DNA of 64,000 nt, from NCBI GenBank assembly GCA_043228905.1, contig JBHGNT010000013.1, forward strand, positions 20,832,001-20,896,000, given 5' to 3'. The translations under genes and the position numbers were made by a program. Shown here in pieces: positions 1 to 64,000 of the stretch. The DNA is from Azolla caroliniana (taxonomy: Eukaryota > Plantae > Polypodiophyta). The stretch's first letter is position 1, and each line of letters begins with the position of its first letter. Below the pieces are notes generated by a model. The model saw only the letters and a list, made by a program, of their open reading frames with translations, did not search any database and was not told the DNA's origin.

Positions 1-16
1 ACAAACATATAAATAC

Positions 17-181
17 CTCGGAGGTGCTAGAACCGAACTGGAGGAGACCTGTTTGGCCTCCAGACGACTTGTTCTTGAGCTCCTCGATCTTTTTCCTCTC
101 CGCTTCTCTCTGTTTCTCGAGGCGCCGGATGCGAGCTGCATCCTGGGCCGTCCCGACGTAGCCATCCCCCATCCCCGACAT
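17..181 (-). CDS. XCT: XAP5 CIRCADIAN TIMEKEEPER (FAM50/XAP5), first coding exon; gene continues off the left edge
   Basis: Manual translation MSGMGDGYVGTAQDAARIRRLEKQREAERKKIEELKNKSSGGQTGLLQFGSSTSE matches the recalled plant XCT N-terminus; exon is 165 nt and ends at GAG|GTATTT. Not in the ORF track. Confidence 0.92.
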
Positions 182-1611
182 CTTTCTCTCACTGTCTCTC
201 TCAGTCTACTTCGAATAATATGCGTATACACAGAGAGGCAAGCGAACAACGAAACTTCAGAAACCCTAAAATGTGCTGTAATGCGAGCTGCCTGTGTCTG
301 TCTGTGTGCTGTGTCTGCATCTGTCGCACATAAATCATAAAGAGTTAAAGGTGAACAATTAATTACTGTGTTAGTCTCTGTTATTTTGGGGGTTAGGTCT
401 CTCTCTTTATTATTTATTTTGCATGAAAAAAGCCAATGAACCATCCCATCCATCCATCCTCCTAATCGGAACCCATGGGTTATCGTATAAATATATGTAC
501 ACATATATCATCATCGATGCCGCCACATCCTATATGGCCTTCAGTGATAGAGCTATCCTTTTGATGTCCATGGAAGACCGATTGTGAATCGTGATCCCAT
601 CATAATGGGCCTAGGGATAAGTTGTCTACTAACTTACCATTAGGGTAAGGTAATTCTGATAGAGTAAGAGAAGCTCACATTCTAAACCCCTGAAAATTTC
701 AATGTCGTGTAATAAAATTAGTGAGATTCCGAACCTCAATGCATGGATTAAATATATACATATATAGAATTTTGACTAATCATTTGAATGCCACCACCCA
801 AATTATAAATTAAAGACGATGTGGGTATTTTCAAAGTTTCGTGAAAATGCCATTCTACTTTAATGGCATCAGTCAATCTCTAGATTTTTTCATATGCCTA
901 GAGAGTACTGCTACCTATGAGCGACAATTTCAAACACATTACCCTTTCTCACCTAGGCTTCAATAACCTTAAGCCATATATAGAACACCAATGATAAATG
1001 TATCCTCTGAGCCTTACAAGGGCAACCATGTTTAAGATCTTCATGATTGGCAAAGGATGACCTCAATAGAATATATTTTGTTTGTGTAAAAGATGTTAAC
1101 ATATGTAGCTTGTCTATTTCCTTGTAGTTGTCCCTTGTACAAGCATCTTGGGTTTATGTGCATGTAAATTGGATTGCAATTTTGTTTTATGGGCATCCTC
1201 AATTTATTTCATTGTTAGTGCACTTTTATTTTTGGGCAATGAATGATTTGATATAAGTTGCATGTATAACATCCATGCACAATTCTAGAAGAGAGTGACG
1301 ATATTTAATGGCAAGCCATTTACCATAGATACCCTTGGAGTTCATGATAATTGTAAAGGTATTGAATTGTAAACCATGGGAGACAAAGTTGTGCATGCTA
1401 AGGGAAACTAAGGGAAACCAATGTAATTTGGATGTTACTTTTTAACATAAAAATTCAACCAATTTCTCATCCACCATATGTTTAGAGGCTTCTATTCCAC
1501 AAAAGTATGGAATAGCATGACAACAATTTAACATAAACTAATGTTTCTTATAAGTGATAGCCTCCACCCCAAGGAAAGCTACCGAGGTGGTAAAAGGCTC
1601 CAACTATTACG

Positions 1612-2066
1612 CTGTTAAGTTTCACCTTGAACCGAACCAAAGCGCGAAACCACGGCTTAACGGTTTAAACGGTTCGGTTCGGTTTCGGTTTCAACTGTTA
1701 GAAACCGTGGTTTTAACGATTTAACTATTTATTTATTTTATCTTTTTGTTTTTATTTTTATTTTCAAAAAATTCAAAATTTTGTTTTTTAACAATTTTTT
1801 CATTTTCATGCCTTATTCTCACATTTTAGGAAAATCTTTAAAATTTTGAAATTTTAAATAATCAAATATTTCAAATTTGAATTTTGACCTAAGTTGAAAA
1901 CCGAAACCGAACCATGAAACCATGGATTTCTCGGTTTAATGGCTTAATAGTTTGAAAACATTTTAATGGTTCGGTTTAACGGTTTCGTGGTTCGGTTCAA
2001 GTTTCAACTTTTTTTAATGGTTCGGTTTTGATCCTCTTGAACCGAACTGAACCATTGGGGATTGTT
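1612..2066. mobile_element. Non-autonomous DNA-transposon-like element rich in AACCG/CGGTT motifs
   Basis: Clusters of CCGAACC/GGTTCGG in both orientations flank an AT-rich core; no clear TIR or TSD. A degenerate relative lies at about 16880-17350. Confidence 0.5.
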
Positions 2067-3404
2067 AGTTTCACCCTTCCCACATGTACAAATTCATCCA
2101 TGGTTTTTTTTTATTTAACATGTGATGCAACGCTAAATAAGTCATTTTCTTAACCAATGAAGGTAAATGTTGTTGTTGTGATATGGAAGATGAACAAATT
2201 ATCGTGAGTAGTGAATAGCAAATAGGAAATGAAAAGCTCCTTTCACAAATACCTTATAGAAACAATAACGTTCAAACCTTATCTAAATGCACATGATCAC
2301 TTTATACATATATATATTTCCTTTTTGGATCCTTTAAGTTACCAATTTAAAAGCTTCAATTAACTATCGAGTGCTTTGCCAAAGTATTAGCACTCACTAC
2401 TAGCCAACAAAGTCCACGCAATTAGCCTTCTATGAATTGGCCCCATCTTGCTTGTAGAAGCTCATAATGTTAGCTTTTAACTCGCATAATCTCGCATACT
2501 ATCATACCCCCATGCCCCACTACTACTAACAAGGTATACATGTAACATGCTTTGCCAACACAATATCATAAAGTCAAATGTTGATCGACAACCCACAAAT
2601 GAATCACATGGGAAAACTCATAGCCTCGCAAGATGGTATGTGTACCCTAGTTCTACATTTTATGGAAATGTGTTAAACTAGTCAACATGTTTGCCGTTTG
2701 ATCATATCTAGGTAGGTATGCACATTTGAATCTTGAACGTGGGAATGAATGGAAGTGGGAACATCCCTTGTCATGTAGATCATACCCAGGCATGATATGA
2801 AGCTATCAATGCTCAGATTGGTCTACAGAGAGCCTCACAACATGATTAAAGATCGTACCTATGCAGATACGATGCTATCCATGTTCTGCTTGTTGGCCTA
2901 CGGAGCCTCCTAACGTTATTACAGAGGAAGTTACAATTGAGTGACTATGAATATTGACTACGTATAGATGGTGATCGAGAGTCAAAGTCGGGTTGTCCGT
3001 ATGGAGTGGAGGAAATCCGGGATCTGGGTGTGATGGGAAACCTCGACATAATCTCTCTCTCGGGCAGGATAGAGAGAGTAAAGTATATATGTATGTAAAT
3101 AAGTACGTACACATAAGAATCTTATGATGCTTATATGTTGGGAGAGCCAAATGAGTTGAGTTGTAAAGGAAAGAGAGGGACTTCAGTTGTGCGTCTTTCT
3201 TTCTCTGACTCTGTCTCTGTGGGCCTAAAAAGTCTCATAACAATACATACATATGTATTGATATATGTATGTATACACACGCACAGACCTCATTGGCTGG
3301 CTATGGCGGAACAGAGCTCTGCCTGCCCATTCTGCATTCTTCTCCCCTCCCTGATTTCTGACCAGCACAGATTCGACCCCAGCGATGCCCCCCTACCGTG
3401 AAAC

Positions 3405-5571
3405 ATGCCCTCCGCCGCCTCATCTCCACTGGATTCCAATGGATATGGAGACCCCAAGCGCATCCACCCCGGCGCCTTCCTCATCTTCCTCATTTTCTCC
3501 CTTCTCATCGCATCCGTTTCAGCATCAGAAAATATGGAAGGGAATGGCAAAGGAAACGACTCAGATCTGATCTGCAACAATCATCAAAAGACCTCATCGT
3601 CAAAAACAGTGATAAACTACATAGATCTACATAGCTGTGTGTTCAGCCAAATCTACATACTATCCATACCATGTTTATTAATATTGGTTGCCCTATCGTT
3701 CTATGTGTTAGCGAATACGGCCCAATTCCATTTTACTCCAGTTGTATCGAGGATGTCCGAGCTTCTTAACCTCTCCCCAAGTACGGGTGGCGTCACTCTA
3801 CTTGCTCTTGGCAATGGGGCTCCGGACGCCTTCACATCCGTGGCGGCGGTGTGGGCTGAGAATTCGCGTCTAGGTCTTGGTGCCATTGTTAGTGCCGGCC
3901 TCTTCGTTTCAGCATTCGTTGTTGGGTTTGTCGCCCTCGCTTCTTCTCCGAGTAACTTCAAACTTAACCCTATCAATTTCCTCCGGGACGTGTGTTTTTA
4001 TCTATTCGCAGTTTTCCTCATGTTTTGGACCTACCTTAGTGGTGAGGTTTATGCTTGGCAAGCCATTGGTCTTGTTTGTGTCTATGTCTTCTTTGTCGGC
4101 GTTGTTTTCACCATGGATCGAAGTAAAGGTAAGAAGGGAAACAATATGGTCTCCCTTAAGTTGTCTCGTTCGTGTTTAGATGTGTCTGAGCTCGATGATG
4201 ATGAAGAAGAACAATGTGATTTAGTATCAAGTCATGATGACAATGGACACAGACGTGGAAGAGGTATATTTGGACACTCTGAGAACCTTGTCAAAAGTCG
4301 GCTTGGTGATAATGATGTCGAACAGAGTGGAAAGCTGGATGTGGAATCAAGGGAAAGTTGTAACATAATCAAGGGTAATGGAGTGAGCTCACCAGTGGCT
4401 TCTCGTGGTGAGGGTTATTACCAAGATAAAGAGGCAAAGGACCTTCCAAGGGTTTTTGGGACTCTTGTTTGTTCACTATTCTGTTGTGGACAACACAAGG
4501 ACTCCCTGAGCAAATGCAATCAAGCCTTGAAGGTAAGGTCAAGTTTGCTTTTGAATTCAGAAAGATTTTCCCTCACATTAATTGCAGATTAGGTTACAAT
4601 ACAAATGATATTCTAATGTATGGGATGTTGTATGTGTGGTATATACGCAACACTTTACCATATGGTTGTTTGACTACGCCCTCTGGAACAAGGCATAGAA
4701 CCAAATGTTTATATATCTTCTAATGTGATATTAATCTCATTTCTTTTTCTCTTCAATCTCTTATATTTCTTGATGTATTGAAACCCACAGTTCCTTTGTT
4801 TATGTCTCTCTGTAGATTCAATTGCTCTGGCAATTACCTGTCGAGGTTGTTCTTCGTTCAACCATCCCGGCTGTGAATCCATCACAATGGAATCGGGTCT
4901 ATGCATCAATAAACCTTGTCTTATGCCCTTTAATTTTCCTCTACATAATAAGCTCAGCAATCTCGCCTTATAAGAAGATGATCTTTGTGGTGCCTGGAAT
5001 CAATTTCCCCTTATGGTTCTTGATTCTATTGCAGGGCACTATTCTAGGGATCGTGTACTTCATACTCACAAAGGAACCACCTAAGGAAGAGCTCCCAATC
5101 GTGGTTGCAACTGCCTTTGTGATGAGTGTGTTTTGGATTTCTTTTATAGCTGGAGAATTAGTGGGTTGTTTAGAGGCCCTTGGGGTGTTGCTTAAACTTC
5201 CACCCGCTCTCTTAGGCCTCACGGTGCTTGCATGGGGAAATTCTATTGGTGACTTAGTTGCTGATGTGGCAGTGGCGAGAGCAGGTCAACCTGCGATGGC
5301 AATGGCGGGTTGCTTTGCAGGGCCTATGTTCAATATGCTTGTTGGTTTCGGCCTCGCACTAGCGGTGAAAACAAGCCGTATTTATCCTTCTCCTTACCTT
5401 TTGGAGTATAACCCTAGCATTGTCGTGGCTTTTTTCTTCCTTTTTGCTAGCTTGCTCGGTTCCCTGGTTGTTGTCATATGGAATAAATTTCGGGTACCTC
5501 GGCTCTGGGGTTTTTGGTTGATAGGCTTGTACATAACTTTTGTTCTTGTCAGCATCTCCAACTCTAGCTAG
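3405..5571 (+). CDS. Cation/calcium exchanger (CCX family, CCX5-like); exons 3405-4532 and 4816-5571
   Basis: Alpha-1 repeat GVTLLALGNGAPD and alpha-2 repeat GLTVLAWGNSIGDLVAD; a phase-0 GT-AG intron (4533-4815) joins the two ORFs in frame. Confidence 0.93.
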
Positions 5572-6944
5572 CCAAGTTTCGGCAAGTATCACTGGTGGGT
5601 TGATGCAACAGCTTTGATGCACATAATGAGAATTCAATGGCCTAAGGTAAAGTGTATGTGTCGGGAAGATATCTTATATTTTTTGGGGGGATGATTACAC
5701 CCTCATTCATTTCTCTTTGTGCTATCCATTCATTAAACTATCAACAAATTGTATATCTAATTCCTCTTCACCTTTTCGTTCTGTACAAGGGTCACTGTCA
5801 AGTTTTTGTATTCTGCAAATTCAATAACATCTACTTAAGTGTCAAAAACCTTAATTTACATTCTTATGCGCTCGTTGATGGTAGCAAACAAAGGTAAAAT
5901 TTAATGTAATAATGTTGAGGAATCTTTAATATGGAGAACCCTATCTCGAGGAAGTTGTACCCTCTCTTGATTTAGTAGAGAAACCATGAGATAGAGACAA
6001 AGCACATGGGCCATACTAACACCAAATCCTGGAGATCATTGTATGCCATTTCGAAGCCTCTTGTGGCTACTTGTAAAGTCTAAACGAAAGCTGGTGTCTT
6101 GCTGTTGCTGAAAGAGATTCAACAATTTGGTGGGCATGAGGGATGCAGAGCCCTGCATGTATGCAAGAACGGTATTTAATGTTTTCACCAACATTTATAA
6201 TCAGTAAGAACTGGAAGTAAACCCAACTCCAATGATTGCATTTGAAAGGGTTGGCACACCAAGATTGAAAGATTTAAATATGAAGGAGAGAATCAAAGCA
6301 CAAATGAAACATGTATCATTCATGTTCTCTAAGTAGGAACAAACTAATAAAAGAATATCATTGTTCTTGTGTAGACATGTTGTTACAATGTTCAGAAGAG
6401 TCCCACTAGAGGAATTATGTACTTGGCGATGAGTTTAAAAGAGGAAGCTAGAATAAGTGCTTACATTATAATATAATCATATTGTCAAATGTCCAAGAAG
6501 CCAACAAAACATAAAGCATTGAGAGATTGTTGAAGAGAAGTAAGATATTGGTCATGAACTTAGATATACACCATGTAATGACAAAATGAGTCAAACAATC
6601 CAAGGACAAATCAACGGAACACTCACCAAAGACCCAAGGAAATACTAAAACTATGTCATCTTATCATTATACTAATCAGTATTGAGAAGGAATTCACAGT
6701 ACCTATCATAACTCCTAAGCCAGATAAGGGAAAGCTATTGCAAATATTACTGTGAAAGAAAAATAAATGAAAAGGAAGTATCACAATTAAGCTATACTCC
6801 ATTGTATATATCATATCATGTAGAGAAATTAATTACATCAGGCATTGAATGTACTATTTTACTGGCGACTACATTTGATCAGCAGCAATTTGCAAGTCCA
6901 ACAGTTCAGCAAAGTTCATGGCATTGAGCGAGAGCATAATAATG

Positions 6945-7080
6945 ATCAAATTGCTACTTGTGCTACAGATTATTCATAATAGTTTAGGTAGGTTCATAAC
7001 ATAATAAATGAATCAAACTGCTACTTGTGCTACGGATTATTCATTGTAATTTAGCTAGGTTCATGACATAGTAACGATCA
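6945..7080. repeat. Imperfect ~68-bp tandem duplication in the cysteine synthase 3' UTR region
   Basis: ATCAAA(T/C)TGCTACTTGTGCTAC(A/G)GATTATTCAT...TAGGTTCAT occurs twice in succession. Confidence 0.75.
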
Positions 7081-7164
7081 AATGTGTTATTGGCGGCAAT
7101 GAAATTTGAATATAATGTACTTTTGCCAGAGCCTGACAAAAAGTAAAAAATTGCTTCTGAGTCC

Positions 7165-10100
7165 TCATTCTATTGTCATTTTCTCAGCTTCTCCCCGTAT
7201 TGACTCAAAAAGAGCAGTAGAGAGGTAACGCTCACCGAAGCTTGGAAACACCACCTACATATTGCAAGATGACTCATGCAATGGTTAATGTAGCAATAAA
7301 AAATCTAACAATGGCAAAAATCTAAAAGTGACGTATTTGGATTAAAGAATCAAATATACACACAAAATGCAATTTAATGAATTGGGCATGAGCAACTAAC
7401 TATGAACAATTCAATTACATTTAAATATAGCCAACAATAGACACTCAAAAACAAAGCAAAAAGAAGCAACAAATTACTGAAACCCCCCCAAAATCACAGA
7501 CACTATGAAATATCAAGTAGCATAAATCAATTTTACTTTCTAGTTAGAAGATGAGCATGTCCTAAGTGAAGCATTATTTGATCATTATGCTTCTAATTAA
7601 AAATATGGGTTATGTTTATGATGATCGGTTTTTATAATGTGCAATGTGCATGATCCACAAGTTATGCTTCTGATTTTACTTAATTACATAAACTATTATA
7701 AATCATAAAACATGGAAATACTATGAATTTTCCATTGAGACAATAATATACATGCGTCTACATTTGTGTATATATATTGCTATCCAATTTAATTTTAGAT
7801 TTCACTTACGGTGATAAGTTTCCCAGCATTTTCCGGTTTCTTTGCAAGCTGAACTGCAGCAACAGCAGCCGCCCCAGATGAAATACCAACCTATTGTTAC
7901 ATTATTAGTTAGACACATCATTTTTTATCCACAAAAGTCTTATCATTTTAGAATTAATAAGTTTTATCCACTATATAAATAAAAATAAGACAATAAAGGA
8001 GGAAATATAAAAAATCTAGCCTACCAAAAGGCCTTCTCGGAGGGCAAGTTGCTTTGCCATTTCAATCGCTTCACCACTAGAAACCTGTCAAATATATTTG
8101 CCACCTTCCTCACTAAATTATTATAATGGAAATTACATCTCATGACGCACTGTTCCCTCTTTACGCTGTTTCTGAGACCGCATTTTGTTACAGTGACAAT
8201 CTCATAATTCATCATATATAATATTCTTCACTTTTAATTTCTATATTTTGGGGAGCCTATTGCAATCATAGAACTCATAATCAACCTGAACACCATGTGT
8301 TATCATAATCTAGAACAAACCTGTATGACTCCATCAAGAATATCCACATCCAAAATGCCTGGAATAAAGCCAGCTCCAATGCCTTGAATCTTGTGAGGAC
8401 CTGTAAGGACCAGACAATCCTTAAATGCATGGTGTATAGAGCATGCCAATTATATATTATGAGTCATGACAATACATAAAACACATTAAAACGAAAAATT
8501 ACGCTAAAAAGAAAACTCACCTGGTTTCCCTCCAGATATCACTGGACTCTCTGATGGTTCCACGCCATAAATCTTCACAAAATAGACAGATAGTGAGGGG
8601 GGACCACTTTAGGGCATTACAAGGAACCCTTTCTTCTCTGAAACTGATTTATTACCAATTAATCTATTGTTTATGGAAAGCCTGGTTTGAAAAGTAATGA
8701 GCAAAACAACCTTAAAATCTGGTAGCAGCTCATAAACCTCTAGTTACCACACACGTGGGGTTTAAATAAGTTTTATTGATATTCTTTATTTTCTTGATTT
8801 TCCACATTAGGGATGCATCCTAGTGGTATGCCAAATCACACTCGCTTGAATGCATGACCAGATCTCTGCCAAACAACCTTTCCCAACTGAGCTCCAAGAA
8901 GCTCTCTCTCTCTCACTCATTCCTCAAGGCAACTATTTATCACTTAGTTTGCAAAGTAAGGGTGGGAATGATATCAAATTCTGTTTTGCACCTAATGTCT
9001 TGTTCACCTTTATGTTGGGATTTTGGCCTTTCAGAAAGCGACCTGCACCAGTTATTGTGCCTCCTGTGCCAATTCCTGAAACAAAAATATCAATTTTCCC
9101 ACCAGTAGTCTTCCAGATTTCTGGCCCAGTGGTCTCAAAATGCACCTGTACAAAGATACGATCAATGAAAATAAAAAGATGGGACAGATCTTTACATTGA
9201 GATCAATTCACGACTTGATAGACGAGAATTAGGCAATACTTAAAACAAAACAATTATTTTGATGGATTATACTCGACTAAACAGATGGATGCAAACTTGT
9301 TGAATGCCAAATAAGTGTGCAAATTGTTTAGATGCATTATATCAAACCTTAGGATTGGAAGGATTTTCAAACTGTTGCAGCATGAATGCATTCGGGTCTT
9401 TTGCCAAGATTTCTTCTGCTTTCTGGATAGCTCCTTTCATGCCTTTGGCAGGATCAGTGATAATAACCTCTGCACCAAAAGCTTTTAATAACACTCGACG
9501 CTCCATACTCATGGATGCTGGCATCGTGAGGATCAGTTTATATCCTTTTGATGCAGCAATGAAAGCGAGACCAATTCCAGTATTGCCACTTGTTGGCTCG
9601 ACAAGCACACTCTGAAAAAATATTTACATAGTTGTCCATCATAGTAGAGTATTATAAAAATGTTTTTTAACTGGAAAATGGACATGGATCTTACTTTTCC
9701 TGGGATGATGAGTCCCTTGGATTCAGCATCTTCGATCATGCTTTTCCCAATCCTAGAAACAGCAAAAACCACTTGTCAACATATATACGCTGGTTTATTT
9801 TATTTTCACCTTTTCTCTTCCTTCTTGTTCATTTCCACTGCTGTTCATTTTGAAGATTTCCCGGTACATTTCCTGTATAGATATAGTGTTTACATATTAA
9901 AATGAACATAGGAATGCATTGATCCCCAGGACTTCCAAGATATGATGAGACATGCTGTTTTTGGCTGTATATATAGAATGGATGATAAATACTGTTACTA
10001 AAGCATCTTTTTGGTGCCTAAGACCATCATGTATCAACATCGTTAATGTGGAGATTCATTGATTGAGATGTCAACACGGCTATTGTGGAGCACTTTTTAC

Positions 10101-10742
10101 GGTTCTGCTGTAGCCCAATATAGACATTAAAATAGATGGTTTCCTTCTACCATGCTTTCCTATATTAAAACCCTGACATTTGATATTAGTGTAAACCGTA
10201 TATTAAAACTTTAATTATGTGCATAAACCCAAACACTCAACATAATGTCTGCAAAATGTTAAGTATAAAGTCTAAATCCCAAAACCTAAACCCCATAAGA
10301 TTAGAGTGTTTGCATACCTATCTTTCACACTGGAGCATGGTTCTAAAGACTCAAGCTTCGCAGCAACGATTCCCACAGATCCCTCGTTTACCTTGTGCAG
10401 ATAAACCATAGGAGTGCCTCCGATGACCTAACCAAGGAATCAAACTAAGCTTTAACATCTTAAGAGAGATTAAGCATTCTTTGTCGGCTGTGAAAATAAC
10501 AAAATATCAGTGGAAACGGTAAAATCAGTGAACAAAAAAGCTGTGGGGAAGACTATGATATACTATGTGGAATAAAGCCTAGATTCTGTTGGGACATAGA
10601 CGACATCTCTGTCGGGATAGGAGAACTATTGAGATTCCGATGAAATTTCGTCGTTGGAATTACTAAAGAAAAGATCGGTTGGATGAAAGACGATTGAAAC
10701 CTGTGTGATATCGTGAGCGATGGTAGAACATTCCACGGCCAT
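7165..10742 (-). CDS. Cytosolic cysteine synthase / O-acetylserine(thiol)lyase (OAS-TL A-like), about 10 exons
   Basis: Exon 1 10701-10742 ([14 protein letters not shown]); exon 2 10318-10427 with PLP lysine motif PCSSVKDR; [15 protein letters not shown] and HKIQGIGAG motifs; last exon 7165-7254 ([12 protein letters not shown]...stop). No transit peptide. Confidence 0.95.
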
Positions 10743-12289
10743 TGGTATTCGTCTGTCTCTCGGTGTCTGTCTCTCGTATGTTGGTCTCTGCTACTCTCTC
10801 TCTCTCTCTCAAATAAACAGATATTAGTAGTGTTTACAAATTACTGTATGTAATTACTACTTAATTACTATTAATTAGGGAACGCGAAATGTTAACAATC
10901 GCACTAATTACTGTCATTAGTATAATTAATCAAGTTTCCCTTTTCTACTCGATCGTATATTGTTTATTATATGTCTAGACCATAATGTTATTTATCCTTT
11001 CATATTCTCATTGCCACTTGTAGACCAGACATTGGTGCAAACAAAGTTTCTCGAGAGGTGGATGATTGCTAGGCATGCCGTGTCGGACACATAGAAATGG
11101 CCTCCACCTCCATGATGATTTATCATATTGGATGGTCGTAGCAGTCAAGTTTTACTACAGAGCTACCATTGCGAAACGAATGTGTGTGTCATTTTCTTTG
11201 TCACATAAGTACACAGTTGATGTGGTTTATTTGTCCTTCACAAAGAAGTATAGATGTGCGTCAATTGGTTTATTTCCAAAAAAAAATCGCGTGATCATGC
11301 CCTATTACCCTGAAAAACAATATCACAAACACATGTTCTATTCATTGTGGAACTTTAGACAAGGAAAATACACAAAAATCACATTGCCTCATGTGTTTGA
11401 GCCGAATATCAATAATATCCACTTATGCATTTTGGATCCTATTTTTTGTGTTATGGAAGGGCACCCATGTAATAATTCTCTATGTATAAATAGACGTTTG
11501 TAACCTCTCTCACTGAAAAATAGAATTTGTTGCTATTTTTCTTACTATATATAGTGTTTTATCCTAATTTTTCTGATTTTTGCGTACCTTGGGATTTTAA
11601 TGAGTGAAAAATTGCAATTATAATTTATTCCCAAGTTTTGGTTGGCTTGAAGCTGCCTTGATAACAAGCATTAGAACCACCCTGATAGTTCTCATACAAA
11701 GAAAACAAGGGGGCTAGTATTGCACTTGATAATATTAGAGACCTAGTTACTCGAGATGCCCAATGCAATTGGCTCAAACTTTAACCTACAAATGCGATGT
11801 CAAAGGAATAATCAACCCACTAGGACATTTGTTATTTCACATTGAAAATTTGAGAATGTTTCTTCTTGGTCCATTCTAAAAGATGAAGTATGAAAATGCA
11901 TAAGCAAACAAATGTTGATTTTCAATTAACAACAGGGTTCAAGAAAGGCAAATTTGAAATTAAAGTCGTAGAGATACTATTTCCAAGCACGGTAAAGTAA
12001 ACATTGAACTAGTGGAATGGTTACTCCCACCTTAAAACTAAAAAAATGATGCTAAAATAAACCTATTTTAATGATTGGTAGTAATCTAATACTAGTCCCC
12101 ACGTTTTTCAATATTGGATATAAAAAGAATCTAAGTGTGTTCCCATTTGTTTAAAAGTTTGACAAAAGTGATGTCTAAATTATTAACTGAGGACATCCAA
12201 ATTAATTTAAGGAAAGTTGATGTCACGTGGAAGTGTGTCATTATGATACCTACTCAAACATATAGAAGAAAATAAAAGTGGAACACATT

Positions 12290-12620
12290 TGTCATTTAAG
12301 ATGATGAATGACAAATACAACATCTCGGCTTACACACGTCATACGTGGTGAGGGGGTTTTAACACTTTTGTCCCTTTTGTTCAAGTAAGTTGCACTAAAG
12401 AAAAACACTTTTGATTTACAATCAAGTTCGGTTTGCATTTTCTCCATTGCATGCATATATGGAATGCTACCAAACACTTTGCAATGCAACATATCCATCA
12501 TTCTTCCACAAAAATGCTCTTGTAGAATCACATTTGCATTCTACAATACACTATCTGATCCATTAGACTTAGACGGTTGTGGACACTTCTACAACCTAAT
12601 ATAAATGCACACATCAATGC
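12290..12620 (-). mobile_element. Highly degenerate Copia integrase remnant
   Basis: CKVFGSIPYMH...LDCKSK and VSRDVVF resemble the Copia integrase C-terminus; many lesions. Confidence 0.55.
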
Positions 12621-13129
12621 ATGTTAGAGTCCATTTCCTTGTTTGCCATCCAAACCATTGCTTCCATGTGACTCACTATGATGTGAGACAAGGTGTTGGG
12701 GCACAAGTGAAGAGCGTAATCAACTATATTACACACTTTGCACTAAATAAAATGTGGGAATCTGAGTATCACACTTTAGTACAATGCTCTACCTTTGATC
12801 ACATCCAACTATGCTTTCCATGAATCTTCAACCAAACCCAATCCTTGCACAAATTTCTCTCGCAATCATAGTTTGCACTCCCTATTGCTACTCATTTCAT
12901 ATGTATTACTTGAAAATGTTATTTTCACATTAGTAAAGGTAATAATTGGACATTCAAAGATAACAATATAATCTACGTACATACGTATGCATGTATCTTC
13001 TTTGTAGATGTCCAAAGATTGAGTCAAATCTTCACAACCATCATAGGCAAGATATCTAGTTATGCTATGTGGACTAGGAAAACATGAAAGATAGTTAGTT
13101 TCACATCTTTTTTTGTTCTTATCAAATGT

Positions 13130-14807
13130 TGTCGAGGAAATCCTCGCGTGTTCACGAAATGAAGCGGAATCGTCGGGGTCCTGGACCAGAAGAACTCGAG
13201 TTTGTACTCGCTTTAGCGAGAAAGTATGTAAGATAGATAAAGAGAGACCAAGATTCCAATTTTGAGATAGATTGAAAGAGAGAGAGAGAGAGAGAGAGAT
13301 TGAACCCTTGACTTCAAATTTGAGGGAAAAGATACATCACCAATAGGATAACTAGTTTTTTTATTATTAAAATTTTTCATTTAAACTTATTTCCCCTCTT
13401 CTTTTTCATCCATTCTTTTATAGATGCCCCCCATGCATATGATGCATGTGAGGGTGCAAGACATGCATGTGATACATGTTTGTCATTTGGCGCTCATGCA
13501 TCACATTCAAGCTCTCATGTATGAGAATTTACATGTAAAACTATAATTAAAGAAAGGGAAAAGTACCAGGATACCCTTGTAAGTTTGTCTATTTATCAGA
13601 ATGCCCTTGAAAGTTCCAAAATTACCAAACTACCCCTATGTCCAAAAAAATACACTTTATAAAGTAATTATACACTCAAATCTACAAGCCCTATTTACCA
13701 GAATACCCTTAAACCTAAACTTATTTACCATAATGTCATTGTATACCTATTTTGGCCAATTTATACCACTTTTATTTTTCAAAATACATCATAAATCAAA
13801 CTAAATTATCAAAATTACATTATATATCAAAAATTTTAATTGAAATGTCACCTTAAAATCCAATTCTATGAATTTAGTGTAAAATCCATGAAATTTGGTT
13901 TAAGATGGCATTTTAATAGCAAAGTATTATGTGAGATTTCGTTTAAAATGACATTTTGGTAGCAAAGTTTTTTGTGAGATTTGGTTTAACATTTTGGCCG
14001 CAAATTGTTTGTGAATCCGCAAATGCATGGACTTTGGCTTCAAAGTGGCATCTCAATGGTAAAATTTGGTGTGCGATCAAATGTTTTGGTTTTAAGATTA
14101 AATTTTGGTCATTGCAATCACAAATTTTGGTTTTATGGGATTAAGCCAGTATAACTTTGTGTAAATTCATAGAATTGGATTTTAAGGTGACCTTTAAATT
14201 AAAAAATTTGATATATAATATATTATATAATTTTGATAAATTAGTTTGATTTATGATGTATTTTGAAAAATAAAAGTGGTATGAATTGATCAAAATAGGT
14301 ATATAGTGGCATTATGGTAAGTAAGTTTAGGTTTAAGAGTATTCTGGTAAATAGGGCATGTAGATTTGATTGTATAATTACTTTTAAAGTGTATTTTTTT
14401 GGACATATGGGTAGTTTGAAACTTCCAGGGGCATTTTGGTAAATAGGCAAACTTCCAGGGGTATCTTGGTACTTTTCCCTTAAAGAAATGACTTAGCTTA
14501 CTGATAAGTCCATTGGCTTTTATTTTGGGGGGTGCAAGGTTCAAGCCTTGCTTGCATCCCTTTGTATACACTCAAAATGTTATTGGGCTTTAGTCTTATT
14601 TATATTTACAAATGTTTGAGTGCACATCACACGTGCACATGTTTAACTTTACATCTGGCCTTTTCTTTACGATTCTCATTTTAGTCCTAATTACAACATG
14701 CTAGCATATGCATGTGGTCACCACCCCTTTCACATATGCACATTGCACCTTCTTGGTTTTGTTCGTTTCACATGATTTTCACACCGTTGCCGAAAATCTT
14801 CACGACA
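13130..14807 (-). mobile_element. Solo-LTR-like element related to 22420-23490, interrupted by a MULE
   Basis: Termini TGTCGAG...CACGACA; shares the core CCCCCATGCATATGATGCAT..GAGGGT.CAAG.CATGCATGTGAT with 22420-23490; no TSD found. Confidence 0.6.
13556..14479. mobile_element. Mutator-like (MULE) non-autonomous foldback element
   Basis: About 320-bp TIRs (GGGAAAAGTACCA...TGGTACTTTTCCC); perfect 9-bp TSD TTAAAGAAA at 13547-13555 and 14480-14488. Confidence 0.92.
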
Positions 14808-16879
14808 ACACTACTTCTTAAAGCTTAGGTGTTCTTCTTAAGAGATTCGTCGAGCCCGATGTGTGAATATACTACCATCTATCATTTTGTGAGCAAGTAG
14901 ATGGGCGAGAATGAATGCCAATCAGTCTTGAGCTACTAATGACATTGAGCAACTTTAATCTTATGATATGACCTAATGACATGTTGATAAAACAAGACCT
15001 TAACACTTAATCATGAAGAGAAGTTGCTACAATTGCAAACACTCAATAGAAGAGTGAAGAGACAAGAAATCACCAACATGATGGAGCTTTTATTAGTCAG
15101 TTGAATTAATTTATAAGGTTAAGTTAATTACAATGATTAAGCTTCGGGCTTGACATTACAATGAGGGAGATCGCCTACAAAAGGTTTCTAGTTCCTTATA
15201 TAACAATATTATAACACTGTGTCTTTTACACTTGGGAAGGTATATAAAGGTTTACACTAGTTATCATTACACTTTATTACAAATTTATGCTCTCTATCTC
15301 TCTCTCTCTCTACATATTCAAGGAGTCTTCACTCTATTTGCGAACTATAACATTGGAGTTGATATGTTTATCATATGCTTAACATTACCTAAAACCTAAT
15401 GTGTGCACACTCCCCAAGTCCACTCAAAGAAGTCTCTCGCTAGGGGTGTCGATGAGGAGGAAAGGCAATGAAGTTCAAGGGAATCCTGGAAAGCAAGAGT
15501 CCCTAGGGTGAGTTTTGAATGATGGTGTGAGATAGATGCATGTCCTTTTAATATCCATGGGACAATAATTAAGCATTAAGAGCTTCACAAAATCGTAGGA
15601 AGCCATGAATTTTGTTGAAGTGCTTGCTAATAATTAGGGGACGGATGAGACAAAGGTTGAGCATGGGAAGCGGGACTCCTAAAAATGGAGAAAAGAAGGT
15701 GAGCCAACATTAGCAATCCATGTTTACATCAAGCACTAAGAAGAGACGGCCTAGGAATGCAACTTGAGAGAAAATAGTTGGGCTTACAAGGAAAATTGTT
15801 TGTCATGGGCTCAAAATCATATTAAAGCTACATTAGGGGTTACTCCCATGCATGAACTACATATTAACCATTTGACATTTGATGGGGCCGAGATTGAGGT
15901 CACACAATTACATAATGTGCAAGTAATGGTATGCCATATTTAACAAAAAGATGACACTAAACGTTGTAGAAAGCCTACATCACTAATTGTGAGAATTAGA
16001 ATTTAGCATCACATCAAAAAATGGGATGTTTCTATATGTACTACATTGTGACGCTAAACATTAAATTAAAAAAACTCAACATTCAAAATTACAAATTAAA
16101 TAAAAAAAGAAGTTATAACAAAACTGGGATTCATAAACTCCTTATCTTATTCTCCTTTCTCTCCCATTAATCGATATAGCAGAAAACAAGTGCTCGAGCT
16201 CTCCTCTACTTTCAACAAAAAACTATCTACACACTGGTAAGTACTAGACATGGGTCTTGAAGATCGAGGTCTCTAATTCTTCATCATTCCCTTAATCCCT
16301 TGGCCTTTCCAATCTAAACAACACACATATGAGTCATCCCGCCTCTTCTATATGGTTGAAGAGCTACTGTTGTTGGGTTGGGGTATATCAAGCAAAAATA
16401 GCGTATAATAGTTTGTTTCTACCGTATAAAGAATTTGAATTGGAATTTGGTACCCATACGTTAATATAATTTGAGAATATTTTGTCATCAACTGTTTTGA
16501 ACTCTTGTATAAGTGTTTATAGATTAGCTTGCCATAATGCAATGCATTAAATTGCCACAACCCAAGGATCTTCATTGTGTTATCATGTTTGTTACATGTC
16601 AATGTATAGAATAATTGGAATGGTACTATAAGCAAAAAGAGTCATATATAAAATAAAAAAGTAAATCTATCGGTTTAATTGTACAGTTTATGTAAATATG
16701 ATATGGTGAACTGAAATTTAAAGGATCTTTTCCCATCACGCGTTATATTTCTATGTAAGGGTCAACAACTGATAGAATTTACTAGGCTTAATATAATTGC
16801 AATTTTTTATCATGATAGAACCTACTAGTAATGCCAAAAGCATGTGTTGGCATAGCTTGGCCTGCTTTGATTTCTTGGT

Positions 16880-17350
16880 TTTTAAGCCGAACCGAACTAT
16901 TTACACAAGATAACAAAACAAAACCAAAATTTTTAAGAATGATAAAACCATTTGAACAAGAACTTTTAAGAATGATGAAGCTATGTATTTAAACCAAATC
17001 GTTTTAAGAGAGCTAAAACCAAATTGTTTAAAAAAAAGTTGGAACCGAAGCAAACCATTTATTTACAAATGTAAACCAAACCATTTCAGTCAAATTCATT
17101 AAACAATTGAATAAAAAATAACACTAAAACTTCTAAGTTGTATTAATTAAATCATTAGGAAACGATAGCAAATGTTAACAAAAAACCTTTAAACCGGGCC
17201 GCTTAATTTGTAGTTGATAAAACCTTTATTTAGAGCAAATTGAATTGAAACAAAACCGTTTAAAAATATTCGAAACCAAACCACATTGTTTAATTATATT
17301 CAAACTGATCAAACAAATTAAACCACCATTGAACTGTTTGGTTTGTTTTC
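16880..17350. mobile_element. Degenerate AACCG/AAACC-rich element similar to 1612-2066
   Basis: Repeated CCGAACC/AAACCAAA motifs only; ends unresolved. Confidence 0.35.
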
Positions 17351-18948
17351 AGCTGAACGAGGGCCCATACCTATGCATGTGTATGTGTATGTTTGAATGT
17401 TTTCGTCTCAATAATATTTTTGGTTTCCTTGGATATAATGTAAACATCAAAAGCATGCCAATATTCTTAAAAATGACCTAAAATATTGTAATTGAAAATG
17501 TCAAGAGGTCAATACTATTAACATTCGTCCTAAATAATCCATTCAAATATACTAGTCCCTTTATAGCTATACAATTTCTAAGATAAAATTTAAAAACAAA
17601 GTGTTTTGGGATGAATCACCATGATATCATTAATCAAACAACCGAGCATACATTGACAAAATATATACGTAGACTTATATTGATGAAATGGAAAATTGAC
17701 ACAATGCATTCTAGTTATTTTCATTTTCACAATAGAGAAGGAACATCCCCTCCACACACACATAACGTCAATGAGGGGGAAACTATAACTTCAACCATTG
17801 GTTGATCGGTTAGAGACAATGAAGAAAGAGACTAAGTGATGGAGGAAATTTACACTAAAGATCGGGTGGTGATACCATCTTATTCATTAGGTTATAGAGA
17901 ATATATACATATACATAGAAACAATAGTGAGAAAAAGTCTAAAAGTACCTATGGCCCAATACTATTAGAGTATGTTGTTTTCCATTTGGGAATTTCTCTC
18001 CATAATAGAGAGCAATGGAGATGAATTCGTATGCATTCACGGAGGGTAGAATGAGTTAGTGAAGAATGGGGAATCACAAGATCCAATTGTTAATGGCAAT
18101 TGGTGGATTGTCCATCATAAATTTGAGGTGCTCTTGCATGAGCTAGGCCTCCATATGTACATTGTAGACACACATTCAAGGGAGAGATTATATATCTTTA
18201 TATATCTAGATTGAGGAGACATAAATACCATCTAAATGTGATTTATGGCATTGATCAAGCCAATGACAAAGATCGAATTTGGGGTATCTCAATGTGTCCA
18301 CTTATGTAGGGGTCCTTGGGATGCTTCATGTATGGTAGTCCGCACTTCTTGAATGATCTCTCTAACATTATTCTTCATGGCACTCCCAAGTATGGTTAGC
18401 ACAAAGTGTTGGTGAATGCAATGATGCAGTATTTCTGTAATCTCATCACGATTACATGACATTGGCTACTACTTGTACAATATACATCCCTATTTAATAT
18501 AGTGAGGAACTGAACCCAACGTAGTTCACGTTCAACTCCTTTATTTTTTCATGAGCATCTAGTGAAGTAACCATATGATGAAATTTGAAACGCGATGTGT
18601 TGGATGGCGAGAATCACACTAGGCCCAATTATCTACACAACGTTAGAGAAAGGAATGAGGCCATATGTATTGGCATGGGAGGGGGGACACTTGTAAAATG
18701 GGTCCAAATATTGGACTCATATTATGTATGTATCTCTACTCCACTCTAGAAAACCACAAATTGATCGAAGGAACGATGGAGGTAATGAATCAGACGGATT
18801 TGAGACTGAATTTCCATTAGGTTTGGGTCGGAGCATTGGCCATCTTAAGTGTTTGTATGTGCAGCAGGTCTGAATGTGACATTACCAGCATTACCATCGA
18901 ATTGGCATTAGCTGAATCAGAGGAATTCCAAGGAACAGAGCAACACAT

Positions 18949-18950
<2 letters not shown>

Positions 18951-18983
<33 letters not shown>
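18951..18983 (+). repeat. (ATG)11 microsatellite forming the start of paralog A
   Basis: Eleven consecutive in-frame ATG codons precede AAG ATG ATA AGG. Confidence 0.9.
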
Positions 18984-18985
<2 letters not shown>

Positions 18986-20167
18986 GATGATAAGGCTCCT
19001 CCCCTTCCAGCTCCTCCTACCTGCCCTTCTCTTCCTTACGGCTCTCAGCCCCGCCTCGTTTCCGCCTGTGATCTATGGTGTCTCGGCGCAGTCGAGCGTG
19101 GCAACATGTACCGCGAGCACCCAAGCATTGCAAGCGGCTTGCGGCACTGAAACAAGTACCACGACCACATGTTGCCCTGTCTATGAATCTCAGGTCAATG
19201 CCTACTACGATTGCTATTGCTCTCTCAACACCACTCTCCTCCTCCAACTGGCCACTGCCTGCTCCTTCATGCTTCCCCAGAATCTCACTTCATGCTTCCC
19301 ACCAGGTACATACATACTGATACATACTGATACATACATACATACATACATACAGGAATCCTTTCATGAATCAAATAATCAGACACGCAGGGCACACACT
19401 AACCATAAGATTTCAAGAAATTATCAATGGCGTCTGCATCTTGTAGACTACTTACGAATCGTAGTGATTGTAATATTTGCAGCCACACCACCATCATCAC
19501 CACCATCATCACCACCACCATCACTACCACCACCACCACCACCACCTCCACCCCCACCTCCAACATCTTGTGATGCGGTTTGGGAGGCTCTTCGTACTGC
19601 TTGCAATAATGGCACACTCACCCAATGTTGTAACCAGATCTCAAGCTCTATGACTGACACTCCAACTTGCTATTGTGAGTTCACCAGTCTCAACGTAACC
19701 ATCTTCTATAACATCGTTGCCCCCAACACATGTAACCTGGTTGTCCCTCCCACCGTTTCCGCATGCCTCGCTGGTAAGCACCCCAAAAAACAAACCTTTC
19801 TCTGTTCATGACATAAGGTTTGCCTAAGCTCACCAATTCCATCCATTAGCTGTGTCCTCTTGCTAAATTTTAATTCTTTCTCTCAGCCTTGTCTCCTCCC
19901 TCACCATTGCCATTCACATCATCGCCACCGCCACCGCCACCGCCACCGCCACCGCTATCTCCACCTCCGGTTTCTACTGCTCCGCCACCGCCATCACTGC
20001 CGCTACTCACATCGCCGCCTCCGCCTCCACCAGTAGCCAAAACCGCCCCTCCTCCTCCATCTAACACGCCAAGCGTCATTGGTGGTGCTAACATTCTACC
20101 CACATCCACACAAACTCTCCTCATCATGCTTATAACTATACAACTACCCCTCCCCTTCTTCATGTGA
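18951..20167 (+). CDS. Paralog A: secreted double-8CM, Pro-rich, probable GPI-anchored protein (LTPG/xylogen-like superfamily); exons 18951-19305, 19483-19773, 19887-20167
   Basis: Hydrophobic leader ending VSA|Q; two C-Xn-C-Xn-CC-X12-CYC-Xn-C-X10-C domains; SP(n) linkers; hydrophobic C-terminus; phase-1 GT-AG introns conserved with paralog C. Confidence 0.85.
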
Positions 20168-20760
20168 AGGAACAAGGAACTCCTCCATTCTAGTTGATGT
20201 TGATGACCCACCATAATTACCGACTTTATATACACCACACAAGCAAAACATCATCTGTGCCGCCTCATACTTTGCACTCTAATATCTCCCATAACATTCC
20301 TAATAATCATCAAAATACTTGTGTCCCTAGTGAGCCACACTGTGGATCAAGAAAAAAAAATCACAAGTGACGTTTTTTCTTTTGTATTTGATTTGTGGCA
20401 TTTTGCCGAAACGGATGGAATAATTATTTTTCTTTAAAATTAACATGTTATATATAATAACTTTTGTGTCCAATGTAGCTAGGCAATTTTGGTTTTGTAT
20501 TGTCTGGAATTTAGAACTCCTATGGAATGCAATCAGGAATCTACCCATGAATGTGGATATATGGTAAGGGAACTAAGTCAGATGTTTAAAATTGGAAAGT
20601 AATTTGGTCTACGTTATTTGTCCATTTCATTCATAATAATTTGAGGAGTCTAGGGATGGAATAATGATTCTCTTTCCACACAACATAATACCTTGAGTGT
20701 TTTGTATTGGTACATTCATCACAAATCCATTGCCTTAGTCTAGGCTATTCCTGCCTTCTA

Positions 20761-23700
20761 TGTTGGAAAATGTAAGGAAAACAATAAAATTGTAAAATAA
20801 TTAAAAATAAACAGTTACGACTCTTGATACGAAGAGTCACATGTATCATACATAAAAAGAAAACACGCCTCTCTCTAATTGAGGAGAGAAGAGCAACAGG
20901 AAATAAAAATAACAGAATTCATCATTCTTTCTTTCTCTATCTCCTTGACTCTGTTTCTGTAGATGGTATCAGAGCCACAATTATAGAGAAACAGACAACA
21001 GAATCAATACATCGATCTGCAGACCAGAATTCTTACCTCTTTAAAGACCTGTACATTCCTGGTTCTGAACTTTTATTAAACCATGGCTCAGGCAACTTCT
21101 TCATCATCTCAAAATCTCCTATATAGAAAAACAACAATTAGCAAATTTAATAGCACCAACTACAGAGTTTGGAGCAGCAAAATGACCCTCATATTCAAAC
21201 AACTAAAATTATGGGCAGTTGTTGAGGGCAAAGAGACCCAACCCACAACGTTAGACCCGAACTATGCTGCATGGGAAGAAAAAGATCTAGTGGCAAAGCT
21301 AGAAATTATGTCGAATCTGGAGGACCAGCAAGCTGACACGATCAGAAATTGCTGCACTGCAAACGTGATGTGGATCGACTTGAAAAACGAATTCGAACCA
21401 ACCACAGATGGAAATCAGGTCATGACTCTAAACTCATTAGTAATTTTAAAAATGCAAGAAGAGGAGGATATGTGTGCATTTATAAACTCATGGAAACGCA
21501 AACTAGATGACTGTCTTACGTCTGGAGTTGAAATAGAGTCAAAATTGCAAAGACTTCTCCTATTAGGTGCATTGCCACCATCATGGAGCACTTTCGTCAC
21601 CACCCAAAATTTCAATACAAACACAACTCTCATTGACCTCATAAATTGTATAAGACAAGAAGAGGCAATGAAAAAGGCATGTCGACCGGAACAAACACAA
21701 CACACATTAACAATGGTAGCATACCATAGCAAACAACCCTCTCAAAATCAAAGAGCGGAATACAAGCCCAAATATTACCCAGAAAATTTTAGATCACAAA
21801 TCGGAGGTCTTAGGTTCTCACAAATTTTCTGCACCATTTGCAAGAAATCTGGACATACAAACAATCAATGTAGGTTTAGACAAACCAAAATTAAACAACC
21901 ATATCAAAGATCTAGATCTCGAGTAGAAGCCCACTTAGTTGAAGAAATCTCAAAAGATGAATCATACCCAACTGAAACAAACAATGAAAAAATTGACGAC
22001 GGTTATGATGACCTCTTGCAAGCATTCCTTGCCGAAGCCTTAACAACAGAAATCGACACAAAACAGAAATCTAACAACACCTGGTATTTTGATACCGGTG
22101 CCACTCATCACATGACAAATAATAGACAATCCATAAAAAATTATAACCCCTTACCATCACCAATCCCTGTCGTGTTTGGTAATAATGGTAGGCTAAATGC
22201 TTTAGGAAAAGGGGATGTAAACCTCTTTCTGGAAAACAACCAAGTTCTTATAGTAGACAATGTTTATTTTGTCCTTGGAATCACAAAAAACCTACTATCC
22301 GTCTGTCAAGCAACCAAAAATGGCACCTCCATAAAGTTTGAAGAAACATATGCACAAATTAAGCATAAAACCCCGCATAGACAGATAACCAAATACATCT
22401 GTAAACATCTAGATGACGGTGTCGTGACGTGGCTCGCCTAGAAGCGCAGCGTTGCGCACGCAAAGGATAACGTGAAAGTGAGGAAGGAATCACTAGGATT
22501 ATGGACGGAAGAGACGAAAGAGTAGAGATGGAATGAATAGAGATCAATAAGATATGACAAAATAGGATTTTTAAGGAATATAAGATAAGACAAGATAAGA
22601 TATAAACTAATATATGAGAAAGTGTATGAAATTTATAATCATTTTCATGAAAGAGTTACAAAATGATTGTGCACGTCGTTGAACCTCCGAACTTTGCCTT
22701 GCAAGGTAATCGCTCTTCTCTTTCTTGATCGTAGACCACTACAATCTTCACTTCAATATTTTGATGAAGATAAGGCTCGAACCGCCTCCCTCTTGTTGAG
22801 AGTTGACCACCACGACCGCCAAGCTAGAGCTCCACCTTTATCTTAAACTTCTTCCCTTCTTTATCTATTTTTATGATATCTCTTATGTAATACATAATTT
22901 GATTGATATCTCATACCTCTCCCCCTTTTTGATCTTCTCTTTCACCCTTTAAATAGGTGCCCCCATGCATATGATGCATTGGAGGGTACAAGTCATGCAT
23001 GTGATGCATGATAAACATCTCGCTCATTTGAGTTTTTATGTATGAAACAATATATGCAATAACAATAAACATGAAAATATAACCTTAAAGAGAAAGGGCC
23101 TAGCCTAATGGTAAGTGTGTTAACTTTGGTGTATGAGGTTGTGGGTTCAAGTCTCAAAATACTATTGAATTGAACATACAACTTTATTTTTATATCATGA
23201 AGCAAATCCTTTATGTAATATAAAGTATGCTTTATTTTATCTATATTACTAGTATAGAGTAAATGGTAAGATTTGAGAGTCATAGGGTGGGGTTATTGGT
23301 TCAAGTCCTCTCTTGTTTGTGTAATATAATATATTTATCTATATATATATTATTTTTCTTTACGTATATATAATATTATCATATGTGTTGTTAATATTAT
23401 CTTTATATATAAAACATTATCAAATGTTATTTTAGTTACGTATTTATCTTATTGTAGACTTTTAATGTGAAGCTTTCGTACTTCACGACAACGGACTCTA
23501 TCGCATCCCATGCACACCCACAACCATCACTTTAGAAGCACACTATACATCAACAAATGAACAATCTACCTTAACAATTCTGTGGCACCATCGACTCGCA
23601 CACACTCATACACAAGCCATAAAAAATATGCAATTTCATAATATGGCACTAGGCCTTCCAAAAGCCCACCTCACAAACTTGACAATATGTGAAGGGTGCA

Positions 23701-26700
23701 TTCTTGGAAAAATGCCCCAACATCCTTTTCCACGTCAACAAACCACAAGTAGTCAACCCCTAAAACTTGTCCATAGTGATCTCTACGGCCCTTTTCCTAC
23801 AAAATCAATAATTTAGTGGATCAATATACTTCATAAGCTTTATCGACGATTATAGTAAATTCACCGTTATTACTTTCTTAAAAACAAAAAATCAAGCCAT
23901 ATCTGCATTCAAAAATTACCTTCACCTCGCTAAAAATCTAACTAACCACAAACTAAAATCCCTACAATTGATGGTGGAGGGGAATATCACTCAAAGGAAT
24001 CCATACATTTTTGCCAATCACAAGGAATCCACCATCGGAGGTCCGTTCCACACACACCTCAACAAAATGGCACTGCAGAAAGAAAAATAGAAGCTTGTTA
24101 AATGCTACTAGCAACATGCTACATGTTGCAAAACTAGAATCAAAATTCTGGGAAGAAGCTATTGCGACAACTTGCTATATCCAAAATCGAGTCTACCATC
24201 ACTCACTAGGCTTCCTCACTCCATTTGAACTCTGATATGGACATAAACCACACCTCCAAAATTTGAAAATATTCGGTTGTCCTGCATTTGCTCACATACT
24301 AGACACCAAAAGAAAGAAACTTGACACAAAAGCCAAGAAAGCAATCTTTGTCGGCTATGGCGACGCCCACGGTTATAAAGCCTATCGCCTATATAACCTT
24401 GACACAAACACATTTTTTTTCAGTAGAAGCGTCCTATTTGATGAAGATAACATTCTTCAAAAACCTAAGAGTCCCACAAATTCTTTAACAAACATAGAAA
24501 CAGATAAACACCATCAAGGTAATGTCACTTCCTGGCCACTACAACTTGACTAACACTCCTTACATGATCCGCACCACGGCTCCTCCGGCACAACCGCTAC
24601 ACCATCCTCAATTTCCCTCAGCCTGACGACACCCTCACATTATCACTTCTCTGATGATGAATATGACTCCACATTTTTTGGACTCCCAAATAAACTCATC
24701 ATACGATGCATAATCTTCCCCTTTGTATGAAGACAACCATGTGTACAAATATCAAAAACTTACCTGAGCAAAGAGACCTGTCTGCAACGCTCCATTACCA
24801 CGGGCCGAGCAAGATGACCATATTTGACCAACTCCATCTTCTGCTCGGTTGCTCGATCATCGCCCACAGTCACCCTTGCACGTCACTGATCAAGCTTCGT
24901 CCTCTACTACCTACAGAACCATGTCTTCTGACGAGGATGGAGAAGACAGTCACGACCACATGCGACCGACACCGATAGACCATCGCGACTGTCCTGAACT
25001 GTCCATTGCTGACTTACACAGCAGGAAACAGAAGATCACGTCACCGAGCCCGCATCCTTCACTCAGTTCCCAAAATAGAACTGACCACTCAAACATCGGG
25101 CAGCCACATGTTTTGTCACACCCAAAGACTTTGAACGATTTTAACTCTCTAAACACCCTGCAAACTAAACATCAGACCATCTCTAACATCGACACTACAC
25201 CTCCTAGACGCCTTAGAAAACTGTCAGACATCTACTAGGAATTAGACGAACTAGAGTGTCATTTTAGCGATCTCGAGACGGGGCATACATCTAACCTTGA
25301 TGTAGACAGTCCACATATTGATTTCGAAGAACCTACCAATGTTGAAGAAGCACTTCAGAGCCAAAATGCCGATTATTGGATAAACGCAATGAAAGACGAA
25401 ATGCATTCCCTCACCAAAAATGAAACATGGGACCCAGTGACAAAACCCTCCGACCGTAAGATCATCACTTGCAAGTGGGTACTCTGAATAAAGTATGACC
25501 CTCAAGGACAACCTGTTCGCTTCAAAGCAAGATTAATTGCTCGAGGTTTCACACAAGTATTCGAAATAGACTTCACAAATACTTTCAGTCCTACACTACG
25601 AATAACATCTTTTCGACTACTTGTGGCCATCGCTGCGGCTCAAAAGCTTGAGCTTCATCACTTGGATGTTCAAACTGCGTTTTTACATGGTGACCTCGAA
25701 GAAGAAGTCTATATGGCGCAACCCCCCTATTTTCAAAATACACAATTTCCAACACACGTCTGCAAACTTCAGAAGTCTATCTACAGCCTAAGACAATCAC
25801 CTCGAGCGTGGTACTGTCGTCTCCATACTTTCTTAATAAAATGTGGCTATAGTAGACTTAAAAGTGAACCTAACATCTATCTTAGAAAATCGGCATCCAA
25901 CTTCATCATATTAGGAGTATATGTGGATGATTTTCCCTTATTATCAAATTCTCTATCTCATTTAAATTTTTGTAAACAAGAGTTGAAATTAGTTTTTCCT
26001 ATCACCGATCTTGGACCCATGACCTATTTTCTAGGAATAGAAGTAAAAAGAAATACAAGTCTAGGACAAATCTCACTCTCACAATCTCAATACATTGATA
26101 ATATTCTAAAATGTTTTAACATGGAACACTGCAAACCCATATCTACCCCACTTCCTACCACAATTAAGTTGTCCATTGAAGATAGTCCAAAATCACTCAT
26201 AGAAGAAACTGAAATGGAAAACATTCTCTATAGACAAGTAATAGGCTCCATACGATATCTAGTTTGTAGTACGAGACCAGATTTATGTTTTAGTACAGGA
26301 TTACTATCATGATTTATGATGAACCCTAGCCCCAAACATTGGCAAGCACTTAAGAGAATTCTTAGATATCTTAAACATACTAAACACTCGTGTCTTACTT
26401 TTCAATCCATGCATTCGGAGTTGATCCAACCAAAATTGTGTGGATGGGCAAACCCCTCAACTGCGCTTCATGGATGGACCGACGCCAACTGGAGAGGAGA
26501 TGTGGATGACCAAAAATCCACAAGTGGCTACGTTTACACCTTTGCAGGAGGAGCGATTGCGTGGACGTCGAAAAAACAAACTATGGTTTCACTATCTTCG
26601 ACAGAAGCGGAATATGTTGCCGCTACCCTAGCTACAAAAGAAGGAATTTGGCTAAAAGCCATATTAGAAGAAATAAATTTTGCTGAAGAAAAACCAATAG

Positions 26701-27187
26701 AAATCTACTGCGACAATTAATCATGTTTGAAGTTGGCAAGCAACCCAAGAATTAGCGACAATATACGTCACATATCTTTCAAGCATCATTTCTTAAGAGA
26801 CATGATTGAAGAAAAGAAGATCAACATAAAGTTTATGCCATCAACTTTGATGTGGGCAGATTTCTTAACAAAGCGAGTAGCAAGTCATAAACATCTACAA
26901 TGTTGCAAAAACATTGGACTACTCAATCATACAAAAACTGAAGATAAAAGCTTCGAATTTTGATTATTTTCCTTAGGGAGGAGTGTTGGAAAATATAAGG
27001 AAAACAATAAAATTGTAAAATTATTAAAAAATAAATAGTTACGACTCTTGATATGAAGAGTCACATGTATCATACATAAAAAGAACACACACCTCTCTCT
27101 AATTGAGGAGAGAAGAGCAACAAGAAATAAAAATAACAGAATTCATCATTTTTTCTTTCTCTATCTCCCTGTCTCTGTTTCTCTAGA
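20761..27187 (+). mobile_element. Ty1/Copia LTR retrotransposon with short LTRs, degenerate; LTRs 20761-20963 and 26984-27187
   Basis: TSD TTCTA on both sides; PBS TGGTATCAGAGCC (Met-i) 20964-20976; PPT AGGGAGGAG; gag CCHC knuckle, protease WYFDTGA, integrase, RT YVDD and RNase H with stops and frameshifts. Confidence 0.95.
22420..23490 (-). mobile_element. Solo LTR nested in the Copia pol, 4-bp TSD
   Basis: TGTCGTGA...TCACGACA termini; TSD ACGG at 22416-22419 and 23491-23494. Removing it restores the frame H-L-D-D-G-L-Y-R-I. Confidence 0.85.
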
Positions 27188-27559
27188 TTCTATTTGTCCA
27201 AGATTTTCCCAAAGATGGGCACAAGAAGTTGATGCTTAACTTCCCTAAGTAATTTGGTCTAGGGTATTCCTAACTTCATTTGTCCAACATTTTTCCAAAG
27301 ATGGACATGTTCAAGAAGATGTTTTTGCACAAGCAAGTTAACAAACCACATGCACCAAATTTGGAGTAATATATAGAGTATTATGATTACCATATGATGA
27401 CTCGAACCTATGACCTACACATCCTTCATGCATTTAAGAGAGAAACTATTCAAACAGGTTCACGATCAAGATGACGCATTCTAGTTCAATGTTAGTCTTC
27501 AACTCAAATGTTTGAAAAGCAAGTTCATGACATTAGAACAACACTTGCTGGGGGATCTA

Positions 27560-28180
27560 CAACCAGTCAACATGGAGATGCAACAACGACATGAAGATTT
27601 GACACAACCGGTGCAATAAATTGAAATTAGCATTGCAAATTGTACAATAACAAGGAGCCAGAACACAAGTTTGTGGAGAGGAGCCAAACATTATCCTTTT
27701 TGGGAAGTTTGATGTCTCATGTTTACAATTTAAGGATTCTTGAATCATGTACGATTTTGTAATCTATATGCACCTTGCTTGTTCCTTGATTGATGCATCT
27801 TGAGTAAGTTTATAGGCACATGAGTGAGTGGGTCAACAATAGCATGATTTATACCTTTGCTAAAGAAGGGTCTCCATTGTTAAATGATTTTGGAGAATTC
27901 ATAGAGGAATTCAAATAATGTTTTGGAGACATGGATAACATGAGAACAACTATAAACAAAATTTGAAGAATTCCACAAGAAGATCGACTAGCTTTGATAA
28001 ATGGAGAAGAATTCCATCTTCTTGCTTGTGATATTCCTTGGATGAACAAGCATTAGTGGAATAAATTTAATATGCCAGGCTACATAATGATGTTATAGAT
28101 CTTCGTCTCACTTTTACTGAGGAGCCATGCTCATTGAGGCAATCACTCGAGTAGCATGAATTGAGAGCAAACTTTCTGAG
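27560..28180 (+). mobile_element. Degenerate Ty3/Gypsy (Tcn1-like chromovirus) gag remnant; duplicate at about 42230-42520
   Basis: LNDFGEFIEEFK*CFGDMDNMRTTINKI...EFHLLACDI resembles retrotransposon gag; near-identical text recurs in the next spacer. Confidence 0.6.
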
Positions 28181-30573
28181 AGCCAATCAAAATGACTATA
28201 ATAAATGGCAAGTCCAAGATCAATTGGTGTGTTCGAGCAGAATATGCCTATGTAACATCGTTGAGTCATGTATCAATGCCAAATTCATACATGTTTTTAT
28301 TATCATTATTATTATTACACATAGTGGCAATGACGCCATATGGTTAACATTAGGCATTAAGATTATAAAGGAAGTGATTAAAGAGAGAGAGAGAGAAAGG
28401 ATTAAGCTCTAGCTTTTTATAGTTTCACCTCTATCATCTTCCTTATTTAACAATACAACTTTATATATTATTCAAATGTCAATCACTCTCTTTCTACATC
28501 TACAATGAGTGTTAAGTGGATTCCAAGACTCTAGGAATTGGGAGGTTGGATATTTGTTGAATACTTTATGATTAGTTTCACAACGAAAAAGAAAATGGAT
28601 AAGATAATACAATGAATGAGCTTAGTTGGTGTAGCTATTCGTAGCTAACTAACCCAGAGGTTGAAGGCTAAAAGCCCACTTAAACACAAAGCACAAAATC
28701 GTTTTTGATAACTATGGCGATGAAAGGTGACTAGATACACCTAAGTGGACACCCATGCATAATTAGAAAAGGGAAATCGTATAGGAATGAAAACAAATGT
28801 CTAAGCTACTATAAGCGCATCCCTACGACAACTTTTTTGGGTATCATGTGATTTTTGGGTGGAGAGGTTTTCCTTGATCTTTTTATTCCGTCGTCTTTTG
28901 GAACTTCGATTTCGCATAGGGGGATTTTACGTAAGATAGTAAGACTAGATTTTGGTGTTAGAGGAGATCAATTTTGATGCAAAGTGATCGAAAGTTTTAA
29001 AGGATGATCAAGTCATACATGTGCTTTGGATTTTAACATCTTTGAATTCGTTTGTTTTTGTCCAGCCCACTCTAAACCAAAGCTTATTTATAATAGCAAG
29101 GTTTGTAATTGTCTTATTGTCTTACATCTTTTCTCGTATTAGAATAATCCATATTTATTATGTGCTAATGTATGTTTGTGTTTATGATTGAGGGACCTTT
29201 TGAAAGGAGTGTTTGTCTTTGTGTTTTGAGTGGATTGTTTATTTTGAGTGATTGAGTTAGTGTACCTATGGCAAAGTCATGAATTCTTGAGGGCCGTGAT
29301 CATTCTTCTTGTCTTTCTTACTTTGTGTTCTGATCCTACTTAAAAATAAACTAACAAAACCTACCAAAACGCATGCCCAACAATGAAGTGAGCCTACTGA
29401 AGAAGCTTGTAAATGAAGGAAACCAATGAGGCCACTCAATGAAGTGTATCAACAAAAGAAGCCTACTCTTAAGCTTATCAATGAAGCCTAATCATGAGTC
29501 TGTTTTACAAAGCTTACTCTTGTGCCTACCCATGAAACCTACCAACAAAAGTGTACATATTTTGTTAGAGAAAAGAAGATAAATGTTAGTGATAATGCTT
29601 AATAAGTATAAAGTATCCATTTCCTAGCACCTATTAGAGTATTTTGTTTTTAGTTGGGGAGTTTTAAAAGGGTAGTCATTTGTTTTACAAAATTTCCAAT
29701 AACACCCTTAAGATTTTTTAAATACCAAGATCTCTTTTCGTGTTGCCAAAACAATCCTATCTCTCTATAATAGAGAGCGATGGAGATGAAATTGGTAGGC
29801 ATCCATGGATCGCAGAACGAGCTAACAAAGAATGGGGAATCATAACATCCAATAGCTACTACTATATGGTGGGCATGTCCATCATAATTTTTAGGTGCTC
29901 TTGCTCGAGCTAGGCCTCCATATCTAAACACAAATTGTGTATATCCATTGGAGAAACCTAAATACAATCTAAAATGTGATCGATCGCATGGGTCGAACCA
30001 ATGACAAAGATTGAATTCGGATTCTCTCAATTTTTATGGCATTTAATGGTATGGATCAAACATATGTTTGTGGAATGTTTCAAGAATTAATGCTCTTAGC
30101 AATGACACATTCAATGTTGGAGACCTTAAGTATCATATAGGGTGGGTTTAGCCACATATATACGAGACCTTGAGATGCTTCTAAGGTTCCTAAAGAAAGG
30201 AGGCAAGCCTTCCTTGTCACTTGGTGACCTTGTATGGTAGTACGTATGTCCCGGATTGTTTCTCCTACATTGTTTTCTTCATGGCATTCCCAAGTATAGT
30301 TAGTAGAAATTGTTGGTAAGATCTCATGAGGATTAGGTGACATTCCACATTACTTATATAATATATATCCCTCTTTAATATAGAGAGAAAGCAAACTCAA
30401 GGGTACTCAATGTTCGACCTTTCTATATTTTCAAGGGCATATAGTGAAGCAATTGTAGAGTTAAGTTTGAAACAGAGCGCATTGGTAGGCAAGAATCACA
30501 CAGTAGACCGAATTTTGTAAACTGGATATTAGAGGGAGGAGTGATGCGGTGCATGACACATTCTCTAGACATC

Positions 30574-30751
30574 GTTGTGGGCCATGTCTATGACATACAA
30601 AAGTTTTGTTTAAATCCCAATACTCGTTAGATGATCTGTCCTTATGTACAAAAGACCAATAAGTTGTGGGCCATGTCTATGACATACAAAAGTTTTGTTT
30701 AAATCCCAATACTCCTTAGATGATCCGTCCTTATGTACAAAAGACCAATAA
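30574..30751. repeat. 89-bp tandem duplication upstream of paralog B
   Basis: GTTGTGGGCCATGTCTATGACATAC...AAAAGACCAATAA occurs twice with two mismatches. Confidence 0.9.
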
Positions 30752-31003
30752 GTTATCAAAGGAATAGGATCTGTTTTTCTGTACAAAAGAGCAATAATTT
30801 ATAAAAGGAAGGATACGTGTACTTTGGGGGTTGACCATACAAAGAGGTATAATTCCATTACATTTCTGGCTGTATTTCCATGAGATTCCTGGCATGTTTT
30901 GTGAGTCGTTGAAATTCTGCAATTCACATTACGTATCGCATTTCGCTGCGTTCTTCATCGTTGCAAGAGCCGAGATATCCGTTGCCGAGTGAGAGAGTGA
31001 GTG

Positions 31004-31011
31004 TATATATA
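31004..31011 (+). promoter_or_regulatory. Probable TATA box of paralog B, now separated from its ATG by a Copia
   Basis: GTGTATATATAGC context matches that upstream of paralog C, at a similar pre-insertion distance to the ATG. Confidence 0.6.
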
Positions 31012-31066
31012 GCCACATTTAGCATGGCCATTAGCTTCAAGAGGAATTGAGATTGAAGGAGGAAAA

Positions 31067-34000
31067 TGTAAGAAAAGTTCAGAAGATAATGGGCTGGATT
31101 GACAACAGAGAACAAGAGAGAGTTTTCAAAGAATGAAGAACAAGGTAAGATCTTATATTAAAAACAGGTGTATTGCAATGTAAGAACCTACAGAAAAATC
31201 TAGATGTAGTACCACACACACTACTAAACAATACTATCTGTTACTTCTTTGTAACTGTTGTTTTGTCTTTTTCCTTATTGTCTTTTGTAACTCATGTTTT
31301 GGCTTTATCCTCATAACTCATGTCTTATCATTTGTGGTGTAAATAGGTAATCTTAACACCCCCCCGTAGCTGTGACACCACCAACTCATCTATTTGGATG
31401 AATACTTAATCCAATATGGTGGCAGCAACTCCAATGTTTTGCGTTGGGTACTGGCTTGGTAAGAAAATCAGCCCACATAGTTTGTGTTGAAGTATGTCCA
31501 ATCGAGAGGTTAGATTCTTCAAGAAGTTCTAAGATGAAGTGATGCCGTGCACGGATATGCTTGTTCTGCTCTGTGATCTTGGGGTCCTTAGTGATTTTGA
31601 TGCAGGATTGGTTGTCACACCATAACTTGAATTCAGAAATTTTGAGGATGGCAAGTTCATCAATGATGGACTTCAACCATAATCCTTCCTTAGTAGTGAG
31701 AGTAGCTGCTATATATTCTGCTTCAGTGGAAGAGAGGGCGACAATAGCTTGTTTCTTTGTTCGCCATGAAATGGCACCACCTGCAAATAGGAATACATAG
31801 CCAGAGGTGGATCGAGAGGTATCCTTGTCCCCCCCCCCCCCCCCAATCTACATCCGTCCAACCATGTAGTGGTGTTGATAGCCAGCCTTGGATATTTGAA
31901 TTATGGGCTTTAGAGTATGATGTGTAAGTAAGTGTCATATCCCTTGTGTACTTTAGATAACGTAATACTCTTTTAAGTGCTTTCCAATGGTTAACTCCTG
32001 GATTCTCCATGAATCTTGATAGGTATCCAGTGGCAAAAGATAAGTCGGGTCGGGTGCAACTGACGAGGTATCGAATGCTCCCCAACACTTGGCGATACAG
32101 GATATTCTTCATAAAGTAAGTTTCTTCAGTTGTATGTGGTGAATCTTCAGATGATAATTTGCATGGTACTGTGAGGGGAGTGGAGATTGGAGAACACTCA
32201 AACATATCAAACTTGGTTAGTATATTATCAACAAAGTTTTCTTGTGATAGGGAGAGTGTACCTAGAGTTCGATTCCTTTTTACATGAATCCCAAGAAAAT
32301 GTTCTAGTGGCCCAAGATGTTTGATAGGGAATTGTTGTCGTAACTCTGCAATAAATTCCATTACCAAGTCTTCCGATGTCCCAACAATAGGTAAATCATC
32401 TACATAGACTCCCAAGAGTAAGAATTCTGTTCTTGTTTTCCTTATATATATATTAGGTTTCGATTGAAGTTGTTGAAATTTGATTGATAAGAGGAACCTA
32501 TGAAACTTGGCATACCATTGTCTAGGGGATTGTTTTAGGCCATATAAAGGTTTGTTAAGTTTACACACATACTTAGGGTCTATATTATTATCTAACGTTT
32601 GGGGTTGTTCCATATATATATCTTCTTCTAAATCACCATGTAAAAACGCTGTTTCAACATCAACATGATGAAGTTCAAGATTTAAATATGCCGTAATGGC
32701 AAGAATCAATCGAAGTGCAGTGATCTTTAGAGTGGGTGAAAAAGTTTCATGGTAGTCCACACCTGGTATTTGTGAGAATCCTCGAGCTACTAATCTCACT
32801 TTGAACCTCACGGGAGTACCTAGGGCATCATATTTCTTTGTAAAAAGCCACTTACAAGTGATGACATTGGCGCGACAAGGCCGCGGTACTAATGTCCATG
32901 TGTGATTCTTTTGGAGTGCTGAGAATTCAGATTTAATTGCCGCAACCCAATTGTCTTTTTCTTTACTTTTTAATGCTTGCTTGAAGGTGAGAATTGGAGC
33001 TGTGTCGTAGTTGTCTCCTTCGATGATGGCTGCAAAGATGGATATGTCGGACTCCGTCTCTGTTGCGAAGTGACATGTGGACTTTTCAAGCACCTCGTCC
33101 TTAGTTGCATCATAGATATCACTAAGTAACCTTACCTTAGTCTTTTTAGCCCTAATTTCTTTGTCTTTTAAGGTTGTTTTGGAGAGGTTGCAGGTTTTTA
33201 GGCGGTCGAGATCCATATTCTCAGATCTGGAGCTTTGTTTTCTTGCAGTCATGGAGGATGCACAGGGTTGGATGTGGTCGCCACTCGTATGCTCAGGTTC
33301 AAGGCTTCGAGTAATATATTGTGCAGTGGATTGATTGTTGCTTTCGAGGCTCCAGTCATACACTTGTTCACCTTCGGGGCTTTGAGCATCAGATTGGCGG
33401 AAAAATTGACTACCAATTTTGAGGTTTTGAGGACACTCTGAGGTGTAAGGTTGTAGGTGACCTGAACTTGTATGTTCAGATTCACAATTTCGACATTCGG
33501 ATGTTGAGGAAGAGCTGTTGGGTTGTTGGCAGTGCATTAGCACATCCTCAGGTTCGAGACTTCGAGTGGCTAATTTGGTAATCATAGGCTTGGTGGCGGT
33601 CTTCGCAGTAGAGATTCCCAACCCCTCATCTTGAGTGGTTAAGATCTGAGAATGAGGTAATTGGTTGAGTTTCTCTCCTCTGTTTTTTGTTGCATTAGTT
33701 GTTGGCGCACCATGATTGTTGTGTAGTTCGACGTTGATGATGTTTGTCCCATCATTTTCAAATTCCATTGCTGTTGCTTGAGGAAGTCTTAACTTTGTGA
33801 TTTCCTTGGTGAGGTGTTCACTCTCGGTTTCTTTCATTACATATGATGACCTAGAAAAAAGACTTTTCTCATCAAACTCCACAGAACAACTAAATATTAT
33901 TTTACCTGTATCAGGAAGGTAAATTCTGTATGCTTTTACTCCATATGGCTCCCCATATCCAATAAATTTTCCTTTGATGCATCGATCCTCAAGTTTTGTC

Positions 34001-36504
34001 CTCTTGGCAGGTTGTATGTATGCAAATGCAGTTGCTCCAAATACTCGAAGATGTGATATCTCAGGTGGGTACCCATACCACATGGTGTATGGCACTTGTC
34101 CTTCTATACCTTGGTGAGGGGTTCTATTTTGTAGGTAACAAGCTGTGGCGACTGCTTCTTCCCAGAATCTCGAGGCCATTCCACTCGTCTTCAACATACT
34201 CCTAGCAGCATTTAATAAGGTGCGATTCTTTCTCTCGGCTATCCCATTTTGTTGAGGTGTGTAGACAGTTGACTTTTGATGAAATATACCATTTTTTTCG
34301 TTAAAGGCTTCCCATTCTTGTGAAACAAATTCCCCACCATTGTCACTTCTTATTACTTTAACTTTAAGTTGTGTTTGATTTTCAACAAAGCTCTTATATG
34401 CACAAAATGCTTTGAATGCATTTCCCTTTTGTTTAAGAAAGTTAACCATTGTAAATCGCGAAGTGTTATCAATAAATGTTATAAAGTACCTTGCTCCGGA
34501 GAGTGAGTTGGGAGTTATCGGTCCACATACATCCATGTGAACAAGTTGGAGTAGTTCCTTTGTCTTTGAGTTACTGAGCGGGAATGATTTTTGAGCCATT
34601 TTCCCATACATGCATCCTTCGCAAATATCAATAGATTTAAAGATTGTGGAAGGTAAACCTCTTACTAGGTTCTGATTTTGACACAACTTGAGTATTGGTG
34701 TATGTAGATGACCGAACCGGCAATGCCATAGATAGGTGGGAGACACATTGTCTACTCCTCCTTGATGTACTTCAACAGCTAATACTTCTCCAAGATTTGC
34801 CTTGACAGGATATAGTTGCCCTTGTTTTGGACATACAATTTTTATCTCATGTTGATCATCTTGGATGTATAGGGTAGCTTGTTGTTTGCTGAATTTGACT
34901 GTCATTCCTTTTGCAGTAGCTTGTCCCACAGATAATAGATGTTTTGCAATTCTAGGTACAAAGTATATATCTGAAATTTGTACAACATGATTACTAATGA
35001 GTCTTAATTTGATATTACCTTTCCCAACCGGCACTTTTTGACCTTTGTCTCCGAAGGTGACCTTCAATGGTATTGGGAGCTCTTGATAGTTGTCCAACCA
35101 GTCTTTTCGATATGTTAGATGGTGAGTAGCCCAGGTATCCAAGAACCAGGTGCTATCATCTTCATTTTCTTCAAATGTGTTTGCATTATATGCTTGAATA
35201 TACTCTTCTTCATCAGGTTCTCCATTTTGTTCAGGTGCATCTTCAAAAGAATATTCTGGATTTCTATCATCTTCTTGTTGGATAACCACATTATGTGCTT
35301 GGGGTCGGTTGGATAACCACATCTTCCTTCTTGCAATATCTACAGACGATTCTAAAGCTTCCATTTTGTCGTGAGTTGTTCCCTAGTATTTTTGTGCTTC
35401 ACTCTTGATGTATGTTTTGTTATTATTAGATTCATTATTTCTTACTTTTTCAGGTCTGTATCTTTGTTGGTTTGCTGGATGACCCCTTTGGAATCGATTG
35501 ATGGAGACTGCCATTGCAATCGGTTGAGCATTATTCTTCTTTTGTCGTCGAATGTCTTCATGACGGATCTTAGTAAGTAGCTCAGACAATGTTGCTGTGC
35601 TACTATGCATAGTGATGAATGTTCCCCAAGATTCGGGGAGTTTGCTTAACACTAATCCAATCTTGATGTCTTCTGAGATGGAGTTGCCGGCGGTAGTTGC
35701 ATCATCCATGGCTGCCTCCCAAGTTGATAAGAAGGTAGGAACATCTTCTTCTTCCTGTAAAACACACATATTAAACAGGGTAGCTAAGGTGTGGAGTTTA
35801 GTTGTACCATCTTGAGGTTCGTATAGTTCCTTCAGTTTTGCCCACATTGCAGTTGCAGATGTGAGTTTTCGAATAATTTCTGACTGCTTTTCATCTACAT
35901 TTAACATTATCTCTAGTCTAGCTCTTTTATCCAGCTTTCGCCACTCATGCCATTCGTCTGACTCTCGTTTTGCAGGTTCTGGACTAGCGCCAGTAGTGAT
36001 GTCGAGGAGCTCCTCAACATCAAGTAGCAGCTCCATTCGAGTCTTCCAGGTTTTGTAGTTTTTCTCCGTTAATTTGTCCAAGGTATATTTTCTGCTTGAG
36101 CTTGCCATAGTGATAGTTTTTAGATTTGTTTATTTCAGAAAATCTGTGATGAGTTTTGTTGGTTATAGGGGAGTATGAGATTCAGATTGTGCAACTGAGC
36201 TCTGATACCATGTAAGAAAAGTTCAGAAGATAATGGGCTGGATTGACAACAGAGAACAAGAGAGAGTTTTCAAAGAATGAAGAACAAGGTAAGATCTTAT
36301 ATTAAAAACAGGTGTATTGCAATGTAAGAACCTACAGAAAAATCTAGATGTAGTACCACACACACTACTAAACAATACTAGTTGTTACTTCTTTGTAACT
36401 GTTGTTTTGTCTTTTTCCTTATTGTCTTTTTTGTAACTCATGTTTTGGCTTTATCCTCATAACTCATGTCTTATCATTTGTGGTGTAAACAGGTAATCTT
36501 AACA
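31067..36504 (-). mobile_element. Young Ty1/Copia LTR retrotransposon; 5' LTR 36211-36504, 3' LTR 31067-31358
   Basis: TSD GAAAA at 31062-31066 and 36505-36509; PBS TGGTATCAGAGC; poly-G PPT; gag 35383-36108; 1213-aa pol ORF (integrase, RT YVDD). By eye the LTRs differ by about 3 substitutions and one 2-nt indel. Confidence 0.96.
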
Positions 36505-36510
36505 GAAAAG

Positions 36511-37103
36511 ATGATGATCATGAGGCTCCATATGTGTTTCCTGCTGCCTGCCCTTACCCTCCTCCTCCTCCTTACTGTATTGAGCTCCTCCTCTTTGCTT
36601 CCCTCAATCTACAGTGTGTCGGCGCAGGGCATCTCAGGAACGTGTCTCCTGAGTTTAAGCACATCGCGAGACGCTTGTGCTGGATTCTACAGCAGCGAAA
36701 CTACATGTTGCCCTGTCTATAAAACAGAAGTAAATGCTCACCCCGATTGCTATTGCGACCGCTCCCTCGATCGCACTTCCCTCGTCCAACTGGCCACTGC
36801 CTGTTCCTTCACTCTCCCCCAAAATCTCACTTCATGCTTTTCATCAGGTATAATATATTGTAATCATTTCATTAACCAGATCAAGCAGGCGATGTAGCTT
36901 AATGCACTCCATTTATTCGATCTTATCTATCCATTTATCTATGTATGTATTGGCAAAGCACCATGAATACAACCGTATTAGGATATGAAATTGGAACCTT
37001 AAATATCAAGTGATCGATTTTGAAAAACATGGATCTTGAAAATGTAAATGTTTACTGCAACATACGTGAATGATGCCTATGTGGACATGCCGGATGCTTC
37101 TTC

Positions 37104-37139
<36 letters not shown>

Positions 37140-37382
37140 CATCCGGCATGTGAATGATGCCTATGTGGACATGCCGGATGCATCCTCATAATATATATGT
37201 GCATACATTATGCATACTTGATCTGAAGCCATAGGATTTGAATAATGAAAGAAGGGTAACTGCATGTATACTTAAATTTTAAAACTGATTGTATATTTGC
37301 AGGCACATCACCACCATTCTTACCGTCAACACAAACACTCATCATGACGGCTGTAACAATTGTGGTGGCTTTGTTCATGTGA
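36511..37382 (+). CDS. Paralog B: single-8CM secreted, probable GPI-anchored protein; exons 36511-36847 and 37303-37382
   Basis: Signal peptide; 8CM domain (TCLLSLSTSRDAC...CC...CYC...C...C); phase-1 intron; short exon GTSPPFLPSTQTLIMTAVTIVVALFM*; spliced length 417 nt, in frame. Confidence 0.8.
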
Positions 37383-39006
37383 AGGAAGTATTTATATTTG
37401 ATGATGATCCAAAATAGCCTACTGTCAGTACACAAGAAAATATGTACCTAATACCTTGCACTGTAATATCTCCCATAACATTCCCAATAATGATCAAAAT
37501 ACGTGTATGTATGTGTGTCCTTAGTGAGAGACCCATGTCTTAAGAACAAAATCACAATTCTTTTTGTATTCAATTGTGAGATTGCCCCAAGGGATGGAAT
37601 AATGACATATGATCGTCTATTGTAGCTTGATCAATTTTGTTTTATATTGTTGGAATCCAGCAGTCAAATGCGATAAGAAATCCAAAGATGAATGTGGATA
37701 TGGTAAGGTATAAGTCAATGATTAAGTCTCAAAGTAATTTGGTCTATGGGAATTTCGTAGACTTCATTTGTCCAAGATTTCTCCAAAGATGACGATAATT
37801 TTGAGAAATCTGGAGGGTCTTTTGGGCTGTTGGGAGATTCTGATTGTTGTTATGTGTCAATATACGATATACGCACATTGATATGAGTGAAAAATCCACA
37901 ACAACAAAGAAGATAAAGATGGATGAGATGTTTGATTAATAGAGAAATAAAGAAATATATGTCAAGGAAAAAAAAAAGTTAAGATAAATAATATATGTGG
38001 CTTAAAATTATATGCCCATTTTTGTAGTTGAATGCTATATTCATAAAAAACGTTTCATCTTGTTGTCCATCCACCTTCTCCTTCCTCCTTTACATGAGGC
38101 TCCACTACAATGCATGTCTCCAAACTCTCTTCCACTTCCACAACCATTGGCTCATCTCCATGTGCCATCTCTTTACACGACCGTTCCACTCTTGAGATGA
38201 TATACATCTCTCTTGCCTTTCGGCCTCATTATTAGCCTATGCACTGTCCCATGATGAGAAAGTATGTTCTACACCTTCTCCTTTGGTATCTTCGTTTTAC
38301 CTCAATAGGGCCTTCATATTGGCCTCACGCTTTGTCCTCATATCCAAGGAGGCCACTCCATTGTCTTCCACTTTTTGCCTTGGTTTAAGCTCCATGGCTC
38401 AATATATCCTTTTCTTCATGTGAAATCTACATACATCTTTAAGCTTTTATACGAACTTTTAATGTAGGCATCCATATTTAATACCATCATACATTTCTCC
38501 CTTGAGCTTTCTTCTCTTGGTGGAAAGGCATAAACCCCTATAGACCTCCTCGGCCTATTTTAGTAGGCTTTGTCATTGTCAGTAAAATTCCCATCTCCCT
38601 TTTATCATGTCGTGGGCGTACTCTTTCCACTTTACCCCAATCTTAAAGTCAACCCATTTGCTTCATCGATATCTTCCAACATATCACACTTCTACGACTA
38701 TCCTCATCTACTCTTTTTTCTATTGTCAACCTTTGGACATGCCGTATCACAAACAACGTAAGCATTTAATGTAATAAGCATTGTTATGTACTGGGTCTCT
38801 CTTGACAGGAGATATCGGCTGGAATGAGGACGAAATCGTCGGATCGACTAGTCGTCCGATTTGAGGATCGGTTGGTTGGTTTCGAACGAAAGGTCGAATT
38901 GAGGGCTGACTGGTTGGATTGAGTAGAGAGGTCGAACTATAGGTTGGTTGAACTTAAGGTTGACTAATCAATTCAACTAGTCGAATGACTATATATATAT
39001 ATATAT

Positions 39007-40208
39007 TGTGAAATGCACATAAGAGATCCAAACCAGTATAGCTAGCTTCATACTTATCATTCAATATATAGAAGATACAAAGAACCCATTTTGGGACGGC
39101 CTAGCTACACGTGTCCCAAAATGGTGTGCTAAAAGGGTGGGCTAAAATGGGTGATGTGCTAAACGGGAGTAGCTAAAAGAGTGGTGTGTTCAAATGCATG
39201 CTCTTGCATGAAAGGGACACCACATTTCTCCCCTCAGAAAAACAAGAGATTGAGGGGCATGAGTGACCATGTGTGGTCCTTGTCGGGAACTGGAACGGTC
39301 CTCGCTGAGAGTTGGAACACGAACACCAACGGGCGTGAGCAACCATGTTGTCCTCACCGAGAATTGGAACACGAACGAGTGAGTGACCATGTGGCCCTCA
39401 CCGGGAACTGGAACACGAACAACACGGGCATGAGCGATCATGTCGGTCCTCACTGGGATCTGGAACACGAACAATAGTTGGAGTGAGCGGCCATATGCGG
39501 TCCTCACCGGAGACTGGAACACAAACGGGAGTGAGCGACCATGTGGCCCTCACCAGGAACTCGAACACGAATGGGTGTGAGCGGCCATGTGCGGCCCTCA
39601 TCGAGAACTCGAACACGAACGGGTGTGAGCGACCATGCGTCCCTCACCAGGAACTAGAACACGAACACCAACGGGAGTGAGCAGCCATGTGTGGCCCTCA
39701 TCGGGAACTCAAACACCAACGGGCATGAGCGACCATGCGGCCCTCACTGGGAACTGGAACACGAACACGAACACGAAAGAAACTAAAAAATAGAGACAAT
39801 GAAGCGATGTTGATGATGAAGCAGTGGATATCGGGAGGCCTAACTAGTGAACTAAGGCGGTGCTAATAGAAGAGATACTACTACAAGAGACTAACAAGAG
39901 TGTCGGTGATGGTGGTGAGGGCGATGCTACCTACGAAGCGGAAGAGGCGGATGCTTGGATGTGGGGGACTGGGACCCATCATCTCCACCAATATGTGAAA
40001 TGCACATAAGAGATCCAAACCAGTCTACCTAGCTTCATACTTATCATTCAATATATAGAAGATACAAAGAACCCATTTTGGGACGGCCTAGCTACACGTG
40101 TCCCAAAATGGTGTGCTAAAGGGGTGGGCTAAAATGGGTGATGTGCTAAACGGGAGTGGCTAAAAGAGTGGTGTGTTCAAATGCATGCTCTTGCATGAAA
40201 GGGACACC

Positions 40209-40211
<3 letters not shown>
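39007..40211 (-). mobile_element. TRIM-like non-autonomous LTR element with internal minisatellite, inserted in (TA)n
   Basis: 218-bp TG..CA direct repeats at 39007-39224 and 39994-40211; minus-strand PBS TGGTGGAGATG (39980-39990); PPT TGAGGGGAGAAA; no recognisable coding domains. Confidence 0.88.
39257..39775. repeat. Tandem minisatellite, about 11 units of 44-50 bp
   Basis: Consensus approximately GTGAGCGACCATGTGGCCCTCACCGGGAACTGGAACACGAAC(ACCAAC)GGG. Confidence 0.9.
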
Positions 40212-40242
<31 letters not shown>

Positions 40243-40246
<4 letters not shown>

Positions 40247-41649
40247 AGAAGTTATAATTAACTAATTAGCGGATAGTGCGCAAGTACATAGTTAATTTCT
40301 AAATGTAACTGCACACCACAAATTATTAGTAAAAATAGTTTTCATGTTAATTGTTATTCAAAGAAGCCTACCTCATTTTCCCCTCCACTTTCTCTTTTAT
40401 ATAAAGAGGAAGTTGGGGAACCTGTTTGACGAGCTCTCTGCATCCTTACATCTCTTAGCTATTATTCTTAGTTGTTACATTACTGACTTGCTAAATTTAT
40501 CTAAATTCCTTGTTGTTTGTTCCAAGTTATTCCATAGCTTCTGCTTGTTATAAGTTTGTACAATGTGTCAAAAACTTAACATTGTAATAGAGCATCAATA
40601 GTACGAAGCTTGAAAATATATATCCTTGTCCATACTCTAGTTTTGTTGTTCAACTATATATTATATTATATTGGCAATCTCCACTCAGACAAGTCAGAAA
40701 ATACTCGGTAGATAAACTTACTGCAAAAAACTATAGAACTTAGAAACCAAGGATGGAGATACTACTTGATCTAGAGGCGCTACTTGAAGTCATTACCAGA
40801 ACTTGTCAAGCACCAAAAAGTACACAATCAGAAGCATGGAAAGATTGGAAAAACAAAGACAAAAGGGAAAAGCTTGAAATACTACCACATGTAGAAGACA
40901 AGCAAGCTGATGTCATTTGAAAACTCACAACTGCAGCAGAAATGTGGTCCAAACTAAAACAAATGTTTGAACCACAAGATGGTACTACTAGAATCCATAC
41001 TCTTGCTACCTTGTTTCACATGTGTGTTTTGTAGAGAGAAGAAAATGTTCTTACCTTCTTCGATATATCTCGAAGAAGCCAGTACTGCGGGAAATGAAAT
41101 CCTACAAGAAAATTGACGATTGGGCTCCTACTAAGTAAACTTCTGGAATCTTGGAGTACTTTTGTCACCATGATTAGTGAAGGTAATTCTTTCATTGTGT
41201 GATTTGATTGCCAAGATCCTCCATTAAAAACTTCGGCGACAATTAAAAGAATCCACTCAGTCTCTGACAATGACTGCAACATTTAGCAAAACACAAAAAT
41301 AATCTTATAATAATAGATATAGAGCTAAATCAAATGCTTTAAAAAATGCAAAAATATCAAGTACCAACAAGGTAAATTATTGCTTGGAAAGCTTCAACAA
41401 AACAGTTCAATGGTGGTTTCAAATTGATTTACAGATACTGCAAGAAAGAAGGGCATACGGAAAGGGTGTGTCAATTCAAGCAAGCTGTAGAAAACAAAAG
41501 ACAATCACAAACAAATAATGCAACATTAGAAGAAAAATCAAACTCGAAGTCAAAAGAATATATAGAATTTGGATGGGATTTAGATGAAATACCACAAGAT
41601 GACAATATTTTGCAAAAACTAAACACGATACATTGTACCTAGACAATGG
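40243..41649 (+). mobile_element. Truncated old Copia (LTR plus gag) related to the 31067-36504 element
   Basis: RKYSVDKLTAKNYRT...FEPQDGTTRIHTLATLFHMCVL parallels the gag of 31067-36504; knuckle remnant YCKKEGHTERVC; multiple stops. Confidence 0.75.
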
Positions 41650-42222
41650 TGTTACACAGACGAGTAGACGAGGCTAAATTCTAAAAGAAAGAGACAGGAT
41701 AAGATAAGAGAACAAGAAAGAGAGAGAGCATAAGATAAGAGGACAAGAAAGAGAGAGAGAATATAGACAAGAGAACAAGAATTCAATTTATGCTTTTGTA
41801 ACTGGTGTTGCTCACCTTGATTAGAATCAAGGTGCACTTGAGTTTTTATAGAAGAACGAGGAGATATGCAATATTTTAGAAAATGCTTGACATTAAGGAC
41901 ACATGCAAGCTAGGAAACATCTAGAGAAGTTTCTTGAAAATTCTAGTAATGAACCTACAATGTAAGAAGTTTAATCTTATAAAATAATGCATAGATAGAT
42001 GTAGTTCAATTGGTATGGTTGCTCAATGAGATTAGGAGGTCATGGGTTTAACCCCTACATTCCACTGTGGCATCATGTCTATCACATTATCCTCCGTCTT
42101 AGGCCGCCACCCAAGGTATGCGGTGGACTTATGAGGATATCGTTGATGAAAAACTCGAATGGCATGTGGAACATTTCATAAATGTGTAACTAGTTCCCAT
42201 GTGGCATCCGAAATTGGGTAAA
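41650..42222 (-). mobile_element. 3' end of a Ty3/Gypsy chromovirus: chromodomain remnant, PPT and 3' LTR (41650-42086)
   Basis: Minus-strand YPISDATWELVTHL*NVPHAIRVFHQRYPHK (chromodomain C-terminus), purine tract AAGACGGAGGATAA, then a TG..CA LTR. Confidence 0.72.
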
Positions 42223-43159
42223 GGATCTGGTCAACCTTGTTAACTGATTTTAGAGAAATTATTGAGGAATTGAAATCATGTTTTGGAGACATGGATAACA
42301 TGAGAGCAACCATCAACAAAATTCGAAGGTTTCCACAAGGAGAAGGACTAGCTTTGATAATGGAGAAGAATTCCATCTTCTTGCTTGTGATATTTCGTGG
42401 GGTGAATAAGTAGTATTGGAACAACTTTAATATGGGCTACTTAATGATGTTAAAGATCTTTTGAATCTCATTTCTCCTGAGGAGCAATGCTCATTGAGGC
42501 AATCGCTCGAGTAATAGGAATGACAATAACCTTTCTAAGCGCCATTCAGAATGACTATAGTAAATGACAAGACCAAGATCGATTGATGTGTTTGGGCACA
42601 ATATGCCTATGTCATGTCTTTGAGTCATGCATTAATGCCAAATTCACATATATTGTTATCATTGTTATTATTACACATAGTGGCAATGACAACATATTGA
42701 TTAATGTCACCATTTTAGAATGACTATAATACATGGCAAGACCACGATTGATTGATGTGTTTGTCCACAATATACCTATGCAACACCACTGAGTCATGTA
42801 TCAATACCAAATATACACATATTATTTGCCATTTTTGGCTAATTAACACAGAGGTTGAATGGCAAAAGCCCACTTAAACACAAAACATAAAATAATTTTT
42901 GATAACTATGATGATAAAAGGTGACTAGATACATCATTTTTTTTTTTTCAAAAGAACATATCCTTCCATTAGTTTTTAGAAAAGTCATAACAACAACATA
43001 CAAAATATTTTTCCCAACTCATCTTTATAAGATGATGGTTTGAGGAAAGCAATCTATGTACTCCAAAGTAGAGAAAACTAGTCAACTAATCTAAAAGTTA
43101 TTCTGTAGACACATTCCAAGTTATTCCAAGCTATTCTGTAGACACATTCCAAGCTACTT

Positions 43160-43205
43160 GCAGTCCCATATATCTTAAATAACTTGCATCTCCCAAGTCA
43201 AACTC
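43160..43205 (-). pseudogene. Starch branching enzyme fragment, C-terminal piece
   Basis: FDLGDASYLRYMGLQ matches the recalled SBEII motif FDLGDAxYLRY; fused in frame to the GDI fragment. Confidence 0.75.
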
Positions 43206-44030
43206 AAATAGACCCATGAGGGGAGACTTCAATGCTACTACATCTGTAGCAGGAACCTTGTGGATCTTCCCTTTGTTAAAAACATAGCTCCCATCAACAA
43301 CTTTAAACATAGGAGGCTTGTCATTGCCTCTAAATTTGGACCACAACTGTGTAAGATTGAGAGATGCTGACTCTCCACCATAATAATCATTCCTAATCAT
43401 GATCATTGTCCTTGGCAAACCTTATGCAAGACACCAGAAAATCTGGCTGGTCTTAACATATGGAGAAAAAAATATTGCAATTTGGCTCTATAATGAACTG
43501 TATGTCTCCCATAAAGAGAAATGGCAAAAAGAAATACTCATCAGCTGCACTAGCTGCACTTAAATCCACAGACATATCCAAAACCTTTCCAGTGATAGCT
43601 GTATACATTGCCAAAACATCTTCCACAATGGTCTCAAAATGGGTGGTTGCATCATAGCTACTGGATATGTAGCATTGATCCAATGAAGGTTCATTGACTG
43701 GTACAAATCTATCATAGGTATCGAAGAAAATTTCATCCACGGGTCTCAAAAGACTAATTCATGTCAGATTTCCTGCCTAGCTTTTTCACCTTGTTTGGAA
43801 GATATGATGGATCACCTACAACCTTCTTTGTCCTTGTCGTCTCTCCATCTGATGTGACACCATAAACCTTTCCTTCGTCATCAAATTCTACCTTACACTT
43901 TGGTTTTGCAAGCATATATGTCCCACCATAAACTGCACTCAGTCGTGCAAAACCTTGTGCTAATTCACCAAGCCCATAAAAAGGGTATATATACAAAGAG
44001 CCTCCTCGAAAGCGAGCTAATGACTCAGAA
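43200..44030 (-). pseudogene. Intronless, rearranged Rab GDP-dissociation inhibitor fragments; a further piece lies at 44431-44500
   Basis: RNDYYGGESASLNL; [23 protein letters not shown]; SYDATTHFET...DLSAASAADE; [19 protein letters not shown]. Confidence 0.9.
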
Positions 44031-44085
44031 CATTAGCCACATTTCACTGTGACATTTGTAAAAAATTCTTTGTATTACGTATAAC

Positions 44086-44236
44086 CACTTGGATGAGGCA
44101 ACCTGCCCTCAAGTTTGGGAATGTGATTTGCAACATTCAAACAGAGAAGTTCATTTAACCAACCTTCAACAGCATCACCTAAAGCATATCTAATGGACTC
44201 TCCAATCTCTACTTCTCTAAAATCTCTTCCTGGAAT
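44086..44236 (-). pseudogene. NAT10/Kre33 RNA cytidine acetyltransferase exon-like fragment
   Basis: Manual translation GRDFREVEIGESIRYALGDAVEGWLNELLCLNVANHIPKLEGRLPHPS resembles NAT10 ESIRYAxGDxxExWLNxLLCL; preceded by a TTCCAG acceptor-like site. Confidence 0.72.
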
Positions 44237-44499
44237 TCAAAAGAAGCCATCATATACTTGCAAAAGAAGTTTTTAGGGGCAGAACATCTTTCTCTGTAAC
44301 ATCCACATTTATTTTCCCTGAAACTATACTAATTTGTTAGCACTTTCATAATCCACAAGCTTAATGCTAGTTATAATAGCCTAAAACATCACAATATCTC
44401 AGTTTTATACACATGTTTTATTTAGTAAAAGGCTCTAGATATGCATCATCTCGGTATAAGGTTAACGCATGACCAATAAAATCAATTGTGTTGTCCTCT

Positions 44500-45100
44500 A
44501 ATATCAATTGCTAGTGTTGTAGGTCCATCAAGGGCCATAAAGCCATACATATCCTTGTCCATCAGCCAAAATGCGATTGTCTTGTCTCCAACTAAAGCTT
44601 GATCATGGCTTTGAGCATAAACAACACATTTTCTCATCATGTCTTTTTTCTCAGCAATTCAATCCACTTGTCTGCAACTGCCTTATGCATCCTATAGTCG
44701 AAACCAACACCTCCATCTCCAACAGGGAGACTAAAGGTAGGCATTCAACTTACATCTTTTCCAACAGTAATGGCATTTGGCTATAAAGCATAGATCATTT
44801 CATTTGCCAACATGAGATAATTCAAAGCATCTATATCTGTAGCCATTCCAAAACACTCATTGTTATTCCCAGTAAAGGAAACCTGTAGTCCATGATGAGT
44901 GTACATCATTGATGTTACACCATCATAACGAAAACTATCAAATTTATGCTCCTCAATCCACCATCTTGCATTGGACAGCAAGAAGCATTGAACCTCCCAT
45001 TCACCATAACTAAAAAGCCTAGAGTCCCACATCCAATGGTAACCACATGCACCGGAATGAAAATAATGGGAGTCTGTCCCATCAAACATGTTTAATCCTG
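44500..45100 (-). pseudogene. Intronless starch branching enzyme (SBEII-like, GH13) fragment
   Basis: [25 protein letters not shown]; [22 protein letters not shown]; GGVGFDYR; frameshifted (H)[17 protein letters not shown]. Confidence 0.9.
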
Positions 45101-45189
45101 GCAGACTAAATGAGCCGATAAGTAATGGCCCCCACACAAAGAAGTTGCATTGTGAAACACCATCCTTCTTCAACCTGCAGATAGATAGC

Positions 45190-46330
45190 TACACCTAAAA
45201 CATGCTACCAATTGTCTCCACTCATCCTCCCCAGAAAAAGAAAAAACCATTCCCCAAATTTGAAAAGAAAATAAAACATAATCCATCCTCCTTGTCACTC
45301 CCTAGAACTGCTTCAACATCCTTAAACATCATCCAACTCTGACCCATAGTAAAAAGATTTTCTCATAAGGATGGCTTCCCCAAGCAAAGCCAATCCACTC
45401 TTGTAATTTTCCATTTTCAATGTACACAAAGTAGGAACAGAAGCAATTTTTTTCCCCCCATAAGGATGGCTTCCCCAAGCAAAGCCAAACCACTCTTCTA
45501 ATTCCACTTTCAACGTACACAAAGTTGTTGCATCTTTATGCAGTCTTCTATCTTCCACATTCAACTTGCTCATAAGTAGCAATACATAAAACCTACTATC
45601 TAATGTATACATCTTAATACAATACATTTTGACAGTTTGTCTCCACTCATCCTCCCCAGAAAAATGAGAAAAGCATTCCCCAAATTTGAAAAGTACTTGA
45701 AACATATAATGTAGCCTCTCTGTCACTCCCAAGGATTGCTTCAAACATCCTTTTACATCATCCATCTTTGTCACAAGCAAGAAGATTTTCCCAGAAGGAT
45801 GACTTCCCCAAGCAAAGCCAAACCAGTCTTCTATTTTCCACTTTCAACGTACACACGGTAGCTGCATCTTAAGACAATCTTCTATTTTCCCCATTCAACC
45901 TGTTCATACTCAACAATACATAAGACTTGCAACCTAATGTATACATCCTAGTGCACTACCTTTTGACTATATGACTCCAATCATCCTTCCCAAACAACTG
46001 AGCAAAGCACTCCCCAAATTCGAAAAGAATTGAAACATAATCTAGCCTCCCTGTCACTCCCTAGAACTGCTTCAACATCCTGTAAAATCATCCAGCTTTG
46101 TGACAAGCACAAAGCAAAAATTAAATAAATAAATAAAAATAAAAATCTCATAAGGATGACTTCCCTGAGCTAAGCCAAACCACTCTTCTATTCCCCAGCT
46201 TCAACCTACTCAGATTCAACCTAATGCCAAATGTATACCTCCTAGTACAACACCTTTTGAAAGTTTGTCTCCACTCATCCTCCCCCAAAAAATGAGAAAA
46301 CCACTCCCCAAATTTGAAAAATAAATGATC
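45190..46330. repeat. Diverged tandem repeat of about 290-430-bp units inside the LINE 3' region
   Basis: Recurrent TCTCCACTCATCCTCCCC..AAAA..CCCCAAATTTGAAAA at about 45215, 45640, 45975 and 46266; AAGGATG(G/A)CTTCCCCAAGCAAAGCCAA also recurs. Confidence 0.8.
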
Positions 46331-46708
46331 CCCACCATTGAATAGTTATAGTAAATGCTTCATCCAACATCCTCCATCAACTATAGAAGAAATCTATCAA
46401 GTAATACGAAATAAGTTATAATAAAAGTCCACAGAAATGCTTCATCACATCCACTCACTCTCCATTCTAATAGTAATACAAAATACTTCATCCACCCTCA
46501 CCATCTGTCCATGGTACCTGTCCAACAATAGTACTTCATAGTCCATTAGGTAAGTAACAAAACCTACCGAAAAGTATCAAACAATACAAATTACATTGCA
46601 TAGAATTATATAAATATCTCCCTGTCCCACCATAGGAACACTTCTTCCTCCCCTAGCAACATCCTTCTCCAACAAAGAAATTATTATGTTTATCAACAAG
46701 TTATGTTG

Positions 46709-49700
46709 TTATGTACTATAAGACTGAACTAAGAAAGGACTAGGCGGATGAAACAACCATTGTGGTGTTACATAATTCCAACAGTTTTCATGTGTCCCAT
46801 CCAACCATAGAGGTATTGGCCACCATGTCTGGCGAATTTTTCTTCTTTTCTTATGCACCTTTTCTACTGGTCCTTTGATATTATCGTACTCTCCCTTAAG
46901 TGTATGTACTAAGTTGTCCCAAAACATCTTTATCATATCCACCACATTATACTCGATACCTTCATATTTCTTGCTGCACCTACACTTCTATCACACCCAT
47001 AAAGCATTAGTCGAGACAATATTCCAAACAAAAGACTTTTTAAAATATTTAGCACCCGGACTATTCGGGAGAACTACTTCAATTCTATTCTCCGACACAC
47101 GCAATGCTTCCACACATTGCTCCCCCTCGTACATGGATACTTGGGCATCCAAAGACCCCCAAATAACAACTCCCCATGTAAAAATCGCTCCTCTATATTT
47201 ACAAGAAAACATCCTTAGTATTCTTCCCCAATATTGTTGAACTGCAATACAAGTCCAAAACAAATGTTTCAAAGTCTCCTCTTGTAATTGGCAACACACA
47301 CAATGACGATCATGAACCTCTCCTTTTAGATGACAACCTATAGGTAAAGCATAATGAAGTAATAACCACTTAAAAGAAACGGCTCTCCGCAAACATGGTA
47401 AATTCCATAAACTTTTCCAGTAAGCTGCCAAATATTGAGGTGATATTGCACCTGATTCCCAATACTTTTGTGTAGCGGGACTTATGGAATGACGTTGCAA
47501 CAAGAAACATCTCTCGTAAGCCACAGAATACTGAAAAAAAGGGAGAGTTCTACTTTCTTGTTCATTTGCCGAAGATCTTCCAACCAACCGCCGTGCATAA
47601 TCAGCCGGGTCCCAATTAAGGTGTTCCACCGGCTTACTTTGAAATGCCCACAGTTGTCGTGCATGGTCTGCCAAAAATGGGTTAGGATCTAGGAAAAACT
47701 TCTTCTCTAACCTAGCAATGACCCTAATGGGTTTTTGGGAGGCTAGTTGCATAACTTCAGCTTCTTCTTCCACTAAATATAAAAGACCAACATCTCCGAC
47801 CTCATAAAATCTTATTCTACCCTCATCAGTATAAGCCCTGGCACCTATTAAAATGCCCAAAGGTGAGAAAAGATCGTACCATGTATAATTATTATGTAAG
47901 GCAATTTGCCTTTGGCAATTCTGAAAAACCTGTTGAATCTGAAAGGACATCAAACATCCCCCATGTATTGAAGAAAACAAATGTTTTTTGTCCTCATTTG
48001 AGAGAAATTGAAAACGCTCCTAGTCAGCCACACTTGTAGTTGGTCCCGAGTCCATTTTCCCCCATGATAAATGCGGCCTAATACCTAAAACACAACCAGA
48101 GCTATTAGTAAACAAAGGATTCCATAGCAATGGCTGTCTTAGAAATTGGGCTTCTGTTGAAGGCAGTTGAAATAATAGAGCCTCTCTAATGTCCTTCCAT
48201 GCCCTCAAAATACCTGTAAAAAATATTCTAGAACCAACATTTTGAGCCTTAATTGGAAATTCGGAATTAAACAACCATCTATAACTATCTTGCCACTGTC
48301 CTCCTAAGGTAGGCTTAATGTTACGAATATCTAACAACCATAACTTTTTCCACAGCTCATCCCCAAGCATAAATCCTCTCACAACATGCTTCGCAAGAAG
48401 AGCCTTACTCTAGAGCATAGGATCTATTAAGCCTAGTCCACCTTCGCTTATTGGCTGGATTAAAACCGACCAAGCAACTTTTGCAACAACCCTTGATCCC
48501 AGCGAAGCACCCCAAATTGATGCGAGCAGAACAGAATTTGCCAAAACTACCCTTCCAGGTAAAGACAAATTAGTTGTATCCCAATATAACAATTTATTTC
48601 TAACTCGTAATAAAAGGGGTGTTACCATATCTTCTGTGGACAATTCTAGCCCTACTTGATAACCCAGATACCTTATTGCTCTACCTCGAGGCACCCAACT
48701 AAAACCTGGAGTTGGCACATCTTGTGGAGGAGAGGAGGACGCAACCCAAAATCCCATAGACTTGTCCCAATTAATCAAAGCTCCTGAAGCATCACAAAAA
48801 AATGTTACTGCTTGTTGAAGATTCAACAAATTCTCTTTTTCTGCAGAAACATATAAAGTAGTGTCATCAGCAAATTCTGAATCAATAGTCATGGTTGCAT
48901 ATCCTTGTATAGGTAAGGCTATACCACGAATATGTACATTCCTACTCCTAAGGTAATCAGAAAAAGCTTCAGAGACTAAAATAAACAAAAAGGGAGCTAG
49001 TGGACACCCTTGTCTTAATGATCTCGAAATTGAAAATCTACAACCAACATCACCTGCAAACAAAAGAGAACTATGAGCGGTCCTATACAAAGCTGCAATA
49101 GCCCTAATCCATTGCATTGGAAAGCCCATTCGTTGTAATGTCCCTTCCATGAAATCCCAATCCACTCTATCATAGGCCTTCTCAAAATCTAAAAACAAAA
49201 TAGCTAAATCTTCTTGTTGTTGCTCTGCAATAGCCACCATTTCCCAAAACAAAAAAATGTTATAAAAAATACTTCTCTCTTGAACAAAGCCCGTCTGGGA
49301 ATCATGAATTAGTTGAGGTAAAAAAGGTTGCACCCTCCTTGCTATTGTTTTAGCTAAGATCTTATACACAACATTAAGTAGTGTTATGGGTCTCCATTTT
49401 CGAATATCATCCAAAGGGCCATCCCCCTTTGGAATCAAATATATTAGGCCTATAACCATGGTCAAGAATTTGTTGGTAGGCAGAAGTCAAAACATTACCA
49501 ATCATATCCCAATACTCTATATACCATGAAACCACCCCCATCCCATCAACGCTTGGACAAACATCCTTACCTAAAGACTTTGCTGCCAACAAAACTTCAG
49601 AAGGTTGCAACGGAGAAAGCAAAGAAATTTGCATTTCAAATGAAACTCGATTAGAGATCGCAATCCAAACAACATCCCTCTTAATCACATTATTTCTTGA

Positions 49701-51015
49701 AATTGGAACTGCTGTCAACAACTGACTATAAAAAGAGGATGCTATTTCCCTCATCTCTATCACATTCAATGTAAAAGACCCAATCAACTCGTCTTATACT
49801 CGTCGATTGAGACTTATGTGATTTAATGCGATGAGGCTAAAAAAACTCTTTACAAACTGTATCAGCCTGTCTAGTCCATCTTGCAAAGGATTTATGATAC
49901 CAAAAATCTGACTTCCGCAATTGCATATCAGTAATTGTTTTCCCAACATCAATAATTCTCGTGGCTAAATCTATAGACTTAGGCCACCTTTGTTGCAAAT
50001 GTTGTAGCGCTGTCAAAGCTCGTTTGTATCTTCCAATCTTGGAATCATAATCAAGATACAAAGCTTTTGCTTTACTTTGACAAAATTCTTGAATTTCTTT
50101 CAATGCATGCACCACATTAATCAAGATACCAACTGATTCTGGATCATAATGATATCGAGACCAAATACTTTGAACAAAATGTTTACAATCGTCTCTAATA
50201 AAAATGGAGTTAGGGATTCTAAATCTACTAGCCGTTCTTGTCAATGATAAAACGAATTTTAACTTAAGAGGTGAATGATCCGAAAAAGAACAACCAGGTA
50301 AAATTCCTAATTGACCACCTCTAGTCCACATAAAAGCATCCCTATAAAACCTATCCAAACGAGAAAGGTTGACCCCTGCTAATCTCCTATCAGATCTTGA
50401 AAAAGATAGAGATTCTAGTATTCTATTAAAGGATTGGACTAATCAAAGTTCAACCAATTGTAGTGACATACATAGTTTCTCCCACTCCCTAAATTCTGAC
50501 CCAGAGATAATGCGTAAACTACCACCTTGCCTATCTTGCACATCCTCTAACATATTAAAATCCCCAACTAATGCCCAATGGTCAATTTGAGGTATTTCTA
50601 ATAGAATTTCAGACCAAAAATGAGACCTCGCTGCTTTAGAATTCGGTGCGTAAAGGTTAAGCAAACCCCACTTAATGTCTCCTATTTGAAAAACAATATG
50701 TTGTGCTCTTTTATTCGCTAATGATCTAGACATACTTACATGTGAAACCCAAATATGTGAAACCGCAATACATAAACCCCCCTGGGTATCATTCGGTCCA
50801 AAAGCCGGCAACCAGAATTGTTGCCACCTTCCGGAGAGAAGATTCCCACATTTTAAGATGCGTTGTTCCCCTAAATGATGCTCTTGAATAATGAGCACAT
50901 CTATTGGTCCTACGTAAGGCTTTTTTAACTCCTGTCTAAAAACCCCTTTCATTCTTCGAAACCGACTACCTCCTAATCCTTGCACATTCCATGAGATTAT
51001 ATTTAGAACATCCAT
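46709..51015 (-). pseudogene. LINE ORF2 (APE endonuclease, reverse transcriptase, zf-RVT), disrupted
   Basis: ISWNVQGL, GDFN, SDH; WRPITLLN, LDFEKAYDRV, QGCPLAP, FADD; CVCCQLQEETLKHLFWTC; split by stops and frameshifts. Confidence 0.93.
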
Positions 51016-51033
51016 TAATAAAAAAGTTAAGTA

Positions 51034-52488
51034 TTATGAGACTGTCCTTTTTCCGGCCAAAACTTCTCCTCGACGTTTTCCTTCCTCAGCAACTCGCAAT
51101 TGTCTTCTACTTATCATCATATCTTTCCCAGAATATTTGGGTGCACGGACTGGCATTGCTTTTTCCAATGTCATACTATTATCTGCAATCAAAGTTGCTG
51201 CCGAAAAGGAAAAATCATTGATGTCTTGAGAAACCATTGCTTCCACTACGGAGAGAGACTTTTGTTTTGATGGATCCTCCTCATAGATTACTAAAGATAA
51301 CTCCTTTTCACAATCCATGTCCATCCCCGTACAATCAATTTGTCGCGCCTTGTCTTGAGGCACCGGATGAAGCAAGGATTGAATGATATGCTTCCCTTTA
51401 TCCCGAGTCAAATGATTACCATTAAATTGCCCCATAGACGGACCCTCAAACTTATGGTGTCTATCCTTACTTTCTTTAATAGTCAAGGCTTCATGGTCCT
51501 GCTTCGAGGTTTCTGGATTCTGTATTTCAACAACTTTATTCTTCTCCCTTACAATATTTTGCGAGGAGATATTCCTATCTTCCTCATTATTCAAAGTATT
51601 GTACAGATTACCATCAAATAAAACTATAGATTTGACTGGTGAGTTAAATTGTTTAAAAGTATGTTTAGCTGCTACTGGAGTCCAATCGGATCTCCCCACC
51701 TTAGCAGTCGACATAGGGGCCTCCTCTGATCGATAACGTTTCCGAGGACAATCCTTCCCTAAATGCCCAAAATTCCTACATATAAAACATTGATCCGGAA
51801 GCCCTTGATATACAATCCTTTGGGTCAATGGCTCTTTATTTTCTAGCAGATTTGGCAACAAAACTGAAGATGGTAAAACATTATTTTGGGGGGCCAAAAT
51901 CCTCACCGCTGGAGCTCCTCGTATACGCTCATCTTCCTGTGCCGCCTCGTCTTTAATCGCTATTACAATACCTAAAAGAGAACCTATTTGGGCTAATACT
52001 TGGTGCCATTCTTTCTTCAATCCTGGAAAAATGGCTGTAAAGATCATTTGGGCTTCTTTGTGCTGCAAAATCTCATCTACAAGCACATTATGAGTCCACT
52101 TGTAGAAAGATATCCAATTGCCTTGCATTGCTGTATGTTTAATCTTCAACAAACGATCCACTGAAGAAGAATCGGAGAACTCCAAATAATAGCATCCTTT
52201 GCCCATGAATTGGATGTCCACAACAGTGTTGATTTCTTCTAGGAAGGAAGCGTACAACATTCGACGCAATTCAGGCCTATTTGGCCTTGATCCTTCCATA
52301 TGAGCTACCAGAGAAACCTCCTGTAGTCGTTGTACTTCTGCCAATACAATATTTTTATCATTATCTGACAAGGAGAGTGAGACGACCTTACCTGAAATAT
52401 GGGAAGAAGAAGAAGAAGGTTAATCGAGGGGAGGTGCACCGGAACCCCCTCTGTGCGTCGAAGCAGGTATTGGTCGTTGTTTTGCCAT
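51034..52488 (-). pseudogene. LINE ORF1 with CCHC knuckle
   Basis: 445-aa ORF with CFICRNFGHLGKDC; an in-frame upstream ATG at 52488 is cut off by one TAA. Confidence 0.85.
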
Positions 52489-52583
52489 CGCTCCTCGCTC
52501 TCTGTTCTTGACTAGATACATCTAATTGCGCACCCATGCATAATTAGAAAAGGGAACTCTAACTCTAGGAAAGAAATCGAATG

Positions 52584-55500
52584 TCGAAGCCGAAACCGGA
52601 TGAAGAGTACCCAGTTACGGAAGACCCGATGAGAACCGGATGAAGAGTACCCGGCTACGGAGGACCCGGTGAGAACCGAATGTGGTGTACCCGGCAAGCG
52701 CCGGATGAGGAGTACCCGGCTACAGAAGATCCGGTGCGAACCAGATGAGGAGTACCCGGCAAGAGCCTGATGGTGAAGGCCCGGTGAGGAGTACTCACCA
52801 GTTGAAGGGACATATTTGTAAATATGTTTTTGATAGTCCATCGGGGCTATATTTGTAAATAGCCGAAAAGTCATATTAGTATAAATATGACTTAGGGCAA
52901 AATTTGTTTATAATGATGGTTGTTGTCATTCTTGTTGGTGAAAGATTAGAGCGTGTAACTGTGTACAGAGAGAGTGAGAGAGAGAGGAAGAGGTCGTCGC
53001 CTCTGTTGTAACCGCCGCCTGTGGCGAAGATCGTGAGCACGAGGCCGTTGCCTTCGTGAGCTCACTGTTGTAATCATTGTGATATAGTGATAGTTTGGAG
53101 TCTGTGGACTCCCGTGGTTTTTCCCTCTCAGGGTTTTCCATGTTAAACATCCTGTGTACTCTTCTCTCCTTTGTGTCGTGCATTCATTCCCGGTTTTTTC
53201 TGTGTTTGATCCAAGACTCAGTTGTGGCCGAGTGTTGCGCATAGGAGCGTGTAGTACCTGTCAAAGTGGTATCAGAGCGAAACGACATAGAAAATGGATG
53301 ATTCGTTGGGAGGCATGTTCAAGCTCACCGGCTCCAACTATTCGGTGTGGAAGTCGAAGATGAGGGACATGCTCGTGGTTAAAGATCTTTGGTTGCCGAT
53401 TCAGTTTGGGGACAAGAGACCGGGCAAAATCGACGCCGCGATATGGGAGGTGATGCACATGAAGACAATGGCTTACATACGGTGCTTCATCGACATGAGC
53501 CTATACAACAACTTCAATGAAGAGAGCAAGGCTCATGAGCTCTGGGAGAAGATCGGCATTATGTTTCAGAACAAAAATGTTGTTAATCAGGTTTCGGTAT
53601 TCCGGAAGCTAGTAAGACTCCGGTACCAAGATGGCTACAGCATGGCGGCGCACATGAATGCCTTCCAGGGGCTGATCCACCAGGCAATATCATTGGAAGT
53701 ACCTCTCGCCGATGAGGTACTAGCACTACTCCTGCTCGGTTCCCTCCCAGATAGCTGGGAGACGTTGGTTGTCACTTTGGGCAACGCCGGGCCGGAAGGA
53801 AAACGGTTATCCCTAGCAAGAGTGAAATTGAGCTTGCTAGATGAAGAGGCGCGTCGAAAAGATAAAGATACGAGCTCCGACTCCAAAGCGCTTCTTACCG
53901 AATCGGAATGCGGAAGACAAAGGAACCGTAGTCCCCACAACCGGGAGAAGTCGGGGACACGGTCAAAGTCAAGGGGGAGCCCTACTTGCTTCTATTGTGG
54001 CAAGCCGGGACACTTCTAGAAGAACTGTCAACATTTCTGAAAAGACAAGGAAACTGACGGTACCGATTCGAAGCGGACACCGGCCCGGAACGGTAAAGAC
54101 CGGAGGGGAACGGACCAGAAGAGAACGACGGCAATCGCGGCAAGTGACGAAGAGTTGATGCTCATCACCGAGGAGAGTGAGATAAACCTTGCCAGCGACG
54201 AGATGACCTGGGTGGTCAACTCCGGAGCGTCATTCCACCTTACCCTGGACCGGAAATGCTTCTCATCCTACTCAGCCGGTGATCACGGTTGTGTCCGGAT
54301 GGGGAATGAAGGTACATGCCGAATTGTCGGCATAGGAGACGTGTGGTTGACAACACCAATTGGATGCACGCTGCTGCTGAAGGATGTCTGACACGTTCCG
54401 GAGGTTCGTCTGAACCTGATATCAGCCGGTCGGCTAGATGATGAAGGCTACACGAGTAACGGGGTCATGAAGTTTAGCAAAGGGAGCTTGATTGTGGCTC
54501 AGGCCCAGAAGGTCAACACGATGTACTTGATGAATGCCCGGTTATCCCCGGAAGAAGTGAACGTGGCATCCGACACTACCGGTGAGCTGTGGCACAAGAG
54601 GCTGTGTCACATGAGCGAGAAGGGGATGAAGAGGCTTGCAGACGACAACCTCATTCCAGTGAAGAACGTGCACTTGGAGAAGTGCACTGATTGTCTGGCC
54701 GGTAAACAAAACCGGACCTCCCTCCGATCAAGGCCACCGATGAGACGTAATGCACTACTGGAGCTGGTGCATACTGATGTGTGTCAAGTGGACACGAAGT
54801 CACGTGCCGAAGCGCAGTACTTCGTGACGTTCATAGATGACCACAGCCAAAAGTTGTGGGCCACACCGTTGAAGACGAAGGATCAGGTGTTATCCGTCTT
54901 CAAAGAGCTCCACGCGAGAGTGGAAAGAGAAACCGGTCGGAAGCTGAAGGCGGTTCGAGCAGATAACGGAGGACAATACTGGGGGCAGTTCGAGGAGTAC
55001 TGTCGCTCGAAGGGAATCCGGCTCGAATTTACCGTGCCGAAGACGCCGGAACTAAACGGGCTGGCCGAGAGGATGAACCGGACCATAATGGAGAGGGTCC
55101 GGAGTATGTTGGCGCATTCAAAACTACCCAAGAAGTTTTGGGCTGAGGCACTGTCGACGGTGACATATGTGATAAACAGGTCACCCTTAGTACCCTTGGA
55201 CGGAGACACGCCGCAGAGAGTATGGACCGGTAAGGAAGTGTCCTACCGGCATCTGAAGGTGTTCGGGTGTCTCGCGTACGTGCATGTAGCTAAGGACCGG
55301 AGAGGAAAGTTAGATCCAAAGACCCGGCCATGCATATTCCTCGATTACGGCGACGATGAGTTCGGCTACCGAGTGTGGGACACCCGGTTGACAAGAAGGT
55401 ATTCCGGAGTCGAGATATTATCTTCATGGAGGACAAGACGCTCGCCGACTGGGAGTCGGAGAAGAAGATAATGAACTCCGAGTCAACCGGTAAGGATCGA

Positions 55501-58084
55501 TTCTGCGATGAGCAGACCCAACCGACAGGAGACCGGTTAGCACTCGAGGAACCAACCGGTTACGGTGAGGATACCAAACCGGCAGAAGAAGAAGTAGAGG
55601 AAGCTGGAACCGGAACCGGCCAAGACCATGAATCGGATTCGGATGAAGAGCAAATGAAGGAGCCGGTTACCGAAGCCCACAGATGGAGATATCCTCTCAG
55701 AGAGAGAAGGGCCCCCCGGAGATTTCCGGATGCAGAGCATGTGCTGCTGACCGATGAGGGGGAGCCAGAAAGCTTCGACGAAGCTAAAAGTGACACCCAC
55801 AGCCGCAAATGGTTAAGTGTCATGCAGGATGAGATGGATTCCCTGCATCAGAACCATAAGTATGAATTGGTGGAGTTGCCGAAAGGAAAGCGGGCACTCC
55901 GAAACAAGTGGGTGTACAAGTTCAAACCGGGAGATGCCGGCAACCCCCCGAGATACAAAGCCAAGATTGTTGTGAGGGGGTTCCAGCAGAAGAAGGGCGT
56001 GGACTTCGACGAGATATTTTCCCCGGTAGTAAAGATGACCTCCATCCGGACGGTGTTGAGTATAGCAGCAAGCATGGACCTCGAGGTAGAGTAGGTAGAC
56101 GTGAAGACGACATTCCTTCACGGTGACCTCGAAGAGGAAATGTACATGCAGCAACCGGAAGGATTTGTGGAGAAAGGGAAGGAGCACCTCGTATGTCGGT
56201 TGAAGAAGAGCCTGTAGAGACTGAAGCAGGCTCCCCGACAATGGTACCAGAAGTTCGACTCCTTCATGACAGATCAAGGGTACCACAAGACGTAGGCCGA
56301 TCATTGCGTGTTTGTGAAGAAGTTCGAAGGAGGCGACTTCCTAATACTCCTTCTGTATGTGGACGACATGTTGATCGTCGGACGGGGCTAAGCCAAAATA
56401 CGGATGCTAAAGAAGGCTCTCAACCGAACCTTCGCGATGAAAGACTTGGGTCCAGCAAGACAGATGCTGGGGATGCATATCATCCGGAACCGGCCAATGA
56501 AGCAACTGTGGCTGTCACAGGAGAAATACGTGACAAAGGTGCTTCAACGGTTCAACATGTCAGATGCGAAACCGGTCGGATCGACACTTCCGGCAAATTG
56601 CAGGTTATCTGGTAAGCAAAGCCCGAAGACGAAAGCAGAGAAGGCTGATATGATGAAGATTCCATATGCTTCTGTCCTCGGGAGCTTGATGTACATAATG
56701 GTGTGCACCCGACCGTATATAGAATACGCAGTCGGAGTGGTGAGCCGGTTTATGAGCAATCCCGGCAAGGAGCATTGGAACGCGGTCAAATGGATACTCC
56801 GGTACTTGAAGGGCACTTCAAATATGTGTCTCCAATTCGGCTCCGGTAAACCTCAACCTGATGGTTTTACCGATTCGGACATGTCGGCTAATGTGGATAC
56901 CAGCCGGTCTACATCCGGGTATGTAATGACATATGCAGGGGGAGCTCCTTCGTGGCAGTCGAGGCTGCATAAGACAGTTGCGTTGTCAACCACGAAGGCG
57001 GAGTACATGGCGGCTGTGGAAGCCGGCAAGGAAATATTATGGATGAAGGACTTCATCGGAGAGCTTTGTATCCGGCAAGATGAATACCGGCTCTATTGCG
57101 ACAGTCAAAGTGCCATCCACCTTGCTAAGAATGCGGCCTACCATTCCCAAACGAAGCATATCCAGTGTAGGTATCACTGGATCTGGGAAAGAGTAGAGGA
57201 CCAGGAGTTCGTGCTGACAAAGATCCACACGGCCGAGAACGGCTCAGATATGCTGACCAAAGTACTGGTACCCAACAAGTTGGATGCATGTCGGAAGCGG
57301 ATCGGACTAGTAAGACATCCCATGCCGGAGTGAAGGGGGAGTTTGTTAGGGAACATGCCCCTCCGGATGGGAAGTGAGAAGAACAGTGCTGATGAGGATC
57401 TTGGCCGAGGCCGACACCGGATGAAGAGTACCCGGTTACGGAAGACCCGGTGAGAACCGGATGAAGAGTACCCGGCTACGGAGGACCCGGTGAGAACCAG
57501 ATGTGGTGTACCCAGCAAGCGCCGGATGAGGAGTACCCGACTACGGAAGATCCGGTGCGAACCGGATGAGGAGTACCCGGCAAGAGCCAGATGGTGAAGG
57601 CCCGGTGAGGAGTACTCACCGGATGCAGGGACATATTTGTAAATATGTTTCTGGTAGTCCATCGGGGCTATATTTGTAAATAGCCGAAAAGTCATATTAG
57701 TATAAATATGACTTAGGGCAAACTTTGTTTATAATGATGGTTGTTGTCATTCTTGTTGGTGAAAGATTAGAGCGTGTAACTATGTATAGAGAGAGTGAGA
57801 GAGAGAGGAAGAGGTTGTCGCCTCTGTTGTAACCGCCGCCTGTGGCGAAGATCGTGAGCACGAGGTCGTTGCCTTCGTGAGCTCACTGTTGTAATCATTG
57901 TGATATAGTGATAGTTTGGAGTCTGTGGACTCCCGTGGTTTTTCCCTCTCAGGGTTTTCGACGTTAAACATCCTGTGTACTCTTCTCTCCTTTGTGTCGT
58001 GCATTCATTCCCGGTTTTTTCTGTGTTTGATCATAGACTCGGTTGTGGCCGAGTGTTACGCATAGGAGCGTGTAGTTCCTGTCA
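52584..58084 (+). mobile_element. Ty1/Copia LTR retrotransposon (Tork/Tnt1-like), GC-rich; 5' LTR truncated (about 52584-53263), 3' LTR 57344-58084
   Basis: PBS TGGTATCAGAGC 53267-53278; PPT GAAGGGGGAG; gag-pol 53294-57333 with CFYCGKPGH, integrase, YVDD and RNase H, broken by TAG/TGA stops; first ~60 bp of the 5' LTR and the TSD are missing. Confidence 0.93.
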
Positions 58085-58520
58085 CTAAAACCCTAAATTT
58101 GGCTGAAATTAGGAGCCCTAATTAATTAATGTTTTGTAAATTAATTCATTATTTATGAATTAATTAATATTATAAAGTTTAAAACCCTAATTTTGTGTAA
58201 AAGTAGGAGCCCTAATTAATTGATCATTCGTGAATTAATTAATGTTTTAGTAAATTAACTCATTATGAGTGAATTAATTAATATTTTAATTTTTGGTTGA
58301 AATTAGGAACCCTAATAATTAATTAATAATAAATTAATTCATTATTAGTGAATTAATTAATGTTTTAATTTTTAAAACCCTAATTTTGGTTGAAATTAGG
58401 AACCCTAAACAATTAATTAATTATTAATGAATTAATTAATATCTCGAGTAAATTGGGTTCATCATTAGTGATTTGGTTAATATTTTAGTGAATTAATTAC
58501 TTTTTTAGTAAACTAATAAC
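58085..58520. repeat. AT-rich degenerate tandem repeat with AAACCCTAA and TAATTAATT motifs
   Basis: Recurrent AAAACCCTAA-N-GAAATTAGGA(G/A)CCCTAAT units. Confidence 0.6.
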
Positions 58521-59083
58521 TTTTTATTATGTAAATCTAAAATGAATGCTTCTGTAATATTCTTGGGGTCATTTTGTATTCTCGAATATGAGGAATATTA
58601 CGGATGTCGAATACCAAGAATATCATGCATGGGTCAATCTATGAATGTAACATATATCCTTGTTTAATATGCAAAGGACGCGAGTACTCACCATCGTAGC
58701 CCTCTTATATTTTTCAAGGTCATCTAGTGAAGTAATCATATAGAGGAATATTGAAAATTTTGCGAGAATCACAGTAGGTCAATTCTGAAATGGACGATAG
58801 AGAAAGGAATGATGGATGCGAGACTTGTATTACATATTGTAACATCATCGTGAGCCACGTTTGTGTCACATACAAGTTTTGTTTAAATCCCAATACTCAT
58901 CCTTTCTGACTTGCCCACCCTAAACCAATAATTTATCTAAGTAATGATAGGGATAATGTGGGGAAGAAGAGGGAGGGGGGTTTGAACTTGACCACTCAAA
59001 CAAGTGGTATTGACTTGAATTAACAAGTCAGAACATGGACATCATGGTGGGTTGTTTTGTTGGGGTGGGGTGTGTGGTGTGTG

Positions 59084-59093
59084 TATATATATA
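59084..59093 (+). promoter_or_regulatory. Probable TATA box of paralog C
   Basis: TATATATATA about 65-70 bp upstream of the ATG; context conserved with paralog B. Confidence 0.6.
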
Positions 59094-59156
59094 GCTGACA
59101 TTACCATTAAAGTTGACATAGCTTGCAAGCAGGGAGCGGTGGGGAGAAGTACATAC

Positions 59157-60528
59157 ATGGCCATGAAGCTTCTCCTCCTCCTCCTATCTGCCCTTCTCTA
59201 CCTTATGGCTCTGAGCTCTTCCACCCCCTGGTTGCCGCCCCTGATCTATGGTGTCTCGGCACAGTCGAGCGCGGCAACCTGCAGCACGAGCCTACAAGCA
59301 TTGCAAGCCGCTTGCGGCAGTGACACGAGTACTGCGACCACATGTTGCCCTGTCTATGAATTTCAAGTCAATGCCTACTACGATTGCTATTGCAACCGTA
59401 ACACCACTGCCCTCATCGGACTTGCCACCCTCTGCTCCTTCACGCTTCCCCAGAATCTCACTTCATGCTTCCCATCAGGTAAGTATATACATAATATACA
59501 TATACATATATGAATCCTTTCATGAATCAAATAATCAGACAGGCAGGGCACACGGTATACTAGGTTAATGCACCCACCCCATTCATTTTCATCTCTGCCT
59601 TATCAGGCTATGGGAATCGAAACCTTAAATGTGAAGTTGGCCATTGTGGAAATAGTGATATTGCATATGTCCACTTGGAGGATGTGAAACCTCAAATCAA
59701 AGAGATAATGTTGGTCTTGCATGTATACTTAAATTTTCTTTTTTTGTTTTACTGATTGATTGTGTATTTGCAGCCACACCACCACCGCCTTCACAATCTA
59801 CACCCCCATCCCCAACGCCAACAGCAACTTGCGATGCGGCTTGGCAGGCTCTTCTTACTGCGTGCAATACTTCACGCACCCAATGTTGTAATCAGATCTC
59901 AAGCTCTATGACTAACACTCCCAGTTGCTATTGTGAGTTTACCAGTCTCAACGTTACCGCCTTCTATAACCTGGTTGGCCCCAACATATGTAACCTGGTT
60001 GTCCCTCCCATCGTTACCGCATGCCTCGCTGGTAAGCAAACAAAAGGATGTTACAGACCACCCTTCTAGTTCATGAGATAATGTCAACAAGTTTGCCTTC
60101 ACAATTCCATCCATCCATTGTAGAAGGGTTTTAGGGTTTGCGTGTGTGTACTATGTATGTCGTAGCTGCGTTGTAAGTTTATGTGTATGTACTATGTACC
60201 ACCAGCACAGATCTTCGCTACATGTGTTAATGCGTGTTAATGCAAAGCAACTTTGTTTTTCTCAGCCTTGTCTCCTCCTCCACCGCCATTCAAATCACCG
60301 CCTCCGCCTCCGCCTCCGCCTCCAACCGTCTCGCCACCTCCGCCTCCAACCGTCTCTCCGCCTCCGCCTCCAACCGTCTCTCCGCCTACGCCTCCAACCG
60401 TCTCGCCGCCTCCGCCTCCTCCTCTTCCACCATCCCTTATTAATAGCGGTGATGCTAATTCTTTACTCGCATCGATACAAACGCTCCTCTTCATGGTCCT
60501 TACTATAGGAGCGGCTTTGCTCATGTGA
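59157..60528 (+). CDS. Paralog C: secreted double-8CM, Pro-rich, probable GPI-anchored protein; exons 59157-59478, 59774-60031, 60266-60528
   Basis: Same exon structure and phases as paralog A; open frame through all exons; 24-bp repeats encode PPPTVSPP; hydrophobic C-terminus. Confidence 0.87.
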
Positions 60529-61948
60529 AGGACATTTTTTATAGTTGTTGATGATCATCCAAAATAAACTCCTACCAACAACACAAGGAAACATTTGTTC
60601 GTAACACCTTGCACTGATGTTTCACATAAACATTCCCAATAACGATCTGGAGACGTTTGTGTGTCCCTCACGTAGAGAGAGAGACAGACAGACAGATGTG
60701 TTTTGCAAGAAACAAAATCATTCCGACTGTGGGATGTCCGAAAGGGATGGAAAAATGATGTTGTATTTATTCCAACATTTGAATGTATAATACCTTGGAT
60801 ACGTATCTATTGGAGCTTGGTAATTCTTGTTTCGTAATTTTGGAATCGGGCAACTTAGTAATTGATTGCGCATAAGAGATCCATTGATGAATGTGGGTAT
60901 GGTAAGGGAAACTAAATCAATGAATTTAAGTCCGAAAGGTGATTTGGTGTACTAAGAAATTCGTTAAACTTCCATTCGTCCTAGATTCCTCCAAACGATG
61001 CAGACAGATGTTAACTCGCTGCATTGGTTCACCTAATGATTAAGACTACCTAACTAGACAGATGTAACTGTAGCAATGACCCAAGATATTGATAGTGTAA
61101 TCAAAACTCCGTTGATTCTAAGTCTTTCACTGGAAACTTCTCTTTTAGTTGGGAGGCGGTCTTGCTCATAGCACTAATTGAATTTGATGCAATAGCGAGG
61201 TCATCAACATAGATCACCACGAACCATCAGACAGAACCACAAAAGTCCTTTTATTTCGTTGGTGATGACTCATTGGATTCGATTCGTCATCATGCTTAGT
61301 TGATTTTGGCCATTGCTATAATATATATCCTTGTTTAATATACAGAGGAAGTGAACACCCAAAGTACTTACTCAACATCCTAGCGCTCGAATATTTTTCA
61401 AGGGCATCTAGTGAAGTAATCGTATAGAAGAATATCGGACATTTTGCTAGAATCAAACTAGGTCCAATTTTGAAATCGATGATAGAGATAGGAATGATGC
61501 ACTGTGAGACTTCAAAGACAGGAAAATGGAGAGGAAAAAACTCTGATACATAGCAAAAAACCATAATTGGTCCATAAATGACGGCTGCAAAAATTTCTGC
61601 CTGTATACAGCAGAGAGGTTTTCTATCTCACCCTATAGCAAAAATAAACTAAAAATAAGAGCACACGCCATTTTGGCCTTTTCACACATTATGTACATGT
61701 ATATATGTACCTATAACAATCTCCTACTAACATAAGTATCTTTAAAATATAGATATAAATAATCCTCAAAACAACTCATACTACTTTAAAAATATAATAA
61801 TCATAACTAATAATAATAAGTAATTCAAATAAATAGATAAATAAAATATAATTGGTAGTATTACCGTGTAAACGAGAGAGGGGGAGTGTAAGAGTTTGGT
61901 ACACCGACATATGGCTATACTAATCTTTGTCCTATCAGGGTATAATAG

Positions 61949-62580
61949 ATGGCGTCCACCCCATTCACCAAGCTCCTCCACGCATACTACCCTAACGCCG
62001 GTTGTGGCTCCTTGGTAATTCAAGCCGATTTCAACAACACCCGATGCACCTACCGGGTACACACTACCGCCACGCAACTCAAGTACCTCGAGCCTGATGT
62101 TTTTGACACCCTTTCTCGGCTAGGCCTCAAGTTCTTCCTTGAGATTGGCCCTTGGGGTGTACTCCCCGAGCTGGCCAACTGGTTCCTCGTAGGATACAAC
62201 CCTGATCCTGGCCATGTTCGCATGCACGCCTTCGCGGATGCTACCCCTATTGAGTTCCAGTTCAACGTCGCCGATGTTTGCACTACACTCCACTTGCCAG
62301 TGGATGGCAGTCCCTTCCGCACCACAAAGTCCCCTGACGTCGTCCCCAACATCATCCCCGTCGTCCACACCGAGTATTCCGGACACGAAGGTTGGCGTTT
62401 CACCGAAATTCCTCCTCACCTCCACGATCGTTGTAACGCCATCTCTTAGATCGGTGACACTGCCTCCACTGACGCCATCGCCTGCCTCACCGGTGAGTTC
62501 CTCAAGTGGGCACACGATCCTCAACCGGTTCAGTGGGCAGTGGGCCCATGAACTCGTTCGACGGGACAAGGAATGACAAA
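61949..62580 (+). pseudogene. Extra ORF upstream of a PPT/LTR, in the position of Athila-like extra ORFs; one in-frame stop
   Basis: 166-aa GC-rich ORF whose frame continues past TAG; ends just before PPT GGGGGGGA. Family resemblance is weak. Confidence 0.45.
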
Positions 62581-62629
62581 CATGACCCACAATGCACCCA
62601 GGGGTGTGCACTCATTAGGTTGGGGGGGA

Positions 62630-63202
62630 TGTTAAGCGCTTGGATTGCACCGCCACCAGTCATGAAGAAGAGCGCATCAACAAGGACGTAGTATGGCTAA
62701 AGGACCTATGAAGGGAAAATGGCAAGAGAAAAAGGTGCTAAGGAACATCCAAGTGTGAAAGGTTCATACCCTAAATGTAAATGCTATATAAACCACATGG
62801 TGGTGGCTTTGTAAGGGTTCTTCCATTTGTAAAGATCTCCCTATTGATTAAGAGCTAGAGCTTCCTCTCCTCCTTCTTGTAACCTTTAAGCTTAAGAGGG
62901 ATTAGTGAGGTGTTTAGTTAGAAAACACTAATCTCTTTTCCTTGTTGGTGCTAGACCTCTTAGCAAAGAGGGTTAATAAACATATTCATTACTTTTATTG
63001 TCTATGAGAGCGAGCTTGAGAGAGTGAGAGAGATATCGTGTTTAATCATCTATTAATCGTGGCTCGGAGGTGTCTGACAACCATCTTCGCCTGATTCGCC
63101 ATCAAATGGGTATACACTAGTCTGAGCCCCGCAAACGACATCGAGGAGTTAACTCCGTCGATACATAAATCCTACACATTTATTTGGCACCACTGCCGGG
63201 GA
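62630..63202 (+). mobile_element. LTR (62630-63178) with Athila-type PBS
   Basis: TG..CA ends; PPT immediately upstream; TGGCACCACTGCCGGGGA (63185-63202) resembles the tRNA-Asp PBS TGGCGCCGTTGCCGGGGA. Confidence 0.7.
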
Positions 63203-63524
63203 TACGACCAATGCTTGAAGCCGACTTTGAGTGGTCAAACACTCGTAGGCAACCCACTTAACGAGGGAAGAAATCAAAAGTAAAACCACCATTTGTGTTA
63301 ATTAAAATTCTCACTATTTCACATTTTCATTACGTTAATTTTCTATTTTTTTTAAGTTTTAATTTTCCCCTCCTTAATCGCCCAGACATTAGCAAGTTAT
63401 TCGTTCAGTTAACGTTAAGCATTGTTGAGATTTAGCCGTTGTAGGGCAAGAATAATCACCGCAATTCTCGCTGATTACGATCATCCTACGGGACACGAAA
63501 CGGTTGTTGTTGCCAAAGAAAGTA

Positions 63525-64000
63525 ATTCCCTCCTTCGTTTACAACCGTGTGCAATGTGTCGACAGCTGCCGTGAAGTACTCCTGAGTCTTGAGTGCAATT
63601 TTGACTAAAGCAGCTCGGAGAAAATCGTTTGCAAACAATTCAGCCAACAACGCCTACGTAGTACAAGGTTTGACCGACCGATCGAACAACCATTGAAGAG
63701 GTTCTTCCCGACAACCGAACAATCAGCGAAGTCGAAGCAAGTCCTAGGATAATTGAGTTTGCAACTACTGCAAGAAACCCAGACACATCAAAGCCGATTG
63801 CCGTGCACTCGAGGCCAAAAACGATAAGGCTCAACGAGCCGATCAAATGAGTGGTCGACAAGAGGAGATCAACTACATCGGCTCTACACCCGCAATATTA
63901 TCAAATGACCCGAACATACTATCAATTGAGAACCCAGTCGACTCAGAAGTTTTGCTTACGATTGAAGAATCGAGCACATGGCTCTTAGATTCGGGTGCGT
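63525..64000 (+). mobile_element. Copia gag-protease fragment continuing off the right edge
   Basis: VCNYCKKPRHIKADC knuckle and STWLLDSGA protease motif. Confidence 0.8.

What the first reader, a model, noticed from the sequence alone, without database searches (positions are those of the whole stretch)
23095..23310. Antisense tRNA-like Pol III A/B-box cassettes at a fixed position in three diverged LTRs
Seen: three minus-oriented LTRs carry plus-strand A-box/B-box pairs with tRNA-like 43-44-nt spacing. They are TAGCCTAATGG/GGTTCAAGTC (23101/23144), a second copy TAGAGTAAATGG/GGTTCAAGTCC (23255/23298), TAGCTTACTGA/GGTTCAAGCC (14494/14538, with hairpin GCAAGG-TTCAAG-CCTTGC) and TAGTTCAATTGG/GGTTTAACCCC (42002/42045). 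The first A box lies about 146, 139 (after removing the MULE) and 152 bp from a minus-strand TATA-like motif, although surrounding sequence has diverged. Known: Cassandra TRIMs carry 5S-derived Pol III promoters in their LTRs, and TFIIIC-bound B boxes act as chromatin barriers in yeasts. Inference: these LTRs keep a tRNA-mimic module in U3 as an insulator, anti-silencing site or divergent Pol III promoter. Similar motifs may exist in other plant LTRs; I cannot check the literature.
Basis: partly seen in the sequence, partly recalled or inferred. Interest (0 to 1): 0.75.

Follow-up and report, generated by a model that had tools for sequence, protein, structure and literature searches.

The report
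Paired tRNA-like boxes flanking retrotransposon promoters
A family of protein-coding plant jumping genes carries, as an inherited part of its end repeats, two decayed tRNA promoter pieces that point outward on either side of its predicted main promoter, and these likely act as landing sites for a host factor that would keep that promoter open, a role that is untested.

Summary
The four A/B-box pairs are real and above chance. In 13 outside copies picked by an unrelated core motif plus the two window copies, the antisense cassette is complete in 11 of 14 informative copies and the sense one in 11 of 14. The B core is 0.97 identical between subfamilies while spacers are 0.40-0.56. No cloverleaf remains. 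These LTRs are Phygy-like Ty3/gypsy (NCGN 4-bp TSD, tRNA-Trp-type PBS, PPT, gag-protease), so LTR1 and LTR2 are homologues, and the TATA distance varies (139-207 bp). LTR3 is likely a chromovirus 3' LTR with only the antisense cassette. They are not per-copy SINE insertions. Closest known: Helenus/Cassandra TRIMs, which are small and non-coding. The scan noted Helenus-type LTRs in other genomes before, but no look-alike of this DNA. A TFIIIC boundary around the Pol II promoter is my best guess (0.45), untested.

The parts
22420..23490 (-). LTR1: solo LTR of a Phygy-like Ty3/gypsy family, TG...CA, 8-bp terminal inverted repeat, 4-bp NCGN-type TSD at 22416-22419 and 23491-23494, inserted in the coding region of a Copia element (20761-27188)
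   Evidence: sequence; contigs of 4 of 4 runs join across it; ends match relatives
23101..23154 (+). C1: antisense A/B-box cassette in U3, spacing 43
   Evidence: homologues in 10 other copies
23255..23308 (+). C2: second antisense cassette, in a U3 extension that follows a decayed copy of the LTR terminus; not significantly similar to C1 outside the boxes
   Evidence: (score 40, shuffle max 54); L004 has a clear tandem second unit
22773..22826 (-).
   Evidence: contigs of depth up to 1398 span it
22947..23012 (-). Pol II core of LTR1 (inferred): CATGCA-rich block followed by TATA-like motif starting at 22955; most conserved part of the LTR
   Evidence: (highest depth)
13130..14807 (-). LTR2: LTR of the same lineage, another subfamily, split by a MULE; flanks differ at 3 of 4 letters, so no intact TSD
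14494..14548 (+). C3: antisense cassette, homologous to C1, spacing 44
13296..13350 (-). C6: sense cassette of LTR2, 72 bp downstream of the TATA, A box partly decayed
13556..14479 (.). MULE-type non-coding DNA transposon with long TIRs and 9-bp TSD (13547-13555, 14480-14488), inserted between the core and C3
41650..42086 (-). LTR3: likely 3' LTR of a truncated chromovirus-type Ty3/gypsy element; TG...CA, TATA-like motif starting at 41850; not alignable to LTR1 or LTR2
   Evidence: (depth steps at both ends)
42002..42055 (+). C4: antisense cassette near the 5' end of U3 of LTR3; most contigs laid here read the canonical B-box letter where the window copy differs
42087..42220 (-). PPT-like tract (42087-42099) and broken C-terminal half of a chromodomain (42140-42220) upstream of LTR3
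   Evidence: (Pfam Chromo E 0.033, below the curated cut-off; only family hit)

Best explanation
The cassettes are tRNA-derived A/B boxes that belong to the LTRs of a protein-coding, Phygy-like Ty3/gypsy lineage, one on each side of the TATA block and both pointing outward, and they likely work as DNA sites for TFIIIC that would bracket the element's predicted Pol II promoter and keep it open against silencing. Shown: inheritance across subfamilies, outward-facing pair, fixed 43-44 spacing, near-invariant B core, loss of the cloverleaf, element class. Inferred: origin by capture of SINE heads or tRNA genes in an ancestral LTR, then copying by normal retrotransposition; selection on the boxes; TFIIIC binding; the boundary role. 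A chromovirus-like lineage (LTR3) likely gained or received an antisense U3 cassette separately.
For: Inherited: copies were collected with a 20-mer of the core, not of the cassette. Antisense cassette complete in 11 of 14 informative copies, sense cassette complete in 11 of 14, plus one cut by a contig end and the 5' LTR of L007. Contig depth stays high over all three cassettes of LTR1 with no spike or drop (X1: 11,700-37,900 against 490-2,900 in the flanks). Selected: between the two antisense subfamily groups B core 0.97, A box 0.75, spacer halves 0.56 and 0.40; over 15 group pairs 0.90, 0.57, 0.33, 0.41; GGTT and A58 in 20 of 20 cassettes, T8 in 20 of 20. Spacing 43 and 44 hold 15 and 13 hits, no other value from 30 to 70 more than 9. 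DNA rather than RNA role: acceptor and anticodon stems at shuffle level, 5 of 6 window cassettes fold no better than shuffles, 0 of 15 predicted pairs show compensatory change, and the U3 cassette is antisense to the element RNA. Pol II element: PBS, PPT, gag with DUF4100 and a weak protease hit; TATA in 15 of 15 copies; T4 runs on the element strand at chance level. In LTR3's family the B-box block has the highest depth and contigs link it to the TATA block across unalignable sequence in 3 of 3 DNA runs. TFIIIB/TFIIIC barriers in yeast: review PMC9540200, passages.
Against: No binding, chromatin, methylation or transcript data. L006 has an LTR end with an NCGN flank but no antisense cassette, and L003, L008, L010 and the 3' LTR of L007 break off before or inside a cassette, so it may be dispensable. 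Within a subfamily the A box is no better kept than the spacer (0.68 against 0.79), and many sense A boxes have lost G10. I set spacing to 43 or 44 per copy by eye and anchored on the best B box, which inflates box identity somewhat. Only 15 copies, several near-identical; their species may differ from the window's. Two low-depth joints skip the C1 A box with unknown sequence between, and 34 joints were not shown. The passages found in the plant barrier review give no plant example of a tDNA barrier. No RT or integrase was seen linked to these LTRs.
Confidence: 0.45

Rival explanations
1. Cassandra/Helenus-like use: the sense cassette is a Pol III promoter that makes the genomic RNA, at least for short non-autonomous derivatives, and the antisense one is a by-product or partner.
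For: The sense cassette lies 64-129 bp behind the TATA, upstream of the PBS. In L007, a derivative with a 2.25-kb interior and one gag-like ORF, the element strand has no T4 run over 2412 nt from the sense B box to the 3' LTR.
Against: That absence is marginal (expected 2.7, P 0.05; 0.09 by codon shuffle), U3 carries T4 runs at chance level, and T5 is not depleted over the 14 family stretches tested (7 seen, about 9 expected). The elements encode Gag, which needs capped Pol II RNA (general knowledge), and keep a TATA block. Helenus is 311-1263 bp (PMC10886601).
Confidence: 0.2
2. Both cassettes are divergent Pol III promoters whose short RNAs are the point, for example an antisense U3 RNA of about 110-140 nt that tunes or decoys silencing.
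For: A box, B box and spacing are all kept; a T4 or longer run lies 43-62 nt from the B-box start in 7 of 11 antisense copies. Three contigs of one run guessed to be RNA lie only on the LTR3 cassette.
Against: Body sequence and structure are not conserved between subfamilies; T4 runs are common in AT-rich DNA; sense cassettes have no constant terminator; the RNA label of that run is a guess and one contig runs on for 255 nt.
Confidence: 0.15
3. Neutral relics: SINE heads that landed in an ancestral LTR and are copied passively.
For: A SINE-into-LTR origin is the published model for Cassandra and Helenus (PMC10886601). The B core lacks CG/CHG sites and so mutates slowly in methylated DNA (general knowledge; 18 of 20 have A at position 57). 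Some copies lack a cassette.
Against: The AT-rich spacer also has few such sites yet falls to 0.3-0.56 identity while its length stays 43-44 in 21 of 22 complete cassettes and flanking distances vary by 60-70 bp. An unrelated lineage keeps the same motif in the same orientation.
Confidence: 0.12
4. The sense cassette works as RNA, a tRNA T-arm mimic in R/U5 that binds RT or Gag or helps primer placement.
For: The B core is also the T-loop; T stems keep 3-4 of 5 pairs in most copies against 2.0 in shuffles.
Against: The T stem is weaker in the sense cassettes (1-4 pairs) than in the antisense ones, which are not in the element RNA in readable sense; no compensatory changes; the A box and spacing need not be kept.
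Confidence: 0.06
5. Independent SINE insertions into each of these LTR copies.
For: SINE-like size and AT-rich sequence behind C1 and C2; many loose ends on both sides of the LTR3 B-box block, so a free SINE with that head is not excluded there.
Against: Same place and alignable sequence in 11 copies; no depth spike over LTR1 cassettes and no listed clean empty-site joint; loose ends in LTR3 agree at about 0.6 and show no homopolymer tail.
Confidence: 0.03

Closest known systems
Helenus (TRIMp3), Kojima 2024, PMC10886601 (read parts 1-4 of 6 of the main text and the figure legends; supplements not read)
   Same: tRNA-derived sequence inside the LTR; boxes A and B conserved, no functional tRNA; solo LTRs; proposed origin by SINE insertion into an ancestral LTR. 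The paper also says 'not a few LTRs' in Repbase hold part of a tRNA, without describing the non-TRIM ones.
   Different: Helenus is 311-1263 bp in all, non-coding, LTRs up to 323 bp, one plant case (Selaginella, 5-bp TSD). Here LTRs are 0.7-1.1 kb, elements encode Gag(-protease), TSD is 4-bp NCGN, there are two cassettes in opposite orientation around a TATA, one antisense. My word search of the paper found no mention of antisense or opposite orientation.
Cassandra TRIM (as described in PMC10886601; primary paper not read)
   Same: Pol III promoter boxes kept inside a plant LTR.
   Different: 5S-derived type 1 promoter, sense, drives the genomic RNA, non-coding element.
Phygy clade of non-chromovirus Ty3/gypsy (Neumann et al. 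2019, PMC6317226; passages and Additional file 5; files 1 and 3 too large to read)
   Same: 4-bp TSD with NCGN preference, tRNA-Trp PBS (81% of Phygy), TG...CA ends.
   Different: Phygy was defined on Physcomitrella RT/RH/INT trees, which I could not test; the passages read say nothing of tRNA-like boxes in the LTR. TatI also has 4-bp TSDs and tRNA-Trp.
tDNA and B-box (TFIIIC) chromatin barriers of yeasts and mammals (review PMC9540200, passages; S. pombe B-box boundaries and mouse B2 SINE boundary recalled, from no call)
   Same: A/B or B boxes next to Pol II promoters, tRNA product not needed.
   Different: Those are host loci; here the sites are carried by a retrotransposon in a plant, and binding is not shown.

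Membership tests
Helenus / TRIMp3 | tRNA-derived sequence with conserved A and B boxes inside the LTR | tested here: met
Helenus / TRIMp3 | Short TRIM (under about 1.3 kb), no coding capacity | tested here: not met
   LTRs 715-1071 bp; L007 interior 2248 bp with a gag-like ORF of about 700 aa; L013 gag
Helenus / TRIMp3 | Genomic RNA made by Pol III from the LTR cassette | not testable with these tools
   no raw RNA reads; T-run test inconclusive
Phygy-like Ty3/gypsy (LTR1, LTR2) | 4-bp TSD with NCGN preference | tested here: met
   exact TSD in LTR1; of 8 target-side flanks at the LTR 5' end 6 read NCGN and 8 have C at place 2; LTR2's two flanks differ
Phygy-like Ty3/gypsy (LTR1, LTR2) | tRNA-Trp PBS and PPT | tested here: met
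   PBS 7-8 nt behind the LTR in L007 and L013, PPT in L007; assignment of the PBS to tRNA-Trp is recalled, from no call
Phygy-like Ty3/gypsy (LTR1, LTR2) | Placement in the Phygy clade by RT, RH and INT phylogeny | not testable with these tools
   no pol region linked to these LTRs was recovered
Chromovirus Ty3/gypsy (LTR3) | Chromodomain at the 3' end of the coding region, then PPT and 3' LTR | tested here: inconclusive
   half domain, Pfam Chromo E 0.033, 14.5 bits against cut-off 25.1; chromodomain protein also among weak PDB hits
SINE2 (free tRNA-derived SINE) | Independent insertions with own TSD, tail and empty sites | tested here: not met
   shared position and even depth in LTR1/LTR2 family; not fully excluded for the LTR3 block
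Functional tRNA gene | Cloverleaf with acceptor and anticodon stems | tested here: not met
TFIIIC barrier / insulator | TFIIIC occupancy and B-box-dependent block of silencing | not testable with these tools
   needs ChIP and reporters

The most novel reading that the evidence does not exclude
Protein-coding plant retrotransposons carry their own tDNA-type insulators: an outward-facing pair of TFIIIC sites fences the LTR's Pol II promoter from heterochromatin and DNA methylation, and two Gypsy clades (Phygy-like and chromovirus-like) reached this design separately. Thousands of solo LTRs would then seed TFIIIC boundaries across a seed-free plant genome.
Probability: 0.3. Interest if true: 0.85.

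Novelty: new variant of a known kind. Interest (0 to 1): 0.6.

Why it matters
How LTR retrotransposons stay active inside methylated repeat regions is open, and whether TFIIIC sites act as barriers in plants is little studied (review PMC9540200, passages). A conserved, outward-facing pair of Pol III boxes around a TATA gives a small, mutable target that tests both at once. It also extends tRNA-bearing LTRs from tiny non-coding TRIMs to protein-coding Gypsy lineages, offers a possible route by which Helenus-type elements arise (internal deletion of an element that already has the boxes), and warns that SINE finders based on A/B boxes will miscall these LTRs.

Tried and rejected
No whole genome is held, so no genome-wide family survey. 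ARAGORN and Rfam found no tRNA. Core and LTR3 patterns found nothing in viral contigs or genome contigs; the gag query found no relative in viral contigs. A 'longer' homologue search with the L007 gag region found none, the Atlas gave no answer, so no gag-pol link. No RNA holder was listed for the stretch, which is no evidence either way; the one guessed-RNA run laid gave 3 contigs. None of the 40 listed differences of 269 falls in a box, but this is too few to count. The T-run test for Pol III read-through was marginal. The sigma-70 scan is irrelevant to a plant. Plant tRNA genes have an upstream TATA and CAA (PMC3082873, abstract only); upstream of the cassettes I saw A-rich DNA without a constant motif, by eye only. 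Flank identities were dropped from the conservation claim because ungapped comparison penalises flanks. Rows left out: L007 and L012 antisense and L009, L007 sense (near-identical to kept rows), L010 sense (spacing 47), L009 from the group means. Eight literature searches listed no paper describing paired or antisense tRNA boxes in coding Gypsy LTRs; subscription journals, Repbase entries and unread supplements (Helenus tables, Neumann files 1 and 3, bioRxiv supplements) may hold such cases.

Full report
Observation. The four plus-strand A/B pairs are at the cited places with spacing 43-44. With at most one mismatch per box the window has 4 hits against 0 in each of 8 local dinucleotide shuffles; with two A-box mismatches 8 against 0.6. 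The scan also found minus-strand cassettes at 22826 and 13350, inside the same two LTRs on the other side of the TATA. Five other LTR or TRIM ends in the window have none. A laxer pattern also hit three places in the MULE, all without the B-box C, so its shuffle P values are not to be trusted alone. No tRNA is called by ARAGORN or Rfam.

What the LTRs are. LTR1 is 22420-23490, TG...CA, with an exact 4-bp TSD, inside a Copia coding region; contigs from 4 of 4 runs join across it. LTR2 is 13130-14807, split by a MULE with a 9-bp TSD. The two share a 200-bp core, so they are relatives. A 20-mer of that core, which does not touch the cassettes, fetched 13 copies from metagenome contigs; one of them also holds a TRIM 94% identical to one in the window, so the host is the same or a close species. 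L007 and L013 show a PBS 7-8 nt behind the LTR and L007 a PPT before the 3' LTR, which fixes the minus orientation. The ORF behind the PBS is a Gag whose full-length relatives carry DUF4100 and a weak aspartyl protease hit. Target flanks read NCGN in 6 of 8 cases. A 4-bp NCGN TSD with a tRNA-Trp PBS is the Phygy signature in Neumann et al. 2019 (PMC6317226, passages and Additional file 5); naming the PBS as Trp is from memory. No RT or integrase was recovered, so I say Phygy-like. LTR3 aligns to neither. Depth steps, a PPT-like tract and half a chromodomain (Pfam E 0.033, below cut-off) make it likely the 3' LTR, 41650-42086, of a truncated chromovirus-type element.

Anatomy. On the element strand: U3 with an antisense cassette, a block of 4-9 CATGCA motifs, TATA, then a sense cassette, U5. 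Of 15 core-bearing copies, 14 are informative on each side. Antisense: complete in 11, A box only in L010, absent in L003 and L006. Sense: complete in 11 (L002 with a decayed box end, L010 with spacing 47), cut by the contig end in L012, absent in L008 and in the 3' LTR of L007, whose 5' LTR has it. TATA to antisense A box is 139-207 bp, TATA to sense A box 64-129 bp: fixed order, variable distance. C2 sits in a U3 extension; L004 has a tandem second unit that lost part of the A box and spacer but kept the B box. Over LTR1 the summed contig depth stays high across all cassettes with no spike, and no clean empty-site joint for a cassette is listed, though 34 joints were not shown and depth is no copy number.

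Conservation. Between the two antisense subfamily groups the 7-nt B core is 0.97 identical, the A box 0.75, the spacer halves 0.56 and 0.40; over 15 group pairs 0.90, 0.57, 0.33 and 0.41. In 20 cassettes GGTT, A58 and T8 are invariant, C56 18, C61 16, G18 and G19 16 each. Caveats: I anchored on the B box and chose spacing 43 or 44 per copy, copies are related, and within one subfamily the A box is no better kept than the spacer. Acceptor and anticodon stems are at shuffle level, D and T stems partly kept; 5 of 6 window cassettes fold no better than shuffles; no compensatory pairs. In LTR3's family the B-box block is the deepest part, most contigs read the canonical box, loose ends upstream carry a canonical A box, and joints tie the block to the TATA block across unalignable sequence in 3 of 3 DNA runs.

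Mechanism. What is kept is what TFIIIC reads: two boxes and their spacing. What a tRNA or a folded mimic needs is lost, and the U3 cassette is antisense to the element RNA. The element codes for protein and keeps a TATA, so its main RNA is likely Pol II. I therefore favour TFIIIC sites that bracket the Pol II promoter and hold it open (0.45). Binding and barrier action are inferred from yeast and animal precedent (PMC9540200, passages). Rivals: Pol III synthesis of the genomic RNA from the sense cassette (0.2; L007 has no T4 over 2412 nt, P about 0.05-0.1, but no family-wide depletion); short regulatory Pol III RNAs (0.15); neutral relics (0.12; L006 lacks the antisense cassette); an RNA mimic (0.06); per-copy SINE insertions (0.03).

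Comparison and novelty. tRNA-derived boxes in LTRs are published: Helenus TRIMs, with Cassandra as the 5S counterpart; that paper also notes that many Repbase LTRs hold part of a tRNA (PMC10886601, parts 1-4 of 6 and legends). This case fails the size and non-coding tests for Helenus and differs by the outward-facing pair, the antisense U3 cassette and the coding Gypsy context in two lineages. Eight searches listed nothing on that layout; passages of PMC7466625 (moss TEs) and bioRxiv 10.64898/2026.03.01.708851 add nothing on it. Earlier scan notes report Helenus-type LTRs in other genomes and no look-alike of LTR1 or LTR3. Host: a seed-free land plant; one gene is nearest to fern proteins at 43-51%, not settled. 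Verdict: real, inherited, apparently selected; a new variant of a known kind; function open; interest 0.6.

Noticed in passing
window 22960-23012, 13428-13500; L001-L013: A cluster of CATGCA (RY/Sph-like, B3-factor site; name recalled) motifs just upstream of the TATA: 5-9 per 150 bp in 12 of 13 loci against about 1 per kb in the window. It may tie the element to ABA, desiccation or spore programmes.
   Followed up: partly
window 30833-30993 (-): Isolated 5.8S rRNA fragment (Rfam E 1e-16, 3' part decayed) next to the Copia LTR at 31066.
   Followed up: no
L007 7517-9764: Non-autonomous derivative with PBS, one gag-like ORF with a long low-complexity tail, and PPT; the protein's cluster P0003 has 15 members; no T4 run on the element strand.
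   Followed up: partly
window 27408 (-); L001 40 (+); L005 1836 (-): Further B boxes with weak A boxes in other repeats, so tRNA-like boxes may be common in this genome's elements.
   Followed up: no
window 39007-40211: TRIM-like element with 218-bp terminal repeats (98% alike) and an interior of about 50-bp tandem units; a 94% copy of the repeat lies in L010.
   Followed up: no
window 18900-20170, 36460-37800, 59000-61000: Three copies of a gene for a proline-rich, cysteine-patterned secreted protein (lipid-transfer or hybrid proline-rich type by eye), separated by nested retroelements.
   Followed up: no
L006 core +145 to +490; L013 2743-2938: L006 has the middle of U3 replaced by unrelated sequence and a duplicated sense B box; L013 holds an inverted U5 fragment of the same family, with cassette, inside its own coding region.
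   Followed up: partly
window 13715, 13983, 14330: Weak A/B-like matches at 43-44 spacing inside the MULE, two of them mirror copies in the TIRs, all lacking the B-box C; probably chance.
   Followed up: partly
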